Assembly (NCBI RefSeq): GCF_041365945.1 | Contig: NZ_JBGFSK010000017.1 | Span: 2,555-12,733 of the forward strand | Direction: 5' to 3' | DNA: 10,179 bases | DNA from: Janibacter sp. GXQ6167 | GTDB taxonomy: Bacteria > Actinomycetota > Actinomycetes > Actinomycetales > Dermatophilaceae | Shown: positions 1 through 10,179 of the stretch, piece after piece | Position numbering within the stretch: position 1 is the stretch's first letter | How the letters are laid out: every line of letters starts with the position of its first letter | Notes under the pieces: model-generated | What the model was told of the DNA's origin: nothing | The model's input: only the letters and a program-made list of their open reading frames with translations | The model's database searches: none | Made by a program: the position numbers and the translations under genes

Positions 1-537
1 GCATCTTCGGACATTACATTCACCTTCTTCTGCTTTCTCTCACTGCCGCCCTTCCCCATGTGCCCGGCTTTCCCGGCCTCGGAGTACTACGACGGCTCCG
101 CCCCACCCGCACCCTTCGGCTGGCAACGCACCTATCCCCACCAATGCGGGGAGCGGAATGCGGATGGTTCCCACGTTCACTGTTGTTCGGTTGACGGGCG
201 AGGCGTCCGGCTTTACCCCTGCGGCATCGTCGTGGCTACGCCGTAGACCTTCACCACGACCTGCCGGACCCGACACATACCACCGTTCCGACAGTTCCCC
301 ACCCGCCACGACCATCAACGATGGCCCCGACAAGCGGTTACGCACCGCAAACCAGCCCCGATCCACCGGGTTAGAGCTGGGCGACGATCAAGAGGCTTTA
401 CGACACCGGTTCCTCTCGTACACCTTCCCGCCTTGCTCACCAGACACGGCCCATCCGGTAGTACTGGACCGTCCTGACTATGTCACGGCTGCTCCCACCC
501 ACCCCAGGCGTTCCCCCAGGACAGGCTGCCGTCAGCT

Positions 538-1123
538 TCACTCGGCCGCTACGACGGCCAATCGATCAAGGTCTCTCACCTCCATCCGATACAACAGCGC
601 CTCGTGGCGCACGACGTGCTCGTCGACACCGATCGTGGTGACCCCGTCGAACCGACCAGGATCGTCGATCAGGCGCCGCTTGCCCTCCGCGAGCACCGCA
701 GTGTTCGCGGCGCTCCAGGAAACCCCAAGACCGGCGGCGACACGGGTCACGGTGAGGTGGTCGACGACGATGCCCCGCAGCGCCCACTCCACGCCGAGGC
801 GGGAGATCTTCGCTCGTGGCGCGGCGGCGCGAGTCATGTCCCGCCGCCACGTCCGCCGGCAGTGCGCGCACCGGTAGCGGCGGACCCGGACCAGAAGCGT
901 TGTCGGCCTATGCCCGAACGGCTCATGCGCGAGTCGACGCGTCACCGTGTCCCGCGACACACCCCTCCGCCCCGCACTTCCGACACCAGGGGTCCACCTC
1001 GACCGACCGACACTCGATCATCGCCCGGTCCCGCTCGAGCAGCTGGCCGACCGCTTCGAGCCCGAGTTCATCGAGGCGGCAGAACGTGGTCAGGTCAGGG
1101 GTCGCGAAAGTAGGGTGGAGCAC
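538..1123 (-). pseudogene. ISL3-family transposase, N-terminal ~195 codons only, interrupted by at least one frameshift (near 925-960) and 3'-truncated.
   Basis: Two overlapping minus-strand ORFs (923..1123 and 538..960) together reconstruct a contiguous ISL3 transposase N-terminus across different frames. No ATG lies in frame upstream; the track's M at 1123 is a GTG. An alternative MMEVLHARHPER... start lies in another frame, which suggests further decay. Confidence 0.7.
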
Positions 1124-1202
1124 GTCGAGGTCTTTCGGGATGGCGAGCGTGAAGAACTTCCATCATCCGGGAGACCTCGACCCCTACCCGGCTGCCAACG
1201 CG

Positions 1203-1236
1203 CTCACCCGACTACACCCTCATTCGTGAAGAGCCC
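1203..1236 (-). repeat. Terminal inverted repeat (outer end at ~1236) of the ISL3-family element. Its exact inner boundary is uncertain.
   Basis: RC of plus strand 1228-1236 = GGGCTCTTC, followed by ACGAATGAGGGTGTAG. The integrase reading frame reads through this sequence into a stop (…IGLFTNEGVVG*), marking the insertion junction. Confidence 0.45.
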
Positions 1237-1653
1237 GATAAGACGGGCGACGTTGCGGCTGACGAGTTCGTCGCGCATCGCGCGGGTCAGGGCGGCGGAC
1301 AGTACGGTGCGGAACTTCTGTGCGGTGCGGATTGAGTGGCCCTCGTCGAGCAGCGCGCAGGCGGCGTTCTGCACGTCGCGCACGGTGAGCTGGGTCAGGC
1401 GCTTGCTGCCGATGCGAGGAAGGATGTGCAGTCGCACGACGCCCTCGTATCCCCGTGCGGTGTTGCGTCGGTTGCGGCGCGGCACGACTGTCTCTAGCCA
1501 CTGCTGCAGATAGCCGGCGACCGTGACCTGTGAGTTCGGGGTCAGGATGCCGCGGCCCTCGTGCCGCGGCCCGCCCGGGCGCTTGCGTCGCCTTGCGACC
1601 CGCCGGATCGGCTCGAAAAGACGTTCTGTGGTATATCTATTACGAGAGGCCAT
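1204..1653 (-). pseudogene. Tyrosine recombinase / phage-type integrase, N-terminal core-binding (SAM-like) domain only. The native sequence spans ~1237..1653. The catalytic domain is missing because of the ISL3 insertion.
   Basis: Translation from ATG (RC of 1651-1653): MASRNRYTTERLFEPIRRVARRRKRPGGPRHEGRGILTPNSQVTVAGYLQQWLETVVPRRNRRNTARGYEGVVRLHILPRIGSKRLTQLTVRDVQNAACALLDEGHSIRTAQKFRTVLSAALTRAMRDELVSRNVARLI... This matches the integrase N-terminal core-binding domain pattern: YLxxWL, hydrophobic-rich helix (RLHILPRIG), and SxxTxxKxxxxLxxALxxA. The ORF then continues into the IS terminal repeat and stops. No R..HxxR..Y catalytic domain is present. Confidence 0.7.
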
Positions 1654-1714
1654 ATACAGGATGCACCTGGGCCTTGTCTGGGGGCTACCCAGATCGAGTC
1701 TGGAGGTGTACGGC

Positions 1715-2329
1715 GTGGCCGCGCGAGTCGTCGATGTGCGTTGTCCGGGATGCGGGAGCGCCTGGAGCACCAACCAGCAGTTCTGCCAGTACTGCGGTCG
1801 CCAGGTGCTGATCAGCTCGATGTCCGACCTGATCAGCCTGGAAGCGCGCGACCTCAAGAAGCACGTCCGTACCTACGAGGACGCGCTGGACGAGGGCGCC
1901 GATGATCCGAGCGTGCATGCGGCGCTCGGCATGTGCCTGCTCAAGCTGGGGCTGCGCGACAAGGCGCTGTCGCACTTCGAGGATGCGCTGCTCGATGACA
2001 TCGAGAACTCGGAACCGTACTTCTACGCCGCCGTCGCGTCGCTGGGTGGCAAGAAGCCGTTCCTGGTTCCGCTGGCTGGCATCCGCCGCGCGGAGGAGTA
2101 CCTCACGGCGGCGCTGCGGCTCGAGGAGCGCGGAATCTACGCCTACCTCTACGGGTACATCCGCTTCGACTACTACGAGCGCAAGTCGCTGAACGTCGAG
2201 CCGTCGTACCAGCACTACCTGCAGCAGGCAGTGCTTCGCGGTGTGACCGATCTGGACATCCAGACGCTGTTCGAGCTGCTGGAGATCGTCCCTTCGTCCG
2301 CTTCCATTCCGACCAGCGTTTCCGCCTGA
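1715..2329 (+). CDS. Zinc-ribbon protein with a C-terminal TPR-like, all-helical domain (204 aa from the GTG at 1715). It is possibly a YdjG-like component.
   Basis: It is the first gene of the co-directional operon. GGAGG at 1702-1706 lies 8 nt upstream of the GTG at 1715. Starting here avoids overlap with the integrase fragment on the opposite strand. The N-terminus has the ribbon CPGCG-x9-FCQYCG (1742-1800). The remainder (…ALGMCLLKLGLRDKALSHFEDALLDD…EEYLTAALRLEERGIYAYLYGYIRFDYYERKS…) is TPR-like helical. The 1523..1714 extension in the ORF track would overlap the integrase start and is RP-rich, so I reject it. Confidence 0.7.
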   Translation: MAARVVDVRCPGCGSAWSTNQQFCQYCGRQVLISSMSDLISLEARDLKKHVRTYEDALDEGADDPSVHAALGMCLLKLGLRDKALSHFEDALLDDIENSEPYFYAAVASLGGKKPFLVPLAGIRRAEEYLTAALRLEERGIYAYLYGYIRFDYYERKSLNVEPSYQHYLQQAVLRGVTDLDIQTLFELLEIVPSSASIPTSVSA

Positions 2330-2365
2330 CCCCTGTTCTAACCACCCGAGAGAGGTTCCTTCGCA

Positions 2366-3061
2366 ATGGCCATCAACTATGAGCGCAACAAGAAGTACTT
2401 CAAGCAGTCCAGCCCCAAGGCCGGCATCATCCTGATCGTGATCGGCCTGGTGCTGACGCTCGCCCTCCCCGAGGCGGGCAAGCTCGTCGGCATCCTGGGC
2501 ATCCTGGGTGGCGCGGCGCTGATCTACTTCCAGTTCGCGGGCAAGCCGAGCGACGCGGACATCGACTCGGACGCTGCTGCCGCCATCGCGGACGTGAAGA
2601 AGCGCGCGCTGGGCAAGCTCGGTCTGGACGAGGACGAGGTCAAGCTCATCGACCCGGTGATCGTTCACGGCTACTACTACAAGAACATCGCCTCGGGCGT
2701 GCAGGTCAAGCTCGGCAAGGACCGCGTCTTCCGTTCCTCGAACTACGAGGGCGTCGTGCTGTTCTTCAGCGAGCACCAGCTGCACGCGTTCAAGTTCCAG
2801 TTCTCTCTCGTCTCGCCGCAGGAGAGCCGCGAGCAGACCGACGAGTACTTCTACAAGGACGTCGTGTCGGTGGCGACGCAGTCGGAGACGTTCAAGATCA
2901 ACGACATCAAGGGCAACAGCCAGCAGGTCAACTTCGAGGAGTTCAAGCTCACCACCACGGGTGGCACCTCGATCACTTCGTCGATCCGCGACGAGGGCTC
3001 GGTCAGCCGCGTCATCTCCGGCGCGCGCAGCCTGATTCGCGAGAAGAAGATCGCGTCCTGA
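2366..3061 (+). CDS. Membrane-anchored protein (231 aa). It has an N-terminal hydrophobic hairpin (AGIILIVIGLVLTLAL…LVGILGILGGAALIYF) and a soluble ~170-aa domain. It is possibly YdjH-like.
   Basis: ATG at 2366 is preceded by GAGAGAGG (2348-2355), and it lies 36 bp after the stop of the upstream gene. The protein is unusually Lys-rich (K > R) for a high-GC host, yet it keeps high GC3 (AAG, TTC, TAC codons). Confidence 0.75.
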   Translation: MAINYERNKKYFKQSSPKAGIILIVIGLVLTLALPEAGKLVGILGILGGAALIYFQFAGKPSDADIDSDAAAAIADVKKRALGKLGLDEDEVKLIDPVIVHGYYYKNIASGVQVKLGKDRVFRSSNYEGVVLFFSEHQLHAFKFQFSLVSPQESREQTDEYFYKDVVSVATQSETFKINDIKGNSQQVNFEEFKLTTTGGTSITSSIRDEGSVSRVISGARSLIREKKIAS

Positions 3062-3079
3062 CCCCGAGTTCTCTGCGTG

Positions 3080-3112
3080 CCGGGGCCGGTCGGCAGTCGC
3101 CACCGGCTCCGG
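3080..3112 (+). promoter_or_regulatory. Intergenic stem-loop between the membrane-protein gene and the ATPase gene (11-bp stem, 11-nt loop). It may be a partial terminator/attenuator or an RNA-processing element.
   Basis: CCGGGGCCGGT (3080-3090), loop CGGCAGTCGCC, ACCGGCTCCGG (3102-3112). The arms are complementary except for one G·U pair. No U-tract follows, so it is not a classical intrinsic terminator. Confidence 0.3.
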
Positions 3113-3156
3113 CACACCAATTCCGCTGCCCGAGCGTGACGTGAGGAGTGTGCCGT

Positions 3157-5841
3157 ATGCCCGCAGGCGACGCGCCCCTGACGTTCACGCCTCTCGCGCA
3201 GGGTGAAGTAGCCGCTGCTACGGTGGTCGAGGTCGTCCGCATCCCGCACGTCTCCGTGCTGGGCGATGATCCGGCTGCCGAGCTGGTGCAGCAGTCCAAG
3301 CGGGACTTCGTCAGCCTGCTGTTCGAGGCGTACCAGTCGTACCGCGGACAGTACGAGGACGGCCCCGACCGAGCTAGCGACTGCGCTCTGGAACTGCTTT
3401 GGCAAGCACACCCCATTCAGGGCCAGCCGCACGCCGCCGACCTCACGCTATTCATCATCGTTCGCGCGATCGGCGCGAACCGGGACGACGCAGCGGCGGT
3501 TGTCAACGAGCTGCACGCTGTCGTGATCAGCGCGCTCACGCTCGGCGGCTTCGACTACGCAGATCGTCCTGCCTCCGCGATCGGCGCCCAGGCGGCGGAA
3601 CGGTCGGTTGCGCTCGTGAAGGAGGAGTGGATTGAGAACCTCGGCAACCAGATCCTGCCGAGCGCCTTCGCCTTCCACCGTATCCCCACGGGCAGCCGTG
3701 ATCTCTCACGTATCGCCAGCGCCCTAACCGAGGTGCCCGGTGCGTCCCTCTCGGTTCAGCTGATCCCGGCGACACTGGAGCCTGACGAGCGGACTGCTAT
3801 CGAGCAGCTGACGCTGGCGCTCACGACCCTCGCCAACGGTGTGACGGATCAGTCGATCGGTACCGTCAGCTTCACCGCGGCGAAGCGCCTCGCGGAGATG
3901 TACTCGTATCTGGAGGGGCACAAGGACTCGCCCCTGTTTCTGTTTAACGTCGTCGTCTCCGGGCCGAAGCTCGCCGTGCCGGTGATCGCCAACCGGGTGC
4001 TCGGTCACCTCTCCGCCGACGCCGAGGTAGGCGCGCTGGCGGCACGCTTCGTCGACGCCACAGCCCTGGTGCCACGAGGCGATGCGTCCTTCGTCGCTGC
4101 ACCGTGGCAGCTGAACGAGACGCTGCTCGACCAGACTCGTGATCCGTCGCTCTGGGCGGCGGGCCGCAATCCCGGTGAGGCATTCTACCGGCTGCCGTTC
4201 CTGCTGACGGCATTCGAGGCATCGGAGTTGTTCCGTCTGCCGATCGGCAGTGACACGGTCGGCGCCGGGCTGACGGTGAACACCACGACCCGGCACTCGC
4301 GCAACTACTCGGCCGGCGTGATCGGGAGCTCGAGCATCGAAGCCGGGCGACTCGCCGGGGCGGCCGAGGTCTCGATCGGGTTCGGGCATACCGACCTGAC
4401 CAAGCACGCTTTCGTCACGGGGACGCCCGGTTCGGGTAAGACGACGTTCACGGTCGGGCTGCTCGACCGGCTCTGGCACGAGCACGGCATCCCGTATCTG
4501 GTGATCGAGCCGGCGAAGAACGAGTACCGGGCGCTGATCGAGACGACGCCGGATCTGCAGGTGTTCACCCCGGGCAAGGATCATCTGTCTCCGCTTGTGC
4601 TGAACCCGTTCCTGCCGCCAGCGGGCGTGCGGGTGCAGAGCTACAAGTCGACCCTCAAGACGGCGTTCGCAGCCGCGGTCACGATGACGAGCCCCCTGGA
4701 CAAGATCTTCGAGGACGCCCTCTCAGCCACGTACTCGCGGTTTGGCTGGTTCGATGCCGACACAGCCGCCGATGGCCGTGAGGTGTTCTCTATCCGCGAC
4801 TTCCTGGCCGTTTTCCAGGAGACCTTCGTCCGCATCGGCTACACCGGAGACGCGGCCAACATCGGACGAGCAGGCCAGGTGCGCCTGCAGAGTCTGGTTG
4901 GCCTGTTCGACACCTACCCTTCGATCCCTGTCGAGGATCTGCTGTCGAAACCCACGGTAATCGAGCTGGCAGGGATCGAGAACAGCGACGACAAGGCCCT
5001 CTACATCGCGCTCATCCTGCTGCAGGTCCTCGCCTACGTGAACGCCAACGTCGCCGGCGACGGGAAACTCAAGCACGTCCTCCTGCTCGAAGAAGCCCAC
5101 GTCTTGCTCGACGCCGACGACGCCAGCGGACCGGGCGAAGCGGACCCCGCCGCGATTGCGAAGAAGCTGCTCAAACGCATGTTGGCCGAGATCCGCTCCT
5201 ACGGCGTCGGCATCATCGTGGCCGATCAGTCGCCACGCAAGGTCGGCTCGGACGTGGTGGCGCTCACGAACATCAAGCTCGGGTTCCGGCTGGTCGAGGC
5301 CGCAGACAAGGAGATCCTGGCCGAGAGCACCAACATGAGCGACGCGCAGCGCGAGCGGCTGGCGCGGCTCCGGCCGGGCGAGGCACTCCTGTTCTACGAC
5401 CGCCTCGAAGACCCCGAGGAGATCGCCACAGCCGACTGGCGCGCCCAGCGCGGCATCCCGACGTTCGTGTCCGATGAGGAGATCGCCCGAAAGGTCACTT
5501 ACTGGCAGCGGCACCCGGAACTGCTCATGCCATACCCGGAGAGCGCCTACATCGGGGGCTGGGACGCCTCGGTTGCCGGTGCGGGCAAGGAGATCGCCCG
5601 GCGCCTCTTCGCCGCGCACGTCCCGGCCGGCGATGTCGGCGTCAAGAGATTCGGCAGCATCTACCGGCAGCTCGATGCGTTCATCGCCGCCGAACTTCCC
5701 GCGTCGATCCCGAACACGCCGGCCCTGCGGCGAGCGGTCAAGGTCAACTTCCTGCGGCTGGTCAAGTACGAGTCGCAGATCCCACTGTCGGACGCCACGA
5801 TCCACAAGACCCTCGAAGCCGAGAGGAGCCGCACAGCATGA
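3157..5841 (+). CDS. HerA/FtsK-superfamily (DUF87 / HerA-like) P-loop ATPase, 894 aa. The ~420-aa N-terminal domain is unassigned.
   Basis: GAGGAG (3143-3148) lies 8 nt upstream of the ATG at 3157; the track's GTG at 3148 has no spacer. Walker A is GTPGSGKTT (~4420-4446), followed by YLVIEPAKNEY and LVLNPF; HerA proteins have …IFDPHGEY…INPF in the same positions. Walker B is HVLLLEEAHVLL (~5074-5100). The C-terminal motif GVGIIVADQSPRKVGSDVVALTNIKLGFRL matches the HerA 'RKYGvgl.lvtQrPsel…' region. The stop overlaps the next start (ATGA at 5838-5841). Confidence 0.85.
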   Translation: MPAGDAPLTFTPLAQGEVAAATVVEVVRIPHVSVLGDDPAAELVQQSKRDFVSLLFEAYQSYRGQYEDGPDRASDCALELLWQAHPIQGQPHAADLTLFIIVRAIGANRDDAAAVVNELHAVVISALTLGGFDYADRPASAIGAQAAERSVALVKEEWIENLGNQILPSAFAFHRIPTGSRDLSRIASALTEVPGASLSVQLIPATLEPDERTAIEQLTLALTTLANGVTDQSIGTVSFTAAKRLAEMYSYLEGHKDSPLFLFNVVVSGPKLAVPVIANRVLGHLSADAEVGALAARFVDATALVPRGDASFVAAPWQLNETLLDQTRDPSLWAAGRNPGEAFYRLPFLLTAFEASELFRLPIGSDTVGAGLTVNTTTRHSRNYSAGVIGSSSIEAGRLAGAAEVSIGFGHTDLTKHAFVTGTPGSGKTTFTVGLLDRLWHEHGIPYLVIEPAKNEYRALIETTPDLQVFTPGKDHLSPLVLNPFLPPAGVRVQSYKSTLKTAFAAAVTMTSPLDKIFEDALSATYSRFGWFDADTAADGREVFSIRDFLAVFQETFVRIGYTGDAANIGRAGQVRLQSLVGLFDTYPSIPVEDLLSKPTVIELAGIENSDDKALYIALILLQVLAYVNANVAGDGKLKHVLLLEEAHVLLDADDASGPGEADPAAIAKKLLKRMLAEIRSYGVGIIVADQSPRKVGSDVVALTNIKLGFRLVEAADKEILAESTNMSDAQRERLARLRPGEALLFYDRLEDPEEIATADWRAQRGIPTFVSDEEIARKVTYWQRHPELLMPYPESAYIGGWDASVAGAGKEIARRLFAAHVPAGDVGVKRFGSIYRQLDAFIAAELPASIPNTPALRRAVKVNFLRLVKYESQIPLSDATIHKTLEAERSRTA

Positions 5842-7019
5842 GCGACTACGGCACCGACATTGCAGACGCCCCCGTCGACACCGGCGCGGACGTCAGCGTG
5901 CCCGATACGACCGACTACGCCGACGAGCCGGTCGACCTGGCCGAGACCCCGCCCGAGTCGGAGGCGCCCGAGGCCGAGGAGGCGCCGCCCGCCGAAGACC
6001 TCTCGGAGCCCGCAGCAGATGAACTGAGCGGCACGGCGGAGACGCCGGCGGATGCGGAGGCACCCGTCGACCTGGGCGCGGCCCCGGAAACGGCCGACGC
6101 CGCCCCGGAACAGCCCCAGGACTGGCAGGAGGGCGAGGTCGTCGATCTCGGCGACGACGCTGCCCCCGACGCCCCGCAGGAGGACGAGACCGCCGAGGCG
6201 GACGATCCTGCCGGGCGCGACCTGGGTGATCCCGACCTGGCCGACAGCCCGGAGGCCGAGGCTCCCACGGATAGCGCCGGTGAGGATCTGACGACACCGA
6301 CGGACGACGAACCGGGCGCCGGTGATGCGCCGACTGACGCCGACGAGCAGGTACCTGAGGCGGCGGAGATTGAGCCCGAGGCCGCAAACGACGTGACGGA
6401 TGCCGAACCCGAGCCCAGGGTCGATGAGTTGACAGAGGCGGCCCGGGATGAGGCCCGCCCCGCCGACGAGCTGCGCGCCGAGTACTACGCCGACGTGGCT
6501 GATGTGCTGGCCGATGACACACCATCCGACGCCGAGCCGGTCGAGACGCAGGACACTCCCGGAGCAGACGCTGCCGAGGCGCCGGAGTCGAGCGATCACG
6601 CGGACGCCGCCAATGACCGCAGCAACTCCCCAGAGAACGAGGCACTGACCTCGGCGCTAGCCGAGAAAGGCCTGTCGCTGGAGCCGGTCGATCGCTTCGA
6701 CTACAGCGACAACCCGGTTCTCGGCTACCGCGAGTCCGCCCCGCCCGAAGACGTCGCGTACGCCGTCAACGCCTGGAACGACGAGATCGCGCCCGGCATC
6801 GCGGCCGGCGCGACCCGTGAGGACTTCGCCGCCTACGACCAGGAGCACGGCCTCGAAGGGCAGCGGCAGCTGGCCGGCGTCTACGACTACATGCTCGGCG
6901 GCGACGCGATCAAGAGCGGCGGAGAGCGCGAGGACGGATCGCTCGACGTCACCGGCGGCAGGCACCGCCTGGAACAGGCGCGTCTGAACGGCGTCCAGTA
7001 CCTGCCCGTGAGGAAGTAG
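5838..7019 (+). CDS. Acidic, low-complexity protein (393 aa). It has a ~270-aa D/E/A/P-rich, presumably disordered N-terminal region and a ~120-aa C-terminal globular domain.
   Basis: Translationally coupled by an ATGA overlap, with GAGAGGAG at 5821-5828. The frame shows clean high-GC codon usage (GAC/GAG/GCC/CCC), while the alternative frames are Arg/Pro-rich junk. The C-terminus contains …VYDYMLGGDAIKSGGEREDGSLDVTGGRHRLEQARLNGVQYLPVRK. The GGxHRxxxAxxxG…PV stretch is reminiscent of ParB/Srx box II, but that is tentative. Confidence 0.65.
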   Translation: MSDYGTDIADAPVDTGADVSVPDTTDYADEPVDLAETPPESEAPEAEEAPPAEDLSEPAADELSGTAETPADAEAPVDLGAAPETADAAPEQPQDWQEGEVVDLGDDAAPDAPQEDETAEADDPAGRDLGDPDLADSPEAEAPTDSAGEDLTTPTDDEPGAGDAPTDADEQVPEAAEIEPEAANDVTDAEPEPRVDELTEAARDEARPADELRAEYYADVADVLADDTPSDAEPVETQDTPGADAAEAPESSDHADAANDRSNSPENEALTSALAEKGLSLEPVDRFDYSDNPVLGYRESAPPEDVAYAVNAWNDEIAPGIAAGATREDFAAYDQEHGLEGQRQLAGVYDYMLGGDAIKSGGEREDGSLDVTGGRHRLEQARLNGVQYLPVRK

Positions 7020-7056
7020 CCGACCCGGCATCCGATCCGACGAAAGCGAACACCGT

Positions 7057-8256
7057 ATGAAGATCTACGACGTCATCAAGAACGAGACCGGCCTTCTCAA
7101 CGACGGCCTGGGCTCGAAGGCCGTGCTGGCGTGGAAGTTCACCGGTGAGGACTTCAACGACAACACGCAGCTGATCGTCTCCGAATCGGAGGAGGCGATC
7201 TTCATCCGCGACGGCATCGCCGTGGCGACCTTCGGCGGCGGCCGCTACACGCTCAACAGCAACAACCACCCCTTCATCGGCAGGCTGAGGAACCTGCTCT
7301 CCGGCGGGGTGAGCGCGTTCAGCTCGCGGGTGTACTTCGTCAACATCGATCACAAGTTGGAACTGCTGTGGGGCACCGACAGCCCGATCCAGCTCCGCGA
7401 CCCGGTCTGGAGCCTGCAGACCAGCGTGCAGGCGCGCGGCTCGTACTCGATCCAGGTGACGGACTCCAAGAAGTTCCTGATCAAACTGCTCGGCACCAAC
7501 ATCCAGGTTTTCGACGAGCAGCAGCTCGCCGGCTACTTCCGCAGCGCCTTCTCGCAGCACATCCGCGGACAGATCGCCCGCTACATCCGCGACTCCGGCC
7601 AGGAGATCCTGGAGATCACCTCGGACATCGAGCTGCTGGCCGAGCAGCTGCACCCGAGGCTCGCACCGCTGCTGGATGAGTACGGCGTGAAGCTCGTCAA
7701 CTTCTACATCGCCGCGATCGACATCCCCACCGACGACCCGAACCGCCAAGTGCTGGAGAACTCGATCGCACAGAAGCAGGCCAAGCTGCAGAGCGCGCAG
7801 GGCGATAAGGCCGTCATGGGGCTGCTCGGGGAAGACTGGGCCAGGCAGCAGTCGGCCACCATCCTCACCGAGCTCGCCAAGAACCCCGGCGCGGGTGGCG
7901 TGGCTTCCGCGGGTGCCGCAGCAGGCGTTGGCCTGGCTGCGGGCAGCGTCTTCGGGGAGATGGCGACGCAGATGTTCACGCGCCCCGTCCAGCCCGCAGG
8001 CGACCCGATGGCTGGCAATGTCGGGCGCAACCGCACATCGCGCTTCTCGCCCGCAGAGCCTGCCGCGCCGGCCGCCGCCGAGACGTGTCCGGGCTGCGGC
8101 GCGAGCGTGGCGGCGGGAGCGAAGTTCTGCCCGGAGTGCGGCAACCGTCTCGCACCTCAGCAGGTGCCCTGCTCGGGTTGCGGAACCGCAATCGCGAGCA
8201 CGGCCAAGTTCTGCCCCGAATGCGGAACGCCGAACAACCAGGGAGCATCCTCATGA
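7057..8256 (+). CDS. SPFH/Band-7-family protein (COG4260 / PF13421-like, 'putative virion core protein' group) with C-terminal tandem (double) zinc ribbons, 399 aa. YdjI-like.
   Basis: The N-terminal ~250 aa match the COG4260 pattern as I recall it: MKIYDVIKNE…, GGRYTLNSNNHPFIG, YFVNIDHKLELLWGTDSPI, ARGSYSIQVTDSKKF. A Gly/Ala-rich linker follows. Then come two tandem ribbons, CPGCG-x9-FCPECG and CSGCG-x9-FCPECG (8086-8229). The stop overlaps the next start (ATGA at 8253-8256). Confidence 0.85.
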   Translation: MKIYDVIKNETGLLNDGLGSKAVLAWKFTGEDFNDNTQLIVSESEEAIFIRDGIAVATFGGGRYTLNSNNHPFIGRLRNLLSGGVSAFSSRVYFVNIDHKLELLWGTDSPIQLRDPVWSLQTSVQARGSYSIQVTDSKKFLIKLLGTNIQVFDEQQLAGYFRSAFSQHIRGQIARYIRDSGQEILEITSDIELLAEQLHPRLAPLLDEYGVKLVNFYIAAIDIPTDDPNRQVLENSIAQKQAKLQSAQGDKAVMGLLGEDWARQQSATILTELAKNPGAGGVASAGAAAGVGLAAGSVFGEMATQMFTRPVQPAGDPMAGNVGRNRTSRFSPAEPAAPAAAETCPGCGASVAAGAKFCPECGNRLAPQQVPCSGCGTAIASTAKFCPECGTPNNQGASS

Positions 8257-8930
8257 CCCGCACGATCCTGCGCGCCATCCTGTGGCTCGTCCCCATCGCC
8301 GTCTACGTCGCCATCTTCCTCATCCTCGAGGCCCCGCAGGGCGCGACGTTCTGGACGTCCGCACTGCTGCTGGCGTTCGCCTACGTCATGCTCGCCGTCA
8401 GTTTCGTCGCCGTGCCGCGCAGTCGGATAGCCGCGATCCTGGCCATGCCCCTGATCCTGGTGGCGAGCATCTACTTCACTGCCGAGCTCATCGCGGCCAG
8501 CATCTTCATCTACGTGCAGGACATTCCATACCCGTGGGTGATCATCACGCAGCTGATCCTGGCCGCGATCTTCCTCGTCGTGTTCCTCACCACCTTGTTG
8601 TCCAACGAGGCCATCGCCGCCCAGATCGAGACCCAGCACGCCGACGTCCTGGTGATCAAGAGCGCCGTCACCCGCATCACGGCCCTGGGACGTGTCGCCC
8701 ACGATCCGCGCCTGGCGAAGTCGCTGGACGGGCTGGCCGAGGAGTTCCGCTACAGCCCGACGATGCGCTCGAACCAGGTGCGCGAAGTCGACGCGCAGAT
8801 CGCCGTGCAGCTCGAGCGACTGGAGAGCCTCGTCCACATCCAAGCTTCGCAAGAGGATACCGTCGGCCAGATCGCGGCGATATCCGGGGCGCTCGCTTCA
8901 CGCAACGAGGCGATCAAGCTCCGCCAGTAG
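8253..8930 (+). CDS. Integral membrane protein (225 aa). It has 4 predicted TM helices and a ~75-aa C-terminal helical, coiled-coil-like cytoplasmic tail.
   Basis: ATG at 8253 with GGGAG at 8241-8245. It has four long hydrophobic segments (ILWLVPIAVYVAIFLIL; ALLLAFAYVMLAVSFVAV; AAILAMPLILVASIYFTAELIAASIFIYV; VIITQLILAAIFLVVFLTTLL). The track's longer ORF starting at 8085 overlaps the zinc-ribbon coding region of the upstream gene in another frame, so I reject it. Confidence 0.75.
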   Translation: MTRTILRAILWLVPIAVYVAIFLILEAPQGATFWTSALLLAFAYVMLAVSFVAVPRSRIAAILAMPLILVASIYFTAELIAASIFIYVQDIPYPWVIITQLILAAIFLVVFLTTLLSNEAIAAQIETQHADVLVIKSAVTRITALGRVAHDPRLAKSLDGLAEEFRYSPTMRSNQVREVDAQIAVQLERLESLVHIQASQEDTVGQIAAISGALASRNEAIKLRQ

Positions 8931-9226
8931 GAGGAGGTGCATAGGGCAGACCCGCGCGCAGATCCGGCCACGGCTGCGGCACCAGCTGGTCGAGCGTGAC
9001 ACCGAGCACCTGCGCGATGGCCATGATCTTGCGCAGACTCGGGTTGGCCGGAGTCTCCGGCATCGACTCGCCCTTCTCGAACTTCTGGAAGGTGTAGCGC
9101 GTGAGCCCAGCGGCGTAGGCAACCTGCTCCTGGGTGAGTCCACGGTCGATCCGGTGCCGCTGAATGCTGGCACCAAGTTCGCGCGCGTACTGGGGCCAAG
9201 GGCCATCGGGTCGTCGTTTTTGCCAT
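8914..9226 (-). pseudogene. XRE-family helix-turn-helix transcriptional regulator (~104 aa if repaired). Its reading frame is disrupted by a +1 frameshift in a T5 homopolymer (plus strand 9217-9221) immediately after the start codon.
   Basis: The minus-strand frame reads …KRRPDGPWPQYARELGASIQRHRIDRGLTQEQVAYAAGLTRYTFQKFEKGESMPETPANPSLRKIMAIAQVLGVTLDQLVPQPWPDLRAGLPYAPPPTGGA*. This is the classic XRE pattern (GLTQEQVA…G…R…ExG). There is no in-frame start, and a stop lies directly upstream. The ATG at the RC of 9224-9226 is +1 out of frame. Deleting one A from the AAAAA run restores MAKRRPDGPWPQYARELG…. The 3' end overlaps the 3' end of the convergent membrane-protein gene by ~17 bp. Confidence 0.6.
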
Positions 9227-9376
9227 CACCCCAGGCTGAGCAGGTGGCCTCCCGGAACGAACCTCCTGTATATGGCAATAGATCCGCTCGATCAGTAACC
9301 CCGCGTGGCCGTCGGCGACGATAGGCGCATGAATGAAGAAGGCCCGGGAGCCGCTCCAGCCGAGAACTCGTGGTTC

Positions 9377-9919
9377 TCAAGGCCGGGGCGAACTCCCGAG
9401 CAGGGCGTGCAGCTGATGGCTGGCTGGTGAGACGGCGCGAATGCGGGTCTCGTGGAGGGCGGGGTCGTGCGTGCGCAGGTACATCGCCCAGAACGCCGCG
9501 TCGGCATACGTTGTGTGCAGATCTGACTGCGCCCGCCAGCCGCTCGAAGCGGTGCGCCGGTAGCCGACTTCGTAAGGGCCGCCATGCAGGAGTTCCTGCA
9601 CGAGTGATGCCGGGACGTCACCGACCGGGTAGGTGCTGCCGATATCGCCCACGAGGAGCACGTCGCCGTGCAACGCCGGCCGCTGCCTTGAAGTGGTGTC
9701 CCAGAACCAGCGCAGCGACGAGGCGCGCAGGTTCATCGGGAGCCCGTTTCGGCGGTCGTCGGCGTCGAGCCACATCGTGACACCTCGGCTCTCGATGTCG
9801 ATCGGGATCACCAGATCAGCGAGCTGCTGAATGTCTGCGAACCCTGCGACCTCCCGCGTTTCGAGTTGTTGCTCGATCTGCGCCGGGATGAGAACAGCCG
9901 TGACGGTCTCACCATTCAC
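9377..9919 (-). CDS. Hypothetical protein, 180 aa, Trp-rich. It may be a small mobile-element-associated protein.
   Basis: It is the longest ORF in this region, with a balanced amino-acid composition (MNGETVTAVLIPAQIEQQLETREVAGFADIQQLADLVIPIDIESRGVTMWLDADDRRNGLPMNLRASSLRWFWDT…). The overlapping plus-strand ORF 9370..9780 is Arg/Pro-rich junk. No convincing SD sits upstream, so confidence is moderate. Confidence 0.45.
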   Translation of the reverse strand: MNGETVTAVLIPAQIEQQLETREVAGFADIQQLADLVIPIDIESRGVTMWLDADDRRNGLPMNLRASSLRWFWDTTSRQRPALHGDVLLVGDIGSTYPVGDVPASLVQELLHGGPYEVGYRRTASSGWRAQSDLHTTYADAAFWAMYLRTHDPALHETRIRAVSPASHQLHALLGSSPRP

Positions 9920-10074
9920 GACGGCTCACCCGCAGTGAGGCAGTAGTGCCCCGTAGCGTGGTGTAGCCCGCGGTGGCCGGCTCGTCGTTCGCGACGTAGG
10001 CGCGGTCACCGTGTGATCCTTCGAGAAGTCTCTTACCTCCACTCGAAAGGCATCATCACGATGACCGCTCCTCA

Positions 10075-10136
10075 TATTGTCGACAGTGAGGATGGGTTTT
10101 GGCATCCCCGGGTGGAGGTCTGACTCGATTGTCGAC
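10075..10136. promoter_or_regulatory. Two copies of a palindrome-containing motif ATTGTCGAC, 53 bp apart, upstream of the minus-strand gene ending at 9919. They are putative operator sites.
   Basis: ATTGTCGACAG at 10075-10085 (core TGTCGACA, a perfect 8-bp palindrome) and ATTGTCGACGG at 10128-10138 (core GTCGAC). The 53-bp spacing is about five helical turns. Confidence 0.25.
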
Positions 10137-10179
10137 GGGCGTCAGCGACTGCCTTTGCATGGGATTCGTCGATCTTCAG

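Follow-up and report, generated by a model that had tools for sequence, protein, structure and literature searches.

The first 612 nucleotides of the window, read on the minus strand, are almost certainly the 5' part of a bacterial group II intron, a mobile element that retrohomed into the site GVDEHV/WRHT of an ISL3-family transposase (the slash marks the insertion point) and likely belongs to the endonuclease-less, mostly actinobacterial Rh.js.I1/g1 lineage. By the window we mean the whole stretch of 10,179 nucleotides from Janibacter sp. GXQ6167 (contig NZ_JBGFSK010000017.1) that was analyzed. A preliminary description of the same DNA had left the origin of its first 537 nucleotides open between an rRNA-derived fragment, a structured RNA of a mobile element (for instance a group II intron), and an assembly chimera. 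The second of these is borne out by homology to sequences upstream of ltrA genes, by a conserved fold, by pairing between the EBS1 and IBS1 segments and by exact excision from a full-length relative.

Transcripts of group II introns fold into six domains, of which domain I recognizes the 5' exon via EBS1-IBS1 pairing and also offers the docking surface for the catalytic domain V. The introns are excised as lariats and, with a reverse transcriptase (RT)/maturase, reverse splice into new copies of their target site. An intron with its own RT/maturase would have reverse-spliced (retrohomed) in this manner into the conserved ISL3 site. It is an already known kind of element, an ordinary mobile group II intron that sits inside an insertion sequence (IS), and as one more copy of such an intron it carries small biological weight. 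Standard pipelines annotate group II introns through the ltrA gene, and where a window ends before ltrA and domain V, the 5' half of the ribozyme stays unannotated; none of the D1-D4 models in Rfam detects this actinobacterial intron lineage, widespread as it is.

Homology to group II introns and limits of the block

Comparison of window positions 1-640 (minus strand) with plasmids by blastn matched 112 plasmid records. The alignments begin at query positions 28-30, which correspond to window position 612, and end at the start of genes annotated as "ltrA group II intron reverse transcriptase/maturase". Matches to the Rfam model Intron_gpII (RF00029, domains V/VI) lie directly after ltrA, with 52.7 bits in L002 and 40.3 bits in L003 (numbers beginning with L designate matched loci). 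A conserved 23-mer outside the disputed sarcin-ricin-like motif (GGGGCGGAGCCGNCGTAGTACTC) was used as a pattern against species-representative genomes and returned at least 120 loci, nearly all of them actinobacterial. Identity to the window across all 612 nt is 96.6% for L078 (Tessaracoccus massiliensis) and for L033 (an actinomycete MAG), both of which occupy the same ISL3 site as the window intron.

The intron of L078 is complete, with a length of 2180 nt. Its ORF product (IEP) of 488 aa starts from the homologous ATG with MSEDAPVNVG and contains RVT_1 (E 2.5e-38) and GIIM (E 1.4e-18) domains, with no match to an HNH/En endonuclease domain in the domain search. Domain V, GAGCCGGAUGCGGUGAAAGUCGCACGUCCGGUUC, is canonical and has a GAAA loop, domain VI is predicted to form a long helix with a single bulged nucleotide, and the intron ends in ...CCCAAC. 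The flanking exons read ...LGVDEHV/WRHTRHGDKYVTVIIDL (the continuation is also given as WRHTRHGDKYVTVIIDLTP). When joined, they restore an ISPfr2-like ISL3 transposase ORF with a 200-aa product and align, over 600 nt without a gap or break, with intact annotated ISL3/ISPfr2 transposase genes (about 82% identity). This exact excision, together with the alignments to intact ISL3 genes, means that the boundaries are exact and that alleles of the site without an intron occur. The left window edge cuts off domain V, domain VI, the greater part of the IEP and the 3' exon from the window copy, which is putatively complete and active. A retron or another RT-associated noncoding RNA is an unlikely reading, given that in the relatives a group II maturase domain is part of the RT and domain V comes after it.

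At the other end, the motif GUGCG occupies 612..608 of the window directly after the ISL3 codons ...GVDEHV, the 5' exon ending with ...TTIGVDEHV at 613. From 612 downward on the minus strand, the continuation of the ISL3 N-terminal ORF reads GTGCGCCACGAGGCGC, a typical group II intron 5' end. The same start, GTGCGCC, was found in 74 of 98 relatives, and TTGCGCC in 19 of 98. The block had been taken to end at 537, at a presumed truncation point of the ISL3 transposase; 537/538 turns out to be just the stop of a read-through ORF, and the real junction is at 612/613. The features of the intron and of the surrounding DNA are listed in Table 1.

The 19 UUGCGCC starters are distinct family members (loci L004-L123) and form a coherent subgroup within the alignment, the canonical start being GUGCGCC. 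At several loci, two same-strand intron 5' segments lie about 0.7-2.2 kb apart (Table 1); these may be tandem, nested or truncated copies.

Table 1. Positions of the intron segments, the host insertion sequence and neighboring genes in the window, followed by paired intron segments at other loci (positions of those loci).
Feature	Position	Strand	Basis or remark
Group II intron, 5' part	1..612	-	Domains I-III, beginning of domain IV, initial 14 nt of IEP ORF
5' splice-site motif GUGCG, intron positions 1-5	608..612	-	Read from sequence
Low-GC domain IV loop, Shine-Dalgarno-like AAGGUG and IEP start codon	1..30	-	Read from sequence
Conserved segment GGGGCGGAGCCGUCGUAGUACUC	82..104	-	(Near-)invariant in alignments; by position, 5' side of domain III
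Kappa three-way junction of domain I	405..426	-	Column composition, pairing, architecture
d' 5' strand	426-420	-	Pairs with 201-206
Junction A	419	-	Unpaired
C-GAGA-G extension mini-hairpin	418-413	-	Pairs with itself; one C-G pair and GNRA loop
GAA	412-410	-	Unpaired
d'' 5' strand	409-405	-	Pairs with 207-211
3' strands of d'' (211-207) and d' (206-201)	201..211	-	Contiguous, 0-nt linker
Lineage-specific extension hairpin, domain I	297..320	-	Holds the second "23S-like" string CGTTGATGGTCGTGGCGGGTGGGG
EBS1, UAUGUG, intron 334-339, terminal loop of domain I hairpin	274..279	-	Complementary to exon end
IBS1, CACGUC, last 6 nt of 5' exon	613..618	-	Pairs with EBS1 loop
Intron host: left end and N-terminal coding part of ISL3 (ISPfr2-like) IS	613..1235	-	Domain match, homology limits
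231-aa membrane-like protein (unannotated)	within 2366-8256	+	
897-aa HerA/DUF87-type ATPase	3148-5841	+	
393-aa protein (unannotated)	within 2366-8256	+	
SPFH/Band-7 protein with double zinc ribbons	7057-8256	+	
Paired intron 5' segments, L122	516-1080 and 1246-1811	same strand	
Paired intron 5' segments, L026	6679-7243 and 7407-7689	same strand	
Paired intron 5' segments, L090	2706-3262 and 4894-5404	same strand	

The lower GC content at the very start of the window, remarked on in the preliminary description, was confirmed, with 0.517 in 1-60 against 0.648 in 61-537, and amounts to 0.425 in 1-40. The plus strand of 1-600 is C-rich and has a strongly negative GC skew throughout. What lies at the low-GC start is the loop of domain IV, in which the intron ORF has its ribosome-binding site and start codon: the reverse complement of 1-30, GAAGAAGGTGAATGTAATGTCCGAAGATGC, contains a Shine-Dalgarno-like sequence followed by an ATG that runs off the window. 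This ATG lies at 14..12 of the minus strand, and 14..1 read ATG TCC GAA GAT GC, which gives MSED and two bases (GC) of the fifth codon. The earlier statement that no frame of the block encodes a credible protein is accurate insofar as its ORFs are short or Arg/Pro/Ser-rich; the block is not entirely non-coding, since 14..1 of the minus strand is the start of the IEP.

Conserved fold of domains I-III

RNAalifold applied to 99 sequences yielded a consensus domain I-III fold of 145 pairs, with compensatory changes in 102; the covariation term is -23.5 kcal/mol. Judging from its position in the fold of an independent run, the segment at 82..104, which served as the search pattern mentioned above, probably forms the 5' side of domain III. 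The seven Rfam group-II-D1D4 families gave no match in 1-1300, either at gathering thresholds or at E<=10, and no curated RNA model confirms domains I-IV of the window intron. The missing match weakens nothing essential, since the seven families were built from other intron classes.

One hairpin of domain I contains the string CGTTGATGGTCGTGGCGGGTGGGG (the reverse complement of 297-320), which the preliminary description had loosely likened to a segment of 23S rRNA. This likeness found no support, as the stretch is a variable hairpin in all relatives, and L001 and L002 lack it altogether. When 185,579 species genomes were searched for an exact 25-mer of the hairpin, none contained it.

The sarcin-ricin-like motif is a kappa junction

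The motif on the minus strand that had drawn attention to this block, placed earlier at about 407-422, is real: the 16-mer GTACGAGAGGAACCGG is present exactly at 421..406, one base from the earlier position. It had been judged unlikely to arise by chance, and dinucleotide-preserving shuffles agree, with 0.01 matches expected even when two mismatches are allowed. Compared with the 14-nt consensus of the sarcin-ricin loop, AGUACGAGAGGAAC (PMC4574749), the 16-nt string holds 13 of the 14 bases.

Within the intron, GUACGAGAGGAACCGG, the sarcin-ricin-like string, comprises the kappa element of domain I and the ends of the helices d' and d''. We read it in this way because it forms part of a covarying three-way junction that matches the kappa architecture of the ai5gamma intron. 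In group II introns of solved structure, a split GNRA-like fold made up of the junction A and the GAA adenosines touches G-C pairs of domain V. In Sc.ai5gamma, kappa is located at a three-way junction in which d' and d'' are coaxial across a 0-nt linker (Donghi et al. 2013, PMC3575829), and A12 and G21-A23 surround a short extension helix that is closed by C14-G19 and capped by GAAA (PMC3575829). In the structure of the Oceanobacillus iheyensis intron, the kappa adenosines contact two G-C pairs of domain V (PMC3575829). By analogy, a kappa-domain V contact would be expected in the window intron as well.

Column composition and pairing in the alignment of 99 sequences fit this architecture. The junction A and the C that opens the extension hairpin are found in 99/99 sequences each, the loop conforms to GNRA in 94/99 and the closing G is present in 98/99; in the GAA columns, G occurs in 94/99 and both adenosines in 99/99. 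The tetraloop is GCGA in 56 sequences, GAGA in 24, GUGA in 7 and GCAA in 6. The 12 pairs of d' and d'' are standard pairs in 99.3% of cases, with 93 cells changed on both sides (an alignment count). None of 500 shuffles reached the observed value (0/500), and sliding the partners by 1-3 columns left 31-53% paired. Columns 237/503 contain AU 52 times, UG 30, UA 9 and CG 7, and columns 238/502 contain GC 69 times and AU 28, without unpaired cells in either; the window has U at 237 and G at 238. The column that corresponds to the "bulged G" of the sarcin-ricin loop is A in 28/99 sequences, and each of these has a compensating U, not C, in the partner about 210 nt away.

The same string can also be drawn as a local sarcin-ricin-type bulged-G hairpin (GGU-G-UA-C[GAGA]G-GA-A-CC) with the same non-canonical pairs as the sarcin-ricin loop, and one could suppose that this hairpin forms at least transiently and that it, and not kappa, is under selection. 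The base 5' of the G is A in 53/99 relatives, which lengthens the match to AGUACG.GAGGAACCG. The invariant G-G/C-C pairs speak neither for nor against such a hairpin. However, columns 237/238 covary with 503/502, as expected for a long-range d' helix and not for a bulged G and its neighbor, the d'' strand CCGG(U/C) covaries with columns 496-500, and the arrangement is the same as in experimentally solved kappa junctions (PMC3575829). Selection for the local hairpin is thus very unlikely. We give still less credence to a related idea, prompted by the reproduction of up to 16 nt of the eukaryote-type sarcin-ricin loop, that the kappa junction might pass through the bulged-G fold as a transient folding intermediate or be recognized by factors that bind the sarcin-ricin loop; translational GTPases, ribotoxins and RNA N-glycosidases would be candidates. 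If true, the folding or stability of the intron would thereby be tied to the translation machinery or to toxins.

Another possibility is that the block is a fragment or pseudogene of LSU rRNA and its motif a relic of an archaeal/eukaryotic-type sarcin-ricin loop acquired by transfer or recombination. The exact 16-nt string with its 13 of 14 consensus bases, and the low chance expectation given above, would suit such an origin. Against it, models of bacterial, archaeal and eukaryotic LSU_rRNA gave no match in 1-1300 at E<=10. Rfam likewise gave no matches in the whole window at gathering thresholds, and nothing inside 1-612, hence nothing in the originally delimited 1-537, when 1-1300 was searched at E<=10. 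The whole 612 nt are homologous end to end to sequences upstream of ltrA, and the motif is conserved in about 98 intron relatives, where its flanks pair, with compensatory changes, with a strand about 210 nt downstream. The replacement of the "bulged G" by A with a compensating U in the distal partner, the greater frequency of GCGA over GAGA in the tetraloop and the location of the second rRNA-like string in a variable insertion also contradict an rRNA relic. The preliminary description had itself regarded the rRNA likeness as coincidental if Rfam and LSU matches beyond the short motif were lacking and a BLAST match placed the block inside a known protein-coding gene or IS family; we found no Rfam or LSU match, and homology puts the block into a known mobile-element family, which answers to this combination. 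An rRNA origin therefore has practically no probability left.

The kappa junction of the intron and the sarcin-ricin loop of 23S/28S rRNA are identical over 13-16 nt, including the C-G-closed GAGA tetraloop flanked by UA and GAA. They differ in context and fold, since the flanks of the window motif form long-range helices of a three-way junction. The bulged G and GAGA are invariant in the sarcin-ricin loop, whereas both vary freely in the intron family, and the surrounding rRNA homology is missing around the window motif. The identity is a convergence on the arrangement A / C-GNRA-G / GAA and not a sign of common descent. An identity of 13-16 nt to the most conserved rRNA motif can thus arise by convergence of small RNA building blocks, and short-motif matches of this kind should not be read as rRNA ancestry.

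Exon recognition

Pairing between EBS1 and IBS1 is the interaction that defines target recognition by group II introns. The EBS1 loop covaries with the last six exon nucleotides across about 98 relatives, in many unrelated insertion sites; examples of EBS1/IBS1 combinations are TGACAG/CTGTCA in L001, CACCAGC/GCTGGTG in L027 and TGCTCG/CGAGCA in L036. In the window, UAUGUG forms five pairs with CACGU and leaves a C/U mismatch at exon position -1. At the same site in L078, L080 and L097, IBS1 is CACGUG, and the G at -1 would give a G-U pair. UUGUCG at intron 280-285 (window 333..328) is a candidate EBS2 by its complementarity to exon positions -13..-8; no convincing covariation of this candidate with the exons was seen among the relatives.

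Relationship to known introns

Endonuclease-less bacterial group II introns with a natural homing site in an IS transposase gene are exemplified by RmInt1 of Sinorhizobium meliloti, a class D intron. RmInt1 differs from the window intron in ORF class (D versus g1-like), in host IS family and in host phylum.

Among the plasmid matches, L002 (NC_008270 187340-187935) is the named intron Rh.js.I1. Rh.js.I1 is located on plasmid pRHL2 of Rhodococcus jostii RHA1 (CP000433 185762-187934) and belongs to group g1 (Toro and Martinez-Abarca 2013, Table S2, PMC3552965). Introns of this group are endonuclease-less (RT-X), have mostly actinobacterial hosts and measure 2160-2210 nt; membership is defined by an IEP (RT-X, no D/En) that clusters with those of Rh.js.I1, Ca.ac.I1 and others in RT/X-domain phylogenies (PMC3552965). 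The window intron and Rh.js.I1 have the same 5' boundary (CP000433:187934 in the latter), and domains I-III of Rh.js.I1 are homologous to the window 5' region at about 70% nucleotide identity. The kappa sequence is present in Rh.js.I1 as AGUACGAGAGGAACCGG. Its IEP is 55% identical, over the full length, to that of L078, the closest full-length relative of the window copy. The L078 IEP has the RT and X regions and lacks an endonuclease domain, as in g1, and the 2180 nt of the L078 intron fall within the g1 size range. Based on similarity to this one named member, the window intron likely belongs to g1. The two differ in their targets, an IS1380-family transposase region in pRHL2 versus the ISL3 transposase in the window, and in the extra domain I hairpin at 297-320 of the window lineage.

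The kappa-zeta systems of Sc.ai5gamma and of the Oceanobacillus iheyensis IIC intron have the same junction A, short C-G-closed extension hairpin of the GNRA type, GAA and 0-nt d'/d'' linker as the window family (PMC3575829). The extension stem of Sc.ai5gamma, going by the numbering in that paper, has two pairs, compared with a single C-G in the window family, and its loop is GAAA, compared with usually GCGA or GAGA. An 11-nt zeta receptor motif was not identified in the window intron.

The ISL3 host and neighboring DNA

The ISL3 side of the junction bears on the last of the earlier proposals, that the block is an assembly chimera in which unrelated DNA was fused, at about 537-570, with an ISL3 transposase cut short. 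The coding signal breaks off abruptly, and GC content and GC skew shift, beside the truncated gene, which gave this proposal some appeal, yet the junction is at 612/613 and not at 537, ...VDEHV is followed by GTGCGCC in assemblies that are independent and come from other organisms, namely L078, L033, L087 and L105 as well as in L080 and L097, and the ISL3 reading frame of L078 resumes exactly after 2180 nt. The recurrence of one junction in several independent assemblies rules a chimera out for all practical purposes.

The host of the intron is identified by a Zn_ribbon_ISL3 match in the ORF at 538..960 (minus strand) and by homology to the ISL3 copies of L078 and L087, which ends at 1235. Compared with L078, the window shows 96.6% identity in the intron and only 70.7% in the ISL3 portion (613-1235). 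The presence of the intron at the two sites is accordingly much younger than the divergence of the IS copies from one another, in keeping with recent retrohoming, or horizontal spread, of the intron into a conserved site that diverged IS copies share.

The N-terminus of the ISL3 transposase is spread over two overlapping minus-strand frames, one at 923..1123 ending with ...CRKCGAEGCVAGHGDASTRA and the other at 538..960 starting with MSRDTVTRRLAHEPF... This suggests a frameshift near 940-960, in which case the host transposase may be a pseudogene independently of the intron.

At 1207-1235, the ISL3 end ctacaccctcattcgtgaagagcc looks like an IS terminal repeat. A tyrosine-recombinase gene with a Phage_int_SAM_3 match (1204-1857, minus strand) appears to be cut off at its C-terminal side where the ISL3 homology ends (1235). 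If ctacaccctcattcgtgaagagcc is an IS terminal repeat, three nested events would be recorded here: an integrase gene interrupted by ISL3, which was in turn interrupted by the group II intron.

The ISL3 leader contains a strong local hairpin at 1122-1239 (plus strand). Weak and almost certainly spurious Rfam matches at E<=10 were found in the leader at 837-1239, to mir-36_2, Ms_IGR-7, a snoRNA and IMPDH. The 1122-1239 hairpin gave those to mir-36_2 (27.8 bits, E value 0.003), Ms_IGR-7 and IMPDH RNA, all under the gathering scores. These three are very probably spurious matches caused by the inverted repeat of the IS end.

Beside the disrupted integrase gene lies a set of plus-strand genes at 2366-8256 (Table 1), with a lower GC content of about 0.58-0.61 around 2200-2500. 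This gene set could be an integrated island, possibly one related to defence.

Follow-up and report, generated by a model that had tools for sequence, protein, structure and literature searches.

An undescribed mobile gene cassette that looks like a delivery machine for toxins with polyacidic leaders

What kind of system is formed by a set of neighbouring genes that encodes an FtsK-HerA-superfamily ATPase, a polyacidic protein, an SPFH protein and small membrane proteins? We address this question in 10,179 nucleotides of DNA from Janibacter sp. GXQ6167 (the window, from here on). The original prediction had seen a membrane module like the YdjG/YdjH/YdjI trio of Bacillus subtilis, with an ATPase and a polyacidic protein inserted in it, and had taken the whole for a horizontally acquired, undescribed defence or stress system. 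The six co-directional ORFs that it listed (g1 to g6, plus strand, 1715-8930) are indeed present, with gaps of 36, 95 and 37 bp (g1/g2, g2/g3 and g4/g5, respectively) and ATGA overlaps at g3/g4 and g5/g6. Third-position GC is 85-95% in each of them, in a genome with 66% GC, which is a strong coding signal. The 95-bp gap also contains the expected hairpin (3077..3115, plus strand), which is GC-rich and has a 17-bp stem; the z-score of this segment is only -1.84, there is no T tract, and a terminator scan made no call there.

The borders of the cassette (1702..8935, plus strand) were set by blastn comparison with related contigs. For instance, two actinobacterial contigs, L082 and L001, share homology with the window only at 1702-8935 and 1634-8929, respectively; L085, with 88% nucleotide identity, aligns over 1577-9941. 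The borders are sharp, and the flanks vary from genome to genome. As a matching gene set was found in 139 non-redundant loci, and homology with L082 and L001 is limited to the cassette, the grouping of these genes is not due to chance. The cassette ranges from Actinobacteria of soil to Firmicutes and Bacteroidetes of the gut, and it is also found in Spirochaetota, Planctomycetota and Verrucomicrobiota.

Two remnants on the minus strand, both outside the system, lie in the left flank, as had been noticed originally. One is the N-terminal fragment of a tyrosine integrase (1204..1857; Phage_int_SAM_3 at residues 113-165, 4.3e-10), in which Pfam gave no match to the Phage_integrase catalytic domain. 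The other is a frameshifted and truncated ISL3-family transposase (538..1123; Zn_ribbon_ISL3, and NF033550 at 2.7e-25 over profile positions 24-153 of 370) whose N-terminal piece is in another frame at 923-1123. Of 77 other loci, 13 have an intact integrase next to the cassette, and the integrase is the only recurrent neighbour from outside. In Firmicutes the cassette is ICE cargo, placed between integrase/Xre genes and relaxase/MobC genes and adjoining T4SS and ArdA genes; the actinobacterial copies are found in ordinary chromosomal contexts that lack element genes. The horizontal movement assumed originally is borne out, and no description of the cassette was found in the literature. We regard it as a single, co-inherited and undescribed entity that moves horizontally as a unit.

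Not all of its genes are equally conserved. When the count is restricted to the 49 loci with at least 7 kb of downstream DNA, g5 is present in every one (49/49) and is directly followed by g6 in 48. The order ATPase, polyacidic protein, SPFH protein, 4-TM protein is kept in the core; in two loci (L048 and L049) the polyacidic ORF is located after g6, and in 14 additional truncated contigs the first ORF 3′ of the ATPase is polyacidic. These four genes (g3 to g6) are the invariant core, and g1 and g2 are dispensable or replaceable: both are missing from 13 of the 40 loci with both flanks, the other 27 not lacking the pair. Orthologues of g1 were found in at least 33 loci, where they either precede the ATPase or come after g6, and g2 co-occurs with g1. 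Additionally, 18 loci have a gene for a YidD-like membrane-insertion factor in the interval from g2 to g3. In the neighbour analysis, no recurrent outer-membrane gene was found near the core in monoderm or diderm hosts.

The accessory protein g1 (1715..2329, plus strand; 204 aa) is soluble and combines a zinc ribbon with TPR, although neither of its Pfam matches (TPR_2, 6.9e-5; DZR, 1.8e-4) reaches its cut-off. The second accessory protein, g2 (2366..3061, plus strand), has a 2-TM hairpin in its N-terminal part (residues 19-55), followed by a soluble domain of 170 aa; it matched no family in Pfam, NCBIfam or PADLOC, and its family alignment (A6) found no relative among PDB sequences. In g5 (7057..8256, plus strand), a soluble SPFH protein, Band_7_1 (residues 32-226) is joined by a disordered linker to a double zinc ribbon (residues 344-390), and the domains originally expected were recovered by Pfam (Band_7_1, 1.3e-33; DZR, 2.4e-10); in Firmicutes the tail is SHOCT in place of DZR. 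The closing protein, g6 (8253..8930, plus strand), has four TM helices by hydropathy, as anticipated, and a 110-aa C-terminal helical domain, without a relative among PDB sequences. Pfam has no family for g2, g4 or g6, and hydropathy predicts no TM helix in g1, g3, g4 or g5.

The FtsK-HerA-superfamily ATPase, g3 (3157..5841, plus strand; 894 aa), has a family-specific domain of about 390 residues at its N-terminus, a Walker A motif (GTPGSGKT, 422-429) and a Walker B motif (LLLEEAH, 642-648). The predicted HerA-like assignment was corroborated by Pfam (DUF87, 29.1 bits; cut-off, 23.2). In a predicted structure of only moderate quality (pLDDT 62), the ATPase domain best matches DptH/DndH, and the closest relatives after it include VirB4 and TrwB/DotL, with EccC more distant; VirB4, TrwB/DotL and EccC belong to the FtsK-HerA superfamily as well and act as secretion motors. 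Matches to NCBIfam families are far below their cut-offs (CedD, 72 bits vs 600; VirB4_plasma, 14 vs 590; HerA_antiphage, 37 vs 800), and in PADLOC the six proteins matched no model except for weak ATPase-profile matches. The locus is neither a housekeeping operon nor an ordinary conjugation gene set.

The hallmark of the cassette is the polyacidic protein, which in the window is g4 (5838..7019, plus strand). Its N-terminal part (5838..6629) starts with a leader, MSDYGTD..., and continues as a polyacidic low-complexity region with about 30-38% D/E, and its C-terminal head (6630..7019) is a ParB/sulfiredoxin-like domain with an invariant D-x3-G-R-H-R. Among 86 distinct polyacidic proteins, the ORF starts 0-30 nt after the ATPase stop, K/R account for 3% of the first 60 residues, and F/Y occurs at position 4 or 5 in 58 cases (7.4 expected). 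The common N-terminal motif is M-[DGS]-[DE]-[DE]-[FY], a consensus that the g4 leader fits. The acid-rich regions span 61 to 1265 aa, and none of the 86 proteins has a TM helix, a signal peptide or a hydrophobic stretch of the Sec type.

At the C-terminus, the heads vary; they include TNT (1e-27), Gln_amidase (5e-15), WHH/Colicin-DNase (9e-13), GH-E (2e-24), Endonuclea_NS_2 (1e-20), Peptidase_C39_2 and SprT/DUF6782 zincins, which are classical polymorphic-toxin domains. A small ORF is usually present 3′ of the head, and its family co-varies with that of the head. For instance, in L111 a GH-E-type head is followed by a SUFU-family (Imm-SuFu) protein (1.3e-27), and the pairing of a GH-E toxin with SUFU immunity is listed in PMC3482391. 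Several loci encode two or three leader-bearing proteins, each with a small ORF of its own. The ParB-like head domain of g4 is C-terminal in every occurrence; outside the cassette it sits behind helical leaders of about 110-170 aa, one of which matches EsxA/WXG100 (E 0.0016), and one such protein with a helical leader adjoins a different FtsK/SpoIIIE ATPase. The polyacidic leader thus stands where a secretion leader would. The g4 head is conserved, not polymorphic, both in the window and in its actinobacterial relatives, and it is not followed by an immunity-like ORF (there is only the 37-bp gap in the window). A divergent subclade has acidic proteins of only 67-175 aa without a head, which leaves room for a separate role of the acidic protein itself.

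We consider it an even bet that the cassette serves the ATPase-driven delivery of polyacidic-leader toxins. In such a model, g3 would work as a ring translocase belonging to the VirB4/HerA/DptH branch, and g6 (4-TM) and g2 (2-TM) would anchor it to the cytoplasmic membrane on the inner side. The soluble SPFH protein g5 would provide an oligomeric scaffold, comparable to YdjI when recruited by its membrane partners, and g1 would serve as an adaptor, so that the cassette proteins may form one complex. The ATPase would recognise the short N-terminal motif of g4 as that of its substrate and then thread the unfolded, DNA-like polyanionic leader, and the C-terminal head (here ParB-like, and possibly toxic) would leave the cytoplasm. 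Where the head is toxic to its producer, the small ORF after it would encode the immunity protein.

Such a machine would resemble type VII secretion (EssC/EccC, LXG/WXG100 toxins), where an ATPase of this superfamily is also encoded with small membrane proteins, toxins share an N-terminal leader, swappable heads and downstream immunity genes, and a WXG100-like leader precedes a g4-type head. However, g3 has a single ATPase domain without TM helices, while the type VII motor has two TM helices and three FtsK domains; the cassette has an SPFH protein and no WXG100 genes, its leader is a disordered polyacidic tract instead of a helical hairpin, and it also extends to Bacteroidota, Spirochaetota, Planctomycetota and Verrucomicrobiota. 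The T4SS ATPases VirB4/TrwK and TrwB/DotL are among the closest folds after DptH/DndH, VirB4 shares with g3 a size of about 800-900 aa and a large N-terminal domain, and ICEs carry the Firmicutes cassette. Nevertheless, the cassette contains no other T4SS component, the sequence scores fall far short of the VirB4 cut-offs, and T4SS signals lie at the C-terminus and have a basic or hydrophobic character, whereas the cassette leader is N-terminal and acidic. The polyacidic proteins may also be likened to type I secretion substrates (RTX proteins), which are likewise strongly acidic, do not depend on Sec and presumably stay unfolded while in the cytoplasm. By contrast, the T1SS uses a C-terminal signal and an ABC transporter with TolC, and the cassette has no ABC, MFP or TolC gene.

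Delivery is favoured by the invariant linkage of the core genes, by the common motif, polymorphic-toxin heads, co-varying small ORFs and two or three leader proteins per locus, by the g4-type head behind secretion-type leaders and the ATPase fold near secretion motors, and by the YidD-like gene, unit mobility and ICE location. Against it, each protomer has no more than 2 + 4 TM helices embedded in the membrane, and the predicted location of every soluble domain is the cytoplasm. For a trans-envelope secretion system, it is unusual that one core serves both monoderms and diderms with no recurrent outer-membrane gene. Every identified head has cytoplasmic targets, and none is a cell-wall-degrading domain that would prove an extracytoplasmic destination. 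The conserved g4 head without an immunity-like ORF, the headless subclade, the best structural match to a defence protein (DptH/DndH) and the modest g3 model also weigh against delivery.

Some of these observations would suit the main rival, abortive infection or defence against mobile elements, which we judge possible, although rather unlikely. A membrane-anchored HerA-like ATPase would survey incoming DNA, with the polyacidic leader, as a DNA mimic, parking the effector on or in the ring; the toxic head would be freed inside the producer by invading DNA, or by a perturbation of the membrane that the SPFH/TM proteins sense, and the small ORFs would buffer leakage. An identical core in monoderm and diderm phyla without envelope-specific genes fits an intracellular system, as do the cytoplasmic soluble domains, and cross-phylum transfer and location on mobile elements are typical of defence cargo. 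However, effector and immunity-like pairs, tandem multi-effector arrays and a common leader mark exported polymorphic toxins rather than Abi effectors, and elsewhere the g4-type head follows a WXG100-like leader. In an informal tally of recurrent neighbours, no known defence gene recurs beside the cassette, and only ATPase profiles of PADLOC match any of the six proteins. HerA-effector pairs (SIR2-HerA/Nezha, DUF4297-HerA) and DptH of DndFGH also differ in sequence (the HerA_antiphage score above), in lacking a polyacidic leader and the usual immunity-like gene, and in not having obligatory membrane and SPFH partners. The defence-or-stress part of the original prediction is the weaker reading, given that the polyacidic protein is of the polymorphic-toxin type, usually with an immunity-like gene.

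It is less probable still that the cassette is an addiction or competition module, in which toxin/immunity pairs would stabilise an ICE or kill element-free siblings and the ATPase-SPFH-TM proteins would regulate toxin release or turnover instead of transport. Its placement in Firmicutes ICEs, the recurrent integrase and the integrase and IS debris at the cassette edge in the window agree with this possibility, but the actinobacterial copies lack both element genes and an immunity-like ORF, and an 894-aa motor ATPase with four structural proteins exceeds the machinery of any known addiction module.

There is very little to recommend a PspA-independent, YdjGHI-like (SamGHI) membrane-stress module with a recruited ATPase. 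YdjI has a band-7 domain and a C-terminal zinc ribbon (PMC8581546, PMC11237479), an architecture that g5 shares, being likewise soluble and encoded beside small membrane proteins (PMC8581546). However, YdjG has two zinc ribbons, an NTF2-like domain and a TM helix, and YdjH is a TPM-domain membrane protein (PMC11237479), whereas g1 combines ZnR and TPR in a soluble protein and no TPM match was obtained for g2, and both are dispensable. These failed architecture tests already weaken the reading: of the predicted trio only the YdjI likeness stands, and the ATPase and polyacidic protein, far from being insertions, belong to the invariant core. No PspA gene was called in any of nine loci with Pfam annotation; the Ydj operon has nothing that corresponds to the ATPase, the polyacidic toxin or g6, and toxin heads, immunity-like genes and leader would be left unexplained. 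The least probable alternative, in which a common VirB4/TraB-type conjugation ATPase is accompanied by transfer genes or the cassette is a Ced-like apparatus for DNA import or export, is largely refuted by gene content, as the neighbours are SPFH and toxin genes with no VirB3/6/8/10, relaxase or pilin gene, the CedD and VirB4_plasma scores are far under the cut-offs, and the cassette-bearing Firmicute ICEs have separate T4SS genes of their own, including one for a TraG/VirB4-type P-loop protein.

Taken as a whole, the original interpretation is partly supported. The cassette would be a self-contained, horizontally mobile module dedicated to one class of toxin-type proteins, those with a polyacidic leader, and it looks like an undescribed toxin-delivery machine or, with less likelihood, a defence machine.

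The six co-directional genes that occupy positions 1715-8930 of the window, all on the forward strand, are arranged as in the original prediction: g1 (1715-2329, 204 aa), g2 (2366-3061, 231 aa), g3 (3157-5841, 894 aa), g4 (5838-7019, 393 aa), g5 (7057-8256, 399 aa) and g6 (8253-8930, 225 aa) are separated by gaps of 36, 95 and 37 bp or, at g3/g4 and g5/g6, joined by ATGA overlaps. Third-position GC is 85-95% across these genes, in a window whose GC content is 62-73%. The 95-bp gap between g2 and g3 holds the expected GC-rich hairpin (3077-3115), which has a 17-bp stem and no T (U) tract; possible roles for it are internal attenuation, processing and stabilisation. The promoter scan returned no sigma-70 promoter, and the terminator scan nothing relevant.

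The integrase and IS debris said to adjoin the operon was also found, in the left flank and on the reverse strand. A tyrosine-integrase fragment (1204-1857) keeps only the SAM-like and central domains, without the catalytic domain, and is cut at the start of a frameshifted ISL3-family transposase remnant (538-1123). In this remnant the DDE domain is gone and two reading frames are involved: one (538-960) covers profile positions 24-153 of 370, and the other (923-1123) encodes the zinc-finger N-terminus. Intact integrases of the same type as the window fragment adjoin the cassette in three Firmicute loci (L004, L083 and L086). No tRNA or att landmark was seen in the window or in the related contigs L085 and L001. 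At 9377-9919 on the reverse strand there is a DUF3846-like ORF (Pfam 1.7e-5, just under the cut-off; phrog_3777, 3e-6) that is shared with L085, where homology extends to 9941, and not with the related actinobacterial contigs L082 or L001; because of this lack of conservation it is placed outside the cassette. Homology to L082 and L001 starts at 1702 and 1634 and stops at 8935 and 8929, respectively, with unrelated flanks.

The cassette is widespread. Homologues of the g3 ATPase fall into more than 1600 clusters at 90% identity, and ATPases of about 890 aa that are 45-50% identical to it occur in Actinomycetota, Clostridia and Erysipelotrichaceae, Bacteroidales, Treponema, Planctomycetota, Kiritimatiellia, Opitutaceae, Akkermansiaceae and Fibrobacteria. 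A metagenome scan contributed 80 loci, many from termite gut, rumen and human gut; after ORF calling at every locus and searches of these ORFs with the proteins of the window and with family HMMs, the non-redundant loci number 139. Linkage of the polyacidic leader discussed below with the ATPase and the SPFH protein was observed in at least seven phyla. Cultured strains among the carriers include Modestobacter lapidis DSM 100206 (L003), Ruminococcus albus AR67 (L036), Faecalicatena contorta ET55 (L047), Bengtsoniella intestinalis BP47G (L030) and Paludibacter sp. 221 (L016). Co-occurrence of the six genes holds firmly for the distal part of the operon, as g5 is present in all 49 loci that have at least 7 kb 3′ of the ATPase and g6 directly follows it in 48 of them, whereas g1 and g2 are both found in only 27 of the 40 loci with both flanks and are sometimes moved to after g6. 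In 23 loci, mostly from Bacteroidales, their place is taken by a protein of about 387 aa (approximately 364-476 aa), usually encoded after g6, in which a pair of zinc ribbons at the N-terminus is followed by a middle domain, two C-terminal TM helices and sometimes an acidic tail (e.g., L013 2397-3827 and L138 81-1244). Additionally, 18 loci encode, between g2 and g3, a YidD-domain protein (a membrane-protein insertion efficiency factor) with added TM segments (e.g., L004 9468-9953); the window lacks this gene, which was seen in Firmicute loci as well as in Paludibacter (L016) and Spirochaetaceae (L021). A phage origin is unsupported, since the g3 search of IMG/VR found no viral relative and PHROG matches were weak and limited to the ATPase.

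The original prediction assigned g3 to the HerA family. Membership in the wider FtsK-HerA superfamily is clear from the Walker A (GTPGSGKT) and Walker B (LLLEEAH) motifs, invariant in the g3 family, in a RecA-like core with a fold similar to HerA, VirB4 and FtsK, and the anticipated DUF87 match was obtained. The assignment to HerA proper fails, as g3 reaches 37 bits against NCBIfam HerA_antiphage (cut-off 800) and 32 against helicase_HerA (cut-off 970), and the HerA partner genes NurA, SIR2 and DUF4297 are missing from all nine Pfam-annotated loci. HerA proteins are the only PDB sequence relatives of g3, and only over residues 642-761. When a model of the ATPase domain was aligned with known structures, the highest score was obtained with the C-domain of DptH/DndH (22.1), followed by the VirB4 C-terminal domain (20.8), HerA (17.2), DotL and TrwB (about 16.9), TrwK (13.8), EccC (9.9) and FtsK (9.3); full-length TrwK/VirB4 took the top Foldseek rank for g3, whose full-length AF2 model is moderate (pLDDT 62). 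In PADLOC-DB 2.0 the protein is matched by mad8 (9e-17), by HerA profiles (2e-12 or weaker) and by DndH. Scores well under the cut-offs of the curated HerA, VirB4 and Ced families, together with the fold affinities, therefore place g3 in a family of its own within the FtsK-HerA superfamily, close to VirB4, HerA and DptH; its first 390 or so residues form an N-terminal domain specific to that family.

Among the smaller proteins, g5 gave the predicted combination of Band_7_1 (residues 32-226, 1.3e-33) and a double zinc ribbon, DZR (residues 344-390, 2.4e-10), in Pfam. Actinobacterial SPFH proteins end in this double zinc ribbon and those of Firmicutes (e.g., L004 15832-16995) in a SHOCT domain; the Band_7_1 core is constant, and the tail is an exchangeable module. 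One zinc ribbon and TPR, under the Pfam threshold, were recognised in g1, and no Pfam family in g2, g4 or g6. A 2-TM hairpin with a soluble domain is seen in g2 and four TM helices with a helical tail in g6, and no TM helix in g1, g3, g4 or g5. PADLOC and NCBIfam gave no match for any cassette protein other than g3, and nothing useful came from searching PDB sequences with g5, with the profiles of g2 and g6 or with the alignment of the g4 C-terminal head.

The spacing between the ATPase and SPFH genes ranges from 126 bp to 4.9 kb, and in nearly all loci an ORF begins there 0-30 nt past the ATPase stop. The 86 distinct polyacidic proteins collected share an N-terminal consensus, M-[DGS]-[DE]-[DE]-[FY]-[DE]-x-S-x-D, with F/Y at position 4 or 5 in 58 of them (7.4 expected by chance), followed by an acidic low-complexity tract of 61-1265 residues with 25-60% D/E and about 3% K/R. 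The g4 protein of the window, which begins MSDYGTDIADAP and has 28% D/E, matches this leader pattern. A Sec/Tat signal, a signal-peptide-like stretch or a TM stretch was found in none of the 86. The ORF that follows the ATPase in 14 truncated contigs is polyacidic too, and in loci L048 and L049 a polyacidic ORF follows g6. Acidic tracts are often made of recently expanded repeats; for instance, near-perfect tandem units such as TETEAVDEQPTD (repeated about 15 times), PEQPETE-type units and PEDV units were seen at L094 9653-11161, L134 12513-14861 and L024 5909-8284, implying rapid expansion and contraction of leader length.

Behind this shared N-terminal region, the C-terminal heads of the leader proteins vary by locus, as in polymorphic toxins. 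Most have no Pfam family; those recognised belong to the common pool of polymorphic-toxin domains and include TNT, glutamine deamidases (Tox-PL1, Gln_amidase), WHH/colicin-DNase, GH-E, Endonuclea_NS_2, a C39-like peptidase and SprT/DUF6782 zincins with HExxH. After most heads there is a non-acidic ORF of 61-188 aa, often with overlapping stop and start codons. In several loci there are two or three proteins with the leader, and a separate small ORF accompanies each. These small ORFs are diverse and co-vary with the head, a 98-aa family accompanying zincins and an 81-aa family deamidase heads. Ten of them were scanned against Pfam and none matched an Imm family (one matched DUF7675 and one, below threshold, Imm-NTF2-2). 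In a larger sample than these ten, a SUFU-family protein (1.3e-27) was found 3′ of a GH-E-type head in L111, and Imm-SuFu is a listed immunity family for Tox-GHE (PMC3482391). The pair most often seen in the slot joins a short HExxH zincin, polyacidic and about 220 aa long, to the conserved 98-aa partner (L111 11664-12632; also L013, L045, L049, L052, L084, L094, L100, L113 and L134), which often precedes a second leader-bearing toxin; these zincins have a second common motif, [DE][FY]GGDL...G[VI]DLN, and may be effectors or processing proteases. A divergent subclade (L048, L051, L053, L054, L055 and L161), with ATPases 39-43% identical to that of the window, departs from this scheme: L051 and L053-L055 encode solely headless acidic proteins of 67-175 aa, and in L048 and L161 no ORF separates the ATPase and SPFH genes, the polyacidic ORF after g6 in L048 being 485 aa long.

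The head of g4 (residues 265-393), a putative ParB/sulfiredoxin-like domain, has no Pfam or PDB sequence match. Throughout its family, D-x3-G-R-H-R is invariant, which recalls the DGHHR motif described for Tox-ParB (PMC3482391). The ParB/sulfiredoxin superfamily is marked by an active-site motif of the G-x-[RH]-R type. A single-sequence word-based search with this head gave five matches, while a full HMM scan of 1.84 billion representatives with its profile gave 523 clusters, with the domain C-terminal throughout; among the matches listed, most are actinobacterial proteins of 230-300 aa. Of 11 head matches examined, four (P0126, P0127, P0128 and P0130) have polyacidic leaders and six a helical leader of about 110-170 aa, one of which matches EsxA/WXG100 of S. 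aureus (E 0.0016). As the same head stands behind both kinds of leader, it is a modular cassette, and the polyacidic tract sits where other head proteins carry a putative secretion leader. Among the window and related actinobacterial copies, however, the head does not vary and lacks an immunity-like ORF behind it, g5 beginning no more than 37 bp after g4; the window's head is therefore only a putative toxin.

Another helical-leader toxin with the ParB-like head is encoded in an actinobacterial locus (L081 1-7612) together with Hsp70, a GrpE-like protein, a different, single-domain FtsK/SpoIIIE ATPase (892 aa), a 176-aa protein and two small helical proteins (about 90 aa each); next after the toxin comes a PQQ beta-propeller protein. 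This cluster looks like another uncharacterised ATPase-linked toxin system; its assignment to type VII secretion was dropped, as the WXG100 match was only E 0.93.

The leading reading of the cassette, on which our judgement is evenly poised, is ATPase-driven delivery of polyacidic-leader toxins out of the cytoplasm. In such a model, g3 would form a ring docked at the inner face of the membrane via g6 and g2, the soluble SPFH protein g5 would be an oligomeric scaffold, comparable to YdjI, which is recruited by YdjG/H (PMC8581546), and g1 would serve as an adaptor. The ATPase would recognise the N-terminal motif and thread the unfolded polyanionic tract, whose charge spacing may resemble that of single-stranded nucleic acid; threading would draw the head across the membrane side of the cell and so out of the cytoplasm, with the small ORFs shielding the producer and its kin. 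By analogy, the cassette would work most like type VII secretion with LXG/WXG toxins, although none of the T7SS features tested was found in it: in that system EssC/EccC is anchored in the membrane and carries tandem FtsK domains, and the substrates are WXG100 proteins.

Delivery is favoured by the shared leader with its swappable heads, the cognate small ORFs, the multi-effector arrays and the exchange of WXG-type and polyacidic leaders on the same head, as well as by the secretion motors among the closest folds of g3 and by the YidD-like gene. By contrast, carriers that are diderm without an outer-membrane component, the small membrane footprint, the fact that the identified heads all act in the cytoplasm, the headless acidic proteins of the divergent subclade and the lack of an immunity gene in the window all argue against it. 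In its more specific form, which we advance tentatively and with somewhat less assurance, the cassette would be an unrecognised protein-delivery system of monoderms and diderms, in which a VirB4/HerA-like ring ATPase with an SPFH cage and two small membrane proteins threads a DNA-mimicking polyacidic leader.

Some of the same observations could be read as abortive infection or defence against mobile elements, with the acidic tract as a DNA-mimic tether on a HerA-type sensor. The portability of the cassette across phyla, its cytoplasmic topology and the DptH/HerA affinities of g3 are in keeping with this reading, which we nevertheless consider unlikely, because it leaves the immunity-like genes and effector arrays unexplained and because PADLOC identified no described defence system, recognising the ATPase alone. 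In Firmicutes the cassette lies between an integrase with an Xre regulator and a relaxase/MobC, near T4SS and ArdA genes, and is therefore ICE/IME cargo there; across 77 loci, the only recurrent neighbours outside the cassette are integrase (13), resolvase (5) and relaxase (4). A module for ICE addiction or competition is, all the same, an improbable account of the cassette. Two further proteins are encoded on one such Firmicute ICE, in L004 (942-5522 and 20483-22682): a NACHT NTPase of 1526 aa, and a protein exceeding 3000 aa that combines MutS_I, SNF2 and helicase domains and looks polyvalent.

A stress module akin to YdjG/H/I, the trio that g1, g2 and g5 were originally said to resemble, is very improbable. 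From the published description of YdjI, a band-7 domain with a C-terminal zinc ribbon (PMC8581546, PMC11237479), g5 has the same architecture and the likeness stands. It does not extend to the other two, however, as YdjG has two zinc ribbons, an NTF2-like domain and a TM segment, and YdjH is membrane-associated with a TPM domain (PMC11237479), whereas g1 has one zinc ribbon and TPR without a TM segment and g2 has no match to TPM or any other family at E <= 0.1; the ZnR/2-TM protein that replaces g1 and g2 in 23 loci is closer to YdjG in layout than g1. The stated lack of a PspA/IM30 gene agrees with the absence of PspA_IM30 from the nine Pfam-annotated loci. Lastly, ordinary conjugative VirB4 or Ced-like DNA transfer can hardly be the function: although VirB4, T4CPs, HerA and DptH have a fold in common with g3, g3 stays below the family cut-offs (VirB4_plasma 14 bits against 590, no Pfam VirB4 family match, and scores far under the curated Ced-family cut-offs), partner genes are missing, the cassette neighbours of g3 are SPFH, TM and toxin genes instead of those of a conjugative T4SS, and the T4SS genes of L083, with an ATPase of their own, lie outside the cassette.

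The observation behind the original prediction is thus confirmed and its interpretation, a membrane module with defence or stress functions, is partly supported. No description of the operon, of a polyacidic toxin leader or of DUF87-SPFH linkage was found in open-access full text, including papers on polymorphic toxins, polyvalent proteins, NTP-conflict systems and PSP. Judged by that literature, the cassette is new as a system, although polymorphic toxin-immunity modules with a dedicated motor are already known.

If the delivery reading is true, the cassette would be a new kind of toxin-delivery machine, widespread in Firmicutes and Bacteroidota of the human gut, rumen and termite gut, present in further phyla and often borne by ICEs. 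A simple leader would make its substrates identifiable from sequence and, because most heads have no Pfam family, would let new toxin and immunity families be sought systematically. It would also imply that a motor family that pumps nucleic acids is adaptable to a polyanionic polypeptide, and would give SPFH proteins a concrete mechanistic partner. Should defence be the function, this would instead be a new membrane-anchored HerA-type immune system, with effectors tethered by a DNA mimic. Under either reading, three unannotated families (g2, g6 and the leader) gain a context. Threading, if it occurs, would be a new principle of substrate recognition for the FtsK-HerA “DNA pump” superfamily and would open a new route by which toxins pass between bacteria, among soil Actinobacteria and in the microbiomes of gut, rumen and termite gut.

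Follow-up and report, generated by a model that had tools for sequence, protein, structure and literature searches.

A horizontally mobile operon encoding a VirB4-like ATPase, an SPFH/membrane module and a putative polyacidic effector: a candidate toxin-handling or toxin-export machine

Gene content of the locus

The window (the whole stretch of DNA that was analysed) comprises 10,179 nucleotides from Janibacter sp. GXQ6167. Positions 1715-8930 form one six-gene, horizontally mobile operon, called the cassette here. At present its six proteins carry no annotation beyond 'ATP-binding', 'SPFH domain-containing' or 'hypothetical'. The genes are listed below, together with an integrase fragment at the upstream edge that serves as context only.

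1204..1857, minus strand: N-terminal fragment of a tyrosine integrase
1715..2329, plus strand: Zn-ribbon (CPGC...CQYC) and TPR-like protein, 204 aa, first cassette gene
2366..3061, plus strand: TM-hairpin protein, 231 aa, with an N-terminal hairpin at about aa 19-58 and a conserved soluble domain of about 170 aa
3157-5841, plus strand: P-loop ATPase, 894 aa
5838-7019, plus strand: acidic protein (putative effector), pI 4.1
7057..8256, plus strand: soluble SPFH protein with Band_7_1 (aa 32-226), then a linker rich in Ala and Gly and a pair of zinc ribbons at the C-terminus
8253..8930, plus strand: 4-TM protein, 225 aa, with four TM helices at aa 8-114 and a helical cytoplasmic tail of about 105 aa

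The integrase fragment matches Pfam Phage_int_SAM_3 (4.3e-10). An antisense ORF (1685-3115, minus strand) was taken as a high-GC artefact because conserved plus-strand genes cover the same stretch. Scanning the window for promoters, terminators and tRNAs gave nothing informative. For the Zn-ribbon/TPR gene, the mechanically called ORF extends to 1523, and a start at the GTG at 1715 agrees with the homolog at locus L006. Its matches to Pfam DZR, Zn_ribbon and TPR are all under the cut-offs. The TM-hairpin protein has no Pfam, NCBIfam or PDB match, and a 30-member alignment revealed the motifs KIGLDEDEV, WLFFS and EYFYKD and a C-terminal LREKK helix. Firmicute members of this family have no hairpin and are followed by a gene for a YidD-like TM protein.

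The SPFH protein matches Pfam Band_7_1 (116.9 bits vs a cut-off of 24, 1.3e-33) and DZR (2.4e-10), the CxxC pairs of its zinc ribbons lie at 344, 358, 372 and 386, and hydropathy gave no TM segment. The start of the 4-TM gene overlaps the SPFH stop (ATGA), and in related loci this gene always follows the SPFH gene. Pfam gave no match for the 4-TM protein, and PDB gave none that was meaningful. Matches to internalin and designed coiled coils, which came up in searches with the ATPase N-domain, the TM-hairpin protein and the 4-TM protein, were discarded as chance or compositional. No signal peptide or TM segment was found in the effector, the ATPase or the SPFH protein, and the dedicated membrane proteins are conserved.

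The ATPase

The ATPase gene lies in a mechanical ORF of 3148-5841. Its start was placed at the ATG at 3157, backed by aligned homologs that open with MP..A.DAPL. By alignment and hydropathy the protein has a single P-loop domain and no true TM segment. Its parts and motifs, all on the plus strand, are as follows.

3157..4332: N-terminal domain, aa 1-392, alpha/beta, with a predicted fold like that of the VirB4/TrwK N-terminal domain
4333..5841: ATPase core and C-terminal helical domain, the latter from about aa 760
4420-4446: Walker A GTPGSGKTT, aa 422-430
aa 449-457: VIEPAKNEY
aa 482-485: LNPF
5080-5100: Walker B LLLEEAH, aa 642-648
5221-5241: QSPRK, within ADQSPRK at aa 689-695
aa 705-712: NIKLGFRL

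The ATPase belongs to the FtsK-HerA superfamily, as it has Walker A, Walker B with the catalytic Glu and a polar/Arg sensor, and Pfam DUF87 ('Helicase HerA central domain') scores 29.1 bits vs a cut-off of 23.2 over aa 394-618. An alignment of 20 sequences across phyla shows no variation at G422-T430, L644-H648 and D690-R694. Identity to the window ATPase across phyla is 57% for the core plus C-terminal domain and 38% for the N-domain. Judged from these alignments, the enzyme is catalytically intact and strongly constrained. The sequence-only reading had described a HerA/FtsK-type ATPase with the full motif set, and this holds: Walker A, Walker B and QSPR are intact and invariant, and the degenerate Walker motifs that it had named as a way to be wrong are not found.

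The same reading labelled the protein HerA, which is too narrow. NCBIfam HerA_antiphage scores 37 bits vs 800 and helicase_HerA 32 vs 970, both over aa 610-760 only; the PADLOC HerA models cover only the C-terminal part of the ATPase; and weak HerA matches among PDB sequences (E about 3e-6) are confined to the C-terminal part of the core. The Pfam matches to HerA_C and TrwB_AAD_bind are below the cut-offs. PADLOC also matched the ATPase to mad8 (8.9e-17) and DndH (6.7e-5). It is not a VirB4 by sequence either, with no CagE_TrbE_VirB/VirB4 match in Pfam and 14 bits vs 590 for NCBIfam VirB4_plasma. Its two-domain build, however, is VirB4-like.

This build comes from the N-terminal domain. Residues 1-390 have no match in Pfam, NCBIfam, PADLOC, PHROGs or PDB sequences, and therefore the earlier statement that the N-terminal region matches nothing is correct at the sequence level, but it does not extend to the fold. 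Structure prediction, which that reading had proposed, gave a two-lobed alpha/beta fold that resembles VirB4/TrwK by two methods, with EccE of the type VII secretion system (T7SS) ranking next; the AF2 model of the full-length ATPase was mediocre (pLDDT 67). Neither a HerA structure nor any other barrel-containing ATPase was among the structural matches, and no HAS-barrel is predicted. Thus, the model places a VirB4-type domain ahead of the ATPase domain, and the N-domain is likely to have the VirB4 docking fold rather than a novel one. The predicted fold also lends support to the early guess of a membrane-tethered translocase.

The acidic protein and its downstream ORFs

The gene of the acidic protein starts within the ATPase stop (ATGA) in the window, and in 33/38 loci its start lies -4 to +40 nt from the ATPase stop. 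Two regions and one motif were distinguished, all on the plus strand.

5838..6623: polyacidic low-complexity N-terminal region, aa 1-262, 33% D/E and 2% K/R
6624..7019: putative C-terminal effector module, aa 263-393, with a ParB/Srx-like core DG..V.GGRHR..A..NG...LP
6954-6968: GGRHR of this module

The protein opens with the N-terminal motif of its family, MSDYGTDIADAPVDTG; the leader pattern is M-[DGS]-[DE]-E-[FY]. The gene downstream of the ATPase always encodes a polyacidic protein: the acidic leader was found in 38 loci, and the D/E share of the first 150 aa is 35-59%, low-GC genomes included. The C-termini of these proteins in orthologous loci carry Gln_amidase, TNT, WHH, Colicin-DNase, Endonuclea_NS_2 or DUF6782/SprT-like domains. 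By family, their predicted activities are TNT NADase, glutamine deamidase, WHH/colicin DNase, NS endonuclease and metallopeptidase. The C-terminal clusters are mutually unrelated, and two toxins in one chain were also seen. At some loci the acidic protein is merely short (67-176 aa) and has no toxin domain. A shared N-terminal region followed by variable C-terminal toxin domains is the arrangement of polymorphic toxins, and the domain content indicates that the acidic protein is an effector with an exchangeable C-terminal toxin module. The earlier view that the ATPase has no recognisable nuclease partner no longer fits, as the window effector probably ends in a module with a ParB/Srx motif and orthologs have DNase domains.

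The window module itself has no Pfam match. A word-indexed search with it gave one relative, and the family came to light only in an exhaustive HMMER search; it has 239 representative clusters with the module always at the C-terminus. The ParB/Srx-like motif (DG..G-x-HR) is invariant in 24 members, and weak profile matches to SbnI, Noc and ParB (E 0.046-0.5) are confined to it. The module also ends proteins with helical, not acidic, N-termini. Among 40 module relatives, 1-2 have weak matches to WXG100-like N-termini, and those proteins are not effectors of the cassette.

A small ORF downstream of the effector co-varies with the toxin type (9/9, 2/2 and two further cases), and the starts overlap. 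About half of the effectors have no such immunity-like ORF; the window effector is one of them, as is every effector with a recognisable nuclease domain (WHH, NS endonuclease). When ten putative immunity ORFs were compared with Pfam, the sole results were DUF7675 and a sub-threshold match to Imm-NTF2-2 (E 0.03).

Distribution and mobility of the cassette

Across 74 loci, which represent at least seven phyla, the ATPase keeps company with five other genes. The companion families are the Zn-ribbon/TPR protein, a small conserved protein, the YdjI-like soluble SPFH protein, the 4-TM protein and the downstream acidic protein. The set is conserved and its order is permuted in Actinomycetota, Bacillota, Bacteroidota, Spirochaetota, Planctomycetota, Verrucomicrobiota and Fibrobacterota; for example, the Zn-ribbon/TPR gene (present in 51/63 loci) lies before the ATPase in Firmicutes and after the TM2 in Bacteroidota. 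Downstream sequence of 5 kb or more was available for 39 loci, of which 37 have SPFH and 34 the 4-TM protein. These locus counts are lower bounds, since ORF calling partly failed in the high-GC loci L005-L011. The membrane/SPFH and acidic neighbours noticed in the first look at the window are thus conserved partners.

The ATPase family comprises more than 1600 clusters (90% identity) at E<=1e-3, and ATPases from other phyla share 45-50% full-length identity with the window copy, far more than chance would give. Some cassette copies in different phyla are 80-84% identical, and the distribution is patchy. The hosts are gut, rumen, soil and other host-associated or environmental bacteria from monoderm and diderm phyla. 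Cultured carriers include Microbacterium sp. HA-8 and MRS-1, Modestobacter lapidis DSM 100206, Ruminococcus albus AR67, Faecalicatena contorta and Bengtsoniella intestinalis BP47G. The islands that bear the cassette contain integrases, relaxases and transposase remnants, integrases flank the cassette at other loci as well as in the window, and relaxase and MobC genes adjoin it in some Firmicute loci. No full-length close relative was found in plasmid records, where a Priestia plasmid has a 34%-identical ATPase next to an acidic repeat protein, and phage records gave two partial, unannotated matches only.

Most of the flanking genes are housekeeping genes. Roughly 8-10 of 116 flanking proteins match PADLOC defence models (type I/type IV REases, AbiD, AbiEi), and three are relaxases; no T4SS family is among the listed families. 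In the cassette genes no VirB3, VirB6, VirB8, coupling protein or relaxase domains were found, and the PspA domain is absent from the window and related loci. PADLOC gave no match for the six window neighbours; the Mad/Dnd models matched the ATPase alone. Pfam and PADLOC found no NurA, Sir2 or DUF4297 in the window genes or related loci, as had been said of the window at the outset, and with HerA scores far under the cut-offs a HerA-NurA, Sir2 or DUF4297-type identity was rejected.

Toxin handling or export and its alternatives

Most likely, the cassette with its obligate neighbour is a new toxin-handling or toxin-export machine, because it always adjoins an acidic protein with interchangeable toxin domains. 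We estimate a probability of about 0.5 that it is a mobile machine that recognises and exports toxins with polyacidic leaders. More tentatively, it might represent a new type of protein secretion or delivery in which a VirB4-like ATPase on an SPFH platform exports polyacidic-leader effectors and which moves between monoderm and diderm phyla. The motor would be the soluble VirB4-like ATPase, with its N-terminal docking domain followed by the FtsK-HerA-superfamily P-loop core, and its client the acidic protein encoded directly downstream, with the N-terminal motif, the Asp/Glu-rich disordered region and the toxin module. The YdjI-like SPFH scaffold, the 4-TM anchor, the TM-hairpin protein and the Zn-ribbon/TPR adaptor may form a platform that is recruited to the membrane, where the ATPase would assemble as a ring. 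The ring might engage the acidic leader, and ATP would then drive the unfolded effector out of the cytoplasm. The small downstream ORFs would be immunity genes, an assignment made from co-variation.

The fold likeness to VirB4/TrwK and EccE speaks for export, because both belong to machines that secrete protein or DNA. FtsK/HerA-superfamily ATPases move toxins in T7SS and T4SS (PMC3482391), and according to a report on S. aureus flotillin scaffolds T7SS assembly (PMC5718613). Several observations speak against export. The sole polytopic membrane protein has four TM helices and no obvious channel, the same gene set occurs in diderm hosts without an outer-membrane component, and the missing immunity ORF beside nuclease effectors is unexpected for a secreted DNase. 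The loci with short acidic proteins that have no toxin domain, the low Imm-NTF2-2 score, the weak ParB/Srx matches of the window module and the mediocre AF2 model of the ATPase also count against it. The searchable literature contained no description of the gene combination of the cassette. S8-PTS (PMC9424270) was set aside as a different system.

Abortive infection or defence against mobile elements is the main alternative, though a rather unlikely one. Here the SPFH/TM module or the ATPase would sense infection (membrane stress or foreign DNA), and the ATPase would pull the acidic tail and thereby release, within the cell that makes it, a toxin that had been self-inhibited or immunity-bound. 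The cassette is cargo of islands with mobility genes, defence models match some flanking proteins, effector swapping is typical for defence systems, nuclease effectors without an immunity ORF fit a DNA-mimicking acidic tail as cis-inhibitor, and YdjI-type SPFH proteins take part in sensing envelope stress. However, no PADLOC model matches a neighbour and housekeeping genes dominate the flanks. Moreover, TNT, Gln_amidase, WHH, Colicin-DNase, double toxins and adjacent small ORFs that co-vary with them are characteristic of secreted polymorphic toxins (PMC3482391), and a cytoplasmic sensor-effector pair needs neither conserved membrane proteins nor a VirB4-type docking domain.

It is improbable that the ATPase is a DNA-handling translocase of the HerA/FtsK type (repair, restriction-like, or DNA uptake or transfer), which would work as a HerA-nuclease pair of a new form. 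DNA mimicry by polyacidic stretches is known, and the acidic protein could be a DNA-mimic regulator whose ParB-like/nuclease C-terminus is the DNA-acting partner. The core matches DUF87/HerA, CedD (3e-20), DndH and FtsK-type DNA pumps, a ParB/Srx-like module probably ends the window effector, and several orthologous effectors are predicted DNases. Nevertheless, the NADase, glutamine deamidase and metallopeptidase effectors are not DNA enzymes, the HerA, CedD and FtsK family scores are far under the cut-offs (72 vs 600; 37 vs 800), the N-domain appears to be of the VirB4 docking type, and the membrane/SPFH module is left unexplained. HerA-NurA-like repair in particular was rejected on the absence of a HAS-barrel, the low HerA scores and the non-DNA effectors.

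An envelope-stress or membrane-maintenance module akin to PspA-YdjGHI, with no role in conflict, is very doubtful. The ATPase would remodel the membrane scaffold and the acidic protein would be structural or ion-binding, and the SPFH protein of YdjI build with a membrane protein gene next to it is indeed as in ydjGHI. Yet no PspA gene was seen at any of the loci, toxin domains and immunity-like ORFs are misplaced in a housekeeping stress module, and the high identity between phyla with a patchy distribution indicates a mobile accessory trait. A degenerate remnant or accessory part of a conjugative T4SS, which the VirB4-like N-domain and the neighbouring relaxase and MobC in some Firmicute loci might suggest, was rejected as equally improbable, since VirB3, VirB6, VirB8, VirD4 and pilin are absent from the cassette and not consistent in the flanks, the ATPase misses the VirB4 sequence models, and the cassette, intact and strongly conserved, shows no decay.

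Should the export reading be true, more than 1600 protein clusters represent an unnoticed route of toxin delivery, by a minimal, portable relative of the T4SS and T7SS motors. It would for the first time connect a bacterial SPFH scaffold functionally with a secretion ATPase of the same operon, and the polyacidic disordered leader would be a new kind of secretion signal. As the cassette is spread over gut, rumen and other host-associated or environmental bacteria, export would bear on competition in microbiomes. If defence is true instead, the cassette is a system of wide occurrence that is activated in an unusual way, by an ATPase acting on a DNA-mimic-like tail.

Comparison with known systems

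The N-domain is predicted to share the fold of VirB4/TrwK, but at about 9% sequence identity and without a match to the sequence models. Where the T4SS has VirB3, VirB6, VirB8, VirB10, VirD4 and a pilin, the cassette has the SPFH, 4-TM, TPR and polyacidic effector proteins. It resembles the T7SS in the EccE-like predicted fold of the N-domain and in the weak WXG100 matches among relatives of the window module. However, EssC/EccC have tandem FtsK domains and TM segments, while the cassette ATPase is single-domain without FHA or TM, and EsaA, EssA, EssB and EccB/D are missing. The T7SS leader is a helical WXG/LXG bundle and that of the cassette is disordered and polyacidic, and the cassette, by contrast, is unchanged in diderm phyla.

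In HerA-effector pairs (HerA-NurA, Sir2-HerA/Nezha, HerA-DUF4297), DndH/DptH and MADS mad8 the ATPases differ from that of the cassette, which has no HAS-barrel and matches HerA models over about 150 C-terminal core residues only, far under the cut-offs. No NurA, Sir2, DUF4297, Dnd or Mad partner accompanies it; its putative effector is instead a polyacidic fusion, and membrane proteins are obligatory neighbours. In PspA-YdjGHI (SamGHI) of Bacillus subtilis, YdjI is soluble, has a C-terminal Zn finger and is recruited by the membrane proteins YdjG/H (PMC8581546). The cassette SPFH protein is of this YdjI/SamI-type build: it is soluble, Band_7_1 is joined through a low-complexity linker to a zinc finger at the C-terminus, and its gene adjoins those of membrane proteins, which would recruit it. 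The cassette has no PspA, and its SPFH/TM module forms part of an operon for a toxin and an ATPase.

Polymorphic toxin systems (Zhang et al. 2012) differ in that the cassette has no immunity ORF at roughly half of its loci, among them that of the window. They share with the cassette a constant N-terminus, exchangeable canonical C-terminal toxins, co-varying small downstream ORFs and horizontal transfer. The polyacidic disordered leader is not among the known listed trafficking domains of these systems, and the machinery encoded with it is new.

A conserved gene set around the ATPase

The contexts of the ATPase gene were compared across assemblies and 74 genome loci by ORF calling and iterated HMM searches. 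The neighbourhood counts come from a simple ORF caller that mis-calls high-GC loci, and thus they are lower bounds. The caller missed cassette genes in L005-L011, and the same effect was seen in the window (G+C 62-73%), where a 476-aa ORF (1685-3115, - strand) antisense to two conserved + strand genes was rejected as a high-GC artefact. The following set recurs:

Recurrent gene set, with the window copies (all + strand)
1715-2329: Zn-ribbon/TPR protein, ~197 aa
2366-3061: protein with a conserved soluble domain, 210-250 aa (many Firmicutes also have a YidD-like TM protein)
3157-5841: ATPase, followed by the variable protein (5838-7019)
7057-8256: Band_7_1 SPFH protein, ~390 aa
8253-8930: 4-TM protein, ~225 aa

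The sequence-only reading had noted membrane/SPFH proteins and an acidic protein beside the ATPase, and these proved to be true partners. Among loci with at least 5 kb 3' of the ATPase, the SPFH gene was present in at least 37 of 39 and the 4-TM gene in at least 34 of 39, and the acidic protein gene started -4 to +40 nt from the ATPase stop in 33 of 38 loci. Gene order varies by lineage (in Bacteroidota the TPR gene is placed after the 4-TM gene), and since the set is constant while its order permutes, the genes are probably functionally linked. In the window the six genes share a strand and lie close together, with ATGA start/stop overlaps at 5838-5841 and 8253-8256. Many Firmicute loci (e.g., L001, 7468-7953) have an additional gene between those for the small conserved protein and the ATPase, encoding a TM protein of ~160 aa with a domain of the YidD type (membrane-protein insertion efficiency factor). 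In these loci the small conserved protein does not have the TM hairpin of the window copy, and a Gly-Cys pair is conserved close to its N-terminal end.

In the window SPFH protein an Ala/Gly-rich linker connects a Band_7_1 domain with two zinc ribbons, and TM segments are absent. Bacillus subtilis YdjI has the same build; it is soluble, with a C-terminal zinc finger, and YdjG and YdjH recruit it to the membrane (PMC8581546). By analogy, the 4-TM protein may be the membrane anchor of the SPFH protein.

The ATPase has a VirB4-like domain build

The ATPase gene is real (ORF 3148-5841, + strand), and ATG 3157 is the start that agrees with homologs. All motifs quoted in the sequence-only reading were found in the translation, and their positions did not vary across 20 aligned homologs from several phyla.

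Sites in the ATPase (aa)
422-430: Walker A, GTPGSGKTT
449-457: VIEPAKNEY motif
482-485: LNPF motif
642-648: Walker B, LLLEEAH
689-695: ADQSPRK motif
705-712: NIKLGFRL motif
792-815 (window 5530-5600; alignment columns 808-825): equivalent of a Cys-rich site

The HerA/FtsK-type label held in part. The ATPase passed Pfam DUF87 ('Helicase HerA central domain'; 29.1 bits, cut-off 23.2), but the HerA-specific models covered ~150 core residues and scored far under their cut-offs (NCBIfam HerA_antiphage, 37 bits against 800). Matches to Pfam HerA_C, TrwB and GvpD were sub-threshold, and the best NCBIfam match, CedD, reached 72 bits against a cut-off of 600. Of the PADLOC models, mad8 scored best (8.9e-17); HerA and DndH, each matched in part, came next. 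The ATPase itself contains no TM segment. Homologs from outside the actinobacteria have a run rich in Cys (PYPEC.Y...C...C[DN]) within the C-terminal helical domain, and the actinobacterial ATPases, including that of the window, have lost the cysteines and four residues there (PYPESAYI----GGWD); the run may be a metal site dispensable in the actinobacterial clade.

Residues 1-390, said to match nothing, indeed had no match in any sequence library searched, but their predicted fold is recognisable as a VirB4 N-terminal domain. The N-terminal 392 residues, modelled alone from 24 diverse sequences, were predicted with confidence (pLDDT 86, pTM 0.87). An independent Foldseek search agreed, since all 14 matches at E ≤ 1e-3 were TrwK/VirB4 chains (best match: E 5.5e-7, probability 1.0, TM ~0.42). 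No RecA-like ATPase was among the structural matches, and therefore it is the N-terminal domain of VirB4 that is matched and not its ATPase domain. Because both structural searches, which compared the predicted structure at the level of overall fold, pointed to VirB4/TrwK, the ATPase is built like VirB4, with a docking N-domain and a P-loop C-domain.

Family size, mobility and flanking genes

The ATPase family has more than 1600 clusters. Full-length identity between the window ATPase and copies in other phyla is 45-50%. ATPases from four different phyla, those of Spirochaetia, Planctomycetaceae, Fibromonadaceae and Defluviitaleaceae (P0058, P0091, P0092, P0117), share 80-84% identity with one another, and between Janibacter and Microbacterium the identity is at least 90%. 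Judged from these sequences, the family is mobile. Clustered at the 90% level, the acidic protein has one member, against 13 for the ATPase and 19 for the SPFH protein; therefore, the effector diverges much faster than the machinery.

The cassette flanks are heterogeneous. Among 116 flanking proteins there were six integrases, three relaxases and two resolvases, the remainder being mostly housekeeping; a minority matched defence models, and no T4SS or T7SS parts were among the families listed. Further conflict and mobile-element genes share the island with some copies, which adjoin genes for a 1526-aa NACHT-type NTPase, a ThiF/E1-like protein and a TnsA-like transposition protein (L001, 1-3522; L006, 6453-7418 and 15848-17047). 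Three features flank the cassette in the window:

538-960 (-): ISL3-family transposase fragment (zinc-ribbon part), directly upstream
1204-1857 (-): tyrosine integrase fragment, N-terminal SAM-like and middle domains without the catalytic domain, directly upstream
9377-9919 (-): DUF3846 protein, 180 aa, sub-threshold Pfam match, PHROG 3777

The two fragments look like the decayed edge of an element that carried the cassette in. The DUF3846 gene, downstream on the opposite strand, is not kept with the cassette elsewhere.

Variable proteins with acidic leaders and toxin domains

The variable proteins range from 67 to 1374 aa. Asp/Glu make up 35-59% of the first 150 residues in the longer, toxin-bearing members and ~20-35% in the shorter ones, and Lys/Arg are almost absent. 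This is not a composition artefact, because low-GC genomes show the same. The proteins begin with the motif M-[DGS]-[DE]-E-[FY]-x-x-S-x-D-x-S (MSDYGTDIADAPVDTG in the window copy). The leader is not universal: L053 and L055-L057 have short proteins with 15-20% Lys/Arg, and those of L028, L036 and L049 start differently. The C-termini are mutually unrelated, and they include Gln_amidase (papain-fold toxin 1), TNT, WHH, Colicin-DNase, Endonuclea_NS_2 and DUF6782/SprT-like metallopeptidase domains, which are canonical polymorphic-toxin domains. Some loci encode a short acidic protein alone, with no toxin domain. At L049 (11661-16396), L054 (11836-13338) and L069 (7208-13365), extra genes lie between the ATPase and SPFH genes. 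They encode either a pair of acidic effectors, each accompanied by a small ORF, or additional large paralogs, a layout resembling the arrays of multiple substrates or orphan modules at other toxin loci.

A distant relative of the ATPase (963 aa, 34% identity) is encoded on Priestia megaterium plasmid pN447-3.1 (L083, 7221-13694). The gene after it encodes a 1135-aa protein composed of acidic repeats of ~45 residues each (…TDTDTELQDD…), and no SPFH or 4-TM gene is nearby. Since this ATPase keeps its acidic neighbour without the SPFH gene, the ATPase-acidic protein pair is the deepest association. L083 is possibly a minimal or alternative version of the cassette, and it sits in a cultured, tractable host.

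In the window effector, residues 1-262 are polyacidic (33% D/E, 2% K/R) and residues 263-393 form a conserved module that also occurs in the cassettes of Modestobacter and other actinobacteria. In an exhaustive HMMER search the module turned up in 239 representative clusters, and it was always at the C-terminus of proteins 200-430 aa long, most with helical, non-acidic N-termini; one or two of 40 matched WXG100 models weakly. Its invariant core, DG..(V)..G-x-HR...A..LG...LP, is a ParB/Srx signature, and in profile searches of PDB sequences SbnI, Noc and ParB aligned weakly (E 0.05-0.5) on exactly this core. The module is likely, but unproven, to be ParB/Srx-like; Tox-ParB is one of the toxin domains listed by Zhang et al. 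(PMC3482391).

In some loci an immunity-like small ORF follows the effector, often with overlapping start and stop codons, and its family co-varies with toxin type. Metallopeptidase-type effectors were followed by one 98-aa family (9 of 9), one deamidase type by an 81-aa family (2 of 2), and two effectors by a 160-aa family; no known immunity family was matched confidently. Small ORFs accompany deamidase, NADase and metallopeptidase effectors (e.g., L001, L023, L029, L015). Recognisable nuclease effectors and the window effector (5838-7019) are directly followed by the SPFH gene (WHH/colicin DNase, NS endonuclease and the ParB-like module; L025, L041, L071, L048 and the window). The polyacidic, DNA-like tail might be a built-in inhibitor of DNA-acting heads, although the numbers are small.

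Proposed export or delivery of polymorphic toxins

The most economical reading is that the cassette is a polymorphic-toxin export or delivery machine, to which we give roughly even odds (~0.5). The VirB4-like ATPase would engage the acidic leader of the effector and, together with dedicated membrane/scaffold proteins, would export or deliver the toxins. This reading draws on the VirB4-like motor, the membrane/scaffold proteins, a constant-leader client with swappable toxin heads, the co-varying small ORFs and the inter-phylum mobility. Against it, no channel is visible, diderm copies have no outer-membrane component, nuclease effectors lack immunity ORFs, and some acidic proteins carry no toxin; the last could be core substrates, as WXG100 proteins are.

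The main rival, which we consider rather improbable, is abortive infection, with the ATPase setting the toxin free within its own cell. The restriction of immunity-like ORFs to non-nuclease toxins fits a DNA-mimicking tail acting as cis-inhibitor, and this is compatible with export as well as with abortive infection. Readings of the cassette as a DNA translocase, a stress module or a T4SS remnant are less likely.

Searches of open-access full-text literature turned up no account of this set of genes, and PADLOC (2023) has no models for the ATPase neighbours. Public annotation is generic: in Janibacter sp. GXQ6167, whose proteins are identical to those of the window, the names given are 'ATP-binding protein', 'hypothetical protein' and 'SPFH domain-containing protein'. 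We file the cassette as a polymorphic-toxin or conflict system with an FtsK-HerA-superfamily ATPase as driver, and see a substantial chance, somewhat below even, that it is a new type of secretion system. Its ATPase shares the domain build of the VirB4 family, yet by sequence it is not a member.

Follow-up and report, generated by a model that had tools for sequence, protein, structure and literature searches.

The window, a stretch of 10,179 nucleotides from Janibacter sp. GXQ6167, carries on its forward strand a gene cluster in the order TPR protein, two-transmembrane (2-TM) protein, ATPase, cargo, SPFH protein and membrane protein, and across loci only the cargo varies. The cargo gene (5838-7019, stop codon included) starts with ATG in the ORF list and encodes 393 amino acids, a polyacidic leader followed by a ParB/Srx-fold payload. 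Its GC content by codon position (0.80/0.49/0.85) is as in the adjoining genes, and 5838-7019 is therefore the coding frame. When conservation in homologous loci was checked, the gene was found intact, in frame and syntenic in L001, L002, L012, L014, L015 and L016, and its length among orthologous loci varied from 300 to 519 amino acids. The first-pass annotation had proposed translational coupling to the ATPase, and the junction (5821-5841) bears this out: a Shine-Dalgarno sequence, GAGAGGAG, lies at 5821-5828, the cargo ATG (5838-5840) overlaps the ATPase TGA (5839-5841), and the overlap is kept in all six close orthologous loci, five times as ATGA and once as TTGA. At the other end, the cargo stop is overlapped by the SPFH ATG in L002 and L015, and in the window 37 nt separate the two genes.

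A conserved gene frame on mobile DNA

The first gene of the frame encodes a zinc-ribbon and TPR protein (1661-2329; Pfam DZR, Zn_ribbon and TPR matches). ATG 1661 is its likely start, since homologues align from about residue 47 of the ORF listed from 1523, and orthologues occur in the six loci named above as well as in L017 and L027. It is followed by a 231-aa protein (2366-3061) with two N-terminal TM segments (hydrophobic segments at residues 15-33 and 40-58) and a further C-terminal domain, for which Pfam, PADLOC and NCBIfam returned no family match. Downstream of the cargo lie an SPFH/Band_7_1 protein with a C-terminal double zinc ribbon (7057-8256; Pfam Band_7_1 1.3e-33, DZR 2.4e-10), which has orthologues in all full loci, and a membrane protein of about 225 aa with four TM segments predicted by a TM scan (8253-8930; ORF listed from 8085). 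The ATG of the latter at 8253 overlaps the SPFH stop as ATGA in the window, and its orthologues were found in L001, L002, L012, L014, L016, L017 and L019. Orthologues of the TPR, 2-TM, ATPase, SPFH and membrane proteins were thus present in both Actinobacteria and Firmicutes loci.

The window also carries an integrase and IS fragments. An integrase and a relaxase accompany the cluster in L017 and L018, a NACHT protein adjoins it in L017, and further mobile settings are a plasmid and an IMG/VR contig. In the window and in L016 the SPFH gene comes next after the cargo, with no ORF in between, neither the window nor Modestobacter has a small immunity-like ORF after the ParB/Srx cargo, and Pfam gave no Imm-family match among the window neighbours. 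That the ParB/Srx cargo has no immunity-like ORF, although other payload types have one, counts against the toxin reading favoured below. So does the fact that every cargo lacks a signal peptide and that no channel-forming component was identified in the cluster.

The leader is polyacidic and predicted to be disordered

Residues 1-262 (5838-6623) consist to 73% of D, E, A, P and T and contain 87 acidic (D+E) and only 6 basic (K+R) residues, giving a net charge of -81. The mean spacing of acidic residues is 3.0 positions and the widest gap is 6, and the charge-hydropathy test places the region among disordered sequences (H 0.397 vs a boundary of 0.524). The protein as a whole has 111 D+E and 18 K+R, a charge of about -93 at pH 7 and a pI of about 4.05. 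Thus, the description of the tract as polyacidic and presumably disordered holds on charge, pI and charge-hydropathy alike. Among orthologues the leader is 35-76% identical, with many in-frame indels, compared to 67-97% for the C-terminal domain. Length and sequence of the tract are therefore variable, and what is kept is its charge density, with D+E steady at 27-33%.

The tract had also been described as built of repeated PE/AE/AD motifs. This was not borne out at the DNA level, where the window holds just three weak two-copy tandem arrays; the element that recurs is [DE]-L. D or E precedes 10 of the 11 leucines in the leader, DL occurs seven times (shuffle p ~0.0008), and [DE]-hydrophobic pairs number 21 against 10.7 expected, a count reached in none of 5000 shuffles. 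Ten [DE]-L islands (VDLAE, EDLSE, VDLGA, VVDLGD, RDLGD, PDLAD, EDLTT and DELS/T/R) were recognised, and a helix-like stretch, VDELTEAARDEARPADELRAEYYADVADVL, at about residues 195-224 is better conserved than the rest of the leader.

Ocr and ArdA are folded DNA mimics, and SSB and T7 gp2.5 carry acidic C-terminal tails, the SSB tip reading D-D-D-I-P-F. The cargo shares their high negative charge density, and DIPEDVPED, a short acidic-plus-hydrophobic motif of the Oscillospiraceae cargo, recalls the SSB tip. However, the cargo tract is disordered, N-terminal, hundreds of residues long and fused to enzymatic payloads, and no sequence or fold similarity to ArdA/Ocr-type mimics was detected in Pfam, NCBIfam, PADLOC, PHROG-independent libraries or PDB sequences. 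The suggestion of an anti-restriction DNA mimic was accordingly not sustained. The cargo has no sorting signal or wall anchor. It contains no W-x-G anywhere, no L-x-G in residues 1-60 and no WXG100 match. We therefore rejected a T7SS WXG100/LXG substrate, as the WXG/LXG module is missing and the ATPase is not of the FtsK_SpoIIIE type, features which the non-acidic relatives described below possess in part.

The C-terminal domain has a ParB/Srx fold with a conserved, predicted phosphate-binding motif

Residues 263-393 (6624-7016) were modelled from a 61-sequence alignment at a pLDDT of 96.2 and a pTM of 0.88, in agreement with the compact C-terminal domain noted in the first-pass annotation. 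The model has a ParB/Srx alpha+beta core with a helical insert at about residues 303-353. It contains a Box II/P-motif of the G-x-x-R type, a predicted phosphate-binding motif at G373-G374-R375-H376-R377 (6954-6968; GGC GGC AGG CAC CGC) that aligns with D-G-V-H-R of SbnI. Across 151 family sequences the best-conserved segment is DVTGGRHRLEQARLNGVQYLPV, and the motif reads [N/G/S]-G-[R/Y]-H-R: G374 is present in all 151, H376 in 149 and R377 in 150, A381 is at 99%, and G385 and P390 are at 97%. The proposed likeness to box II is therefore supported by fold and conservation, while the nuclease-like chemistry suggested with it found no specific support. Motif conservation and the analogy to ToxB suggest instead that the domain may bind or hydrolyse nucleotide or transfer phosphate, nucleotide binding being the best-founded of these predicted chemistries.

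The domain ends 16 residues past R377, leaving no room for a Box III, HTH or dimerisation domain. Pfam ParB_N did not match the cargo even at E <= 10, and a regex search for the ParA-binding motif [LFI]G[KR]G[LFI] was negative. A canonical ParB (partition CTPase clamp) was rejected on these grounds. Sulfiredoxin and the free serine kinases SerK and SbnI are ParB/Srx phosphotransferases; unlike them, the cargo has no catalytic Cys or kinase C-terminal domain, its domain is only 12-21% identical to theirs, and its genomic context is entirely different.

The conserved partner is a HerA-like ATPase

The gene upstream of the cargo (3148-5841) encodes an 897-aa HerA/DUF87-like P-loop ATPase with a single Walker A motif, GTPGSGKT, at residue 425. 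It matches Pfam DUF87 at 1.3e-6 and HerA_C and TrwB weakly. Matches to PADLOC mad8 and HerA and to NCBIfam CedD and HerA are all partial and far under cutoffs, the top NCBIfam HerA_antiphage score being 37 bits for a cutoff of 800. PDB profile matches were to HerA only; the similarity is confined to about 100 core residues, and the N-terminal region of about 390 aa is unique to the window ATPase. The solved ATPases nearest to it are HerA proteins that handle DNA or act against phage, and none is a protein translocase, a further observation that goes against the toxin reading favoured below. The cluster was not assigned to the known HerA-effector anti-phage systems (Sir2/DUF4297), as the ATPase is under cutoffs and the cargo without a PADLOC match.

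At least 1596 homologues of the ATPase were found across phyla, with identities of about 48% and alignments that cover about 98% of the query, and the genomic context was inspected at about ten independent loci among them. Where ATPase identity is 26-36%, either the acidic neighbour fades or the surroundings differ, and the L027 cargo lies apart from the ATPase; like the small number of loci inspected, this tempers the proposed pairing.

The cargo slot combines acidic leaders with differing payloads

In each lineage examined the cargo opens with about 60-880 aa of polyacidic sequence, and the payload behind it is ParB/Srx, Gln_amidase+TNT, HExxH or a domain without identification. The ParB/Srx payload occurs in the window clade and in Modestobacter (net -56). 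Gln_amidase (7.1e-14) and TNT (1.4e-5) follow a hyper-acidic repeat tract of about 550 aa in a protein with a net charge of -275, and the 81-aa ORF after it faintly matches an NTF2-fold immunity family. The HExxH payload is accompanied by a partner ORF of 96-98 aa in three loci, and a Priestia plasmid encodes an acidic-repeat protein of 1135 aa.

Conversely, the ParB/Srx domain is found behind other leaders. Its family comprises at least 239 clusters, with N-terminal modules of acidic or helical/WXG-context types, and in 146 of 151 members no more than 9 residues follow the end of the domain. Most members have a helical N-terminus and sit in WXG100 and FtsK-ATPase (T7SS-like) cassettes; in these non-acidic relatives helical N-termini of about 105-165 aa precede the same domain (up to 73% identity). 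FtsK/SpoIIIE ATPases, which share only Walker-level similarity with the window ATPase (E 0.005-0.02), are present in five of seven such cassettes. Small helical proteins of about 87 aa accompany them, of which four match WXG100/WXG100_2, L005 alone (30.7 bits) exceeding the curated cutoff of 27. A helical ORF of about 75 aa with a common W-x-D motif lies downstream in three relative loci, one with a faint WXG100 match (E 0.055), and no consistent, recognisable immunity gene was found beside the ParB/Srx relatives. Such cassettes agree with an earlier account of 'mobile versions of T7SS' and of a Tox-ParB class that uses WXG trafficking (PMC3482391).

Since the cargoes from other phyla all have an acidic N-terminus even though their payloads are unrelated, the leader is the system-specific part; and since, in addition, the ParB/Srx domain occurs behind WXG-type modules, the leader behaves as a system-specific module to which ParB/Srx is joined as an exchangeable payload.

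Discussion

The observations of the first-pass annotation on this gene are confirmed, and its interpretation is partly supported. The explanation to which we give about an even chance is that the gene encodes a polymorphic toxin-like effector whose polyanionic leader serves as a handle for the ATPase, probably for export. The gene would be the variable effector of a conserved five-component cluster carried by mobile elements and made up of a Zn-ribbon/TPR protein, a 2-TM protein, a HerA-like hexameric-type ATPase, an SPFH scaffold and a polytopic membrane protein. The leader, which varies freely in length and sequence while charge density and [DE]-hydrophobic islands are retained, would most likely be a DNA-like polyanion bound or threaded by the HerA/FtsK-class ATPase, which could thus move the payload up to the membrane apparatus or through it; export itself we purely infer. 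Mimicry of DNA towards a HerA-type ATPase, as a handle rather than a gate, is in this sense a live idea. The payload, a 131-aa minimal ParB/Srx fold with an invariant G-x-H-R phosphate-binding motif and without Box III, would most likely bind and hydrolyse nucleotide and act as a toxin in the manner of ToxB.

ToxB, a ParB-fold ATPase toxin, carries a G-N-H-R motif (G105-N106-H107-R108) and lacks Box III; its toxicity depends on G105 and R108, and the R108A variant served to show that ATP hydrolysis requires the motif (bioRxiv 10.64898/2026.05.05.722872). The cargo shares with ToxB and Tox-ParB a C-terminal minimal ParB-type payload with G-x-H-R and without Box III, HTH or dimerisation domain. 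The cargo family reads [N/G]-G-[R/Y]-H-R and Tox-ParB D-G-H-H-R (PMC3482391), so that G-x-H-R is common to both and the leading D and first H are absent from the cargo family. As in Tox-ParB, the domain stands C-terminally, here behind a putative trafficking module, and its relatives use WXG-type (T7SS) leaders in Actinobacteria (PMC3482391). In contrast to both, the cargo is missed by Pfam ParB_N, has a helical insert of about 50 residues and a HerA-like ATPase partner, and its leader is polyacidic and disordered instead of CdiA, RHS or WXG; ToxB follows VENN in the CdiA of cdiBAI, whereas the cargo sits in an actinobacterial HerA-like ATPase cluster, and the Imm20, Imm27 or Imm-SuFu immunity gene of Tox-ParB is not adjacent. 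T7SS WXG/LXG toxins likewise combine an FtsK-HerA-superfamily ATPase with small accessory proteins and a neighbouring two-module protein, in which a swappable C-terminal toxin follows a system-specific N-terminal module, and the non-acidic relatives of the cargo domain sit in T7SS-like cassettes. However, YueA/EssC-like ATPases are FtsK/SpoIIIE, a different family from the DUF87/HerA-like window ATPase, and the TPR, 2-TM, SPFH and membrane proteins are not Ess/Ecc components. The Band-7+ZnR and ZnR proteins next to pspA in the B. subtilis ydj operon resemble the SPFH and zinc-ribbon proteins, but the window lacks PspA and ydj lacks a HerA-like ATPase and acidic cargo (PMC11237479).

A real but unlikely possibility is that nothing is exported and that the cargo is an intracellular abortive-infection or defence effector, with the ATPase as sensor and activator as in Sir2-HerA and DUF4297-HerA. 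The acidic tract would then hold the effector inactive or dock it to the hexamer, and killing or arrest of the host would set in once the effector was triggered by phage DNA or by membrane damage that the SPFH and TM proteins sense. Archaeal HerA and the ATPases of these two systems are the closest solved, HerA models associated with anti-phage defence and PADLOC mad8 are among the nearest library matches, and HerA-effector systems also couple the ATPase to an effector gene that varies and frequently sits on a mobile element, as the cluster and its NACHT neighbour in L017 would fit. The missing immunity gene would suit an Abi effector, and ParB-type domains occur in the Menshen, GmrSD and SspE defence systems (PMC12065111). 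Yet these defence domains belong to the DUF262 kind and come with a DNA-binding domain (PMC12065111), which the cargo lacks, and the matches to defence HerA models are all partial and far under cutoffs, for instance 37 bits against 800. Moreover, acidic leaders, membrane and SPFH components, and toxin-type domains set the cluster apart from HerA-effector systems: Gln_amidase and TNT are typical of secreted polymorphic toxins, two payload types precede small partner ORFs (81 aa; 96-98 aa) like toxin-immunity pairs, and the same ParB/Srx domain is present in WXG100/T7SS-like cassettes.

We consider it improbable that the cargo is a stoichiometric regulator or DNA mimic, neither toxin nor cargo, whose tract fills the pore of the ATPase or covers its DNA-binding surface, or targets a restriction or nucleoid protein, while the ParB/Srx domain acts as a nucleotide-dependent switch. 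In the ParB-ParA pair, a ParB-fold NTP switch works with an ATPase. The conserved 4-nt start/stop overlap, the DNA-like spacing of one charge per 3 residues and the role of ParB-fold proteins as NTP switches partnering ATPases (bioRxiv 10.64898/2026.05.05.722872, introduction) are consistent with such regulation, which the first-pass annotation had also raised. It leaves unexplained, however, why Gln_amidase+TNT or HExxH proteins with acidic N-termini lie beside orthologous ATPases and why ParB/Srx is joined to non-acidic WXG-type modules beside a different ATPase family, and the absence of ArdA/Ocr-type matches also argues against it. There is only a slight chance that the cargo is exported without being threaded, the tract being a wall-spanning spacer or a metal- or wall-binding stalk that shows the payload at the surface, with ATPase recognition left to the short N-terminal and [DE]-L islands or to the TPR protein. 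The tolerance of extreme length variation (~60-880 aa) and tandem repeat expansion and the shortness of the conserved islands would agree with a spacer, but the cargo has no sorting signal or wall anchor, and this is a sub-variant of the toxin-like effector explanation more than a true alternative.

We found no earlier account of the cluster in the searchable literature, and it is apparently undescribed. Altogether, this ATPase and membrane gene cluster appears to be widespread and carried on mobile DNA, with the ParB/Srx protein as its swappable, toxin-like cargo.

A conserved acidic cargo gene coupled to a HerA-like ATPase

The 393-aa product of the ORF at 5838-7019 (+), referred to here as the cargo, is encoded in the same place of the same six-gene cluster in the window, in L001 (Microbacterium sp. 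HA-8; NZ_CP162025.1, 1207779-1230463), in L002 (an Actinomycetota MAG) and in the metagenomic loci L012, L014 and L015, and a seventh, more distant copy is present in L016 (Modestobacter lapidis). Lack of conservation in homologous loci would have counted against the first-pass annotation; the gene is intact in the six close loci and in L016, and the cargo is a real, conserved gene. As the first-pass annotation had read it, the cargo ATG (5838-5840) overlaps the TGA of the upstream ATPase gene (5839-5841), and it is preceded by a Shine-Dalgarno sequence, GAGAGGAG, at 5821-5828 (+). This overlap recurs in all six close loci (five times as ATGA, once as TTGA), and in L002 and L015 the cargo stop also overlaps the start of the SPFH gene. 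The TTGA overlap belongs to the L002 orthologue (12688-14247), which starts with TTG. The window has an actinobacterial base composition (~66% GC), and the codon-position GC of the cargo (0.80/0.49/0.85) is like that of the adjoining genes; overlapping ORFs in other frames are therefore high-GC artefacts.

The cargo carries a charge of about -93 (111 D+E vs 18 K+R). Its leader, residues 1-262, is acidic and of low complexity, as originally described: 73% of it is D/E/A/P/T, its net charge is -81, and acidic residues occur once per 3.0 positions with a longest gap of 6. It is predicted to be disordered, as had been presumed, since it falls well inside the disordered side of the boundary in a charge-hydropathy test. 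The leader contains ten [DE]-L islands, D or E precedes 10 of its 11 leucines, DL occurs seven times (shuffle p about 0.0008), and its hydrophobic residues are preceded by D or E at twice the shuffle expectation. The repeated motifs reported for the tract thus hold at the level of recurring [DE]-L islands but not as a DNA-level tandem repeat, for which the window offered only three weak 2-copy arrays. Unlike the window, L002, L017 and L020 do contain repeat expansions of the acidic tract; the duplication in L002 includes a PHDWQEDE-x-LDLG island, and the same tract has a second duplicated segment, EEPHQEYDAEA. A candidate Y-x-x-x-[DE] T7SS export signal in a helix-like stretch (residues 195-224) was rejected, because visual inspection showed no conservation of it across the orthologues.

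Leader identity among the six close orthologues is 35-76%, with an alignment broken by many gaps; over the last 131 aa, identity is 67-97% and gaps are nearly absent. The seven proteins measure 300, 357, 393, 398, 414, 424 and 519 aa, and all of these length changes are in-frame indels of the acidic part, including the duplication of ~100 aa in L002. The length of the acidic tract, proposed earlier as a point to check for conservation, therefore varies, while the D+E density of the leader stays at 27-33% among the close orthologues. This drift in sequence and length at steady charge argues that selection acts on the charge and on a few islands, and not on sequence or length.

The C-terminal domain is predicted to adopt a ParB/Srx fold

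The cargo matched no Pfam, NCBIfam or PADLOC entry, nor did its isolated C-domain (residues 263-393) at E <= 10, and a single-sequence phmmer search against the PDB returned only a chance-level match to carbonic anhydrase. Searched exhaustively with HMMER, 1.84 billion representatives yielded 239 relatives of the C-domain at E <= 0.001, 91 of them at E <= 1e-10. The domain ends no more than 9 residues from the C-terminus in 146 of 151 sequences analysed, in which D334 and G374 are invariant (both 151/151) and H376 (149/151) and R377 (150/151) nearly so; other conserved positions are D305, W/Y308, P319, G324, R343, G354, D366-G367, A381, G385 and L389-P390.

A single-sequence AlphaFold run was unusable (pLDDT 54), and we used an AlphaFold2 model built with a 61-sequence alignment (pLDDT 96.2, pTM 0.88). 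The proteins listed for this model were SbnI (6.2), KorB (6.2), the ParB-like PadC (6.1), plant (6.1) and human (6.0) sulfiredoxin and pNOB8 ParB (5.1), and the C-domain is accordingly, on the predicted structure, a minimal and divergent version of the ParB/Srx fold into which a helical segment of ~50 residues is inserted. The loose likeness to ParB/Srx box II first noticed in the C-terminal stretch is borne out by this model and by the conservation of G374 and R377. The G-x-H-R motif is followed by a strand, directly after which the domain ends; Box III, the HTH, the dimerisation domain and the ParA-binding motif are all absent. The closest functional precedent is ToxB, a ParB-fold ATPase toxin with the phosphate motif G105-N106-H107-R108 (bioRxiv 10.64898/2026.05.05.722872). 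Tox-ParB, a class whose motif is DGHHR, was already listed by Zhang et al. 2012 (PMC3482391), who found it in Actinobacteria among other phyla and with WXG-type T7SS among its trafficking routes. We rate the family as a new, Pfam-invisible ParB/Srx subfamily.

The sole match of a word-indexed homologue search was P0001, a 123-aa relative on a 1-kb contig (JGI sample 3300056388) with 64% identity. Its sequence diverges and is cut off shortly before the G-R-H-R motif, and its stop is overlapped by the following gene; decay of the copy or a frameshift may account for this.

Relatives of the C-domain occur in T7SS-like cassettes

The acidic N-terminus is confined to the closest relatives of the C-domain. 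In most others the N-terminus is helical, charge-balanced and ~105-165 aa long; C-domain identity to the window is still 65-73% in some of them. In 5 of 7 independent contexts, an FtsK/SpoIIIE ATPase that is large, TM-less and has a single recognisable Walker A is encoded just upstream of the relative; TPR repeats are fused to it in two loci and a TPR protein adjoins it in another. A helical protein of ~87 aa is encoded directly upstream of the relative in all seven contexts. Four of these proteins gave WXG100_2 or WXG100 matches, the best in L005 (30.7 bits, above the curated cutoff of 27); the other three of the four scored below cutoff. The remaining three proteins gave only generic helical matches with a faint or absent WXG100 signal. 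Furthermore, in three loci another helical ORF of ~75 aa with a common W-x-D motif overlaps the stop of the relative; the one such ORF scanned gave a faint WXG100 match (E 0.055). These cassettes fit what Zhang et al. (PMC3482391) called 'mobile versions of T7SS'.

Orthology of the window ATPase to these FtsK/SpoIIIE ATPases was ruled out, as similarity is restricted to the Walker region (E 0.005-0.02). The protein P0014 was likewise dismissed as a fusion of an ATPase N-terminus to ParB, its similarity covering 9 residues at E = 0.3. In L003 (1351-7130), a single string of genes upstream of a non-acidic relative runs from an HSP70/MreB-like protein through a TPR protein and GrpE to the FtsK/SpoIIIE ATPase, a chaperone-ATPase gene association. 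In L011 the helical N-terminal module (MTEVRTRDEA...; 8583-8915) and the ParB/Srx domain (9001-9456) are separate ORFs, owing to a split of the gene or to a frameshift.

A conserved frame surrounds a variable cargo slot

The window ATPase (3148-5841) is DUF87/HerA-like, with PDB profile matches to HerA only, and is 93% identical to the chromosomal ATPase of Microbacterium sp. HA-8. It has at least 1596 homologues, and those of Firmicutes, Spirochaetes, Planctomycetes and Fibrobacteres are ~48% identical over ~98% of the query. The shared frame consists of a Zn-ribbon/TPR protein, a protein of ~213-276 aa (with two predicted TM segments in the window copy) and the ATPase, followed after the cargo by an SPFH Band_7_1 protein, which bears zinc ribbons or SHOCT, and by a ~226-256 aa membrane protein; phmmer confirmed orthology of the frame between the window and the Firmicutes loci. 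The window 2-TM protein (2366-3061, +) has a conserved C-terminal domain without family assignment, and its codon-position GC (0.56/0.36/0.95) is unusually skewed vs its neighbours. The ORF listed at 8085-8930 (+; 281 aa) overlaps the SPFH gene (7057-8256) by 172 nt. A start at ATG 8253, which forms an ATGA overlap with the stop of the SPFH gene, coincides exactly with the first TM segment, and the membrane protein is probably a translationally coupled product of ~225 aa from this ATG.

The cargo is the sole variable element of the frame, and it begins with a polyacidic region in every lineage examined (about ten were inspected). In the Microbacterium-like loci and Modestobacter, an acidic tract of 169-388 aa precedes the ParB/Srx payload. 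In Oscillospiraceae (L017, with a fragmented copy in L018) the cargo has 952 aa, hyper-acidic tandem repeats of ~550 aa and a net charge of -275; its payload matches TNT (1.4e-5, just below cutoff) and Gln_amidase (7.1e-14), and it is followed by an 81-aa ORF with a faint match to an NTF2-fold immunity family. The cargoes of L019, L021 and L027, low- and high-GC alike, are 179-247 aa long with an acidic N-terminus and an HExxH payload, each followed by a homologous ORF of 96-98 aa. On a Priestia megaterium plasmid, the 1135-aa cargo consists of acidic repeats with a C-terminal region of ~250 aa to which no family was assigned.

We discarded the possibility that L017 and L018 carry different cargoes (10714-13572 and 6227-9316, respectively) behind an identical ATPase: the L018 gene is the same one, fragmented within the repeats into three called genes, probably through misassembly of the tandem acidic repeats or a frameshift within them.

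Among ATPases at 26-36% identity, the acidic-cargo pattern is weak, absent or in a changed context. In L023 (9362-10177) and L024 (9356-10189), both IMG/VR contigs, mildly acidic proteins (271-277 aa, 19-20% D+E) follow distant DUF87 ATPases (26-28% identity), the first with its start overlapping the ATPase end and the second 12 nt downstream. A diluted acidic-partner rule may thus reach past the ATPase family studied.

The clusters lie on or beside mobile DNA

The clusters are found on or beside mobile DNA: L017 and L018 contain an integrase and a relaxase, and other copies lie on a plasmid and an IMG/VR contig. A megablast search of the window operon against plasmids gave no match. Just upstream of this operon are mobile-element scars, a fragment of an ISL3-type transposase zinc finger (538-960, -; Zn_ribbon_ISL3, 3.7e-6) and part of an integrase (1204-1857, -) in which just the SAM-like domain of the N-terminus and the central domain are left. 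A 180-aa ORF convergent with the operon (9377-9919, -) has a sub-threshold DUF3846 match (1.7e-5; 25.4 bits vs a cutoff of 27.5). The Oscillospiraceae element of L017 also encodes, at 1-3522 and 18483-18682, a NACHT NTPase of >1500 aa and, beside the relaxase, a 3044-aa multi-domain protein (MutS_I, SNF2, helicase) that recalls 'polyvalent proteins'.

Possible toxin delivery or intracellular defence

We would class the cluster as a system of polymorphic toxins or effectors, and we rate its leader type and its ATPase partner as new. Full-text searches of open-access papers gave no description of this set of components, and the cluster is described neither in the polymorphic-toxin survey (PMC3482391) nor in the PSP/Band-7 survey (PMC11237479). 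Two independent lines mark the ParB/Srx domain as a swappable payload: it is common to two ATPase-linked contexts with different N-terminal modules, and the slot it occupies in the HerA-like cluster is filled elsewhere by bona fide polymorphic-toxin domains. One line supports the acidic tract as a module specific to the HerA-like system, namely that no other feature is shared by every cargo.

HerA/FtsK-class motors are normally DNA pumps. In the most economical mechanism we can infer, such a motor would recognise or thread the polyanionic, DNA-like leader, with the TPR protein as an adaptor and a membrane platform made up of the 2-TM, SPFH and polytopic proteins, and the payload delivered would be a nucleotide-dependent ParB-fold toxin. 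The DNA-mimic or regulator idea of the first-pass annotation would survive here as a mimicry that serves as a handle, and not in its original form. We advance only tentatively, and with more doubt than confidence, the broader proposal that Gram-positive and other bacteria possess a previously unrecognised protein-delivery pathway, in which a HerA/FtsK-class motor exports polymorphic toxins by threading their polyanionic, disordered, DNA-mimicking leader, the TPR, 2-TM, SPFH and polytopic proteins form both receptor and conduit, and the window protein is the ParB/Srx-payload cargo in Microbacteriaceae. Counting against delivery, we found no immunity-like gene at the ParB/Srx loci and could identify no channel component or signal peptide in the cluster, and the solved ATPase structures nearest to this one belong to proteins of DNA handling or phage defence. 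The main rival is accordingly an intracellular abortive-infection system with modular effectors, under which too the cluster would be an undescribed multi-gene system.

If the delivery pathway is real, polymorphic toxins would have an extra trafficking mode in which the system module is a charge-defined disordered leader and not a folded domain, and DNA-pump ATPases would be linked, in a testable manner, to protein substrates. An acidic leader beside this HerA-like ATPase would then be a simple rule for finding toxins, and the leader itself a portable element for export engineering. Furthermore, the functional range of ParB/Srx would widen to include a large actinobacterial G-x-H-R family, Pfam-invisible and present in two ATPase-linked delivery contexts, and the new trafficking mode would be tied to a HerA-like ATPase family of at least 1,596 members across phyla, a family so far without an assigned biology.

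Follow-up and report, generated by a model that had tools for sequence, protein, structure and literature searches.

A modular gene cluster that joins a zinc-ribbon-tailed SPFH protein to a HerA/FtsK-superfamily ATPase and a polyacidic, toxin-like protein

We analysed a window of 10,179 nucleotides (the whole stretch of DNA, from Janibacter sp. GXQ6167) and found that it contains a conserved gene cluster. No earlier description was found in the literature on SPFH proteins and defence, on SPFH, HerA and polymorphic toxins, or on DUF87 and toxins. The cluster is modular and comprises a zinc ribbon (ZnR)-TPR protein with a 2TM protein (genes 1 and 2), a DUF87 ATPase with a polyacidic protein (genes 3 and 4), and an SPFH protein with a 4TM protein (genes 5 and 6) (Table 1). 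The explanation that we favour, and judge reasonably probable from the sequences and from analogy with known systems, is that gene 5 encodes a soluble SPFH scaffold that would use an ancestral ribbon tail for docking and gene 6 as its anchor, and would be combined with an ATPase/toxin-like module. The presence of ribbons in gene 5 adds little by itself, given that SPFH proteins with C-terminal zinc ribbons are catalogued and that a ribbon partner is known for ydjGHI; what is new is the enrichment of ribbons in the gene at position +2 and the exchange between SHOCT and ribbon tails. Recurrent ribbon partners and tail swapping offer a testable handle on the very common 'orphan' ribbons in membrane scaffolds, and the conserved pairing of a DUF87 ATPase with a polyacidic, toxin-type protein, if real, would represent a novel mode of bacterial toxin handling.

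Table 1. Features of the window (positions in nucleotides of the window; residues are those of the respective protein).
Feature	Position	Strand	Basis
ISL3-family transposase fragment (flank)	538..960	-	PF14690, 3.7e-6
Tyrosine integrase, N-terminal fragment (flank)	1204..1520	-	PF14659, 4.3e-10
Gene 1, N-terminal zinc ribbon and TPR domain, 204 aa	1715..2329	+	GTG start, homologues, AF2, Foldseek
Gene 1 zinc ribbon, CPGCGSAWSTNQQFCQYCG (C10, C13, C24, C27)	1742..1798	+	Invariant Cys; sub-threshold Pfam
Gene 2, two N-terminal TM helices and soluble domain, 231 aa	2366..3061	+	Hydropathy, co-occurrence with gene 1
Gene 3, HerA/FtsK-superfamily P-loop ATPase (DUF87), 897 aa	3148..5841	+	PF01935
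Gene 4, polyacidic protein with C-terminal, putatively ParB/Srx-like toxin-type domain	5838..7019	+	Composition, variable C-termini
Gene 4 C-terminal domain, residues 264-393	6627..7016	+	239 representative homologues, invariant motif
Gene 5, Band_7_1 SPFH and C-terminal double zinc ribbon, 399 aa	7057..8256	+	PF13421, PF12773
Band_7_1 (SPFH) domain, residues 32-226	7150..7734	+	Best-scoring stretch of Pfam match
Gly/Ala-rich hydrophobic segment, residues 277-307	7885..7977	+	Sequence; kept in relatives
Pro/Ala-rich linker from Gly/Ala segment to ribbons, ~35 residues	7978..8085	+	Sequence
Zinc ribbon 1, CPGCGASVAAGAKFCPECG (C344, C347, C358, C361)	8086..8142	+	Pfam, motif, homologues
Zinc ribbon 2, CSGCGTAIASTAKFCPECG (C372, C375, C386, C389)	8170..8226	+	Pfam, motif, homologues
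Gene 6, 4-5 TM helices and helical tail, 225 aa	8253..8930	+	Hydropathy, overlap with gene 5
DUF3846 protein (flank)	9377..9919	-	PF12957, 1.7e-5, below cut-off; phrog_3777

Of the flanking integrase fragment only the SAM-like and central domains are present, the catalytic domain being absent as judged by Pfam. We detected no tRNA gene in the window, and no promoter or terminator signals there that exceed chance. PADLOC and NCBIfam returned no match for genes 2, 4, 5 and 6, and only a weak, sub-threshold TPR-type NCBIfam match for gene 1. PHROGs matched gene 5 at the level of the ribbons only, a phage collection gave two weak, unannotated matches to gene 5, and a plasmid search gave generic DUF87 matches only, except for a Priestia plasmid (L086; L numbers denote individual loci).

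The zinc-ribbon tail of gene 5

Gene 5 encodes a typical representative of a widespread family, that of the soluble SPFH scaffolds with zinc-ribbon tails. Pfam recognizes in it Band_7_1 (PF13421; 1.3e-33, 116.9 bits against a cut-off of 24), DZR (PF12773; 2.4e-10, 40.8 bits against 27.3) and Zn_Ribbon_1 (4.2e-11, in two stretches). The first ribbon runs from C344 to C361 (nt 8086-8139, with G362 ending at 8142), the second from C372 to C389 (nt 8170-8223, with G390 ending at 8226); both are of the form CxxC-x10-CxxC, and the four CxxC knuckles follow each other at an even spacing of 10 residues. The preliminary description had counted nine residues between CxxCG and FCxxCG, where there are eight. 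More than 1500 homologues of gene 5 were found, and PF13421 is combined with PF12773 in nearly all of the best 120 of these. All eight ribbon cysteines of gene 5 are conserved. The supposed conservation of the ribbon cysteines among homologues was borne out in both families: at least two ribbons are present in 112 of the 120 best homologues of gene 5, and C10, C13, C24 and C27 of gene 1 are invariant in 25 of 25 homologues. The number of ribbons in the SPFH family ranges from one to four by motif count (74 loci) and reaches five when the tail is read directly (L011), most of the sampled homologues having two to five. Homologues with at least 39% identity to gene 5 form a sub-clade associated with the gene 1/2/6 neighbourhood.

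A simple hydropathy test revealed no TM anchor in gene 5, as no 19-residue window has a mean KD of at least 1.5. The motif of its Gly/Ala-rich segment, which includes a row of period 9 detected by TRF (7890-7919), is also present in L009, L014, L026 and L033. It is possible, from its sequence, that this segment interacts with the membrane, spans it or re-enters it; were it membrane-spanning or re-entrant, the topology of the ribbons would change. A sequence search of the PDB with gene 5 gave nothing significant.

The two ribbons had been described as near-identical, and as an internal tandem duplication visible in the DNA. They are similar, sharing 13 of 20 residues and 37 of 60 nucleotides, but not near-identical. 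The duplication is indeed visible statistically: the 28-codon ribbon units are identical at 43 of 84 nucleotides, against an in-frame background of 26.5±4.3, and there is a 23-nt repeat of 87% identity at a spacing of 84. Such similarity might be taken to mean that the ribbons are a recent local tandem duplication without particular function. It does not, however, go beyond what the protein imposes, because the synonymous sites are saturated. Third-codon positions of the two ribbons match at 7 of 20, and only 6 of the 13 identical residues use the same codon in both ribbons, where codon usage by itself would give 8.0. At 8086-8229 TRF detected no tandem repeat, even with the score set at 30, and homologues as distant as 42% identity still have the two ribbons. 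The DNA similarity is thus explained in full by constraint at the level of the protein, acting on an old duplication. The codon test and the distribution among homologues refute a recent origin, to which we attach practically no probability; the two-ribbon duplication is ancestral, and neither local nor recent.

Ribbon-bearing neighbours and exchange of the tail

The view of the ribbons as conserved functional modules is supported. We surveyed the neighbourhoods of 80 loci that encode a gene 5 homologue, and proteins with ribbons accompany this SPFH family far beyond chance: a CxxC..CxxC ribbon is found in the gene two positions downstream of the SPFH gene in 44 of 76 loci, against a background of 9 of 612 distant positions (1.5%; Fisher p = 1e-39). 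The partners belong to three unrelated families, namely the ZnR-TPR proteins represented by gene 1, proteins with 2-3 TM and a C-terminal ribbon, and YdjG-like double-ribbon proteins, whose genes come immediately after the gene 5 homologue in several loci (L068 among them). The tail of the SPFH protein itself can differ, being SHOCT in L009, L014, L026, L033, L081 and L082; SHOCT is most often attached to PF13421 proteins (PMC3581485). Members of the gene 1 family are present in 11 clusters. In four of these (L014, L026, L081 and L082) the SPFH tail is SHOCT and the ribbon of gene 1 is nevertheless retained, which argues that the tail is an exchangeable docking module and that its pairing with gene 1 is not obligate.

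The true start of gene 1 is the GTG at 1715, preceded by GGAGG at 1702-1706, and the ribbon thus occupies residues 10-27 of a 204-aa protein. A ribbon of the CPGCG...FCQYCG type had been reported in this gene and is present there, as CPGCGSAWSTNQQFCQYCG at 1742-1798; it scores 23.1 bits with DZR (cut-off 27.3) and 18.2 bits with Zn_Ribbon_1 (cut-off 25), both sub-threshold. The AF2 model of gene 1 (pLDDT 91.3) has short beta strands at 7-9 and 16-18 in the ribbon region, Foldseek gives TPR proteins as the top matches to this model, and hydropathy indicates no TM. The family comprises 39 homologue clusters, of ~200 aa each. An HMM search with full-length gene 1 collected ribbon proteins of every kind, the SPFH proteins included (148 ORFs); with the ribbon removed it returned 9 loci. 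The preliminary description regarded the ribbons of genes 1 and 5 as the same. They do share a generic PF13240-type motif, but not a specific kinship: aligned with each other they are identical at 9 of 20 residues, all at motif positions. Across the families, and with the cysteines left aside, identity is 0.18-0.21 when gene 1 ribbons are compared with those of gene 5, whereas gene 5 ribbons compared among themselves reach 0.33-0.40.

The gene 6 family is the usual downstream partner of the gene 5 SPFH family (61 of 80 loci, typically as the next gene), and in the window the two are translationally coupled, the start of gene 6 overlapping the stop of gene 5 (ATGA). Homologues of gene 2 follow gene 1 in L001-L005, L014, L026, L081, L082 and L085. 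Pfam gave no match for gene 2 or gene 6; by analogy, both are candidate membrane anchors of the SPFH protein. The modules are also found apart from each other. L081 has the order gene 1-gene 2-YidD-SPFH-gene 6, with the ATPase and the toxin absent, L085 has genes 1 and 2 alone, and the Priestia plasmid L086 carries the ATPase and the polyacidic protein alone. The gene 3 family occurs in only 6 of the 80 SPFH loci.

The ATPase and the polyacidic protein

Gene 3 matches DUF87 (PF01935) with 29.1 bits against a cut-off of 23.2, and has an uncharacterised N-terminal region of ~390 aa. Its other matches are partial only, to mad8 (9e-17) and HerA (1.7e-12) of PADLOC and to CedD and HerA of NCBIfam; HerA chains of the PDB match it at 1e-6. 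The start of gene 4 overlaps the stop of gene 3 (ATGA), so that the two are translationally coupled. Residues 1-262 of gene 4 contain 33% D+E and 2% K+R, and in this polyacidic, low-complexity N-terminus we found no Pfam match and no trafficking domain (WXG, LXG, RHS or others).

The C-terminal domain of gene 4 has an invariant GxHR...G...P motif. A full HMMER scan yielded 239 representative homologues, in which the domain is always C-terminal and follows other N-termini, some of them WXG100-like; a word-indexed search with the same domain returned no matches, which the HMMER result shows to be a failure of sensitivity. All six matches of the domain to PDB profiles have the ParB/Srx fold, but they are sub-threshold (E = 0.024-0.99). 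ParB_N was matched at 6e-4 in one of 35 homologues, and the single-sequence AF2 model of the domain (pLDDT 57) was too poor for a fold search. Four unrelated C-termini are found on the polyacidic proteins at the position of gene 4, and the one in L082 matches Gln_amidase/Tox-PL1 of Pfam (45.7 bits, cut-off 24.1; 1.6e-11). [quoted passage not shown] Genes 4 and 5 of the window are 37 nt apart, with no ORF of immunity size between them; L082 and L026 have small ORFs (83 and 132 aa) behind the toxin gene.

Relation to known systems and interpretation

The cluster resembles pspA-ydjGHI (samGHI) in that an SPFH protein of the Band_7_1 family, soluble and with a zinc ribbon at its C-terminus, is co-encoded with a partner that has a ribbon and with membrane proteins (PMC8581546, PMC11237479, PMC9239133). 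Recruitment by these is known from B. subtilis, where YdjI, the SPFH protein, needs the ribbon-bearing YdjG and YdjH to reach the membrane (PMC8581546, PMC11237479). YdjI is soluble, and its membrane foci need YdjG/YdjH (PMC8581546); it consists of Band-7 and a C-terminal ZnR, and YdjG has two ZnRs (PMC11237479). Gene 5 and YdjI/SamI belong to the same Pfam family (Band_7_1), and they are compared here at that level. In contrast to pspA-ydjGHI, a PspA/ESCRT-III gene and a TPM-domain YdjH are absent from the ORFs of the window (Pfam), the ribbon partner is a soluble protein with one ZnR and TPR (gene 1) rather than a two-ZnR-NTF2-like-TM protein such as YdjG, genes 2 and 6 have no Pfam family, and the DUF87 ATPase and the polyacidic toxin-like protein are inserted. 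The Pfam architecture Band_7_1 + DZR is exactly that of gene 5, with no difference at the level of the protein.

An SPFH gene that lies beside, and is coupled to, a gene for a polytopic membrane protein (gene 6) is also reminiscent of the stomatin-NfeD, HflK/C-FtsH and flotillin-YqiJ/YuaF pairs, and gene 5 is presumed to be an oligomeric scaffold as in these. Unlike these pairs, the window has no NfeD, FtsH or YqiJ/YuaF domain (Pfam), and gene 5 lacks a TM anchor of its own in the simple hydropathy test; a stomatin-NfeD pair was rejected because Pfam found no NfeD domain. With the polymorphic toxins of T7SS (EssC/YueA with WXG/LXG proteins) the cluster shares a HerA/FtsK-superfamily ATPase and a variable C-terminal toxin-type domain, and the domain of gene 4 is found elsewhere on WXG100-like proteins. 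Gene 3, however, is a DUF87 ATPase with a single P-loop, whereas YueA/EssC has three domains; the N-terminus of gene 4 is polyacidic and disordered and lacks WXG100/LXG, no adjacent immunity gene is present in the window, and T7SS has no SPFH or ZnR-TPR components. A HerA-like ATPase and a variable effector on a mobile island are likewise features of SIR2-HerA, DUF4297-HerA and the mad8-containing MADS, but the matches of gene 3 span the P-loop core only. PADLOC matched gene 3 alone and found no SIR2, DUF4297 or other mad genes in the window, and a known HerA-based defence system was rejected on account of the absent cognate partner genes.

In the explanation that we favour, the SPFH domain of gene 5 would oligomerise under the membrane, where gene 6 would anchor it much as YdjH/YdjG anchor YdjI. 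The ribbons, on their flexible linker, would be a multivalent, interchangeable module for docking or oligomerisation, directed at partner proteins or at the membrane surface; they would be neither a specific mate for the gene 1 ribbon nor a reader of nucleic acid. Gene 1 and the 2TM gene 2 would form a separate adaptor pair, and in the lineage of the window a third module, the DUF87/HerA-type ATPase with the coupled polyacidic protein, would have entered between the two pairs. This ATPase/toxin-like module is probably organised at the membrane by the SPFH/TPR modules.

It had been proposed that genes 1 and 5 carry one and the same ribbon module, and that contacts between the two, or self-association, nucleate assembly of a complex. 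Both are four-cysteine ribbons with the same CxxC-x10-CxxC spacing that match the same Pfam models, their cysteines are invariant in the two families, and genes 1 and 5 are co-encoded in three phyla; in lineages with a ribbon tail, direct contact between ribbons would likewise lead one to expect the enrichment of ribbon proteins beside SPFH-ribbon genes. We nevertheless consider such pairing improbable, as what the ribbons share is the generic motif, gene 1 keeps its ribbon in the four clusters where the SPFH protein is SHOCT-tailed and ribbon-free, ribbon-bearing neighbours stand beside SHOCT-tailed SPFH proteins too (three of four loci), and the gene 1-gene 2 pair of L085 has no SPFH gene. 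More improbable still is that the ribbons bind nucleic acid and so connect the scaffold with the DNA or RNA on which the HerA-type ATPase would work. Zinc ribbons can bind nucleic acids (PMC3581485), and an ATPase of the HerA/FtsK family is encoded in the operon. However, most SPFH-ribbon loci lack this ATPase, the ribbon tail is exchangeable with SHOCT, and the ribbons are short, have few basic residues and vary widely in copy number.

The cluster might also be a toxin-handling machine, for export or delivery or for abortive-infection defence. The toxin would then be what the system exists for, the HerA/FtsK-type ATPase would work on the polyacidic, DNA-like N-terminus of gene 4, and the SPFH-ribbon and ZnR-TPR proteins would serve as membrane scaffold and adaptor. 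The unrelated C-termini at the gene 4 position, including Tox-PL1, point this way, as do the occurrence of the gene 4 domain behind other N-termini and its likeness to ParB/Srx, the fold of Tox-ParB in polymorphic toxins (PMC3482391). The small ORFs behind the toxin gene in two loci, the coupling of the ATPase to the polyacidic protein and their joint travel on the Priestia plasmid, and the integrase and IS fragments that flank the cluster are also consistent with it. Against it, the window has no immunity-sized ORF after gene 4, PADLOC has no match beyond generic HerA/mad8, and the ParB assignment is sub-threshold (best E = 0.024) with a poor AF2 model of the domain. Moreover, the SPFH/TPR core stands without ATPase or toxin in L081, which indicates a function of the SPFH protein that is independent of the toxin. 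We regard toxin handling as possible, though rather unlikely; it is compatible with the explanation that we favour. Somewhat more tentatively, and with less likelihood, the cluster may encode an undescribed membrane machine, in which the single-P-loop ATPase would engage the long polyanionic, DNA-like N-terminus of gene 4 and export or activate an interchangeable toxin domain, and the SPFH-ribbon/4TM and ZnR-TPR/2TM pairs would position the machine. The interchangeable C-terminal domains would here be the ParB-like one, the Tox-PL1 glutamine deamidase and other papain- or caspase-like ones. If this is true, polymorphic toxins would be trafficked or activated by a new route.

Setting of the operon

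The six genes form a tight operon in high-GC actinobacterial DNA (66% GC), with intergenic distances of 36, 86, −4, 37 and −4 nt from gene 1 to gene 6 and ATGA overlaps at the gene 3/gene 4 and gene 5/gene 6 junctions. The closest genome found was that of Microbacterium sp. HA-8 (gene 5 product 96% identical). The operon is located on a decayed mobile island, as it is flanked by integrase and ISL3 remnants: the left side carries a tyrosine integrase in truncated form and part of an ISL3 transposase, the right side a DUF3846 gene on the opposite strand. The integrase piece, an N-terminal fragment without the catalytic domain, abuts the transposase fragment directly upstream of gene 1; an ORF overlapping the gene 1 start is probably not wholly coding. 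The Microbacterium locus has two tandem DUF3846-like genes, separated from gene 6 by an extra insertion.

Coordinates of features in the window and at related loci
Feature	Locus	Position	Strand	Remark
Gene 1	window	1715-2329	+	ZnR-TPR protein
Gene 2	window	2366-3061	+	2TM protein
Gene 3	window	3148-5841	+	ATPase
Gene 4	window	5838-7019	+	polyacidic; putative ParB/Srx-like C-terminal domain, profile match sub-significant
Gene 5	window	7057-8256	+	SPFH protein
Gene 6	window	8253-8930	+	4-5 TM protein
Gly/Ala-rich stretch, gene 5	window	7885-7977		PGAGGVASAGAAAGVGLAAGSVFGEMATQMF
Ribbon 1, gene 5	window	8086-8142		CPGCGASVAAGAKFCPECG
Ribbon 2, gene 5	window	8170-8226		CSGCGTAIASTAKFCPECG
Integrase and ISL3 fragments	window	538-1857	-
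ORF overlapping gene 1 start	window	1204-1857	-
DUF3846-like gene	window	9377-9919	-
Two DUF3846-like genes	L001, Microbacterium HA-8	14985-16060
Polyacidic protein	L082	14696-16495		Pfam Gln_amidase/Tox-PL1 1.6e-11, above cut-off; 83-aa ORF next
Polyacidic protein	L026	5329-8109		926 aa, Cys/His-containing C-terminus; 132-aa ORF next
Polyacidic protein	L005	11799-13259		486 aa, HG...SC motif
YidD-domain TM protein	L081	4039-4527
YidD-domain TM protein	L082	11488-11958
YidD-domain TM protein	L026	1560-2030
Gene 1/gene 2 homologues	L085	7280-8647
Ribbon/Beta-lactamase2 protein	L033	3154-4422
ATPase and acidic-repeat protein	L086, NZ_CP064271.1	7769-14694

Ribbons of genes 5 and 1

Gene 5 matched Band_7_1 (1.3e-33), DZR (2.4e-10) and, in two stretches, Zn_Ribbon_1; almost every homologue carries PF13421 and PF12773. 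The preliminary description had seen near-identical tandem ribbons, with their duplication visible in the DNA. The repeat is statistically real, as the 28-codon units match at 43/84 nt (in-frame background 26.5±4.3), but the ribbons are not near-identical: they share 13/20 residues, 37/60 nt and only 7/20 third-codon positions. The 13 shared residues use identical codons only 6 times, versus 8.0 predicted by codon usage alone, TRF found no repeat at the ribbons, and the sole direct repeat detected is 23 nt coding for AKFCPECG. Selection at the protein level therefore accounts in full for the DNA similarity, and the duplication is an old one.

The ribbon cysteines, on whose conservation the earlier proposal had been made to depend, are conserved among homologues: at least two ribbons are present in 112 of the 120 best gene 5 homologues (three in 9), and C10, C13, C24 and C27 of gene 1 are unvarying in 25/25 aligned members. 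Motif counts in the 80 fetched loci gave one ribbon in 2, two in 20, three in 14 and four in 38, and direct reading of the SPFH tails revealed as many as five (for example, in the Clostridial locus L011). In 60/120 homologues and in the window (8086-8226), the four CxxC knuckles stand at a constant spacing of 10 residues, so that knuckle 2 of ribbon 1 together with knuckle 1 of ribbon 2 matches the ribbon pattern too; judging from this spacing, zinc ligation in the tail may be alternative or interleaved. The tail is separated from the SPFH/coiled-coil part by a hydrophobic Gly/Ala-rich stretch (residues 277-307) that distant relatives have kept. This stretch may be a membrane element of the glycine-zipper type, in which case the side of the membrane that the ribbons face would depend on its topology.

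The GTG start of gene 1 is preceded by GGAGG and fits the 204-aa homologues, including one NCBI-annotated Microbacterium protein; the family comprised 39 clusters at 90% identity in a search of 5.8 billion proteins. The AlphaFold2 model, built with 25 homologues (pLDDT 91.3), has a short N-terminal ribbon (CPGCGSAWSTNQQFCQYCG, residues 10-28) followed by eight helices, and its top Foldseek matches in the PDB are TPR proteins (TTC0263, MamA and consensus TPRs; E about 1e-3). No TM segment was found in gene 1.

Partners of the SPFH family

We analysed the neighbourhoods of gene 5 homologues in 80 genomic loci. Of these, 61 contain a member of the gene 6 family (no Pfam match; 4-5 TM helices with a helical tail), typically immediately 3′ of the SPFH gene, whose regular membrane partner it is. 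A CxxC..CxxC ribbon is encoded by the gene at +2 downstream in 44/76 loci, versus 9/612 at five or more genes away (Fisher p = 1e-39). At least three unrelated families supply these partners: the ZnR-TPR family of gene 1, in only 9/80 loci; a family whose members have 2-3 TM helices and, at the C-terminus, a CxxCGA...ECEYCG ribbon, often as two or three tandem paralogues; and YdjG-like proteins, whose N-terminus carries two ribbons (Zn_Ribbon_TF 2e-5). That the linkage recurs gives real support to the view that ribbon proteins and the SPFH family are functionally connected. In the Clostridial loci L011, L021, L035 and L008 (SPFH genes at ~10001-11300), where the tails have as many as five ribbons in tandem, small membrane proteins are encoded 3′ of the SPFH gene, as one to three paralogues; their middle part is winged-helix-like, and a CxxCGA..ECEYCG ribbon lies at their C-terminus.

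The combination of Band_7_1 and a C-terminal zinc ribbon is already catalogued. In the B. subtilis pspA-ydj operon, which likewise encodes such a protein with a ribbon-bearing partner, YdjI has Band-7 and a C-terminal ZnR, and YdjG two ZnRs, an NTF2-like domain and a TM segment (Ravi et al. 2024, PMC11237479); YdjI is soluble, and its membrane foci require YdjG and YdjH (Scholz et al. 2021, PMC8581546). The core observation, confirmed in part, thus restates a known theme, and the SPFH-ribbon protein is an ordinary representative of its family.

Genes 1 and 5 had also been proposed to carry the same ribbon, mediating or nucleating complex assembly. All three ribbons do fit the generic CxxC-x10-CxxC, FCxxCG pattern of the Zn_Ribbon_1/DZR models, but non-Cys identity is 0.18-0.21 between gene 1 and gene 5 ribbons, versus 0.33-0.40 within gene 5 and 0.40 within gene 1. 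Gene 1 occurs at exactly those loci whose gene 5 homologue is among the closest (identity of 39% or more), in Actinomycetota, Opitutaceae and Bacillota. In the Bacillota loci L014, L026, L081 and L082 the SPFH protein ends in SHOCT, without a ribbon, while gene 1 retains its invariant ribbon; PF13421 proteins are the most frequent carriers of SHOCT (Eberhardt et al. 2013, PMC3581485). The gene 1/gene 2 pair also occurs without a nearby SPFH gene (L085), and SHOCT-tailed SPFH proteins have ribbon-bearing neighbours at 3/4 loci. As a terminal module the SPFH tail can therefore be exchanged, and the partner ribbons are independent of it. The proposal is thus partly supported in its general form, given the recurrence of ribbons beside the SPFH family, but the specific gene 1-gene 5 ribbon-ribbon model is weak and finds no support.

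At L085 the lone pair adjoins an SMC gene, with no SPFH gene within the 18 kb examined. At L033, the second gene downstream of an SPFH gene with a SHOCT tail encodes a protein that combines a zinc ribbon at the N-terminus with a single TM helix and a Beta-lactamase2 domain (3.9e-24). In Bacillota clusters, gene 2 is followed by a TM protein carrying a YidD domain (PF01809 5.9e-19; membrane protein insertion efficiency factor), absent from the actinobacterial window.

The ATPase and the polyacidic protein

The neighbouring ATPase and polyacidic, polymorphic-toxin-like pair is the more interesting lead. Gene 3 encodes an ATPase of the DUF87/HerA-FtsK type (PF01935 above cut-off), whose matches to PADLOC mad8/HerA, NCBIfam CedD/HerA and PDB HerA are limited to the P-loop core. 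Residues 1-262 of gene 4 are 33% Asp+Glu and 2% Lys+Arg, and are followed by a domain of 130 residues whose GxHR...G...P motif is invariant. A HMMER scan run in full with this domain gave 239 representative homologues; it is C-terminal in all of them (median tail 2 residues), after variable, mostly helical N-termini, single members of which match WXG100 models. Against the PDB its profile found only ParB/Srx-fold chains (SbnI, ParB, Noc), below significance (E = 0.024-0.99). The toxin modules listed for polymorphic toxins include ParB-fold domains (PMC3482391). At other loci the gene 4 slot holds extremely acidic low-complexity proteins whose C-termini differ from locus to locus. These varied C-termini follow the polymorphic-toxin pattern, except that a polyacidic N-terminus takes the place of a known trafficking domain.

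On a Priestia megaterium plasmid (L086), the gene directly after a gene 3 homologue (35% identity) encodes an acidic-repeat protein of 1135 aa, and the 20 kb examined contain no SPFH gene, which makes the ATPase-polyacidic pair a module of its own. Conversely, L081 has the order gene 1-gene 2-YidD-SPFH-gene 6, without ATPase or acidic protein. From these partial sets, the cluster consists of three modules: ZnR-TPR and 2TM protein, SPFH and 4TM protein, and ATPase and polyacidic effector. No description of the last was found in the literature searched; it may serve toxin export, abortive infection or another role.

Architecture, conservation, tail exchangeability and gene linkage are established here. 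As to mechanism, the SPFH domain would oligomerise under the membrane, anchored by gene 6, and the gene 5 ribbons, on a Pro/Ala-rich linker after the Gly/Ala-rich stretch, would be a multivalent docking or oligomerisation module. Genes 1 and 2 would form a second adaptor pair; in the window's lineage both pairs would flank, and probably organise, the ATPase-effector module. The acidic-repeat protein of the Priestia plasmid combines TDTDTELQDD-type repeats with a helical C-terminal domain.

Follow-up and report, generated by a model that had tools for sequence, protein, structure and literature searches.

A frameshifted copy of a conserved XRE-family regulator gene convergent with an uncharacterised HerA/SPFH operon

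Genes of the locus and the reading frame of the XRE gene

The window, by which we mean the whole stretch of DNA analysed here (10,179 nt, 66% G+C), carries a six-gene operon, a small XRE-family helix-turn-helix (HTH) gene that converges on it and a DUF3846-like gene upstream of the latter (Table 1). The six-gene HerA-like ATPase/SPFH/zinc-ribbon module is conserved and uncharacterised. Its ATPase, g5, has CedD as its best NCBIfam match and mad8 as its best PADLOC match, a generic HerA/mad8 ATPase assignment, and PADLOC run over the window genes matched the operon to no known defence system. We rejected identification of the locus with such a system on the grounds that PADLOC returned only the generic HerA/mad8 match for g5 and a generic HTH match for the XRE gene. 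DNA similarity to two relatives, a contig of the P0001 clade described below (L001) and Microbacterium sp. HA-8 (NZ_CP162025.1, L010), begins at position 1577 and ends at 9939, and the flanks at 1-1576 and 9940-10179, including ORFs 158-877 and 947-1513, are unrelated to either. In the place of these two ORFs the relatives carry a second XRE paralogue of 93 aa upstream of the operon (L068, 1833-2114; L010, 19627-19851).

Table 1. Positions of the genes and sequence features of the window
Feature	Position	Strand	Remark
Second motif copy, GCCATATACAGGATG	1649..1663	+	66 nt upstream of probable GTG start 1715
Six-gene operon, g3-g8	1715..8930	+	convergent with XRE gene
g3, Zn-ribbon/TPR	1715 to 2329	+	
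g4, 231 aa	2366-3061	+	
g5, HerA/FtsK-like ATPase, 897 aa	3148-5841	+	
g6, variable 393-aa protein	5838-7019	+	
g7, SPFH/Band_7 with double zinc ribbon	7057-8256	+	
g8, 225-aa membrane protein	8253-8930	+	
Out-of-frame ORF, 158 aa, product of the ATG as written	8750..9226	-	overlaps g8 antisense
Overlap of the 3' ends of g8 and the XRE gene, 17 bp	8914..8930	.	conserved in relatives
XRE-family HTH gene, 313 nt as written	8914..9226	-	disrupted by +1 insertion
A5 run (T5 on the plus strand), codons 3-4	9217..9221	-	one A more than orthologues (AAG CGA or AAA CGA)
ATG start codon	9224..9226	-	orthologous to family M1 (M-A-K-R-R-P)
15-nt motif, GCCATATACAGGAGG	9262..9276	-	50 nt upstream of XRE ATG; candidate operator/promoter element
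g10, DUF3846-like	9377..9919	-	upstream of XRE gene, co-directional

Read directly from the window, the minus strand runs CTGGGGTG and then ATG GCA AAA ACG ACG ACC CGA TGG CCC, in which the five consecutive A residues form the only A/T run of at least five nucleotides in the 10,179 nt. Deletion of a single A from this run yields a 312-nt XRE gene of 103 aa that ends at 8914. As written, the HTH frame contains a TGA at 9228-9226, a GTG at 9229-9227 lies in frame with the ATG at 9226-9224, and a scan of the HTH frame for ATG, GTG, TTG and CTG found none before the ATG at 9063, which is Met55 of the repaired protein. The ORF listing likewise contains only a 49-aa ORF (8914..9063) in the HTH frame, and the 158-aa out-of-frame ORF gave no family match. 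The ORF listing and the frame scan agree with the first-pass annotation, which had described the ATG as +1 out of frame and the HTH frame as lacking a start. It had also proposed that a complete XRE HTH protein is encoded once one base is removed from the A5/T5 run, and the repaired frame indeed passes the Pfam cut-offs for HTH_31 (38 bits; cut-off 27) and HTH_3 (34.1 bits; cut-off 23). The overlap that it had noted with the last operon gene was found to be tail-to-tail, and relatives keep it too. Because the lesion is a matter of reading frame, chance is not at issue. As it stands in the window, the XRE gene is a conserved regulator gene put out of frame, and it lacks the intact ORF, encoding the domain from a start codon, that is expected of an HTH regulator. 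A further single-base frameshift in a small regulator gene matters little in itself, and annotation should flag the gene as frameshifted.

The repaired protein and its family

A search with the repaired protein (MAKRRPDGPWPQYARELGASIQRHRIDRGLTQEQVAYAAGLTRYTFQKFEKGESMPETPANPSLRKIMAIAQVLGVTLDQLVPQPWPDLRAGLPYAPPPTGGA, 103 aa) returned 105 homologues, mostly of 92-105 aa, from Microbacterium, other Microbacteriaceae, Aeromicrobium and Bifidobacterium. The N-termini of the homologues (n = 105) align with the repaired start: position 1 is M in 82/105 and V in 12/105, position 6 is P in 83/105, position 10 is W in 94/105 and position 18 is G in 97/105. Comparison with intact orthologues identifies the extra A as a base inserted relative to the family. 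The nearest homologue, P0001, is an intact, syntenic protein of 103 aa that is 94% identical to the repaired protein, and it is found on eleven metagenome contigs that share the gene order of the window, with DUF3846 genes followed by the XRE gene and then, in convergent orientation, the genes for the 225-aa protein, the SPFH protein and the HerA-like protein.

The AlphaFold (AF2) model of P0001 has a five-helix, lambda-repressor-like XRE fold (mean pLDDT 86), with helices at residues 10-27, 32-39, 43-51, 64-74 and 78-81, the first of which has pLDDT above 90. The repaired product thus resembles XRE/Cro-C1 regulators in its HTH_3/HTH_31 matches, its five-helix fold and its size of ~100 aa, and also in the conserved motif upstream of its own gene, as expected of an autoregulator. 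Beyond the generic HTH domain, the family is distinguished by M-A-K-R-R-P-x-G-x-W leading in at the N-terminus, by M-P-G-T-P-A-N-P in a loop that follows helix 3 and by P-W-P-D-L-R as its tail. As a subfamily of XRE proteins in Microbacteriaceae and Bifidobacterium it is strongly conserved and uncharacterised, and its fixed upstream motif should be easy to test as an operator.

Foldseek placed C.BclI, CapH-N, C.AhdI, ClgR and SinR among the top matches to the model. The best structural matches are the controller (C) proteins of restriction-modification systems (C.BclI, C.AhdI, C.Esp1396I) and the N-terminal domain of CapH, with E values of 4e-6 to 1e-5, TM-scores of 0.8-0.9 on the target and sequence identities of 25-32%. 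PADLOC likewise gave the XRE gene weak profile matches to capH and Control_protein, both of a generic HTH kind. C proteins are small regulators that recognise boxes ahead of their own genes and govern the expression of a neighbouring accessory module. The upstream motif here is not a known C-box, and neither restriction, methylase nor CapP protease/CBASS genes were found among all window genes with Pfam, NCBIfam or PADLOC. A phage origin was considered and rejected, since IMG/VR viral contigs contain no relatives of the family and the only match in a phage genome collection was one distant Pseudomonas phage repressor. The family appears to travel with accessory or defence-type islands. On the Microbacterium plasmids NZ_CP064874.1 (L048) and NZ_CP012698.1 (L049), members of the family with 55-60% identity sit between a tyrosine-recombinase cluster and a helicase-related/DUF1156 cluster, beside type II restriction-modification genes.

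Origin of the extra base

At the site of the A run, the P0001 clade reads ATG GCA AAG CGA CGA, the MRS-1/Ga0073899 clade and HA-8 read ATG GCG AAG CGA CGA, and two Microbacterium loci (L014, L013) read ATG or GTG followed by GCA AAA CGA CGA. The three closest lineages have AAG, hence A3; A5 is absent from ~40 related contigs, where the run is A3 or A4. The orthologues are intact, so the idea of a pseudogene fixed across the family, which had been raised at the outset, is not borne out. The repaired gene has a dN/dS of 0.06-0.08 against three close lineages, and the changes on the window lineage comprise 11 synonymous substitutions and a single non-synonymous one, N66K, at a column that is N in 94/105 members and K in one. 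The window copy has also kept its upstream motif, its Shine-Dalgarno region and its start codon intact. The low dN/dS and the 11:1 excess of synonymous changes imply that the gene was selected until very recently; judged from these substitutions, it is a gene that has been under purifying selection for nearly all its history. Selection until recently in turn implies that the insertion happened very recently or else reflects an error of assembly.

The most likely of the two is a real mutation, with an assembly error a close second. The artefact reading, in which the true sequence is A4 (ATG GCA AAA CGA CGA) and the XRE gene is intact and functional, is a serious possibility, if short of a probable one. 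It would require only a single-base change in the one A/T run of five or more in the window, and it would restore the state seen in Microbacterium L013 and L014. The A5 allele is moreover a singleton among the ~40 related contigs, and the remainder of the gene looks functional, with its low dN/dS, its retained motif, Shine-Dalgarno region and start codon and, apart from N66K, no further degenerative change. A run of five is, however, short for systematic homopolymer error, and the N66K substitution, at a column so uniformly N, hints at relaxed constraint and may be read as a weak sign of a real lesion. The conserved genes of the window other than the XRE gene, which span 7.8 kb and include five G/C runs of 5, are all full length relative to their relatives; the absence of any other frame-breaking indel in these 7.8 kb argues against an assembly with homopolymer errors throughout. 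Neither g7, g8 nor the 158-aa ORF gave a match in exact-product look-ups, the closest g8 homologue being 92% identical, and a degenerate pattern scan across the site recovered one JGI contig among metagenome contigs, intact and without A5, and nothing among viral contigs.

Real disruptions of the family are common, which also speaks against an artefact. In HA-8, whose syntenic orthologue is ~90% identical at the DNA level, the gene is interrupted after codon 11 (at codon 12) by ~2.67 kb (L010, 7327-9999) containing two IS transposase genes, one with DUF772 and DDE_Tnp_1 domains and the other with DUF4096 and DDE_Tnp_1 domains. The junctions of this insert read CTAG on both sides, where relatives read CCAG, and the HA-8 copy has in addition acquired Q47R at a column that is Q in 104/105 members. 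Further lesions are found in Bifidobacterium primatium (L030, 10001-10300; TAG after codon 14), Labedella phragmitis (L040, 9980-10180; 5' truncation and an internal TAG) and Pseudoclavibacter (L046, 10001-10240; ATA in place of ATG and a replaced C-terminus). The independent IS disruption in HA-8 implies that loss of the regulator is tolerated. The window copy carries a disabling lesion relative to intact orthologues, which is the mark of a pseudogene, and it resembles the frameshift pseudogenes and IS-disrupted regulators of accessory islands in having one such lesion while the rest of the gene is intact. This is the best-fitting category if the base is real, and nothing substantial sets the window copy apart from it.

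A designed phase switch or recoding is unlikely. The first-pass annotation had raised reversible phase variation, in which slipped-strand mispairing in the A run, as a contingency tract, would turn the regulator, and with it the operon, on and off. The position directly after the start codon is classic for such a tract, deletion of one base restores the frame exactly, and the same gene has been lost independently in HA-8. The phylum also provides a permissive background, in that Actinobacteria lack MutS/MutL and their NucS-based repair leaves indels uncorrected (PMC7015689), and homopolymer phase variation is known in M. tuberculosis (PMC10334774). The glpK 7C and espA-upstream 7A tracts of M. 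tuberculosis resemble the A run in being sites of single-base homopolymer indels near the 5' end of a gene, in the same phylum and with mismatch repair that does not fix indels (PMC10334774, PMC7015689). These tracts are, however, 7 nt or more in length, and phase-variable homopolymers were defined in the M. tuberculosis studies as runs of 7 nt or longer (PMC10334774), whereas the A run here has 5 nt; in M. smegmatis, reporter runs of 4-5 G gained or lost a base only at very low rates (PMC7015689). Nor is the tract conserved, the three closest lineages having AAG, and no A4/A5 length polymorphism was seen in the ~40 related contigs. The other disruptions of the family lie at other sites and arose by IS insertion, nonsense mutation or truncation, none of which is reversible, which argues that the A run is not a recurrent hot spot. 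The phase-variable switch is thus not supported, and we consider it very unlikely.

Expression of the HTH protein from the sequence as written, whether by +1 ribosomal frameshifting, by transcriptional slippage on A AAA A or by a non-canonical start in the HTH frame, would be more improbable still, to the point of being barely credible. The AAA A sequence would allow tRNA-Lys to re-pair in the +1 frame, and a few bases upstream there is a G-rich stretch that resembles a Shine-Dalgarno sequence, but no orthologue needs a shift, the 105 homologues start in frame, and the next zero-frame codon is ACG, which is neither a stop nor rare. Known slippage tracts exceed A AAA A in length, and in high-G+C genomes ACG is a common codon. 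Programmed +1 frameshifting of the prfB type and transcriptional slippage were rejected on the grounds that neither is conserved in any orthologue and that ACG is not a stop codon. An unconventional start that would leave the gene intact, which had been named as a way out, fared no better: with no ATG, GTG, TTG or CTG before Met55, the only candidates are ATT at codon 21 and ATC at codon 26, which have no Shine-Dalgarno sequence, lie inside helix 1 and fall downstream of the conserved W10 as well as of L17 and G18, which are also conserved. Initiation at any of the three alternatives, Met55 included, would disrupt helix 1, and alternative starts were rejected accordingly.

We therefore favour an ordinary null allele, in which a very recent, strain-specific single-base insertion has removed the regulator, and give this reading about an even chance. 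The insertion would have lengthened a run of A3-4 to A5 in codons 3-4, most likely by replication slippage, as a recent event specific to the strain and not a programmed one. Ribosomes initiating at the ATG at 9226 would then read the 158-aa nonsense frame, and no HTH protein would be made. Loss of one base from the run could bring the gene back, although only at ordinary mutation rates.

The upstream motif and the convergent operon

The 15-nt motif GCCATATACAGGAGG occurs at the same position in 25/38 orthologous loci, from Microbacterium to Bifidobacterium, and more distant family members have a GCCATA-N8-GCCATA direct repeat in its place. In HA-8 the motif carries a C-to-T change (GTCATATAC). 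A second copy heads the operon, upstream of GTG 1715, which is preceded by GGAGG and is the probable start of the first operon gene. The chance expectation for this copy is 0.01, and two matches were obtained in 0/200 shuffles. It is kept in every lineage that has operon and XRE gene linked (L001, L002, L010, L068, L070, L071) and is degenerate or missing in the three lineages that have the operon without the XRE gene (L062, L063/65, L066/67). This link between regulator and motif is correlative, and the loci that show the linkage are at the same time those most closely related to one another.

A motif shared by the XRE gene and the head of the operon suggests that the regulator controls the operon, and these sequences fit a small autoregulating XRE protein that may also control the convergent operon. 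Acting as an autoregulator, the intact protein of the relatives would bind GCCATATACAGGAGG ahead of its own gene, and it would bind the second copy at the head of the HerA/SPFH operon as well. Alternatively, the motif could be a promoter element that is read by another factor. Scans of 8700-9700 found neither sigma-70-type promoters nor intrinsic terminators, and the only Rfam match in the window, to mir-36_2 at 1122-1184 (+), was sub-threshold (27.8 bits against a gathering score of 46; E 0.025) and is almost certainly a chance match in bacterial high-G+C sequence. The earlier suggestion that the state of the regulator may affect the neighbouring operon thus gains indirect support from the motif copy at the operon head. 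Under autoregulation with operon control, loss of the regulator would be expected to deregulate the operon, most likely by derepression, a direction that we take from the behaviour of the family.

The association itself is restricted. The XRE gene and the operon are linked only in the window's own clade, and clustering of ORFs within 7 kb on each side of 38 loci revealed no conserved partner of the XRE gene beyond close relatives. In other genomes the operon lies among transposase, integrase and TnsA-like genes. The motif nevertheless ties the regulator to an uncharacterised six-gene operon, which is a modest lead, and if the frameshift is real, the window strain and HA-8 would be natural regulator knockouts whose comparison with intact relatives could reveal the function of the operon.

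A bolder extension of the null-allele reading is that loss of the regulator is adaptive, the frameshift in the window and the IS insertions in HA-8 having independently derepressed the HerA/SPFH/zinc-ribbon module via GCCATATACAGGAGG, with reversion of the A run serving as a crude, low-frequency switch. We consider this unlikely; if true, it would describe a switch for an accessory system, possibly one of defence or DNA translocation.

Two smaller observations concern the sequence around the XRE start and the gene upstream of it. In the P0001 clade, a 9-codon upstream ORF (ATG AGA ... GGA TGA; L001, 3550-3583) follows the AGGAGG of the motif, and its stop codon overlaps the XRE start. The ATG of this small ORF is replaced by CCG in the window, and the ORF, being without a start codon there, was rejected as a conserved feature. 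The HA-8 homologue of g10 (L010, 6601-7169) aligns in two frames, covering residues 1-50 and 51-180; to judge from this alignment it looks frameshifted, and the window copy is intact.
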